A stretch of 62,466 nucleotides of DNA, counting the filler, from Dugesia japonica (lineage: Eukaryota): NCBI GenBank assembly GCA_001938525.1. It is 4 parts of 4 records of this genome, joined end to end, with 100 filler letters (N's around TTAATTAATTAA, not from the genome) between each part and the next. Parts side by side here need not be neighbours in the genome. Positions count along the whole stretch, not along the records: positions 18,571 to 40,060 come from MQRL01572306.1; 3 more parts are not named here. One strand, 5' to 3'. The position numbers and the translations under genes were made by a program. Positions 1-62,466 of the stretch are shown piece by piece. The notes under the pieces are model-generated. The model searched no databases. It saw nothing but the letters and a program-made list of their open reading frames with translations, and was not told where the DNA came from. Each line of letters begins with the position of its first letter. Within the stretch, counting starts at the first letter, position 1.

Positions 1-676
1 TTGTTTTAAGAAAACATGCGTTGCTATTGATGAAATTCTGCATGATTTGGTTTTGGAACTACAAATGGAGCTCGTAGTTAACAGAAAAAAGACTCACTAT
101 GAGTTTCTAAAGAAATACATATTCGCAGCAGATAAAGAATACGAAAAATAGTTGTTTTGTTTTAATAATAAATGTTATTTTNNNNNNNNNNNNNNNNNNN
201 NNNNNNNNNNNNNNNNNNNNAGATTTTATAAGTAGAAAATAAAAATATGTAAAAATATTAGTTAATGCAATAGGATTGCAGCAAAGATGCAACATATATT
301 CTCATGAAATCACATGCCTGGTAATTTTTTAAACTTCTAAAATCCTTAAAATATACTAAAAATATTAATATTGCAATAAGGATGTAACTCAGGTGCAACA
401 TATGAGCAACAGACATTAGCACAGAGATTATAATTATAAAAGTTCCACTAATGAAATTTTTTTAAAAAGTTCCACTGTAATGAATTATTTTTATAAAAAG
501 TTACACGCTAATGATTACCTTTTACACTTTATGATTTTTCCTTAAAAAACAAAGAATTTCCTCTTTGAATACTTTATCATAATATAAATGAACTCAGCTC
601 TTCGTATATTTTAAAATAAAAATATTCAAAAATATTCTATTGGTATTTTTTATAAGTATTAAATAAATATACTTAA

Positions 677-1191
677 TGTTAGGAGAGTTTGGAAAACTCA
701 TCGAATCATTAACATCAGAATTCAAATCCATAAATTTATTAAACTAAAAATACACACATCATTACTTGTCTAAACAATTAAATTAAAATCCATGCTCTAA
801 TTGGAAATTATTTATCACAAATTTAAAAGTCTAGATTTAAAACTTAACACACATATATAATAACACATCCTTTTAAAATTTTCATAAAATTTTAAAACAA
901 AAAAAAATGATCATTTTTACCAAAATTTAAAAAAAAATGATCATTTGTAATAATATATCCTTTAAAATTTTCACAAAAACTTTCATAAAATTTTCAAAAC
1001 AAAATCACTTACTATTAAATTATTTTAAAATCTCCTGAACTTTCAAAACAAAATTGTCATTTACAAAAATTTTAATTTATTTTAATTTCTTAATAATTTT
1101 TGTGATTTTGAATTTTTTAAAAAAGATGTTTGAAAACACAATTTCCAACTAGAGCACAAAAAATTTTTAACTCGCTTCTAAACTACTCACA
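677..1191 (-). repeat. 3' LTR of Gypsy element 1
   Basis: On the minus strand it starts TGTGAGTAGTTT after a purine-rich PPT (AAAAGGTGGA) and ends AAACTCTCCTAACA. The first ~22 nt recur at 3552-3574, and related LTRs occur at 23151, 33.6-34.5 kb and 49.0-49.4 kb. Confidence 0.85.
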
Positions 1192-3574
1192 TCCACCTTT
1201 TAAGATATTTTTTGATCTTCTCTACGCTACTTTCGAGACATTTTCCGTTTGTATCTTCCAGGATGTAGAGTCTGTCATGAACCTTCATTTTGATCTTATA
1301 GGGTGATTCATAACGATTTTGATTCTTTTTTCAGCTTCCACTAATACCTCATCACCGACCTCGAATTGTCTTTTGGTTAATATTTCGTCCTCTTGTTCTT
1401 TGTTCTTCATACCATTTTTCTCTGCTGATTCGCTTCCAAAAATGCGATTTCAGCAGNACTTTTCCCGATAGTTTTCCGTTTTGTAGCGTTTAAAGTAAGT
1501 TCTATCTCTAGCAATACAATCGCCTAGTCTGAGGTTTTCCTTTCTTTACATGTTGCATAAATCATATTCCACATAGTTCTAAACTGTCTCTCGATATGTT
1601 CATTTGTGTTATGATGATATGGTTTCAAAAACCCGAGGATAATGCCATGTTCAGCTGCAAAATCTTTCATTGATTTAGACTCAAATGCTTTTCCACAATC
1701 AACTCGAATTTCACTCGGACACCCGTACTTTAATATCCACTTCTCCATTATTGCTTTTCGTGTGGTATCTTCATCCTGTCTTGTCATTGCTATCAAGGCT
1801 ACATACTAACTGCATTGATCTATTATACTGAGAACATATTTTTTTTGATCTTTTGTCTCCGGCAGTGGTCCACACATATCTATCAATAACAGTTCAAACA
1901 TTTCGGCTAGCTGCGTCTTTTTTGTTTCTTCTTTCGTTTTTGTTGTCAACAATTTAGTTTTCTTGCATGTGATACAGCTTCGGACAACCTCTTGTACTTT
2001 GCTCCAAAATATTTTCGCGTTATATTTATGCTTCATATACGCTGCTACTTTTTCTGCTCAGGCATGACACAAAAGATGATGTATCCTCATTATAACCTCT
2101 TCTACTTTATCATCAGGTATCCATGTTCCTTCATCATTCTAAGCAAAATTGCCTNGTTTTTCTTGAATATCTACTGTATTTAACATCCTTGTCTTTAATT
2201 TTCCACTTTTGGGATCCCATGTGACATTAGACATTGTGTACATGTACCACATTCATTCCTTGACAAGATATCCGCATTTGTATGAAGCGATCCTTTTCTA
2301 TACTCCAATTTTATATCTAAACTGCTCAAGTAATTAATTCAAGTTTGAAACTGTGATGTGATCACTGTCTTGACATTTAGCATAAAAATTTAGCTTTATG
2401 GTCTGTTCTGAGGATAAATCTCTTGCCGTATAGTGATGTTTGAAATTAATACAAAAGTAGTGAATTGCGAGTAATTCTTTTCGCGTAGTACAATATCCTT
2501 GTCATTGCTTGTNACCCATATGCAATTACTCTTTCTTGTCCATTGTTGTTCCTTGGAGATAGTACTGGACCAATCGTGTCGAAACTCGCATCCGTTACCA
2601 AAATAAATTCTTTATTTATATCTGGAAAACTTAATATTGGAGACATCATTAGTGCTTCTTTCATTCCATTAAAAACTTCTTCTAATTCATTCGCCCATTC
2701 GATTTTCTTGTTATTTGGCCCACTACACAGTTGTTCCAGTAATCTAGCTTTTATCGAATAATCTTTAATAAACTTGCGATAGTAATTGCGAATTCTCAAA
2801 AAGCTTCTCATTTTCTTAACGCATTTTGGTTTACCACAGTTCTTAATTGCTTCTATTTTAGTTGGATCTGTTTTGACACCTTCTTTACTGATAACGTGTC
2901 CCAAAAATTTGATCTCTTTTCGCATAAATTAACTCTTAGACCAGCCTTCTTAATTTCTGAAAATGCTTTATTGATTATTTCATAGTATTGCTCCTTTGTT
3001 TCGGTAAATATGAGAATATCATCTAGATAAGACATCGCTCTTTTTATTTTACTTTATTCATTATTTCCTGGAACGTACCTGGTGCTGCTGCAATTTCAAA
3101 AGGCATTCTATTGAAACAAAATTGTCCTTGTTTGATCGGAAAAGCCGTCTTTTCTTGAGAATCTTCACTGAGTTCCACTTGGTAGTATGTATTTCCCAAG
3201 TCTATTGAGCTAAAATACTGCGTACCTTCCAAATCATCTAGATTTTCGTCCACATTTGGCATATGAAACGTCTTTCTATTATTGCATTGAGCTGTCCAAA
3301 GTCTAAGCATAATCGTATATCCTTTTCCAAACACAGATTAATGGCGTATTCAATTGCGAATTACACTTCCGGATGATACTATCATCAAATATATTCTTGA
3401 TGGCCTCTTCAATCTTCTTCTCTAGATTCATTGGTTGGCAATACGGTTTTATTTTGATTGGACGTCTTTTTGTGATTATTCGATGCTTTGTTAAGTGTGT
3501 ACATCCAATGTTCCATTTATCCGCCATAAATACATCCTCATTATTCTGAATAACTCGTTTCAAAACTACTCACA
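677..3574 (-). mobile_element. Ty3/Gypsy LTR retrotransposon, decayed and internally deleted (RT, RNase H, integrase and 3' LTR retained)
   Basis: Frameshifted pol fragments: RT (YFSSIDLGNTYYQV, KTAF, RMPF, SYLDDILIF), RNase H (FILVTDAS, ERVIAYG), integrase (LIDMCGPLP, IRVDCGKAF, PYHHNTNEHIERQFRT). Ends are TG/CA; flanks CTTAA (672-676) and CTTAC (3575-3579) form a near-perfect 5-bp TSD. Confidence 0.92.
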
Positions 3575-3657
3575 CTTACAATAGGGTTGCAACATAATTG
3601 CAACACATTTACACAAAATCATGTGCCTGTAAATTTTTTCAAACTACTAAAATATAC

Positions 3658-3740
3658 AATTGCAATTATTGCGAGAATAATTGTTGGACATAACCATTGA
3701 TCGTTTTACAGAATTCATTTCAAATATTTTAAATGAATTC
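3658..3740 (-). mobile_element. Short Penelope-type pLTR tail insertion with terminal inversion
   Basis: Family motif CAATTGCAATTATTGCGAGAATAATTGTTGGAC; 12-bp direct repeat ACTAAAATATAC on both sides (3646-3657, 3741-3752); small hairpin GAATTCATTT...AAATGAATTC. Confidence 0.65.
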
Positions 3741-5140
3741 ACTAAAATATACTAAAAATACTAATATTGCATTAGAGATGCAACTCAGATGCAACACATG
3801 AGCAACAAACATTATCCAAAATATATGTCTAATAATTTTTAATCTCATAAAACCATTAAAAATATACTTGAAACTCATTTTTTTGTATGCAACACACTCG
3901 TAATCCAGTGGAAATCGTCTCATAATTGTTTAACCCGTTGCAGAAAATATATCAGTTTATTAGTAAGCAATGTGTTGAAATGATTTGATGTAAATGGTAT
4001 ATATATATAATTAATAAATGAATTAATGATAATCTTTATATTTATTTATCTAAATAGTACACTAACTCGACTCGATGACATCATTCACGAACACCCCAAC
4101 TACGATCAAATTAATAATTAAAATTTATGTTTGTGGTGTTACATGCATGTAGGACAAAAAATTGTGTAATAACATGCCATTTCATAATTCGAATTTTAGC
4201 GTAACTATAAATCAAAAAACAAAAAGATACTTCAACACCAGTCNNNNNNNNNNNNNNNNNNNNNNNNNNNNNNNNNNNNNNNNNNNNNNNNNNNNNNNNN
4301 NNNNNNNNNNNNNNNNNNNNNNNNNNNNNNNNNNNNNNNNNNNNNNNNNNNNNNNNNNNNNNNNNNNNNNNNNNNNNNNNNNNNNNNNNNNNNNNNNNNN
4401 NNNTAGTTTTATTAACAGCATCTGGGTGTGTGTGCATCCTATTACTGTATATAGTCAGAACGCACCCACGTAACCAAGCCACCACGTTGCGTGAAAATTC
4501 GAAAGCATAAAATTAGACTAATAACAGTGATATATTTAGGTAAGGATACTCGTTCCTTACTAAGTTTTAGATACGTGACAGATTCAAATAATTGTCACCC
4601 CAATAGTAGTTTTTCCTAACCAGCGGAATATGCAACAGGAATATCATAAAAAGTAGATAATACACTTTGAATGCTACGATCTNGACCGATACAAAAAATT
4701 CAAATTGTGTAATCCTCACACCACAACTATCATCGAGATGCCTACGATCATTGTTGCCATTATTATTATTAATGGGAATCTGCGTATTGGTAATTAACTC
4801 TTCATGATTATGTGTATTCTTTAAACATACTATCAAAATTTTCATTATTATCACTGTGGTTATTATTAATATCATTNNNNNNNNNNNNNNNNNNNNNNNN
4901 NNNNNNNNNNNNNNNNNNNNNNNNNNNNNNNNNNNNNNNNNNNNNNNNNNNNNNNNNNNNNNNNNNNNNNNNNNNNNNNNNNNNNNNNNNNNNNNNNNNN
5001 AATTTTGTTGCTATTATCATTATTTCCGATTATTATGATTATCATTATTATTGGTATTATTAGTAGGCATCATTTTAGACGGTTCCGGAGAACCAACCCC
5101 TGAATGTATTAATTATACATAATTGTTTATCCTTTAGTTA

Positions 5141-5323
5141 ATGCAGGCAGTATTGCGAAACACTCTTCGTTTAGTAAGGAAGCAACGTCAGACCACTCGC
5201 CTCAAGCAGCTGATAGCCCACCGTTTAACAAATGGTAAAATTGAACATCCAGACGAAACAGATCTGCAGTGCTTAGTTGAGATGTTCCTACTAGAGCATA
5301 AAGTGGACCTAGATGAGGAATAA
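5141..5323 (+). CDS. Hypothetical small protein, cassette 1 of GC-richer array (possibly spliced to 27-nt exon 5079-5105)
   Basis: GC-richer open frame preceded by a 32-nt GT..AG segment (5106-5137). No recognisable homology. Confidence 0.35.
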   Translation: MQAVLRNTLRLVRKQRQTTRLKQLIAHRLTNGKIEHPDETDLQCLVEMFLLEHKVDLDEE

Positions 5324-5460
5324 TGACAGGGTTGGGATCGTGCCCCCTTTTTGTGACTAAATTAATATTTTCTTTTGTTTAATGGACTGTTTTTATTTTT
5401 TGATAAATCATCCATGTTAATTAAAGTATTTAGTTTATTAAATTATTAAAATAATTAGAA

Positions 5461-5808
5461 ATGGAATCCATATGGGAACGGGTGGTCGATCGGAGAACTC
5501 ACCGAATAATTTTTAAACGCCACCATAACCCTCATGCTCGGGACGCTGGAACTTTGGTAGATCACTCGAATTTACCTCCTGTAGAGGCCGCAGTAGCTCG
5601 CATGCAGAATTTTGGCGAGAGGTTAAACCACCAGCAATGGAACGGGCCTGTGCGTAATCACACTACCCCATTCCAGCACCAACCTCCGGCTCCACCCCCA
5701 GTCGTGCAAGCATTTATCAGCAATTTACTCTGGGGCGTTAGAGAACCCACCGGGGTTGAGGACTCCGAAAACACGGCTCCAGTAACTGACTCAACTACTG
5801 ACCACTAG
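5461..5808 (+). CDS. Hypothetical 115-aa His/Pro-rich protein, cassette 2
   Basis: ATG-initiated GC-richer ORF within AT-rich spacers; acceptor-like ATAATTAG just upstream; AATAAA ~30 nt after the stop. Confidence 0.5.
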   Translation: MESIWERVVDRRTHRIIFKRHHNPHARDAGTLVDHSNLPPVEAAVARMQNFGERLNHQQWNGPVRNHTTPFQHQPPAPPPVVQAFISNLLWGVREPTGVEDSENTAPVTDSTTDH

Positions 5809-6018
5809 TGGTGCTTATCATTTATTGTTTTATAGAATAAATAATTGTCTCTAGTTTGGTAATAACTCTTTCAGTGTTATTTCATTGTTTTATTAGTGGA
5901 AACTTTCTTTTATTTTTTGGTCAATAATGTTCGATATGCTATCATCATATATAGGAAATACTTTAAGTTCTTACGCAATATTAATTGTCATACCTTTTGT
6001 TAACTTTCGATATTTTAG

Positions 6019-6377
6019 TGCACTCATCTCTGAACAGTACAATCGCTCCGACCAAGAAAGTCCGCGAAACTAGTGAAGATCTTCAAATGACGTGGGACGT
6101 ATGCAAGCTGACGAAACGTCGTTGGGAGGCGGAAATAGCGAACGCCAACAGTAAGGTGAGCCGTTACAAGAGGAAATGTATGGCCTTCAAGTCGGAAGCC
6201 GAGGCATCTCATAAACAGAAGAGAGTCTGGAGGGCCCAATTAGAGTCTTTTACTGAAATTATCCGGTCTTACCAAGACCGTGAGAACAAACTGGTGCAGG
6301 ACATCCATAGATTAAAAACTGCAATGACCCTTGAGCCACTAATATTCGATAAGGGTAGTCAGACGTCACGACCCTGA
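6019..6377 (+). CDS. Hypothetical basic coiled-coil protein exon, cassette 3
   Basis: Open frame after acceptor TATTTTAG (6018); heptad-like charged sequence; AATAAA after the stop. Confidence 0.45.
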
Positions 6378-6501
6378 TGTCCGTTGCTTTTATAAATAAA
6401 TGGTGTTTATTTCTTAATTGAGTTTGGTTTTTCTTGCATACTTTATCTGATTGTCTTTTATAGTGGGAAGTTAAATTTTGTAATGATATATCTTATTTTA
6501 G

Positions 6502-6883
6502 TGCCACGCATTACTTTTCCGAACAGCTTACGAGGGTGTCACCGGATAATGCGCCGCTTGCTCATAGAAAGGCAACTAAAACGTAAAACAGACCGGGCTC
6601 TATTAAAACACTTGACCCAGAGGGATCAGATGACAAAGAAACTAGATCTAATTATAAAAAACAAGTTAATTTGGCTACGCAAACTAAAGCTTTGGAAGAC
6701 CAAACGAATCTATTATTACAGAGGAAGATTGACTTCCTAAAGCAATATATTGCGGATCTCTCCCGTCAATTAGGAAACCCTACATGGGTCCAATGGGATG
6801 ATAATGACGATTCGGCGTCGTTCAATTTTTTAACGACTGATCCGACCCAGTGGTTAGACCCGGGCGCATTGGATCTTATTTAA
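6502..6883 (+). pseudogene. Basic coiled-coil protein with acidic/aromatic tail, one frameshift, cassette 4
   Basis: ORFs 6483-6740 and 6671-6883 join across an A-run near 6660; acceptor TATTTTAG at 6501; AATAAA at 6895. Confidence 0.4.
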
Positions 6884-7585
6884 TCATTGTATAAAATAAA
6901 GTGTACCTTGCTTAACTCTTTCTCACATTTAATCAATTCGGAATAATAGGAGAAATAGTGAACCCAAATCCAAAGGCGTATGGGCGTGCACCTCCCATTA
7001 GGTGAGAGGTCAACCACCATTCGCTGAATACCTAACTTAGGGGCGTTAGGTAAAATTTTTGAAAGGGTTCCCTGAGGGCTGTTTTTCCCCAGCAACTTTT
7101 CCTTCATCCAACTCAGGGGGAACCCCAACAATACAATAGGAGAATATAAAGGATATACAAATGATGTACAATTAAATGATGAAAAATTATATCACGATCA
7201 AAAAGTTAATGCAACCTTCGTATGTGCTACTCCTAAACCTTATCATAATTTATTATATATTGAAAAGAAAGGAAATCGAATTATTCTTAATCAGCATAAA
7301 GAAACAAATTAAACAAATCATGACTATAAAAAAGATTTTGAATTTGGAAAACTAGTTATAGGAGATAAAAATACGAGTGGATTTATTTATGAGTGTTTAT
7401 GTTATGAAACTAGCGGTGGTGAAACAAATAACAGAGATATATACCAACAATTTTTTGGCCTTTATTATGTATAGGCAAGAGTAGCTCGCGATGTTAATAA
7501 TAATAATGAAACAATTATAAAATCAAAGTTTTATTAAATTAAAAAAATATTAAATTTAAAGCATAAAATCTTATTTTTATTAAAA

Positions 7586-8171
7586 ATGGAGAAAAAACAT
7601 GATCGTACTTATCCTGATATAAATGAAGAAGATCAATTTAATCGAACTGCATCTATAGCTGATTATAAAAATAAATTAAAAACATTAAGAATTAAAGATT
7701 TTGAAAATGATATAACATTCTTAACTGATAAAATAAATCATTATAATAAATTATATAGAAGATGTAAATGTTTGATACAGGCGTAAGATATACAGATATT
7801 TTAATAGGATCTTTATTTGGTGCAGCGGGAATAACAATAACCGTTTTAGCTACAAGTGGTATAGTTATTTTATCTTTAAAATTTATTATTTTTGGTACAT
7901 TTCCTTTAACTAATTCAATTGTTCATGGTTTATTAAATATCGGCCTAATTAAAAGAAGAAATATAATTATTTGATTAAAGAATTAGAAACAAATAAAAAT
8001 AAATTATTTCTTTATCATCAGAAATGTTTACATGATAATATATTAACTGACGAAGAAATAAATACTAGTAAAACTATTGTTAGTGAAATCAAAAATAAAA
8101 TATTAAAGATAAAAACTGATATTGAAGTTAAAGAAGGAAAAGAAATAGATAAAGATAATACTTTTTATTAA
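7586..8171 (+). pseudogene. Small membrane protein of the Polinton-like element (two frameshifts)
   Basis: Three overlapping ORFs join into YPD + coiled-coil, a Gly-rich hydrophobic stretch (ILIGSLFGAAGITITVLATSGIVILSL) and a LHDNILTDEE tail. This layout resembles small TM proteins seen beside invertebrate Polinton PolB genes (from recall, unverified). Confidence 0.5.
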
Positions 8172-8297
8172 CAAAGCTAAAGGAAATGGAATCTTTAATA
8201 AATCAACCTACAGCAAAAGTACGAAAGAAAATAAATTAGAAATAGATTATAATTGCTTAAATTGTATAAAATTGAAAATTAATTTTAAAAATTAAAA

Positions 8298-8537
8298 ATG
8301 GATGAGTTTGTTGAAGAACTAACTAATACTGATGAATTTAAAAATAAAATAAAGGATATATATGATGAAATAAATCAACTATATATAGAGAATAAAGCTG
8401 CTTTAACATTAGAATTTTTTATAAAACAAGAAAAATATATGCATTGTGTTGAAATAATGGGTGACACTATTTATTATTTAGGTAAAGAAAATGATAAATT
8501 AGTTGAAAAGATTGAAGATTTAAATGCTAAAAATTAA
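8298..8537 (+). CDS. Hypothetical 79-aa protein, tandem paralog 1
   Basis: Shares EFxxxIKDxY, KxAL and GDTIYxLGKEND motifs with the ORFs at 8552 and 8807. Confidence 0.7.
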   Translation: MDEFVEELTNTDEFKNKIKDIYDEINQLYIENKAALTLEFFIKQEKYMHCVEIMGDTIYYLGKENDKLVEKIEDLNAKN

Positions 8538-8551
8538 ATATAAAAAAAAAT

Positions 8552-8796
8552 ATGCCAAACGAAATTATTAATTATTTTGCTGATAGTAAAGAATTTAAAG
8601 AAGAAATTAAAGATGATTATATTGCTGTAAAAATTTATCTCATGCAAATAAAGTTGCATTGGCACCGGAATTATTTATTAAATTAAAACAATATGAAGCA
8701 GCTATAAAATTAGCTGGACAAACAATTATTAATTTAGATATTGACAACGAAGCTTTGATTAAAGAAAATAAAAGATTAACTAATCAAATAAATTAA
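8552..8796 (+). pseudogene. Hypothetical ~81-aa protein, tandem paralog 2 (1-nt frameshift near 8630)
   Basis: MPNEIINYFADSKEFKEEIKDDY / LSHANKVALAPELFIKLKQYEAAIKLAGQTIINLDIDNEAL aligns with both neighbours; absent from the ORF track. Confidence 0.65.
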
Positions 8797-8806
8797 TTTT
8801 TAAAAA

Positions 8807-9211
8807 ATGATTGATGATATAATTGAGGAAATTGGTAATAGTCATGAATTTCAAAATAAAATTAAAGATGAATATAATAGAATTCAACAATTATCTATAG
8901 TTAGTAAATCCGCTTTAACTCCTGAAATTTACATAGATTTACGCAAAGTTCAAGAGGCTGAAGAAATCTTAGGCGATACTATTTATGATTTAGGTAAAGA
9001 AAATGATAGTTTAAATATAGAAAATGAGGAATTAATAAAGATGTTAAAAGCTCATGGTAATTTAAATGAAAAAGAAGTAAATGAAATAATAAAAAGAATT
9101 CGAGCTCACTCGAAAAATAATGAAAATTCAAATTCAGATTTAGATGAAAAATCTAATTATATTAAATCTAAAATTAAACGTACTTTAGATAAAACTAAAT
9201 GTATTAAATAA
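8807..9211 (+). CDS. Hypothetical 134-aa protein, tandem paralog 3 with C-terminal extension
   Basis: EFQNKIKDEY...KSALTPE...GDTIYDLGKEND is clearly homologous to 8298-8537. Confidence 0.7.
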   Translation: MIDDIIEEIGNSHEFQNKIKDEYNRIQQLSIVSKSALTPEIYIDLRKVQEAEEILGDTIYDLGKENDSLNIENEELIKMLKAHGNLNEKEVNEIIKRIRAHSKNNENSNSDLDEKSNYIKSKIKRTLDKTKCIK

Positions 9212-9381
9212 TTATTTTTTTATATATATAACAAATATAATAAATATTATGGATAAAATATAATTCAAATCTATTTTTTGTCTATTTTTCTTTTCAACAT
9301 GTAAATTTGCTATTCTTCGCAATTCATTTGTTAAATCAAAAACAAGATTAGTTTCTATTTGCATATTTTATTTTTATCATT

Positions 9382-9735
9382 TTATTTTCCCGTCTGTTTC
9401 GCGTAATAATTTTTCACTATTTGCGCACCTAAATTAGTTGGTTTATTATTATTATTTTCTCGATCGTTATTTATTTTTAGATTTATTGGTGTATATGACG
9501 ATTTAAAATACTTTAATATTTTTGCATCATCGTTTTGAACTCCATTTTGAACTCCATTTTCTGAAAGACGTGGTTTTTTATATAAACACTCATTATTAAA
9601 TAACACTTTATCTGTTAATTCATTATAGCTAATTATTTTACAATTAGTCTTTTCTATATAATCAATAAAATAATTTAACTCTTCTTTATAATATAATTCT
9701 TTTAATAATATAATACTTGACTTTAAATATATCAT
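9382..9735 (-). CDS. Hypothetical protein of the Polinton-like element
   Basis: 117-aa ORF in the minus-strand gene run downstream of PolB; no recognisable motif. Confidence 0.4.
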   Translation of the reverse strand: MIYLKSSIILLKELYYKEELNYFIDYIEKTNCKIISYNELTDKVLFNNECLYKKPRLSENGVQNGVQNDDAKILKYFKSSYTPINLKINNDRENNNNKPTNLGAQIVKNYYAKQTGK

Positions 9736-9976
9736 ATAATTATGATATGTAGTTTTCCTGTTTTACATACTCCTGTACATATTCCTGTTTCAAGCAAAAA
9801 TAAATTTAATAATTGAGGAATAATACGTTTGATTTTGTTATCTGTATTATTTATATATTTTAAGTGAAACAAATATATTTTATTCATAGTTATAAAAATT
9901 TTTCATTGTAATATTTAGTTGGCGGCATTTTTATGAAAAAAATTATTAAAGTCTGTTCATTATTTATAAAAATCTT

Positions 9977-10138
9977 TTATCTATTTTGATACGACTTTAA
10001 AATTATATACTCTTGAATCTTTGTTGTTTTTTCACCATTAATTTTAAAATCTTTTATTATATCTTGAAATTCTTCTTCATTTAAAATACAATAATTTTCA
10101 TTATATTTATTATCTTTATTGTAATAATTTTCATCCAT
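9977..10138 (-). CDS. 53-aa mini-ORF homologous to an insert within pPolB
   Basis: MDENYYNKDNKYNENYCILNEEEFQDIIKDFKINGEKTTKIQEYIILKSYQNR starts 3 nt after the PolB stop and matches PolB NKYTNEDFEYYKYHDEIEFQNILNDFKIKGENTTKLKE. Confidence 0.55.
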   Translation of the reverse strand: MDENYYNKDNKYNENYCILNEEEFQDIIKDFKINGEKTTKIQEYIILKSYQNR

Positions 10139-10141
10139 TTT

Positions 10142-13100
10142 TTAAATATTCGTTAAAAAAGTTAAATTAATATTTATGTTAAATAACTTCCATTACAATA
10201 TGGGCTGTTATTTATGCTATTGTAATAATATCTTTTATCATCATATGGATTTAAAGATATTATATTTTATTTTATTGTATAAACATTATGTAATTTCGTT
10301 CTAATATTATAATTGATATTATATTGTAAATTAACATTTTCTTTTCCTCTTTAATTCCCGATTCCTCTTTCTTATCTTCATGTATAAAACAATATGATTT
10401 TGATTTTAAAGCACAGAACTCTAACATCATTTGTCCTCTTAATTCATCTGTAAAATAACCAATTACTTTTTTATGTTTAGTTAAATCCTCTTGAGTTAAT
10501 TCTAATTCTCTTGCAACAGCGCTATCTATTTTATAATTACTATAGTCGAATATTTCTTTTAAATTCTTTTCTCTTATTTCTTTATATAAATCATCTGATT
10601 TAATATTTAACACCAAAGAATCAGTATCTGAATATATTGGTGTGATATCTAATTTAGGATTTAATTCTTCATAAAATGTTTTATACATATGTAACTTTGA
10701 TAATTTTAATATAACAAATCCTATATAAATTGGTTTATTCATTTGTATTTGTTGCTTTGTAAAGTGANNNNNNNNNNNNNNNNNNNNNNNNNNNNNNNNN
10801 NNNNNNNNNNNNNNNNNNNNNNNNNNNNNNNNNNNNNNNNNNNNNNNNNNNNNNNNNNNNNNNNNNNNNNNNNNNNNNNNNNNNNNNNNNNNNNNNNNNN
10901 NNNNNNNNNNNNNNNNNNNNNNNNNNNNNNNNNNNNNNNNNNNNNNNNNNNNNNNNNNNNNNNNNNAATCTATATAATCTTTCAACCATGGTTTTTCTCT
11001 AAATGAAACTACTTCGTGTATCTTTGTTACAACCATTCCTTTTTGAAGATAATATTCTAGATTTTTCCAATATGCTATAAAATTCGTTTCTGGATTTAAA
11101 TCTAAAACTAATTTTTCTGTCTCAACAAACTTTTGTTTTGATTGATTTAATAAATTTATTTGATAATTAGATAATTCATTTATATTTATCTTTCTTTTTT
11201 CTGGAGCTAATGGATATTTCTTATTAGCCACTTTTGATGCGTCATCTTTATATTGTAAATCAACTTTAAAAGCATAACCAAAATTAAACTCGTTATTATG
11301 TATTTCTTTTGCTTTATTAAACATAAACGATAATGTTTGCATTGGATTTTGATTCATTTTATCAATTGCTTCTCTTTCAGCTTGCTCAAAATAAAAAATT
11401 AGATTCTAACTTTTCTTTTAGTTTAGTCGTATTTTCTCCTTTTATCTTAAAATCATTTAATATATTTTGAAATTCTATTTCATCGTGATATTTATAATAT
11501 TCAAAATCTTCATTAGTATATTTATTATTTGGTTTAACATATCTATCTCCTAATACCGTAGAAATTCCTCCTCTTATTCCTCTTTCAAAGAATTCTAATA
11601 ATTTCTGTGTTTGTAATAAATCTAATGAAATACCTGTATGTTTTAAACCATTTTTCCATGTTAAAGCAGAAGCAGAGATAAAATAAGCTGGATCTAATTC
11701 ATTTATGCTTATAAATTTTTCGATTGCGTCAGGCATAATATATACATCCACCTTATTATATAGAATTGTATAATCATGGAAATTTTGACATCTAAAGATT
11801 CGATAAACGTCTTTACATCTTTTATATTCTTCTTCTGATATTCCTTTTCCGTGTAATGCTGAATAAAACGATTCAATTGGTAGAGGAAAGGATCCTCCAT
11901 TTATATCATAATATTTTAATGGATTATCAATCCACTCGTATGGATATATTACTTTTTGCTTAATTAAGTCAAATAAACCATCGGGGAAACTAATTCGAGA
12001 ATTGCCGATTCTATATTTAATCATCCGCCTGCATTATTAGTTATTTTTGTATTTATAGGATTACCGATAATATCATTCGTTGTATTTCTTAAAGTTAAAC
12101 TTATAATGTCTGGAGTTAATCTAGCTGATTCTTCTTTACAAAAATTATACAATATTTTACTTTCTTCTTTTGTTAAGGATTTTGATATTCCCACTATTGA
12201 GTTTTGCAACCTCCGATAACTATCTAAAAATCTCACTTTTCCCATTGTAACTGACATGTAATTCTCTTCTGTTTTAGGAATTATACATATTTCATCTACT
12301 CGTCCATTTAATCTAGTTTGTTTTGCTAATTCTTTTATAATTAAATGAAAATCATATCCACTTCCNTTATGAAAGTATATTGGTAAAAATAAATTCTTCA
12401 AACTTAGATTTAAGTTACAGCTATTATGTGCCGCTCCTCTATTTTTTCCATCAAAGTGGTCGTGGTCTAATACCTTATCAACGCATAACGGTTTTTCACA
12501 AATCCAACAGTCGGAAGAATTAGTGTAATTAATTAAATCCTCATTTGTTGGATTTGCTGGTATTTGGTTTTTTAAAAATAATTCAAGTGTGTTATTCATC
12601 CTGTTTTCTATTCCGATCACAAATTTAATAAATTCTTCCATACAATTAGATCCATTGAAAACTTTAGTATAATCTTTCACTAATTCCTGATATGAAGATT
12701 TGAAATAAATAGTAATTGTATATGGGAAACGGGTATTAACTTCTATCTGTAGTAATAACTCTCGGTGTTTTAGGCAGATACGACTCAATATCGGCATAAA
12801 TTACAAATGGTTGTTTTAACTTATAATGAAATTGCGTAAACTTTAGATTGGACATTCTTTCATATTTATGTTTCAGTTTTGTGTCTTTTTCGAGTAACTC
12901 CCTTCTTCTTAAAGGTTGCTAGCATTGATTATATTCTTTTATAGCATCATTTAACTGATTTTTTATATCAACCGGAAAAATTAATCTAGATTTATTATCA
13001 ATTGACTCNNNNNNNNNNNNNNNNNNNNNNNNNNNNNNNNNNNNNNNNNNNNNNNNNNNNNNNNNNNNNNNNNNNNNNNNNNNNNNNNNNNNNNNNNNNN

Positions 13101-14213
13101 NNNNNNNNNNNNNNNNNNNNNNNNNNNNNNNNNNNNNNNNNNNNNNNNNNNNNNNNNNNNNNNNNNNNNNNNNNNNNNNNNNNNNNNNNNTATTATTACA
13201 ATCGGGTTCGCAATATCTATAACTGTTATTATTATTGTATTGTTCATGAAAATTATTTAAAACCTCATATTGGCAACCTTTAGTTTTCACTTCGTAATTC
13301 GAAATATGCAAAGGTGTTGTTATATAACTTTTCGATGTGTTACATCATTTTCAAGCAGCTTTTGATTTATTTCAAGAACATTTATTGAAATATTAAATAG
13401 TTTTTCTAAAATGTTAAACTTATTTATTGGAAAACCTGTCTTCATTATTTGATTTAAATTTATACCATTTTCCATTAATACATTAGGATTTATTGCTTTA
13501 AAATATTTTGAATAATATTCAAATACACTTTTATGATGTGATTCATCCGGTTGGGGAAATAAATATGCAATTATATGCCAAAATACACAGAAATTATCTC
13601 TCGTTTTAATATTTATAATTGAGTTAGATCTAAATGGGAAATTTAAAATGTGGCCTCCATGTAGAAATTTAACTCTAATATATTCTAATGGAATATCTTA
13701 AAAACCTATTATTCTCCAATTGCTTCCTTGTAAACTGTTCATTTTACTGTCAAATACATTATTTAAACTTATATACATTTGTTCATAATTATTTTCACTA
13801 TTATTAAAACAAATTAAAGGATGCAACTGAATTAATATATCCTGTTCTAAAGTATTTCTATTTTCTATCTCTTCATTAATTAATAAATCGTCTCTTTTCA
13901 TAAAAAGAGTGCAAGAGACAATAGATTTGAATTTTTTGTATGGACAATGCTCTATCTTATCTTTGATTATATTTTCATAAATCGACAAATAGCCGTTTAT
14001 GTCGTCCATCTGAATAAAATCATGTGTTATTGTTTCTTTAAAATAATATGGATGGACATTTATTACATTTAATCTATTAATTTTCGGTTCTTCCCTATTA
14101 CGTCTTCTTACTTTTGCCCGTTTTAAATGAGGGGATGATCTATTTATACTATTTCTATTTCTCCTTATAATTGGGAGTGAATTGCTATTATTATTTCTTC
14201 GTAACGCCGGCAT
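10142..14213 (-). pseudogene. Protein-primed family B DNA polymerase (Polinton type) with endonuclease VII-like Zn/His-Me domain, disrupted
   Basis: Ordered motifs QGSNW, INIKTRDNFCVFW, CWIC...DHDHFDGKNRGAAHNSCNL, FHxGSGYDFH, FLDSY, YPYEW, YNKVDV, LDPAYF, GIRGGIS, KPIYIGF, YSDTDS, LKSKSY, LNPYDDKR. Multiple frameshifts; the motif A region is missing near 11386. Confidence 0.93.
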
Positions 14214-14291
14214 GTCTTTTTTTTATTATATAAATAACTTTTTATAATTATTTATCTTGTTTATTAGAAATAATGTAAATTTTATTAAAAA

Positions 14292-14537
14292 GTGCAGTAG
14301 TTTTAAAATGGGCGTAATGAACCTTGAACCGTTTTTTTCATTTTTGAGCCGTTTTCTAAATAATATCTCTCATTTATTGAAATTTTCAAATTTTATTAGA
14401 ATTTTTCCAATTTAAAACGCTTTTTACCTTTTTTCACTCTTTTGGATAGAAAAGCCATAAAAGTGATCATTTTGACTACGGCGAAAAAATGAAAAAAACG
14501 GGAAGGGGTTCATTACGCCCATTTTAATACTACTCAC
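14292..14537. repeat. Imperfect inverted repeat (~60-bp arms) just upstream of the pPolB start
   Basis: AGTAGTTTTAAAATGGGCGTAATGAACC...CCGTTTTTTTCATTTTT (14296-14345) is mirrored by 14478-14534. Confidence 0.8.
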
Positions 14538-16079
14538 AAATTGAAACACATCTTCAAACACCCCCCCCCGAGGAGCTCGATAACTAATAACCCTGTGATA
14601 TGATTTTTGCCATGTGTTATCGTGGATCATTCATAAAAAGATGGAAAAAAATTTTAAAAATATTTTAAAAATAATTTTTAAAAAAATTAAAAAAATAAAA
14701 AAAGTTTTAAAAAAGATTATTAAAAAAAATTTCAAAAGAAAAGAGAAAAGAAAATAAAAAAGAAAAAGGAAAGAAAGAAACTATCAAAATATCTGATCCG
14801 ATCAGAAATCCGATCAAAACTCATAAATCCTAGATGGCTAGTAACGTATCCAGTTTAGATGAGCGCACAAACACAATGATCCTTGCTAAAAAAATTAATA
14901 TTTTGTTTTAATCAATCGGGAAAATAAAAATAAAATTTAAATTTCCAGCAAAAATATTTACAAATTAAAACAAAACTACATCTCCTCGCAACCAATCATC
15001 AACCGACTAATCAAATCAAACAAAATTCATACACAAATTCGAACACCTCCACCCCCGAGGGGGGTGCACGATAACAGATTTGTGTTTATGCGATCACATC
15101 TCCCTACTGGTTTTGTAAGATATAATAAAATGGAACAACAACAGAAAACGACAAAGTATTTCTTCTGCCATCATAGAGCGTTTTTAAACCTGGACTTAAT
15201 TAAGTCCTCTAAATTCGTTCAAATCAAATTGGCTTTTTCTTGATTAGTCGAAGAAAATAAAAATTGTAGTCTAAAATTTGATAAAATATAAATCTGTTAT
15301 CCGTCTTGTTTAATGTTCAAAAATATTTTGTAAGAAAAATATAAATACTTTAAATTTAACTTTCGAATAATTATACCATTTAAAAGCGATNAAAATTAAT
15401 TTTAACTTTAAAAAAATTAAAAAATTTATTAATAAACAAAGCCCTTACTAAACCTTAGATTAAATTTATTAAACTTTAGAGTGTAATAAATAATAATCAA
15501 TAATAAAATAATAATAAAGATAATATTTGTTAAATATATAACAATTATATAACAATCATATTTGTATATATTGAGATCAGATGTAGCAATTACCCAAGTA
15601 CCAGTTGGCAATCACCACACAATTAAACATATATCAGTTTACTCAGACATACAAACCATCATACTAAATAATAACGGGTATTTAACTTGGATTACATTAA
15701 TTAGCAACATTTATTATTATTATTATTATTATTATTAAGTTTCGAAAAAACAAGTTTTTCATTTTCGGTTGATATAGCCAAATTAATAAATTGATGATTT
15801 GGCTACAATAATCCGTTGATGCGTGAAATGAAATTGGCAAAATTATAATAATAAATATTAATAATTACTTAATTAATAATTATAAATTGCAATTATAATT
15901 GTAAGGATAAATTAAATTTAGAGATAAATTTTTTGAGATTTCAACTTCGATTTTTATAATTTGAAAATAAACTAAATCGTTAAAACTCTGATTAAAATAT
16001 ATTTGAGATTTTAAAATATTTTTAAAAAACTGTTTTTTGTAATACTTCGTAATTAAATATTTATTGTTTGTACAATTAA

Positions 16080-16519
16080 CCCTTTCACTAACGGCATATC
16101 CAATTAGATACACTTGAATTTCCCGATATCATTTTAAAGGGTTTAATGCAGCCAATCTTATGCATAAGTGGTTTTGATTTCAAATTGTTCACACAAAAAG
16201 TTATGAGTTTTAGTGCACAGTAATGTGTAAATGGAATATCGTTGTGTTTCCCTGAGTGCTTTAAAGTTTATCATACAGTCGTAAACTATGAAAGATTATA
16301 ACAACCAACCAGAACGAACAACTATATACTCAAATTGTGAAAAATTAAAATTAATATTTGATTTTCTATTGAATTTTATTTGTTAAGAATAAATAATTTT
16401 TCAAAATTCTGTAAAGTTTGCGCTATCTTTATGAAAAAAAAAATTTTATTCCAAACTTTGTTAAGTAAACCTAATGTATTATTTAAGATAAAAAAATGCA
16501 CTCGGCGGGAGTGAAAGGG
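16080..16519. mobile_element. Non-autonomous piggyBac-type MITE
   Basis: TIR CCCTTTCACT / AGTGAAAGGG, flanked on both sides by TTAA (16076-16079, 16520-16523). Confidence 0.8.
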
Positions 16520-16860
16520 TTAATGGTAAATCAAATTTTGATTGCAATTTTCATTCAGACATAAAATCAGCAGCTCTTGAACCTAAAATAAAGTTTTCGC
16601 ACCCCTCTAAAATGGGTTAGTATCTTTATTAAAAAATTATATTTATTTCAATATAATATTTTTCTGAAAATAAGATAGGCCAACAATGAATATTCAAAAT
16701 AATATCAATTTTTTAATGTCTACTTTACTGCTATTTTTAGATTAATGTGTCAATGCTATTAATCTTTTTTTACAGTGATAAATGTTGTATGGATTTCAAC
16801 GAAATATTTTTGAATAAACTTCAACTGTTGTAATTATAAATATTAAACTCAATTACCTGG

Positions 16861-17400
16861 CCGTAAATTTTAGATTATAAATTGCATACGAATAAGACCC
16901 TCGCTTAAAAGAACCAACCTAATATCATTAAAAAATATTTCGTTTCTATTAAAATCTTATCAAAATTCACAAAAAAATTTATTTCGTTATATTAAGAACT
17001 ATCATTGTTGAACTTATTAAAATCCTCACTATATGATGGAAGAAATTTTCAAAAAAATCCAAACAATTCATTATATCTGCTATGTTCATGTCAAACCGAA
17101 ATACATCATTACTTGAAGTTCTATTCTTTCTATTTCGTATTTCTCTGTCTTAAATAGCTCTATTTTAAGGCAGAATTTTACATTTTCTAAAACCATTTTT
17201 ATGTTTAAAGCAGTTATTTTATTCAACAATGAAAATATCCTCTCAGTAACCTCAAAATACTCGTGCTTGTCAGTCTGTATTTTTTCATGCTATAAAATCA
17301 CTTTCCCATTCAACTCCTAACAAATCTTTAAATGGTTTCTTAACAGAAATATCTAATAACTGATTGTTTGAATTTTCGAAATTTATCTTTACTATTTTTA
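16861..17400 (-). mobile_element. Possible pogo-like transposon remnant
   Basis: Minus-strand LLDISVKKPFKD resembles the pogo QPLDVSVNKPFK motif; CCGTAAAT-like end at 16861. Confidence 0.35.
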
Positions 17401-17919
17401 TAAATGCAAATAGCCTATGGTTAAAATATAGTTAATTTAGAAATAATGACGATAATCAAAAGACGATCATTTGGAGGATCTAGTTATGATACAAATCTAT
17501 CAATTTTGAGGAAGTTTACCAATTTAACTTTGAGTAAATGGAATATAAAGATACAGATGTTTCAGTATTTTTATTGAAATAACACTGAACTTTTTTGTAA
17601 CAGTAATGCCTTAATTTATGGTGATAATAGTGTTTTACTTTTTTGGTAATAGTAACTGTCAGGATAAGTAAATGAATATTTTAAGTTTTAATTTTTTAAA
17701 TTAATTAGAAATTAATTTGAATAACTAAAAAAGTTGTTTGAATATTCAGAGGGATTGGCAAAAGATCAAAAAATAAAAGAGAAGCAAATAATTATTAAAA
17801 ACCGGAATTTAATAACTTTTTGTGAAATAAATATTTTATATGATGACGGACTCTTTTCTGAATGAGCACGTATGTTTTGTTTCTAATAGTAACTTTGATG
17901 ATTTTAATTGTGGAGGTAT

Positions 17920-18132
17920 CAGTGGCGTAGCGAGGATAACTGTACTCGAGGCACAATACCTATTTTGCGCCCCCCATCCTCCGAAAACTAGAAAAACATT
18001 AAGCAGTAATTAATTAATTAAGTTAAAAATTATTTTTTTGTATGCAGAAAACTTTGTTTGTCTTGGGGATTATTTAGCACTTTTCTTCAAGTAGAGCCCC
18101 GGTCATGATATACCCCCTTCACTACGCCACTA
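17920..18132. mobile_element. hAT-like MITE
   Basis: TIR CAGTGGCGTAG / CTACGCCACTA; TSD not preserved. Confidence 0.6.
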
Positions 18133-18289
18133 GAAAAATGATGACATCAATCCTGTGGAATTACATGAGATTTTTAAAATAAAGTCAAAATAAATAAAAT
18201 AATTTAATATGATAAATAAGGGTTCTGCATTTCACTGCATACTAATCGATATAATGAACTAGAATATAAATCAACACAAACATGTATCT

Positions 18290-18470
18290 CAGAGATATTT
18301 CTGACGAAACCAATCTGGAGACGGATAGTTAAATTGTGTTGATGTTTCTAAAGATATGTTTGAACGAGTGAATCCAACATTCGTCCGATGTATTATTACT
18401 GAAGACGAGACTTGGATTTACGATTTTAATATGTTAACTAAACAACAGGGTAGTGAATTGTGTGTTACAA
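18290..18470 (+). mobile_element. Mariner transposase fragment
   Basis: CIITEDETWIYDF...TKQQGSEL corresponds to the mariner ITGDETW first-Asp motif; cut by the contig end. Confidence 0.65.
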
Positions 18471-18570
18471 NNNNNNNNNNNNNNNNNNNNNNNNNNNNNN
18501 NNNNNNNNNNNNNNTTAATTAATTAANNNNNNNNNNNNNNNNNNNNNNNNNNNNNNNNNNNNNNNNNNNN
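18471..18570. other. Artificial contig linker (44N-TTAATTAATTAA-44N)
   Basis: Exactly 100 nt with a six-frame stop core; identical at 40061 and 52996. Confidence 0.95.
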
Positions 18571-18848
18571 ATAAATTTAATTTTTACGAAATTTGAAATG
18601 AAAATGAAAACTATTCCACTAATTATTTAATTACAATTATATTTATCAAAATCAAGAGTTCAATATTCTTAAAAGTTTTAAANNNNNNNNNNNNNNNNNN
18701 NNNNNNNNNNNNNNNNNNNNNNNNNNNNNNNNNNNNNNNNNNNNNNNNNNNNNNNNNNNNNNNNNNNNNNNNNNNNNNNNNNNNNNNNNNNNNNNNNNNN
18801 NNNNNNNNNNNNNNNNNNNNNNNNNNNNNNNNNNNNNNNNNNNNNNNN

Positions 18849-18906
<58 letters not shown>

Positions 18907-19082
18907 TTAATAATAAATAAAAGTTGATTTAAAATAAATAACTCGTTTATGTTATTTTATATTAAAAATACACCAAAAAGATATTATCAAAATAGGTATT
19001 AATGAGAATAATTAATAAATATACAAAATATTTTGCCGTCAAAAATAAATATTGAATTTTTTATTTTATTTTAGTCAATCTA

Positions 19083-20561
19083 ATGAACAGTCCAACTGGT
19101 ATATCAGATAATCACGTAGAACTATCGGATAGCCGAAATGAAATGCAAAATGACGTAAAGAAATTTAATGTTAGCGAAAATAAGATCAAATTGTGCAATG
19201 TATTATCGATTTGGCATGTGCTAGTACTACTTGGAACTGCATTTGGTACTTTAATTGAAGGACTAGTCCCTCATAGTTTTGGAACTTTGATAGCTCACTT
19301 TAAATCGATAAATAATACTGAATATCCTTCTTTCTATAGTGCATCTCAATTTCAGTTAAACTGGTTACCAGCTTTATCAAGTGCATTTCCTAGTATTTTA
19401 TTGCCAATTTTTGTTATAATTGTTCAAAGATATTCAAAGTTTTATCAAGTAGTCTCCATTTTCGGTTTCTTACTTGTAGCATTAAGCTGTTGCTTAAGTT
19501 CGTTTGTAACGACTTGGCCAATCTTGTTCATAACATACAGTATAATTTATTCAGTTGGTGCTTCTCTATTTCTATCAGTCGTAATAATTATCACTGCTGA
19601 ATACTTTCCCCTTGAACACAAATGTCACGTTTTAGCAACAAGTCTCTATCAAATTGGTTATCCTCTTGCTGCATTGATTGGAAATCCTATCCTCGCTAAA
19701 TTAATTCAAAAATATGAATGGCAAGTTTCATTAAGAATTATAGCTGGGATACAAACAGTGCTGGGTGTGACGATTTCTTGTTTTATGAAACCTTTGTTTA
19801 ATAAAGGTATTTTCAATAATAATAATAATAGTAATAATAATTGCAATACTAATTATGATTGTCAAAACGACGATTATGATTCAGCAAATGGGAAAACAAA
19901 TGAAGGAGTACCATGTAATAATAGATCTTTTTCATCAATGATTTTAAGTAGTTTAACTTCTAAATTTCAAATTTTTACTTGGCTTTTTGGGAAATACATA
20001 AATTATATGTGTTGGTATGGTTTGAGAACAAATGTAGTAACATATCTAGTAAAGTCCACATCGTTTGGATTGACAAATTCTGCCTCGTTGATGTCTGTTT
20101 ACGCTGCATCAGAAATAGTTATAGCTATTTTAGCATCATTTTGTGGAGATTACTTTCGAGGGTGGCTGATTCCTATTCATATTCTTTCTGCTTTTCTTCT
20201 ATCAATTTTGACCGGAATTTATTTTGTAGTATTGAATAGTTATCTCAGTGCGGTTTTACTAATGATCGGGATTGGTTTCTCTATTCAATTATCATTAAGC
20301 TTCGGATATCCAGCTTCTGTTGAAGTATGGAGTTCAAAGATGGATATAAAAGTTGGATGGGTATTAACTAACGTTGCTGCAGGATTAGGTATAATCACTA
20401 GTCCATTAATCAGTGGCATATTAATGGATAAATCTGGAATGAAATCATTATTTTATGCTCAGTGCACTGGTTGGTTGTTACAACTTGTTTTATATACAGT
20501 TACATTTTTGATTATGAAATCAAAGCAATCGCCATCATCATATGAAAGAATTGATGAGTAA
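19083..20561 (+). CDS. MFS transporter, monocarboxylate transporter (SLC16)-like, 492 aa, single coding exon
   Basis: About 12 hydrophobic segments in a 6+6 arrangement with a central loop; SLC16-like W in TM1, LFITYSII, AEYF, YEWQVSLRIIAG, SPLISGILMD; splice acceptor just before the ATG. Confidence 0.88.
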   Translation: MNSPTGISDNHVELSDSRNEMQNDVKKFNVSENKIKLCNVLSIWHVLVLLGTAFGTLIEGLVPHSFGTLIAHFKSINNTEYPSFYSASQFQLNWLPALSSAFPSILLPIFVIIVQRYSKFYQVVSIFGFLLVALSCCLSSFVTTWPILFITYSIIYSVGASLFLSVVIIITAEYFPLEHKCHVLATSLYQIGYPLAALIGNPILAKLIQKYEWQVSLRIIAGIQTVLGVTISCFMKPLFNKGIFNNNNNSNNNCNTNYDCQNDDYDSANGKTNEGVPCNNRSFSSMILSSLTSKFQIFTWLFGKYINYMCWYGLRTNVVTYLVKSTSFGLTNSASLMSVYAASEIVIAILASFCGDYFRGWLIPIHILSAFLLSILTGIYFVVLNSYLSAVLLMIGIGFSIQLSLSFGYPASVEVWSSKMDIKVGWVLTNVAAGLGIITSPLISGILMDKSGMKSLFYAQCTGWLLQLVLYTVTFLIMKSKQSPSSYERIDE

Positions 20562-21376
20562 AAATCTGTATTTATTGAGTTTCTTAAGACATCACTAAAA
20601 GAAACTAAGATTTCTATTTTTGTTGAATTATGAAATAAAATGTTTCATANNTTGTCATATGTTTAATTCTTTTATAAAACGTATTTTATTAATACTAGTA
20701 AATTTTATGACAATATTACTATTATTAATATTATTTTATTTTTGTTTGCCTAGTTCGATTTATTTCAATTTTAATTAATTATTTTTGATTTTAGCATGAT
20801 TTTTAAAATTTCGCAAGCATTTTTTGTTTTTTAATTATTTTTAAAATTATTTGAAATTTATATATGAATTTTCCTTTTGTTTCAATATTGCTATTGTATT
20901 TATTTTTGAATAGATTTTTTTTAATTTCCAAAAAACAATAATAAATAAGACATACATAATAACAAATTCATGATTATAAATATACAATGATAATGAAGAA
21001 CATAAAATTTTAATTAAATAATAATAAAGTAGTGTCATTTCATTAAACTATACACTAAATTTTGAGTGTAACATCGACTGGTTGCTGTAAATTGATTCTA
21101 TTATAATATATTTCATCCTGTAACTAATGATACAGTTAATCAATTTAATCCAAATAATCCAATACACATTATTTGCACAGATTATTAAGGGTTATACAAA
21201 TTTCGTTAAGAAAAATACACAAAGTTTATCAATTTACATAAACATTTCGATAAAATATAGCTCAATTTCATTATCACATATGCAAACTTTATTGGCTCCT
21301 TTAAAGATATTCAAATTTCATTAATTTACATAAAATTTTCCTACAAATATAAACTATTTGCATTAATTCGTATATA

Positions 21377-22707
21377 CAGTCCGTTTGAAAAGTCTGTTCG
21401 CACCCATGTAAATTCATAAGTCGATACGTATTTATAATTTTTTTTCAATTTGTTTTAGTAATGTAAATTGCAAAATATAGTAAATAATATTTTTAAAAAT
21501 GTTATAAATTTTTATTAAATATATATAATATTATATGACACATTTTAGATATAATGAATAATCAAAACGTCCTGATGAAGCACAGAATAATAATTGTGGA
21601 ATTGATGATGGAAGGGTATAGTACTTGATCAATAAAGTAAATAATGACGGACAGGCGTCATATTGATGTGTCAAAGCGTGGCATTCAAAAAATTGTCCAT
21701 AAATACAAGACCGAAGGAATGTATATGGATCGGAAACGCAGTGGAAGACCACTGAAATTATCAATAAGGCCAAACAGATTAATTCAACGCGTATGCCTGA
21801 AAAATAGAAGCATTTCGTTAACGGAAATAGTACGCACTTGTAACATTGATCGCATTCAACATGTGTCCAGATGCACAGTTCACCGCATTCTCAATAAGTA
21901 TGGATTAAGAAGTCATCCGGCTGTTAGCAAGCCGTTGGTCAATGATAAGCAAAGGAAAAGAAGATTGCAATTGGCGATATCTAAACATCAATGGGATGTT
22001 GATAGATGGGCACATGTTGTCTTCAGTGATAAATCAATATTTCGCACATATAATCATAGTCGCTCCCAAAGAATTAGGCGGTTTCAACATGAAAGATTAA
22101 GTCATATTTGTACTAAGAAGTTTATTCAATATGGTGTGCAAATCCATGTTTGGGGATGCTTTTTACGATTCGGTGTAGGCATATTTGTAATGAATACAGG
22201 GTACATTGGATTCTGCAACCTATCAAAACAAGATTGTCAATGAAATGGACGTAGTTGGAAAGAGCTTGGTCCTCCTTCTGCGTAGGTTCATATTGCAGCA
22301 TGACAATGCTCTTTTCCATCGATCTGCATCAACATTATCTTTTCTCAGTGAACGTCAAATCGATATATTAAATTGGACTGCAAATTCTCCTCATGCCGAT
22401 CCGATTGGAAATTTGTGATATTTCATAAAAATTTAAATGAATGCCTTGGGACCTCTGAATGCTGATGAAATATGGGCGAGTTACAAAAGATATTGGATAA
22501 TATACCCACTTCTTTATTTCGCAGACTCGTTGATTCCATGCCACGAAGAGTGTTTTCTATTATCAAGATGAAAGGATACCCAAGAAAATATTAATAAACT
22601 TACTATCATTTGTAAATATAATGTTTCTTTGTTTTCCATTGGCTTTTAAACGAATTTTCTGTAATTTTTGTAATTTACATAGGTGCGAACAGACCTTTGA
22701 AACGGAC
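21377..22707 (+). mobile_element. Tc1-like transposon, near full length, frameshifted transposase (21644-22594)
   Basis: TIR CAGTCCGTTTGAAAAGTCTGTTCGCACC after TA, mirrored at 22672-22707; motifs RSGRP, VVFSD, VWGCF, LQHDNA, WTANSP, PIGNL, SMPRR, GYPRKY. Confidence 0.93.
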
Positions 22708-23150
22708 NNNNNNNNNNNNNNNNNNNNNNNNNNNNNNNNNNNNAAGATGTAAACAAATTTATAATAATTTATAGACTAGATTCCTTAAGACTTATAAAAT
22801 ATAGACTAAACTTTTACAAGACAAGCACATTTCTTTAATAAATAAAGAATTTTAATAGATTTGCATAAAAATTCAATAAATATACATTAAGTTCAAGACG
22901 TCCATACCGTTTTCATAAAAATATATATAAATCTTATTTATTTAAAATTCAATAAGTAATGTATAAACATATACAATTTTATTAAACATATACCAATTCC
23001 ATTAGTTGACTTAAAACTTTCGTAAAAATAAACATAACATACACATAAACATCACGTCACGTTATTAAGAATTATAGTGACTACATTAAAATATATAACA
23101 ATGTATAATAATATAATATAATACAATTAATCAATATAACCAATATAAAC

Positions 23151-23466
23151 TGTGAGTGAGTTTTGCAAAGCGAGTTGAAAATTTTGTGTGGTTGGTGACC
23201 ATTTTTGATAAAATCTTGTTATTTAAAAATATTTTAATTTTAGATTAAAATTTAAATAACGTATGAATATTTGTTTTAAAATTTTAAATGACGATTTAAT
23301 AATAAAGTAAAAATGTTGTGTTAAATTTAATATTTGAAAAGTGATCACCTATTAAAACGTTTGATTTTAATTGTTTTAAATAAACAAATAGTGTTTGATA
23401 TAGTTTTGTTTTGTGAATAAATTTTCTATGGAATTTGACTGATGAGTACTTCAAACTCGTCTAACA
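23151..23466 (+). mobile_element. Solo LTR of the Gypsy family
   Basis: TGTGAG...CTAACA with a perfect 5-bp TSD TAAAC (23146-23150, 23467-23471); similar to the LTR at 677-1191. Confidence 0.88.
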
Positions 23467-23573
23467 TAAACTATTCACAAAGGTAACATAATATATGCAA
23501 TAATTCAGAAGAACCTATTATCTCTTTTACAACAAATGGATTTTAATACAATTATTTAGTATAATACATCAAA

Positions 23574-26500
23574 TGTAACTTAAATATATTAAATCTATAT
23601 AATAAATTCTAGTCAAACAGCCACTCATTCACTTAGCTCAGTGATGAAAATTAAACGGCACTTCATACATTCACACACACTTATTTTATTTATTTCTCGT
23701 TTAACTGCATACACACTTGTTAATTAAAGAAATTAATATTAAGTAGAAAACATTTAAATATTAACTGGAGAAATATTTTTATTAATGATCCGATGAATAT
23801 TTCAAACTCATCTAACATGGTGGCAGCGGTAAACACCGATGCGATCACAGAGAAATCGTTACCAAAAATATTTTGCAGAGGTGATGATCTAAAAGAGTTT
23901 AGTAAACAGTGTGAAATATACTACGAGGCAAAGAACATCGTTATTAAGAAAGATCAGGAAAGTTGGATAACATGAAGATTTAATGAAGGCATATGCGAAA
24001 ACATTGAAGAAAGCGGTTGGGTATCGAGAGATATTGAGATTAGCTTTTGAAAGCAAGAGAGACGTAAAAAAAGATTTACGGAATCTTGTAAGATATTGAC
24101 GTGGTGAAGACCTTGAAGCGTTTCTTTAAAAAAGTGGAGGATTTGGTCGATAAATCTTTAACAAATAGAGCCCTGACGAAAAAAATACTCTTATCAAAAA
24201 TGCTAATAATTTGTGCAGATAATCATGCGAAAAAAGAGAAAGTAAAAGGTATCAAAGAAACGCTTTCGTTAGTTGACAAAATAGAGAAAGAGAACTTATT
24301 AACGTAATAAAGAGCTACGCGGATGTAACACGTGAAGAACGTACCGAAAAGAGGAGTCATAATATCGAGAGAGTTACGAAAAGAACAGAACCACGATTTT
24401 GGACATGCCAGAGTTATGGGCACACAGAAAGAGAGTGTCCAAATAAATTCACAAGTGGAATGGTGGAATTGCCCAGCAAAGGGCATTTAAGTAGAAATTG
24501 TGAAGACAAGAAACCACAAAAATGTTTTGGGTGTGATAAGATTGGTCAAAACATAAGGATGTGCACAAAAATCGGATGCGGTAGATGTAAACGACCGAGT
24601 CACAGAGTGGAAGAATGTTATTCGGGCATTAATAAACCTAGACTAGAAGAGAGAAGTTACAATTTTAAAAGCGGACAACAAACAAAAGATTGGAGTCGGA
24701 CAAAACCAATTCATGACATTCGAGAAGAGGATGATGATGAGAATGTGGAAATATTTTCTGCAAGCATAATAGAAAATGAAAATCCGAGAAGAGAACACAC
24801 AAAAAGCAGGACTCCATCAGTAGATAAGTTGGTCAGAGCCATTCATTAAACGAGATACCGTTTGATTATTCTCAAGTAACCAGAAAATGGAACGAGATTA
24901 GTAAAGTGGAAGAAAATGTTTACAGATCCCTGAAAAGAGAAAGTCTCAATGATGAGGAAGTTAACAAAGCAAAAATGATGGGAATAATCAAAGAGAAACA
25001 TAACATATAAATTTCGTATGATAAGATGCAAGGGAGATCTAACATTTCAGTGATGATCAAGAGTGAACAGCTTTAATGTTTGTTGGATACAGGAGCAAGA
25101 ATAAATGTAATGAGCATCAAAGGATTTAGTAGACTCGGAAAAACAATGTTATAGAAAAGCCATGAACAATTGCATTGCGCGAATAACAGGTCTTTGGAGA
25201 CAATTGGAAAGACACTTGTGGAAGTTAAAGTTTTAGAGGTGTGCAAGAAAGTAACATTTATAATAGTAGAGAAATTAATACTAGATCTAATTGGTGGAGT
25301 GGAATTTCAGAATATTTTTGGGTATCATCTTCAAAAGAAGGAGATCAAATGTTTGGGATACGTTATCAGTAAAGAAGGTGTCAAAACAGATCCAACTAAA
25401 ATAGAAGCAATTAAGAACTTTGGTAAGCCAAAATGCGTTAAGAAAATGAGAAGCTTTTTAAGAATTTGCAATTATTAAAGATTATTCGAAAAAANCTAAA
25501 TTGCTGGAACAACTTGGTAGTCGACCGACTAACAANAAGATTGAATGGGCGAACGAATTAGAAGAAGTTTTTAATGGAATGAAAGAAGCACTAAGGATGT
25601 CTCCAATATTATGTTTTCTAGATATAAATAAAGAATTTAATTTGAACACAGATGCGAGTTTCAACAAGATTGGTGCAGTACTATCTCAAAAGGATGACAA
25701 TGGCCAAGAAAGAGTAATTGCATATGGGTTACACGCAATGGCGAGTCTTGAGAAAGGATATTGTACTACGCGGAAAGAATTACTCAACAATTTACTACTT
25801 TTGTATTCATTTCAAAGATTATTTATATGGGAAGATATTTATTCTCAGAACAAACCATAAAGCTGTCACTTTTATGCTGAATACCAAGTAGCTGATTACA
25901 TCAAGTTTCAAACCTGGATTAATTATTTGCGCAGTTTAGATATAAAATTGGATTATAGAAAAGAATCTCTTCATACAAATGCAGATATATTGTCAAGGAG
26001 TAAATACGATAGATGTGCACAATGTCTAATGGCAAATGAAGATCCAAAAAGTAGAAAATTAAAAAAAAGGATGTTAAATACAGTAGATACTCGAGAAAAA
26101 CAAGGCAAGTTTGGTGAGAATGACGAGGGAACATGGATACCTGATGATAAAGTAGAAGAGCTTATAATGAGGATACACCATATTTTGTGTCATGTTGGAG
26201 CTGAAAAATTAGCAGCGTATATAAAGCATAAATATAACTCAAAACATTTGTGGAGCAAAGTACAAGAAGTTGTGCGAAGCTGTATAACATTGCAAAAAGC
26301 TAAAGTGTTGACAATAAAAAAGAAGGAAGAAAAAAAAGGCACAGCAAGCCAAAAAGTTTGAGTTGTTATTTATAGATGTGTGTGGACCACTGCCGGAGAC
26401 AAGAGATCAAAAAAATATGTTCTCGGTATAATAGATCAATGCAGTAAGTATGTAGCTTTGATAGTAATGACAAGACAAGATGAAGATACCATATGAAAGG

Positions 26501-27122
26501 CAATATTAGAGAAGTGGATATTAAAGTTCGGGTGTCAGACAGAAATTAGAATTGATTGTGGAAGAGCATTTGAGTCTAAATCAATGAAAGATTTTGCAGC
26601 TGAACATGGAATTACCATCAGGTCTTTGAGTCCATACCATGATAACATAAATGGCCTAATCAAGAGGCAGTTTAGAACTATGCGAGATATGATAAATGCA
26701 ACACTTAAAGAAAGGGAAACCTCAGATTAGGCTGATGTATTTTCGGAGATAGAATTTACCTTGAATGCTACAAAACAGAAGACAACGCGGAAAACCCTGC
26801 TGAAAACATATTTGAAAAGAGAATAAGCAGAGAAAAACGGTACAAAACAGATTTTCAGGGAAAGCACAAAGAACAAGATAAAGAAATATTGACCAAAATA
26901 CAATTCAAGGTTGGTGATGATGTCTGAGTGAAAGGGAAATTTAATACATTTTAGTCAAACAACCACTCATTCACTTAACTCAGTGATGGAAATTAAACGG
27001 CACTTCATATATTCACACACACTTATTTTATTTATCTCCTGTTTAACTGAGTACACACTTATTAGTTAAATAAATTTTATATTAAGTAGAAAACATTTAA
27101 ATATTAACTGGAGAAATATTTT
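23574..27122 (+). mobile_element. Ty3/Gypsy element, decayed, RT core deleted (gag, protease, RNase H, integrase present)
   Basis: Direct repeats 23610-23779 and 26952-27122; Gag zinc knuckles (CFGCDKIGQ, CGRCKRPSHRVEEC); protease LDTGARIN at 25083; pol closely similar to element 1 (SKEGVKTDPTKIEAIKN). The left boundary is approximate. Confidence 0.9.
23818..23830 (+). promoter_or_regulatory. Primer binding site, tRNA-Leu type
   Basis: TGGTGGCAGCGGT directly after the LTR end CTAACA; complementary to the ...ACCGCTGCCACCA 3' end of eukaryotic tRNA-Leu. Confidence 0.8.
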
Positions 27123-28872
27123 AATACCAATCGTAGAAAAATTTAATACGTTTAGAATTTGAATAATAACTGGGTGGGGGATTCTAAAATACAACCTCGT
27201 GAATATATTAAGAACACATGATTAATAATTCTAATATCCACTACTGTAAAAATTCATATAGCTCATTATGGATGTATATATCCTCAAATAATTATATTGT
27301 ATTTCATTTGTTGTGTATGTTTTTAATTATAATTATAATTATCTTTTTGTATGTTTTTAATTATAATTATAATTATCTTTTTGTATGTTTTTAATTATGT
27401 TTTTTAAATCTTATTTATAATTTTAAATTTATTATTTTAAATGAATCCTAAAAACGATCAATGTTTACATCCAACAATTATTCTCGCAATAATTGCAATT
27501 GTAAAACAATTATTATTATTTATTAATTAAAGTTCTGTTTTTTATTATCATTGTATATTTATAATTATGAATTTGTTATTATGTATGTCTTATTTATTAT
27601 TGCTAATTTATCGTTATTTTGAATTTATAGTTTTGTATGTTTTATTTGTTATTGTAGATTTATTATTTGCAAACCAATTTTTACTGTTTGAAGAAGTGCT
27701 TTGATTCGCTTCTATCTACGTAATATGTTCCTAAAGACAAACAGAACTTTCTAGGATTATTTATGTTAGAATCATAGGATAAAATTCATAGATTTTTCTA
27801 TTGGATTTGTTTAAATAAACTAAGTATAAATATTGTTTCAATAAAACTAATTATTAATTGCTTTAACTAGTAACTTTTNNNNNNNNNNNNNNNNNNNNNN
27901 NNNNNNNNNNNNNNNNNNNNNNNNNNNNNNNNNNNNNNNNNNNNNNNNNNNNNNNNNNNNNNNNNNNNNNNNNNNNNNNNNNNNNNNNNNNNACAATTAT
28001 CAATGGCAGACAAATGTCAGCCAGTTTGGAATAGTATATAAACTCATTCGAAAATTCAGAAAATAACCGTAAAGATTTTATCTCACCAAAAGTTTAAATT
28101 GCGTAACCTTATTTTGATATTCTTTTAACATTATTTAATTTATTATTTATTCGTTATTCTACTAGTTTTAGTAACTAATTAATTTTAAGTTTTGACTATT
28201 CTAGTTTTAAATAGCCATTTACAATAGTTTTTTTATTGTTAAATCGTTGTAGTTCTAAATTAATTCTATTTTCTAGAGACTATCAATAATGATATTGCTT
28301 TAGTCGTTGTAAAAATATAATACGTTTATATTGCAATAATCCAATAGTTTCTATTGTAATATCGTTAATAGTTTTGTTATTAAGTAAATTATTAAATGTA
28401 TACAGTTATTAATTCACTTGTTAAATTGTCATAAATTTAATCGGTAAATTTATTTACATCTTGTTACATGTGGTAAGAGTTATTAGGCCCACCATTAGAC
28501 ATCTTTGAGGACAGTAGTGTATTACCAATATATCTTTCAAAACAAAATTATTTTAAAGCTGTAACGCTTGGAGACACCCTAAAATCATGCAATCAATAGT
28601 AATTTTTTTTAAATCACATTTTGTATATTTGTTTATAATTCAATAAATCTTAGACAAAAATCATACTTGTATTTTATTTATCACATTATTATTTAAAATC
28701 AAATTAATACGTACACGAGTTAATATATTTTAATATGGAGTCAACATTTTTATGCTTACCCACTAGACCTAACATTTAGATCAAATCATTAGTAAACCTC
28801 ACTACCCTCTACTATATTGCACAAAATCATCATTTTATCATCCTATTTTAAAGTTTCAACTCATCTGATATA

Positions 28873-29151
28873 TGTTACGGAAAATGTCTCGAATATTATA
28901 TCTTGTGAATATTATAATATTCCATTATATTTAATTCACGCGTCTCTGCGTACATGATTATATGAACGCATTCACTGATCTAAACGCATGCTTTTGTTTA
29001 CAGTCACCACGCACACATCATCATAATCAGTCATCACAATCCCACATACACATGTACACACAGTTTATGATTAAAGCAGCACTTGCAAATGTGGTTATAA
29101 AGTTGTTGGTTATTCTATTGTCACGCATACTTCACACAGTTACGAGTTACA
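28873..29151. mobile_element. Possible solo LTR of a different family
   Basis: GC-richer island bounded by TGTTAC...GTTACA; no TSD. Confidence 0.35.
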
Positions 29152-29349
29152 ATTCCAATAAATTTTAATTTATTATTACTAGGTAAATATTTATTATCAA
29201 TATATTTTAATTTATTGTATACCGGTAATTGTATTTATCCAAAATTTTTTCAAAACAAATTCTAAGAAAATTTACACATGCACGTATTTAAGTGTACTTT
29301 GCACGCAATGGATACTCTCTGTCCCTTTTTATGAAACGATAAAAGTTTT

Positions 29350-30430
29350 CACTCAATTCTTGATAGTATTAAAAATTTTCGACTTTGTCTTCGTCAGGAA
29401 TTAACTTTTTGATTTATTCAATATTTATTTTTACAATAGAAATAAGTTTTTGAATTAATTTATTTTATTGAATTTTAATTGGGTTATTTTAAAATTTAAT
29501 TTTAATTATTTAATTATTATAATTACATTATTTTTAGATTTATCTTCTTTAATTAGTAATTATCCTTCATGTTTTCTTCCTGTGAAGTGTTGAAATGTAG
29601 CTTATTCCTAGTGTTTTCTATTTTATATGATGCTGTTTGAAGATTTTACTTTATTTTTNNNNNNNNNNNNNNNNNNNNNNNNNNNNNNNNNNNNNNNNNN
29701 NNNNNNNNATATATTTCTTTACAAATGGTGCATGTTATTTTATAAGTGATATTTTTCTTATTGCATATATTTCTACCATCACAAATGCATTTGGGGACAC
29801 AAAAGTTGTGTCTTGATTTCACTAATTGGATGCCCAAAGGTGCTTGCGTTTTGAATATTATTCTTGGATTATGTTTGAGTTTAGATTTTCTTTATTAAAT
29901 TTTGAATAAGTTGGCTATATTTCTTATTAATAGAAGGTAATTTAATAACTGTGTTTGTTTTTTTTGATTTTATGATATTTCGTATTCGAAGATAAATATT
30001 TTGATATAATTTTATTTAGGTAGCCGTTATTTAAGAATTTATTTCTTATCAACCTGATAGAAATTAATTTAATTTCTTCATTTAAAAATAGTTTCTCACC
30101 TCAAATTCTTTCACCTTTAATTATACCAATTTTTTGTCTGATGGTAGTATTCCTACTCAAAGGTAATATATGTCCACTGTGAAATAGTTTCACATATAAT
30201 TGGGCAGTTAATATATCACCAGGCTTCTTTTAGATTAAAGTGTCCAGAAAAAGAATCTGAAATTCAATTGATTTCTCTTAAGCGAATTTAATGTTGTCAT
30301 TAAGACTGTTGGCTAATTCTAAAATTTTCTCTAAATGAGAATTAGTTACAAAGAAAATATCATCTATGTATCTAAACCATGGATGAATTTTCTTGTTTTA
30401 TTTAAGAATTATTTGATTTTCAATTAAGTT
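29350..30430 (-). mobile_element. Penelope-like element remnant (RT C-terminus, GIY-YIG endonuclease, pLTR)
   Basis: PWFRYIDDIFF (30359-30370), NIKF, FLD; C-rich linker and NITYKITCTICKEIY; downstream CTGACGA-AGACAAAGTC-GAAA hammerhead-like core. Confidence 0.82.
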
Positions 30431-30489
30431 CATAAAAATGAACTCAAATGAAACTCAAATAAGCCCAAATGAAACTTAATAGTGATTTA

Positions 30490-30522
30490 ACAATAATGAT
30501 AATAATAATGATAATAATAATG

Positions 30523-30565
<43 letters not shown>

Positions 30566-30652
30566 NNNNNNNNNNNNNNNNNNNNNNNNNNNNNNNNNNN
30601 NNNNNNNNNNNNNNNNNNNNNNNNNNNNNNNNNNNNNNNNNNNNNNNNNNNN

Positions 30653-30696
<44 letters not shown>
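30490..30696. repeat. (AAT)n microsatellite, partly N; others at ~18849-18912, 36190-36231, 38764-38926, 46225-46460, 48820-48883
   Basis: Seen directly in the sequence. Confidence 0.95.
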
Positions 30697-31413
30697 GCAG
30701 TAAACTACGAACTCTGAAAGTACATTGCATTGATTTAATTGATTTATATATTTCTTCCTTTAACATAACTGTATTATATTTACCAAAGGAACAGTGAACA
30801 CAACATAATTCATAATATTAAAACTTCTGTTACGTAGTAGTAAAATGCAATATGTTGGACAACCATAACAAACCAACAATTATAAGGATTTTTATAATAT
30901 TCCTATAAAGAACAATATAACTTTCGATATTATTGACTATGATGATATTAATAATAATTTATTTGTAATTTCATGATATACTATATTATTTAACTATAAT
31001 ACAAATTTAAATTATTTTTGAAATGTAGGTCAATTGTTTGTATAATTGTTTGTAATGATATTAACTAAAAATATTGTTTAATATTTGTTAATATATTTTA
31101 ATAATCATAAAAGAAATCAGATGAGGTTATAATTTTGTACAACACTGTAACTATCATTTTATATTATCTTGTTTTTATAAATATTAAGAGTAATTATTTT
31201 ATTGAGTTCATTCTAAAATTCAACTCCGTACATGTATATTATATAATTTTTTACATTAAAATTCACTGAAATAAACTATTTTTATTGAAAACTCGACAAA
31301 AAACACAAAATGATGAAAATAATAACAAAAATAACTATAAATCAAAAATAATACTAGATATTAAACAAAAATCAACAAAAATACGAAGTGAAACTTCGTA
31401 ATGATACATAAAT

Positions 31414-31668
31414 ATGAGAAACATGCAAAACCATCATACAAGAATTAATGAACATCTTAAACAGAAAGAAAGAGAAGCCATCAATTCTTTTCAACACAAA
31501 CTTAAAATTTCACCACAACAATATCATATTAAATGTAAAACATTAGGAACAGGCTACATTTCTACACTTCACAGGAAGAAACATGAACAAATTTTGATCA
31601 AAGAGGATAAACTTAAAATCAATGTGATTTATAATAATTATAATAACGAAAACAAATCAATAAAATAA
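31414..31668 (+). mobile_element. Penelope GIY-YIG C-terminal fragment
   Basis: TRINEH...RKKHEQILIKEDKLKIN pattern; similar to the minus-strand copy at 29540-29650. Confidence 0.6.
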
Positions 31669-33596
31669 ATTTATTAAAAAACAAAAATATTTAATATAAG
31701 CCTTGGAAATGGAATAATTAATATCGATATACTCCACCATACTATCTATAATTTTAACAATATTCATTGTCAATTAGTTGAACAATTTAATTTTCGTTTA
31801 TATTATTTAAAATCAAAATAAATTAATCATACTCACATACATAGAAATAAAAAATTTTCGTGACATTATGGAGTTAAAGCTCATGGATAAAGCCAATTAA
31901 TCACAATATGCAATTAATGATACACTTAATCAACCTAATCTAATCAATCTAATACAAACAATTTAAACAACTTTTTATTAAGNNNNNNNNNNNNNNNNNN
32001 NNNNNNNNNNNNNNNNNNNNNNNNNNNNNNNNNNNNNNNNNNNNNNNTTACATTTATTAATAAAGCTTTTATTAAGAATTGTCTTTTTAATTTTGTAAAT
32101 AGATAATAAATTGTATTAATGAAAATCAAATAAATTTATAACAGTTAATAAAAAATATCATACTTAAAAATTTTTAACTAAAGAGTTACGACGTTCAAAT
32201 TTACAAAGTAAAAACTTTTTAAAAAATTTCTATTTTTCACTTAAAATTTTAGAAAATTTAAATTTAACTTACTTGAAATAAATTTAAATTAAAACTATTA
32301 AATTTTAAAATAACTCCAGAAAATAACTAATATTGATGCAATAATACAAAAAAGTTAATAAATTCAACTTACCCACCAAATGCATTTTGTACATTCAAAA
32401 GAAATACATTATTTAAATTACCCGTCTAAAATGAAAATAATTTTTAAGTAGCTAAAATAACCAGCCAAAAGCGACACATTGACAGATAAAGATGCAATAA
32501 TCCCTCATTGCTTCATTGACACTGTCTACAAACGCAGATTGTCATACACGCACATATGGTGGCAGAGAAAAATTTTGACCAACCAAATTACATGATCCTG
32601 GATAATTTATTTTTAGTAATGTTTTTAATCAAACTGCTGAACCCAAGATCACTTAACTAAGAATTTTAAACCAACAGGGGCAGGGTAATCCAGTGCAGAA
32701 CTATTTACCTACTTACTACTAATAATAATTATAAAAATAATATTATTACTATTTATTATTAATTTCATTTCCATTATTATTGTTAAGTGGTTAGAAATAT
32801 TAAATTGTGGGAAAACAATTAGTATCCTTTCAATCAGCGCACATAATTTGTACAAGTATAGAAATATTCTGATAAAGTTCGTCATTATTACAGAGTGAAA
32901 TCAATTTATTGACTTTCTGTACAAAACAGTTTAAGATCTTGTAGGCGTTTGTGCGTTCCTCCATTTGTGTTAGTTTGTGTGTATTAAACAACCAAACAGT
33001 TTAATTATTTCGCTGATAAAAATTATTTAAACAGAATCATGGATTAATTTATTTCATGCTCCTTTGTTGTAGAATTTCAGTATTGCACAATAAAAATCAC
33101 GTAAGTTTTAAAAAAAGAATTTTTTTTAGAAATTAATTATAAATTAATATTGATTATATTTTACTTGATATGAAATTAAGATTAATGAATATTTTTTATG
33201 TTGATATGCACGAAAACTATTTAAAAATTTTTTTTATATAAATAAATATTAAAAAAATAAATTATATGTTTAATGCGAGCATATTCAAATGGGAACACTT
33301 CTAGATTTGTAATTAAAATATTGATTTTTTAGATTTTAGGATTTATATTGAAGTATGTTAAAAATAATTCTAAGAAGCAAATAGACTAATTTGTAAAATG
33401 GATTTTTCCCCAATTCGCGAATTAATAGTTTTAGTTTCATTAATANNNNNNNNNNNNNNNNNNNNNNNNNNNNNNNNNNNNNNNNNNNNNNNNNNNNNNN
33501 NNNNNNNNNNNNNNNNNNNNNNNNNNNNNNNNNNNNNNNNNNNNNNNNNNNNNNNNNNNNNNNNNNNNNNNNNNNNNNNNNNNNNNNNNNNNNNNN

Positions 33597-34480
33597 AAGA
33601 TAGTTGAAATTTTTGAGTGTTTGAGGATCTTATTTTTAAAATCTTTTTTTAAAAAAATTTAAATTATTGATGAAAAATTTAAATAACGAATATTTAGTTA
33701 AATTTAAATTTAGAATGATAAATTTTAAATGAAAATTAAGTAATAATTTTATAATTACAATTATATAGAGAATAATTGTTGGACTTAACCATTGATCGCA
33801 TTTGAGATTTCAAATAATAAAATACAATAAAATGTATTTGTAAAAAGTTAAGTAATAAATTAAAATTTTTGAATGAACAAAGATTTGGTTTTAAATTTTT
33901 AAATAACTTAATAAATTTTAAATAATTTTAAAACACGAGATTTTAATTTTTTTGAATAAACAAATAGTGTTCTTTATAGTTTTGTTTTGTGGATAAATTT
34001 TCTATGGAATTGAGTTTTGATATTAAAGATCCGATGAGTACTTCNNNNNNNNNNNNNNNNNNNNNNNNNNNNNNNNNNNNNNNNNNNNNNNNNNNNNNNN
34101 NNNNNNNNNNNNNNNNNNNNNNNNNNNNNNNNNNNNNNNNNNNNNNNNNNNNNNNNNNNNNNNNNNNNNNNNNNNNNNNNNNNNNNNNNNNNNNNNNNNN
34201 NNNNNNNNNNNNNNNNNNNTCGCATTTGAGATTTCAAATAATAAAATACAATAAAATGTATTTGTAAAAAGTTAAGTAATAAATTAAAATTTTGGAATGA
34301 ACGAAGATTTGGTTTTAAATTTTTAAATAACTTAATAAATTTTAAATAATTTTAAAACACGAGATTTTAATTTGTTTGAATAAACAAATAGTGTTCTTTA
34401 TAGTTTTGTTTTGTGGATAAATTTCTATGGAATTGAGTTTTGATATTAATGATCCGATGAGTACTTCAAACTCATCTAAT
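33597..34480 (+). repeat. Gypsy-family LTR remnant with a Penelope tail fragment, 3' half duplicated across an N gap
   Basis: 33797-34024 is nearly identical to 34220-34466; ends GATGAGTACTTCAAACTCATCTAA. Confidence 0.7.
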
Positions 34481-34583
34481 AATTATTATTATTAAATTAT
34501 TATTAATATTATTATTATTAATATTAATACTATTATTATTATTATAATTATTATTATTATTATTATTATTATTGTTAATTAGA

Positions 34584-35978
34584 ATGCATGAATCCAAAAA
34601 GGGGATTCAGACAGATAAAAATTCGAATGCGGTCAATAACGATATGTCAATTTGGCACTGGGTTATCATCACTGGAACAACATTAGGATCAATTCTCTCC
34701 GCTATAATTCCTCATAGTTTTGGAACATTTATAGCTAATTTTAAGTTATCGTTAAACACTACTAATAATCCGTCGTTTTACAATGCTACTCAGTTTCAAT
34801 GGGACTGGCTTCCTGCTCTTTCTAGTGCAATTCCATGCATGTTTATACCAATTTTTGTTATTGTAGTTCAAAAATTAAAAAGATCTTATCAAATGATTTC
34901 CGCCTTCGGATTTATTATATTGGCAGTTAGTTGTGCTTTAAGTTCATTGATCGAAACATGGTTTGTATTATTTTTCACTTATAGTTTTCTTTATTCAATT
35001 GGATCTTCATTATATTTAGCAGTGGTAATTATAATTTTAGCAGAATACTTTCCCATTGATCATCGATATCATGTGTTAGCGACAAGTTTATTTCAGATTG
35101 GTTATCCGGCAGCTGCTTTCATTGGTAATCCAGTTTTTGCGTCCGTAATCACGGAATATGGATGGCAAACGTCTTTACGATGGTTTTCTTTATTTGAAGT
35201 ATTATTTGGATTGGTTATAGCATTGTTAATGAAACCTTCGAAATATGAAGAGTTTTGTAGATATTCGGAAGATAAATCTGATATAACGTCGACTTCATTT
35301 CATGATGAAACCTTTTCAACAAGTAAACGATCGTTTTCAACAACATCTTTGAATTATTTTGCCACTACTTATGAAATATGGCCATGGTTATTAGGGAAAT
35401 TTTTTAACTATTTATGTTGGTATGGACTTCGTACAAATGTTGTTACTTATCTTGTTAAAACTTCATCTTTCGGATTAGAGAAATCAGCTTCTTTGATGTC
35501 GATATATGCGGCTGCAGAAATCATGGTAGCAATTACAGCTTCTTTAAGCGGTGATACATTCCGAGGTCAACTCATACACATTCATATTATTTCAACATTA
35601 GCCTTAACTATTCTGACTGGGATTTTTACAATTGCAATTACTAGCTTTTTGAGTGCAGTTATTTTGATGATATGTATTGGTATTGCAGTTCAATCGTCTT
35701 TGAATTTCGGGTATCCAACTTCAGCAGAAGTTTTAAAATATAAATTTGATATGAAAACTGGGTGGATTTATACAAATGTTGCTGCCGGTCTCGGTATTTT
35801 TATAAGCCCACTTTTTAGTGGAATATTAATGGATAAATTTAATGTGAAAGCTTTATTTTATGCCCAGTGTTTTGGATGGGCGACTCAAGTCATTTTATTT
35901 ACAATAACCTTGATTTTAATGAAATATAATGAAAACAAATCCAAATCAGACTATCAAGAAATAAGTTTAGTGGAATAA
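34584..35978 (+). CDS. MFS transporter, SLC16-like, paralog of 19083-20561 (464 aa from ATG)
   Basis: Shared blocks PHSFGT, WLPALSSA, AEYFP, HVLATSL, CWYGLRTNVVTYLVK, TNVAAGLGI, SGILMDK; acceptor TTAATTAG before the ATG; candidate 5'UTR donor GTAAGT at 33101. Confidence 0.88.
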   Translation: MHESKKGIQTDKNSNAVNNDMSIWHWVIITGTTLGSILSAIIPHSFGTFIANFKLSLNTTNNPSFYNATQFQWDWLPALSSAIPCMFIPIFVIVVQKLKRSYQMISAFGFIILAVSCALSSLIETWFVLFFTYSFLYSIGSSLYLAVVIIILAEYFPIDHRYHVLATSLFQIGYPAAAFIGNPVFASVITEYGWQTSLRWFSLFEVLFGLVIALLMKPSKYEEFCRYSEDKSDITSTSFHDETFSTSKRSFSTTSLNYFATTYEIWPWLLGKFFNYLCWYGLRTNVVTYLVKTSSFGLEKSASLMSIYAAAEIMVAITASLSGDTFRGQLIHIHIISTLALTILTGIFTIAITSFLSAVILMICIGIAVQSSLNFGYPTSAEVLKYKFDMKTGWIYTNVAAGLGIFISPLFSGILMDKFNVKALFYAQCFGWATQVILFTITLILMKYNENKSKSDYQEISLVE

Positions 35979-36191
35979 TAACTAAATGCAAATATTTTAA
36001 TTTTTTCCTTAGATTTTCTCTCTCAGTATGTTTCATTTATTAATTTTCTTTTTAAATAAATAAAAATATTAAAATTTTTTATTGTTCTTGAATTGTATTT
36101 GTTAATTATATGCTTAGATTGCTATTCTCCATTCTAATCTTAAATATACGTAAGAGTACATAAAAAAAAATTGTTACTAAAATTTATTATT

Positions 36192-36233
<42 letters not shown>

Positions 36234-36479
36234 CAATGACAAAATTTAATTTTATGAATGAAATATAAAATTTAACAATAGAATAATTTAAACTAATAAA
36301 CTTGCCTACTTTTACAAGACTCACAAACAAATAATTACAGTGTTCAAGTTCAAACAGAATAAGATTAAGATATTCGACACAATTATTCACTTTCAAGATT
36401 TCAAAGAAAATAATTCTAAAAGTTAATATTTTACAATCCATCACTTATAATTTAGCGTCATTGTTGGAAACAGGTTCTA

Positions 36480-37488
36480 AGCTCAAGAGCAACAGCCATG
36501 AAAATATTTGAAGGTCCTGGTTTCGTAGATTTAATGAAGGTGATACCAGTCAGGAAGACAAATTACGTTCTGGAAGGTCATCGGTCCTGATAAATGAAGT
36601 TTTGTTGCAAGGTATTACACAAAGGACAGACACCAGCACTCTCATACTGGCTACTCAACTTAGGAAGTCTCAATCAACCATTGTTCAGCACCTTCACGAA
36701 CTTGGTTTTTGCAAAGAAACCCAGATTTTTTTGCCAGGGACTTTCTGATCAACAAGCCAAAAAGAGAGAAGAAATTTCCAAGAAATTGTTGAATAGTCCT
36801 AAAGATGACAAGTTCTGGAGACGAATCATAACTAACAATGAAAAGAGGATATATCTGAGATATTCTATTATCAAAGGGCAGTGGCTTCAGCCAGGTTAGA
36901 AGGTATCATTGGTAGCTAAAAATGGAAGGTTTGAACACAAGGTGATGTTATCCATATGGTGGAATTTTGAGGGTACTGTATTATGGGAGCTAGTTCCAGA
37001 AGGCCGGTCTGTGGATGGAAACCTGTATCTTGCACAATTGGAACGACTTTATGATGTCCTGGCCACTCGTTATCCAGATTTAATTGATAGATAACGGGTG
37101 TTTCTGCAGCATGATAATGCTCCACCCCATAACTCTAAAGTGGTAAAGTCTAAGTTAGAAGACCTTAGTGGAATCAAACTACTACCTCAGCCAGCTTATA
37201 GCCCAGACTTAACTCCATCAGATTATCACTTATTCCAGTCAATGAGTCATTTTCTGATTGGTGAGAAATTTGATTCAGTAGCAGATAACGAAAGTGGATT
37301 CCTTGAGTTTTTGCAGTCCAGGCCAACAGCATGGTTTCAGAAAGAAATCCAAAATTTAGCTGATAGATGGTTGAAGACCTTATCTAGCGAAGGAATTTAT
37401 TTTGATTAATAAAACTGTAATGTTTTTATGAATTTTTTTATATTTATTTTTAGTTCAAAGTGTCCGTGAACTTTAGACTCAACCCAGG
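36480..37488 (+). mobile_element. Mariner (DD34D) transposon remnant
   Basis: RSGRS, IITNNEKRI, KVMLSIWWN, LQHDNAPPH, PAYSPDLTPSDYHLF, GIYFD; frameshifts and stops. Confidence 0.9.
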
Positions 37489-38051
37489 ATTATACTAGTA
37501 ATTATTTTTAAATAATTCTTATAATACAATCAAATAAGGCAAGCAAAAAATTAAGAAAATAATGATTATCTTACTGGAAATTAATAACAGGAAATTCTCG
37601 TTTAATTAGATTACTAAATACGCATAATTACTAATCTTATTTGAAATTCATAGATGGCTGTCAGTTCATTCATAGATTTTATTTTAAAAATATTTACCCA
37701 AAACTAACTTCAGTAATGTTTTGCAATTTCACCCCAAAATTATTTTCATTCAAAAGATATGGGGGTGAAACAACAAATAGGTACACTAACTTCAATAATG
37801 TTAAATAAAATGTAATATGGATTTGAAGGAACATAAAATTTCGATGATTTTCTATAACTTATTATTATTTATGATTTTATAAATAAATTATAGCTGTGAT
37901 AGCCATTGATCAGTAATGATAGTTGAAATGGAAAATATCAATAACAAAGTTGGAATGGTTTTTTACTAATTCATCAATGCAAGAAAAGCCACATTTTTAT
38001 TAATACTTTATTATTAAAAAAAACTGATGTTGTTAATTCAAAGAATTAAAC

Positions 38052-38508
38052 TCATGTTGATTTAGGTGGCTTGTACCAGTCATAATAGTCATAAGGCATC
38101 CATAATGGTCTGTGATAACAGTTATCTTGAAGTACACCCTTAATATCTTTGTAGAAACACCCATTTCGTCTGCAGCAATTCTTTGCAAACATATTAAGAT
38201 ATGTATATATCTGACGTTTCTGTGTTCTCCTTTTAAAAGCTGGCGTCATAGAATTATCTAAATATGCAAATGTTTTTTAAATTTAATTAAATTTTTTAAA
38301 CGCAGAATTTACCAGATCTCTTTCGTTTCTTCTTCATAACGCATTTAAGAGCTCCAAGTTTCCAATGAGGCCTAGGTTTTAACTGTGGATCATCTCGACG
38401 AATACACCAGAACACTTCACCCCACATAGCATTTGTTTCATGAGAACACATGAAGATCGCTATAAGAACACATAACAACAAAATTTTAAAATTGAATAAT
38501 GATTTCAT
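38052..38508 (-). CDS. Divergent insulin/relaxin-like prepropeptide, 133 aa, exons 38508-38313 and 38257-38052
   Basis: Signal peptide; B-like chain C-X20-C; KKKRKR, short C-peptide, KRRTQKR; A-like chain CC-X4-C-X12-C. A 55-nt phase-1 GT..AG intron in the C-peptide joins both ORFs in frame. Confidence 0.75.
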
Positions 38509-38763
38509 TATTAAAATTCACAATTTATTTTCATTACTTTTATTACCGAAATTAAAGGTTTTTATATTTAATTTTAACACAACAAACCGAAAACTGGGTT
38601 AAATCCTGAAATTAACGGCTTCAGTTTCATATTTCAATCACAAATTTAATTAATACTTATTTTCCTGTTAACTTTCATAATTTATAGTTTTCCATTTGTT
38701 TTAATTAAGTTTTGTTCGGATTACTATTAATTATTCTAAAACAAATACGTAAAAAATAATTAA

Positions 38764-38823
<60 letters not shown>

Positions 38824-38876
38824 NNNNNNNNNNNNNNNNNNNNNNNNNNNNNNNNNNNNNNNNNNNNNNNNNNNNN

Positions 38877-38930
<54 letters not shown>

Positions 38931-40060
38931 TAATAATAGTAATAATAAAATTAATTCATTTCATAACACACTGTATGTGTATATTAGCTTGGGGTTAATT
39001 ATAATTAATTATTAATAAATAATTATAAATAATTATTTATTGCTCTTTATCAAATTAAGTAATCATTCCTTAATAATTAAAACTTTCTAAATTCCCAATT
39101 TCTAGCACTTTAAATTGCAAACTTTTTCTTAATTAATTTTTGACATTGTTTTCTTTTCATTCTTCGCATAGTTTTTTGAGAGGTTTTGCTCCTATTGTTC
39201 TTATTGTCTGTTGTTTCTTCGCTTCTCTCTTTTTTTCATTTTTAAGCCATTGATATTTTTCTATATTGTTTATTATTTATAATTTATTTATGATAAATTC
39301 ATTAATTTGCTAATTATTCCAAAATTGGGTTGATTATATTGGTCAATTGTATTAATTTATATGAAATAATTTTTATTTGGAATTTTTATTTGTTTATGCT
39401 ATTTTGTTAAGTAATGTAAACAAAGTTTTGTTTTGAATTTGTGTTAGTCTAATTCTAATGTCTAATAAGTTACATTTTTATTAATTCTTTTCATTATTTT
39501 GTAAATTATTAACTTTCGAATAAAATTTGATGAGTAAATTTTATCATTTATTTTTATTAATTTAATAAACTAATATTAAATATAATGAACTCAACATTGT
39601 AGAGAATATTTCCTCAAAATATAATAATAGAAATTATTAGTTTAGGGTACCGGGAATTACTAAACCTGTGGAGGGCCGACCGGAGGCCGGTGTAAACGGT
39701 GCGACCGCATAAGGATCCCGCGTCGTTTCCGATTTTAAATAAAATGCTATTAATAAATAAATTTTATCTTTTGTTTTTGAAAAAATTACTATAAACAACT
39801 TTATAATTATTTAAAACATAATTTATTATATTAATAAAAGTTTTCTAGTGTAATATTAATATATTCATAAAGTAAAACTAAAACAACGATTTTCTATTGT
39901 ACTTGTTAGAAGTCTGTTTCATAACCATAATATTTATTTAAATAATCAAAGAACAATGGCAATCTTTTAATAAAAACTTTTAAACGCCATTTCAATATAT
40001 ATTTGTAGATTACATGTTTCGACAGCATAACTATCATCTTCGGATACAATAATAATTCTT

Positions 40061-40160
40061 NNNNNNNNNNNNNNNNNNNNNNNNNNNNNNNNNNNNNNNN
40101 NNNNTTAATTAATTAANNNNNNNNNNNNNNNNNNNNNNNNNNNNNNNNNNNNNNNNNNNN
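40061..40160. other. Artificial contig linker
   Basis: 44N-TTAATTAATTAA-44N. Confidence 0.95.
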
Positions 40161-40174
40161 ATAAGAAAAACTAC

Positions 40175-51361
<11,187 letters not shown>

Positions 51362-51873
51362 CTAAAATGAAAACATAATTTTAAAAAAAATTCTCATAAT
51401 ATCATTTTATAATATTTCGAAACTCAACTATTTGTTAATGATAAATTGTATAGTATCAATAATAATGATGTGAGATATATTATATAAATCTAACACAATA
51501 ATTTCATATAATCAAATAGAATTTTCCTAATTACAAATAATCAATAAACTTAATTACAATAAAACAAAATTATTTATATAAAATCATTCAATTTTTTTTA
51601 TTGGATTTAAGTTATATTCAAATATTTTAGGGCTTTTTGTAGTATAATAATTAGTTTAGTCTACATTCAGTTATAAAATAATGATAAATTTATATAAATC
51701 ATAAAGAAAATATGCAAAAACCTAAATTTATACACACCTAAAAATAAATCATAAAAATATAACTAAATAAATAAATAAAAATATAACTAACTAAAAATAA
51801 AATATATAAAATTATAGATAAATTCATTTAAGGCCTTATTGAAACTCATTATTATTGAAACAAAGTGAAATTA

Positions 51874-52119
51874 TTTTACAATTGCAATTATTGCGAGAAT
51901 AATTGTTAGACATAACTATTGATCGTTTATCAGAACTCATTTAAAATAAAAGCTTCGATCAAAATTTTTGTTTTTTTTGTATTTGATAACAATTCTATAT
52001 TTCGACTTTGTCTTCTTCATTAACTTTTCTTTACTTTCCTGAAGAAAACAAAGTCGAAATATCGATTTGTTATCAAATACCAAAAAAAAACAAAAATTTT
52101 GATCGAAGATTTTATTTCA
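51874..52119 (-). mobile_element. Penelope pLTR insertion with back-to-back hammerhead-like motifs
   Basis: 12-bp TSD AAAGTGAAATTA (51862-51873, 52120-52131); inverted arms each with TGAAGA-A(G/A)ACAAAGTC-GAAATAT. Confidence 0.75.
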
Positions 52120-52499
52120 AAAGTGAAATTACTCGAGATTCCGTAGAAAATATTTTCGATTTTCAGTACCTAGAATTATGTAGAGAAACAAATTTGATTG
52201 CAAATTAATGACATAGGGAAGTTAAAATTAAATATTAAATAAATGTGTTTAAATTAATTAAAATAGTAGAAACATGAAAGATTTAATATAAAATTAGGTA
52301 AAATTAGTTATAATGGGTAGTTTAAAAAGTTTCCACTGCTTTAGACAATATATAGCTGTAAAATTAAAAATTTCCTTTTTTACAATGAGAACAACTCACC
52401 TGAAAGGTTACATATCATAGATAATTAAAGAAAATAATAGAAAACATTTGAGAGTTAAATTTTCAGTCAAACGTTATTCCATAATAAAAATAATTGAAA

Positions 52500-52790
52500 A
52501 TAAAGCAATTCGATATATTCTGAAATTATATTTCATAGAAAGGAAGAATGCAACGCATGATGCTAAAAGGATATGTGAAATTTGTGGTAATGGTGCTGCA
52601 CTATAAAAATAGTTTTGTCAATCATTCGCTCGATTTCCTACTTGAAATTTCAATGTCAAAGATGCACTTCATTCTGGCCAACCAATCACTGATGGAATCA
52701 TGCATAAAGTGTTGTAAGACACGTCGTTGAAGAACTCCAAATTCACCATCAAACAGTTTTAAATCATTTGGAAAAAGCTCGATTATAAAA
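52500..52790 (+). mobile_element. Mariner N-terminal HTH remnant
   Basis: NATHDAKRICEICG...FARF...NFNVKDALHSGQP. Confidence 0.55.
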
Positions 52791-52995
52791 TAACTTGAAT
52801 GCTTTGTTACCACACGATTTAACAAAGGAAAAATAAATAGACTGAGCTTTTATCTATTAATCACTGATGTGAGTGAATCACTGTAACGAAAATTGGGTCA
52901 CATTACGCCAATAAAATAAAATTTATTAATCAATAAAAAGTCAATCAAATTATATTGAAATTATATTTAATATAAATGTTTAATAAATATTTCTC

Positions 52996-53095
52996 NNNNN
53001 NNNNNNNNNNNNNNNNNNNNNNNNNNNNNNNNNNNNNNNTTAATTAATTAANNNNNNNNNNNNNNNNNNNNNNNNNNNNNNNNNNNNNNNNNNNN
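52996..53095. other. Artificial contig linker
   Basis: 44N-TTAATTAATTAA-44N. Confidence 0.95.
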
Positions 53096-53130
<35 letters not shown>

Positions 53131-53703
53131 AATTTGAAACAACTCGAACATTTTATAAATGAAAACATTTTGTTTTTATTTAAAATTGAAAATAAATGCA
53201 TTTATAAAACATTAATATTTATTTAGTGAGACAAATATGGATACACAAATGTCATAACCGTCTGAAAAGGAAATTAATTGAAAAACATGGTCTTAAGAAA
53301 ACAGATTTTTTAAAAATGTATTCAATTGATAGGATATGGTAAAAATTATGAAATGTACATAATGCATAAAATTTATTTATTTAATATGTATGATATCTAC
53401 TTATTTGCTGGCATTTTAAAACTTAATCATAAATTTTATTGAAACATGAAATTTTTAAACTTGGTGGAAATGACAAAAGTTAAAATATGGTTTTGTTCAA
53501 ATTATTGTTAAGACTAAACGATTTAAACTTAAAAGAAAATGTTAATAATTTTCCAATTAATGAGAAATTAATGAAATAATAATAAATTATTAATAATTCA
53601 AATATAATCATAAAATATATTCATTTGATATAAAAGCTTTGATCAAAATTTTGGTTTTTTTATTGATATTGGATAACAATTCTATATTGTCTTCGTCAAA
53701 AGT

Positions 53704-53740
53704 CAATTCCTGAAGAAGACTAAGTCGAAATATCGAATTG
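53704..53740 (+). ncRNA. Minimal type I hammerhead ribozyme (Penelope pLTR type)
   Basis: Stem I CAATTC/GAATTG, core CTGAAGA, stem II GAC-TAA-GTC, GAAA, palindromic ATAT stem III, TC cleavage site at 53734. Confidence 0.7.
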
Positions 53741-54373
53741 TTATCAAATCCCAAAAATAAAAAAAATTTGATCGAAGCTTTTATTTTAAATAATTTATTT
53801 ATATTTAATTGTTTTCTTAGATTTATAACTACACATAACGCAGTGATGGAAAACACGAGGAAGGCGAGCCTCATTTAGTCCAGAACTATGTTACGAGCGA
53901 CCAGTGATCCAAGTTCATGAAAAATCCAAAATGTATTTTTTTTATAGAAATATAATTTTATACAACCAACATTTCACGGATTCACAACGGTCTCCTCCAA
54001 AATGCTAGCTGAAAAATGATACTTTAACAGTTCTATATTAAAATTCGAGGATGTATAGTATAGTATAGTACATATAATCAATGGACGGATCCACAGTGGG
54101 AGATTGGGGCTTTCGAATAAGCTATATAAAAGTAAGGTACGACTACCCACATGAATGTTACGATGGCAGTATGAGAAAATAAAGAAGAAATGATTAAAAT
54201 CAATTTTGTATTTATAAGTCGAAATGAATATGATAAAAAAAAATTCAAAAGTAGATATTTAGTGGAGCACTAAAAATTTTTTTTTTATTGCAAAGTTACC
54301 TTTTTGGTAATTATTCACTTTTGAAAATTTTTAACCACTGATCAAATGATAAAATTAAATATTTTAATATTAT

Positions 54374-54723
54374 TAGAAAAGTTTATTTTGTTAAAATATT
54401 TAATTTTTTTAAAAATAAAATTAAATATTTTCAAAATAAATATAAAAAATGTTTTTTTAAAAATTTTTAAGGTTAAAAATTTAATTTTTTTCCGACAATT
54501 TTCGATTTTATCTTCTTAAAGAGTTGTGATTGATTTATTCAATTAATTTAATTACAACTTCTAAAGAAAATAAAATCGAAAATTTTCGTCGAAAAAATTA
54601 AATTTTTGAAATGTTTAACCTTAAAAATATTTTTTGATCAAAGTATTAGTTTACTTTAATTTTAAAAATATTAAATTTTACTTTTTAAAAAAATTATATA
54701 TTTAAACAAAATGAACTTTTCTA
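54374..54723. repeat. Long imperfect inverted repeat (~170-bp arms)
   Basis: TAGAAAAGTTTATTTTG...AAGGTTAAA...TTTCGATTTTAT mirrored around ~54545. Confidence 0.7.
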
Positions 54724-56499
54724 CAGGATTTCCTTGAAAATTAATTAAAAATTAATAAATTTTAACTAAAAATCCTTATTTTCACTTTACTTAAACAAGA
54801 ATTTAATTTCCCGGTCGATTGTATAATAAATCACGTTATTATTTTTATATCGCTCCACCATGAAAAATTCCATGGATCCGTCGCTACCTATGATATCAGT
54901 GATGCACAACCTGTGGCCTGCATATTTTGCATGCATTCCATGTGACTTTGAATTAAACTGATTATGACAAAAAAATTTATGCATCTTGATAGAATGAAGC
55001 TACAAAAATAACAGCCAGTTCAAATGATCTTGCCTAAAATTTTAATAATCTAAAGACAATAATCAAATCCTAAGAATGAATAAGAAATGCAGTCAATAAT
55101 GGAATTTGCCCAAAACTTAACAAGGTAGGTTTCTCTCATTAAGTAGAACTAGAAAAGGTTTAATCAAGTCAGAAGTCAACATATTAGAATTAATAGACAA
55201 CTTTTGCAAAAAATCCCAAAAAGTTGCTATTGGATTGATAATCTCAACATAACAATAATTTGTTGGACACTAATGTTCAACAAGGGATTGACAATATACA
55301 TTCAAATTTCCATTGTCACCAATTGACTTTTTATTTAATTCACAATGATGACCAAAAAAACCGCACAATGATTTTAGGAACAATTCAAAACGCACGAGTT
55401 GATATTTTCAAACTTACGTTATTTTGAATATCGTCACATTGAGGTTCAACTAATTATATAAATGAACAATTTTTAATTTATAAATTAACAAATTGGATTT
55501 AAAGAGAATAAACAAGAAACTTATTTTTACAAAATTACTTTGTTAACTTGAACCCGTCAATTTAAATTTACAGAAATTGGATGTTGAATAATGAAATTTA
55601 AATAAAATATTAACTAATTTATTTTATTTAATCAGAAAAGTAATGAATAAACTTATTTAAAATTTCTGAAACATTTTTGGAAGAGACTGGAAGACTTAAT
55701 TACCTATTCGGAAAACCGTGTGAGAAAAACACTGATAATCATTAATGAAAAATAATTATCAACGGATTATATTACCAAGAGAATTAGTGTCACAGAAATT
55801 GTTTCAAAAAATATTAATTATAAATCATATAGTAAAATGAAAGATAAAATCAATCACATTTTCACAAAAAAAATTGATTTTGATAATTTCAACATCAAAT
55901 AATAAAAAATTAGAAATTATAAAAGAATTGAACTTTTTATAAGTAAATTAATAAGGAAATAGGTATTATTTACCATAAATATCTTTACTTATTAGGAAAC
56001 AAGTTAGATAAAACTAATAATTTGGGAAATGTTTTTTTTACAATAGAGTTTCCATAATGAAATGAAAATTGGAATAAAAAAAAGAAAATATTTTTTAGAA
56101 AATCTACATGTNNNNNNNNNNNNNNNNNNNNNNNNNNNNNNNNNNNNNNNNNNNNNNNNNNNNNNNNNNNNNNNNNNNNNNNNNNNNNNNNNNNNNNNNN
56201 NNNNNNNNNNNNNNNNNNNATTGGCCCAAAATATTCATATTTTAATAAAATGATTTAAAAATACCGACAATCTCGGTATAACAGATTATTTTCATACCGG
56301 GATTACGATGCCAGAAAAGATAAAATCTGTTTTTTATGGTTTATCATATTTATTCTTATTTTTTATGCATTTAAAAAATGCTTTTAAAATTTTAATTAAT
56401 TATTAATGTTTATCTGTAATTCTTTAATATCTAGCTTAAATTATGAAAGCTAAATTAACAAAAAAAGGAAAGAGTTGAATAAGTTCTAATGACCGTCCA

Positions 56500-56900
56500 G
56501 GTTCTTCCAATCTATCAATAGGTGTTGATTTTAATTTACAATACCAACAGAGAAACTCAATTAACCAGACAACTGTTGGGAAGATAATAAAATGTTTCAA
56601 AGAAACAAGAAGTGAAGAAGATAAACTTCGGACAGGCCGCTCACAAGTAGTAATTGATGAAGCGAAAAAATTTGGTATGAACAAACGTTTTCTACCAAAT
56701 TTTCTTGTTGTGAACATCGGATTTTCTTTCAGCCGTCAATCCATGGTTCGCCGGTCTACAATTTTGGGCTTTTATTGTCCATTCCTCCGTAAGACATACT
56801 GGCAACACTTCCTGAACATTTTGAACCATATCTGNGCATTCCTAACAGTGAATGTATCATTTCCCTGGAATTCAATGATGTTTCCAGCTGCTTTCTATTG
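56500..56900. mobile_element. Tc1-like N-terminal fragments
   Basis: KCFKETRSEEDKLRTGRS on the plus strand resembles the Tc1 HTH/GRPR linker. Confidence 0.4.
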
Positions 56901-58699
56901 CATATTTAGGTGGTTTCATAATCTTCAGTGTTTTTTGGATTATAGTATAAGATCATTGGATTTTGATGGTAGGCGAAAAATAGTACCCAGTGATTGAATA
57001 AAATTATTGAATTATTGATGTGGAAAACTGTGAAAATCTTTGACATTGTTTAAATTAAAATATTTCACAATGCCAAAAATAGGTTTTTCATTTAAGTTTG
57101 CCAAAATTTGTACCCATATCGGAAAAGACAGATTTATACTTTTTAGGTGATTAGTTATGAAGTCTTGAGTATCAGAGAACCAAAAGAAATTTATGAAATT
57201 TTCATTGTTATCATTTATTGAAAGCTTTCACAATTAGCTAGACTGGTAAGAAATTGTTGATTGTGATGCCAGATTGTCATACATTGTTGCCTTAAAGATA
57301 TTCATTGCTGTGTTTTTAATGATGAGAAAAGCTGTTTTGTTTCTAAATTTATCCCTGTAGGCTTATCCCCGTATTGGACGTGGATTTCTGCGTATTCAAG
57401 TGGATCAGTGTTTGAGTCATGAAAAATATCAACGGATAGATCAATTGGATTATTGCGATAATTTGCACAAATCAGGTTATGAGGAGATACTTTATTATTA
57501 GTCTCAGTAATCTCTGGAGGCTTGTAAAGATTAAGGAGTCATTTATTCCTTTTGGCTGCATTTCTTCTTATTTTTAATTTATAGGCGCAAATTAACTTAA
57601 GGATTTCGGCCAACTCTATTGAACAGCGAGTATTAAATGTAGTTATTCTCTTCTATTTATTTAATTTCGTTAGGAAGTCATGGGTGATTACTCTCTCCAT
57701 TGTAGTATTTTCAATCAATTTAGTGTAGTTTTCGATATAACCCTTCATTTTAATCTTGAAAACTTTTGCGAGGCCAAAACAATTTTAAGATTCTTGACTC
57801 AATGTCATCACAGATGCTATTGAGGCGATCATGTGACCTTATTTTGTTAGGGTTAGTATAGATAAAATACATGTGAAACTTGATATTAAAAGTTTTTAAT
57901 TAAAAATAAAAATTAAATTAAATTCTTAAATTCAAAAAATTCATTTCTAGTTTAAAATTCCAATAATTCATCAATACGTTTTCTAATAAATATGTAATGT
58001 TACACTGTAAAGCAAGTATGTAACTTTAATTTGACTCATTTCTAGACAATATTTATAAATTGAAGCAATATGATATAATTGTATATTGTATATAACCANA
58101 CAAAGTGAGTGTCAAAACTGTAAACATGTAAAAGAAAATATGAATTTCATTTTTTAGTTTAATGTGTATTTTACATAAATTATCCTTTCTCTCAAAGATT
58201 CATGAACATCTAGCGAAATACAAGAATTTTTACAAAATGTATATATTTAATAAGATTATAAAATATTTTTAACCGGTTATATAATGCAAAGTATACTTTC
58301 AGCATACATTGATATAAAATTAATAGTACATAGAACCTTATCGGTTTTAAACTATGGAGCACAGATAATTTTTTCTGATTTTATATTCTTAATATTTTGA
58401 TCTTCAATTTACCTAAATTGTTGTAAGTTAATTTACTTTATATTTGATTAAAGATCGTGTATTTTCGATAGGTGATAAGTTTGATAGTTGAGGTGGACAC
58501 TATAATAGAGAATATAACTATGAACGTATATACCAAGAGGTGACAGTAAAAGCTGATATCCCAACCAAACAATTATTGATTAAAATTGTACGCAAATAGC
58601 CATCAATATTAATCTACGGGGCGGAAAGGCAAAACACAACTGAGATTTATTGAAGGAGTTGCTAAAGGGCAAAACAATGTCGCCCCTCAAGAAGAACAA

Positions 58700-59167
58700 A
58701 GACAACAGTAAATCAATCTGTTTATCGTACTAAAATGTTTCCCAATATGTTTCAAGACTTAAAAGAAATAATGGATGGTAAAATTTGGATTTGGCAACAA
58801 CAAGTATTAAGCGACAGACAGCTAAAGAAACTACTAAATAAATACAAGATAAAACTACAAGTTTAATTATGCCTGATCAATGGCCCTCAAAATGTCTTGA
58901 TCTGAATATTATTGATTACTTGATTTGCGGAACACTGTTATAATAATTACAGATTGCACACAGTGAGGTGAATCATATTAATGAACTTAAACTAGTTCTA
59001 ACAAAATCATGAAATAATATTAGTCAAGAAACCATACAAAAAGCTACCAAAGGTTGGATAAATGCAGTGAAAATAATGGAAATCATTTCGAACATTTGTA
59101 ATTACATGTATTTTAACGTTTCGTAATTTCTTTATATATCCTTCGGAATTTTATTAATCACTCAGTA
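58700..59167 (+). mobile_element. Tc1/mariner superfamily remnant (transposase C-terminus)
   Basis: WIWQQ, DQWPSKCLDLNIIDY (WPxxSPDLNPxDY), NGNHFEH. Confidence 0.65.
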
Positions 59168-59551
59168 CATGCATTCGTTTAATAGGGTCTTCACAACCAA
59201 AATAATCAATATAATAAATTTATTAATTACTTCTTCTAAAAATTTTGATTGAAAAAGGAATCAATATTTACAATTATAGTTGCACCTAAATGAAAGAAGT
59301 TGCATTTAAATATAAAACTAAATAATGAAATAATAAGCGGATATTTTAATATTTAAAAAAACATTATATAACATTATAAAAAATAACAAAAATTTGTGAA
59401 TTTGAAATTTTTTTTTTAATTATTTGTTTAACACATTTAATAAATTTAAGAAATTATTTTAATTAACAAAAAAGAATTTTATATTTTTCAGTAATATTTT
59501 ATTCTCCATTGCATATCTAGTCTAGTCAACAAGTTTATCAATGCTACTTAC

Positions 59552-59695
59552 CAACATTGAATTCTTCTCCCGAATCATCGAGTCGAAGTTCTCTCAATTT
59601 GTCTGATTGTCTTTCATCATCAGCAATGGCGAATTGAATTTTTTCTTTATAATCGATAGCAATCTTGGTAATTTTGTCTAACCATTTCTTTGTAG
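59552..59695 (-). CDS. PDIA4: Protein disulfide isomerase (PDIA4/ERp72-like) internal exon, b' domain
   Basis: TKKWLDKITKIAIDYKEKIQFAIADDERQSDKLRELRLDDSGEEFNV resembles PDIA4 W..KV..VA.DF...FAIADEE...LGL.ESGEDVN; TTCAG acceptor and GTAAGT donor; 144 nt. Confidence 0.75.
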
Positions 59696-60181
59696 CTGAA
59701 CGATGAAAATATATTAACTCATACAATGATTTTAAATTTAATAAACTATAGCTCAGAATTCAAATATTTGTCATAATAATTTCACAAAATTAAATTTAAA
59801 ATTCAAATCACAAAAAATCCAATTTCATTTAAACAAATCAAGTTGGTTGAATTAGGTCAAAGCTATACCAGCATTCAATCTTTTAATTAACCAATGTTCT
59901 ACCAAACATTGGTGTTCTGTGAGAGTAAATATGTTTTCCCAGCATTTGAAAATCAGTGGAAAATTAAAAGACTTATAAAAAGTCATTGTTTTCAGTTTTG
60001 TCGTCTTTACTTGTAGTTATCTTAAATAAGTACTTATGTTGACTTTTATTGATTTCTGGCATGTGAGTGTGGAGTCTCTGTAAACAATTAAATCCCAAAA
60101 ACTGGCCTATACAGATGTGTTTCTCGATTAAAAAAAACGTTACTGTTACTTTCTTATTCTAATTAGTCAAATTTCTTAGAC

Positions 60182-60493
60182 CAGTGGTTCTCAAACTGTA
60201 CGCCTCGGCGCCCTAGGGAGCCGTGGCTGTATCACAAGAGCGCTGCGAAAGGTTTCAATATAAGAAATCTATAAAAGTAACTAATCCTAAGGACGAGTAA
60301 AATTCCATATATTGACAATCTGTTGTGACATCAAACTATAAACTACATAATTTTTTAATAATATAGTAGTAATAATATGATATATTTAACCCATAAATTA
60401 AAACATAATAGATAAAAAATTTGATTTGGGACGCCGTAGAAAAATTTTAATATATTAGGGGTGCTACTAACCAAAAAGGTTATGGAATAACTG
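60182..60493. mobile_element. hAT/Charlie-like MITE
   Basis: CAGTGGTTCTCAAACT left TIR, degenerate right end ...GGAATAACTG, TAG-centred flanks. Confidence 0.65.
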
Positions 60494-62466
60494 CCTAGTC
60501 AGTGTCATACACTCTAAAGAATAACAAATAATTATATGAAACCATAAAAATGAACAAAACTCTCAAATAAATTTATGAATCTGGCATTAATAGTATTATT
60601 TAAAGTCAACACATCAAATTATAAATTTTCCTTACAATGAGACGGATAATTCATGCGTTGTCAATGATTCGCACTCTCAAAATAAATCTTTCCGAAATAA
60701 TAGGTTTATTTTGAATTTCTGTTCAGACTAAGTTTCAAAAACTATTTCATAAAAAGGGGATTTAAATTTACCATATTCAACATCGTATTTATGCGAGCTT
60801 GTTTTTACAATATTAACGAACATTAAGTTAATGAAATGTGAAAATTCTGACAGATAAAGAGGAAATAAGAGTATCCATTTCATACATAAGATCAAATATT
60901 GAAAACATTTGTAAAAGTCATTAGTCACAAATATTCCATAAGAAAATAGTGACAATATATTTATTTATTATGGAATAATATATAAATATAATATAATAAA
61001 TATATATATATATATATATATAAATATATAGAATTATGATGTTCGCAACAATCTTGTGTTTCGTTATTGTGAAAAAGTTAACATGAAACCCGTAAATACA
61101 ATGCATGAACAACAATATACAGCACAACATGTAAAAACAAACACACACATTGTTCTATCCAAATATTCTCTTCGAGGCAGATTCTCGGATCAAATAATCC
61201 TGCTAATTTACCCCAATTGACATTGATTATATCTATTTTGATTCATTATCAGAATAATCGAGATTAAACAAATTATTATTCTGATTCTGTTTGATTTATT
61301 GAATTTTATGAACATTTATCCTTTGAAAAAATTTAAATTAATTTATTATGTCGTTTTATTTATTATTTTAACAATTATTTGACTTTGTGGTAAAATTATT
61401 CAATTAATTGTTATCATTAGTACTCTTTATGTTAATTAGCCAATGTTGCTAAAATTTGGGTATTTTCTACATTTTATGTTTTATAGGACTAGAACATAAC
61501 TGATTTGTTAAATGGTATAAATATAAAACTCAGAATATTGAACTCTGAAAAATCGCTCCTTAAAAACAATATAGGTATAACTAACAAAGTGGATCATAAA
61601 CTTAATTTATAATATGAAAATTGATAATTAAAAATAAATATATTCTTTGCAGATTTATATTTCGCTAATTTTAATGTTAAATAATGTATGACTAAAGAGA
61701 TTGGAAGAAAACGAAATCTTTTAATCGTATTAAATTTATCGGGAACTTCATGAGTCTTCAGTTCAGCACTGTATACATTTTTATAATTCAGCTAAAATAG
61801 CTATTTCCATAATAAAAAATGAGTGAATATTTCCGTACAATAATAAATGTTTCACATTTTTTGTTTGAAAAATAAAAAATGATCAGAGAATAACATATAA
61901 TTTTAATAATGATATATATATGATACGAAAAATTATATAATTCAATCACACCAATGCGAATCACATAATCACTGATTTATTTCAAAATAATATTCAGAAT
62001 TTTCAATTTAAAAATTATATTTAGTTATTTAAAATTTTTATATGATAAATTATTTACCTGTATTAATATTAGAAATCAAAATGATAATATTTTTCAATAG
62101 TAATGATAATTATATGAATAGACCAGTGGTGTATCTTTGTTTGTTTGCAAGTTTGTGCGTGATGCTCAAAATTATACAAACATTTCAAAAAATCTTTAAA
62201 ATTGTAATTTTTTTATTATACATTTTGAAATTTTAATTATTATAACATATATTCAAGAACAGATTCACAGGGGGCGATGGAGGCAATCGCCACCCCCCCC
62301 ATAACCGGATTTCGAAAAAGTTATATAATGATAAGGAACAACTATCCAATGTGAATATTAGGATAGTAATGTGAGGAAGTAAAGAAGAAATAATTAAAAA
62401 CAATTTTGTATCAAAAAGTCGAAATGAATAAGATAAAAATAATAGTAGATTAAAAATAAAGTAGAT

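Follow-up and report, generated by a model that had tools for sequence, protein, structure and literature searches.

Introduction

Insulin-like peptides (ILPs) of helminths have been sought with motifs built on cysteine spacing, in which the B chain is represented by the published search motif C-11X-C (PMC3493385). Accepted variants of the A chain follow the pattern CC-3/4X-C-8/9X-C, together with the flatworm form CCC-X2-C-X8-C, and the placement of an intron and of processing sites between a two-cysteine and a four-cysteine region is regarded as a feature of insulin precursors (PMC3493385, PMC5391603). The gonadulins of arthropods, whose spacing is variable and whose sequences cannot be aligned, have been accepted as insulin-related on the basis of their cysteine layout alone (PMC7357564). 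In planarians, the prohormone catalogue holds one insulin-like gene, ilp-1 (PMC2953531), and spp-20, the only later addition that we found, gives rise to another peptide (PMC4825013). In a preprint of 2026 that lists 52 neuropeptide genes, ilp-1 is likewise the sole insulin-like name (10.64898/2026.10.10.758126).

Here we describe a gene located in a window of 62,466 nucleotides from Dugesia japonica (the window being the whole stretch of DNA that was analysed), on the 21-kb piece of it that derives from MQRL01572306.1. An earlier note made from the sequence alone had proposed that this locus encodes a highly divergent insulin/relaxin-like peptide. We find that the gene is real, expressed and under constraint, that it has apparently not been described before, and that it encodes a planarian prohormone in which a proinsulin-like architecture is combined with non-canonical cysteine spacing.

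Results

A compact two-exon gene is transcribed from the minus strand

An ORF scan of the window recovered two small reading frames on the minus strand, 38508-38296 and 38249-38052. Removal of 55 nt (38312-38258, GTAAAT...TTTAG) fuses them in phase 1 to yield a protein of 133 residues, identical to the one that the earlier note had assembled when it described a hidden two-exon gene with this intron. The exons have a GC content of 35-36%, as compared to 16% in the intron and mostly about 16-27% in the flanking DNA.

Parts of the stretch occur in 20 public sequencing runs from 11 studies, many of which contain only the share of words expected from the exons. Reads and contigs from four runs (X23, X24, X1 and X15) were mapped to the region 37800-38740. 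The joint 38257|38313, at which the 55 nt are skipped, is crossed in the raw-read RNA run X23 by 16 reads that begin at 15 different positions, and in X24, a stranded oligo-dT run, by 3 reads; a 345-nt transcript contig of run X1 carries it as well. A contig from the DNA-like run X15 is uninterrupted across 37800-38512 and keeps the intron, so that the spliced transcript which the earlier note had called for is present in the RNA and distinguishable from the genomic form. Depth over the intron is close to zero in the RNA runs, which contain no retained-intron reads, and the borders of the skipped segment, CT..AC on the plus strand, correspond to GT..AG on the minus strand. All first mates of X24 lie on the plus strand, as a result of which the RNA can be assigned to the minus strand (i.e. 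the outcome for a standard stranded library). RNA coverage extends from ~38535 to ~37992 with a pile-up of read starts at 38513, and it is bracketed by a TATAAA element and by AATAAA signals (Table 1). Taken together, the junction reads, the strandedness, the limits of coverage and the flanking TATAAA and AATAAA elements identify a compact and real two-exon transcription unit. An upstream ATG at 38532-38534 opens a 7-codon uORF that ends at a TAA stop before the main ATG; since most reads start downstream of it, at 38513, this uORF is probably outside the main transcript.

Layout of the encoded precursor

The first 27 residues constitute a predicted signal peptide, with cleavage expected after Ala27. 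This assignment is based on a hydrophobic core (residues 8-20, mean KD 2.9) and on a break in conservation at Ala27 (15/27 residues identical before it and 100% directly after it, relative to the only known homologue); small residues also occupy positions -3 and -1 of the presumed cut. Outside the signal peptide there are six cysteines, at positions 35, 56, 93, 94, 99 and 112, which produce the spacings C-X20-C and CC-X4-C-X12-C exactly as had been reported. Basic residues are clustered in five runs (RR37-38, KKKRKR59-64, KRR74-76, KR79-80 and RR95-96), and the precursor has no amidation signal. The glutamine that begins the A-like block and the 21-residue tail rich in Tyr, Trp and Pro, both pointed out previously, are present in the product, and the glutamine (Gln81) is retained in the homologue. 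A relaxed version of the A-chain motif, CC-X3-4-C-X8-12-C, matches only once in the six frames of the 21-kb piece, at the A-like block, as compared to 0.03 matches expected by chance.

Table 1. Features of the prohormone gene and of its neighbourhood, with positions counted along the whole window; fractions are residues identical to the relative P0001.
Feature	Position	Strand	Basis or remark
Intronless MFS_1 (slc16a/monocarboxylate-transporter-like) ORF	19083-20561	+	Pfam; 51% identical to S. mediterranea Slc16a-7
Tc1/mariner-type transposase remnants (HTH_Tnp_Tc3_2, DDE_3)	21644-22418, 36594-37409	+	Split over several ORFs
LTR-retroelement pol remnant	24460-26361	+	RT RNase H-like and integrase zinc-binding domains in separate short ORFs
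Intronless MFS_1 ORF	34572-35978	+	Pfam; 63% identical to S. mediterranea Slc16a-7
AATAAA poly(A) signals, one at 38012-38007 and one at 38001-37996	37996-38012	-	Pattern scan; RNA coverage stops within bin 37992-38023
Exon 2, coding part (from the second base of codon 66 through stop codon 38054-38052)	38052-38257	-	ORF, splice, RNA reads
Tyr/Trp/Pro-rich C-terminal tail, aa 113-133	38055-38117	-	15/20; no basic site between tail and A-like block
'A-like' block, aa 81-112, N-terminal Gln, CC-X4-C-X12-C	38118-38213	-	31/32
Exon-2 part of variable spacer, aa 66-80, ending in conserved TQKR	38214-38257	-	11/16 for spacer aa 65-80
Phase-1 intron, 55 nt, GT..AG	38258-38312	-	Skipped in X23/X24 reads and X1 contig; kept in X15 contig
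Exon 1, coding part (aa 1-65 and first base of codon 66)	38313-38508	-	ORF, splice, RNA reads
Polybasic KKKRKR, aa 59-64, predicted convertase site	38317-38334	-	6/6; cleavage predicted
'B-like' block, aa 28-58, Cys35 and Cys56, Pro-rich DDPQLKPRP	38335-38427	-	31/31; sole strain changes Q42D and L43I, in the Pro-rich stretch
Predicted signal peptide, aa 1-27 (MKS...ETNA)	38428-38508	-	Hydrophobic core; 15/27
Candidate TATA box TATAAA	38561-38566	-	Pattern scan; ~30-50 nt upstream of RNA coverage start (bin 38504-38535); putative promoter role

The remainder of the piece contains two transporter-like genes and several remnants of mobile elements (Table 1). The MFS_1 ORFs share the same orientation, lie about 14 kb apart and look like a local pair of paralogues; the second is listed from a TTG, its likely start being the Met at residue 5. 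Slc16a-7 is their best named relative, and they also match a protein from a Logan transcript at 52% and 66% identity, respectively. These identities place the window in a triclad planarian and rule out a Strongyloides-like nematode, an origin considered in view of the low GC content, the short TTTAG intron, the intronless MFS genes and a weak nematode match in the ESM Atlas. One Tc1/mariner remnant (36594-37409) is situated between this transporter gene and the peptide gene, and the fragmentation of the transposase ORFs indicates that the copies are probably dead. The LTR pol remnant is broken by frame changes and by single N's at 25495 and 25536, and long (ATT/AAT)n microsatellites at 38741-38823 and 30469-30766 adjoin N gaps. 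Overall, the piece is ~25% GC, falling to 13-20% between genes. A motif scan of the 21-kb piece found no canonical ILP neighbour.

A single relative defines two near-invariant cysteine blocks

Whole-protein database searches used the relative P0001 as query, the window protein being queried as its exon pieces and its spliced form analysed in scripts. An exhaustive phmmer search of 1.84 billion representative proteins returned two matches, P0001 and P0002, of which only the first is real. P0001 (UniParc UPI0006025DA7, unnamed) is a full-length relative of 132 residues with the same exon junction. P0002, a 618-residue protein matched over eight stretches, is a translated tandem repeat and was rejected as spurious. 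A word search with exon 2 gave no match, one with P0001 recovered only P0001 itself, and a metagenome scan contained no relatives; no record corresponded exactly to the window ORFs or to the P0001 and P0004 contigs, and an attempt at synteny with P0003 led to a single transcript contig of 1983 nt. With P0001 as the sole relative, the conservation described here rests on one pair of sequences.

P0001 preserves all six mature cysteines, the KKKRKR and TQKR sites, and the glutamine (Gln81) that follows KR. Along with the RNA reads, this comparison supports the proposed order of signal peptide, B-like block, basic site, spacer, basic site and A-like block, and the character of a secreted precursor. 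One element of the original description did not survive: the C-peptide of ~9 residues was bounded by KRR74-76, which reads QAR in P0001, whereas KR79-80 is retained. The conserved processing sites are therefore KKKRKR (59-64) and TQKR (77-80), the connecting spacer between them comprises 14 residues plus KR, and the nine-residue C-peptide is peculiar to the window copy.

Variation among strains was also available, as the RNA sequences in X23 and X24 differ slightly from the window and represent another allele or strain. The differences in exon 2 are all silent (4 synonymous, 0 non-synonymous), and the only amino-acid changes are two in the signal peptide (I9V and C21Y) and two, Q42D and L43I, in the Pro-rich stretch between the B-like cysteines. 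C21Y takes a cysteine out of the signal peptide. At 38382-38385, three substitutions fall within four bases and are fixed in X23/X24, replacing Gln42-Leu43 with Asp-Ile; this cluster could be a multinucleotide event, or could reflect relaxed or positive selection on the loop. A prohormone processed by convertases would be expected to show this picture, in which two blocks are near-invariant while the signal peptide and the stretch separating the conserved basic sites vary more freely.

The reading frame is short and its homologue is one sequence only, features that might also be found in a transcribed but non-functional ORF in which the motif had arisen by chance. This explanation is effectively refuted, and its probability is negligible, as the intron is spliced precisely with no retained-intron reads, the cysteine blocks are near-perfect beside a diverged signal peptide, variation in exon 2 is synonymous only, and the relaxed A motif has the low chance expectation given above. 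The two-exon planarian gene is real, expressed and constrained.

A KR followed by a conserved Gln is a classic arrangement for processing and pyroglutamate formation. Its presence at the start of the A-like block argues against the product being an uncleaved, single-chain secreted protein of another kind (gland, mucus or antimicrobial), in which the polybasic stretch would act as a cationic patch. Such a protein could bind through its Lys/Arg-rich stretch and its tail of aromatic and acidic residues, and the published peptidomes that we searched contain no peptides from the precursor; but the spacer is the least conserved mature segment (11/16, with flanks at 97-100%), as is typical of an excised connecting peptide, and we consider a secreted non-hormone protein quite unlikely. 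The missing peptides are also weak evidence in themselves: the supplements of PMC2953531 and PMC4825013 contain no fragment of the precursor, but large peptides joined by disulfides readily escape detection, and the animals studied may be of another species. The literature searched yielded no paper with any of six diagnostic words of the window peptide, nor any mention of 'ilp-2' together with Schmidtea, and the gene, absent from the planarian prohormone catalogues searched, is apparently undescribed.

An insulin-like layout, with no sequence match to insulins

Several properties of the precursor match the plan of insulin precursors. Its cysteines follow the order C, C in the B-like region and CC, C, C in the A-like region, with all six common to P0001; a 55-nt phase-1 intron, confirmed by RNA, separates the B-coding from the A-coding region and lies in the spacer; and at the level of sequence there is a predicted signal peptide and a pair of basic sites, with predicted cleavage, around a poorly conserved connecting peptide. 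Outside the insulin type, no animal hormone precursor is known to us that combines this cysteine order with processing sites and an intron placed exactly between the second Cys and CC. Within the A-like block, hydrophobic residues occupy the fourth and third positions ahead of CC, as well as positions +2, +5 and +8 counted from the third Cys. When read against the conserved positions in PMC12796670, these parallel IleA2/ValA3 and LeuA13/LeuA16/TyrA19 of insulin, with the last A-like Cys displaced by four residues, or about one helical turn.

Other properties depart from the family. The B-like spacing is C-X20-C in place of C-X11-C and the A-like spacing CC-X4-C-X12-C in place of CC-X3-C-X8-C, both outside the ranges that define ILPs (PMC3493385, PMC5391603). 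The residue after the first B-like cysteine (Cys35) is Ile, where insulins have Gly, and an amphipathic B helix is not apparent before the second, as the 11-mers at 43-52 have a hydrophobic moment of 0.1-0.9. It is tempting to speculate that DDPQLKPRP is an insertion, as taking it out of the B-like block would restore C-X11-C. Neither the exon pieces nor full-length or mature P0001 matched the Pfam Insulin family (PF00049) at E<=10. The PF00049 profile is known to miss divergent ILPs. Four phmmer searches of the PDB at E<=10, including each block alone, returned no insulin, relaxin or IGF chain. Comparison with described flatworm ILPs, which the earlier note had suggested, produced no significant similarity in the case of Smed-ILP-1: scores of local alignments with its B and A cores did not stand out from those of shuffled sequences (p 0.16 and 0.27).

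Structure prediction did not discriminate between these two sets of properties. AlphaFold generated a low-confidence model from a three-row alignment (pLDDT 40.3), and for residues 28-114 alone it again gave low confidence (pLDDT 48.5), with one helix at 78-97 and no B helix. Foldseek found 0 matches in the PDB, starting from a low-confidence AlphaFold model. The ESM Atlas model of P0001 has a pLDDT of 0.46, and ESM Atlas feature searches gave no usable match (a weak nematode match at 0.76). We regard these structural results as uninformative, and they do not count as negative evidence on an insulin fold with its A6-A11, A7-B7 and A20-B19 disulfides.

The principal alternative is an orphan prohormone unrelated to insulin, which would release a 31-residue peptide with a Cys35-Cys56 loop and a 53-residue peptide with two internal disulfides, its likeness to proinsulin being coincidental. 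All sequence-based tests for insulin were negative, the B-like block is Pro-rich and non-amphipathic, unlike the insulin B helix, and each block has an even number of cysteines (2 and 4) and could fold alone; moreover, planarians possess many lineage-specific spp prohormones (PMC2953531, PMC4825013). Coincidence would nevertheless have to account for the cysteine order, with the processing sites and the intron placed exactly between the second Cys and CC, and for an A-like hydrophobic pattern that parallels the insulin A chain, and accepted ILPs can be equally unrecognizable by sequence (PMC7357564). We see the unrelated prohormone as a tentative possibility of real weight. The precedent of the gonadulins, accepted on a six-cysteine layout alone (PMC7357564), keeps the insulin/relaxin reading open, and homology to the insulin superfamily, judged from layout and sequence, seems possible though somewhat doubtful. 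Thus, of the earlier claim that the gene encodes an insulin/relaxin-like peptide, the layout and the position of the intron are upheld, whereas family identity is not demonstrated by Pfam, the PDB, Smed-ILP-1, the spacings or the B helix. As no sequence test matches a known insulin, the product is an undescribed candidate hormone rather than a proven insulin relative; it is insulin-like in layout, the insulin label is a hypothesis, and for now we would not list it as a member of the family.

Discussion

Our data suggest that the gene encodes a small precursor of a secreted peptide hormone, belonging to a family restricted to its lineage. Following secretion and removal of the signal peptide after Ala27, prohormone convertases would cut after KKKRKR and TQKR, and a carboxypeptidase would trim the exposed basic residues. 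PC2 is present in planarians. The products would be a 31-residue peptide with two cysteines and a 53-residue peptide with four, and the N-terminal Gln of the latter may cyclise to pyroglutamate. In the mature form, these chains could be joined as a heterodimer through two interchain disulfides, with one intrachain disulfide, as in insulin and relaxin; a heterodimer built in this manner would probably work as an insulin/relaxin-type hormone. We regard a two-chain, disulfide-linked product of this kind as the single most likely outcome, at slightly less than an even chance.

If the gene did belong to the insulin/relaxin superfamily, as its second planarian member, it would represent a new structural subclass, characterized by a Pro-rich insertion of nine residues where the B helix begins, one additional helical turn ahead of the final A-chain Cys, and an aromatic C-terminal tail that may be Tyr-sulfated. 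It might then act as a ligand of the planarian insulin receptor or of a relaxin-type GPCR that motif and profile screens have missed. We put this forward tentatively and would not be surprised to see it fail.

Planarian body size, stem-cell proliferation and the germline are regulated through insulin signalling. Among 52 neuropeptide genes, ilp-1 is the sole insulin ligand named in the literature searched (10.64898/2026.10.10.758126; PMC2953531), and a strongly conserved, expressed precursor with a proinsulin architecture is therefore a candidate for an additional ligand, of an insulin or relaxin-type pathway, that can be tested by RNAi. Homology would extend the range of cysteine spacings that the insulin fold is known to accommodate, and would mean that motif searches based on spacing, such as those used for helminth ILPs (PMC3493385), miss members of the family. 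If it is not homologous, the gene would represent a new family of flatworm hormones with disulfides, which reached the same precursor plan by convergence.

Relation to known hormone systems

The closest described systems include Smed-ILP-1 (PMC2953531) and the schistosome ILPs (PMC5391603), which, like the window protein, are secreted flatworm precursors of ~130-140 residues with a signal peptide, a two-cysteine B region, a connecting region and a four-cysteine A region with adjacent CC, and whose coding sequence is divided into two exons between B and A. They differ in having the spacings C-X11-C and CCC-X2-C-X8-C, whereas the window protein has C-X20-C and CC-X4-C-X12-C with no triple Cys. 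It also has a much shorter spacer and a 21-residue tail, and shares no detectable sequence similarity with them.

In comparison with relaxin, the window protein has no evident RxxxRxxI/V motif in a helical B segment, and a nine-residue Pro-rich stretch interrupts the expected start of the B helix. There may be some local resemblance to human relaxin-2, whose A chain begins with pyroglutamate followed by a Leu-Tyr-Ser-x-Leu-like helix ~nine residues before CC, possibly similar to QIYTYL...CC in the A-like block. Likewise, the Trp-x-Glu-Glu-Val stretch before the first Cys of the relaxin-2 B chain may resemble MWGEVFWC in the B-like block. With relaxin and the arthropod gonadulins (PMC7357564), the window protein shares a six-cysteine layout as its main mark, a divergence that evades profiles, and variable spacing, and some of these hormones also have C-terminal extensions.

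Finally, the planarian spp prohormones (PMC2953531, PMC4825013) are similarly restricted to their lineage, with a signal peptide, basic sites and no homologues outside flatworms. Their products are mostly short, linear and often amidated peptides, whereas the window precursor is built around two long cysteine-bearing blocks.
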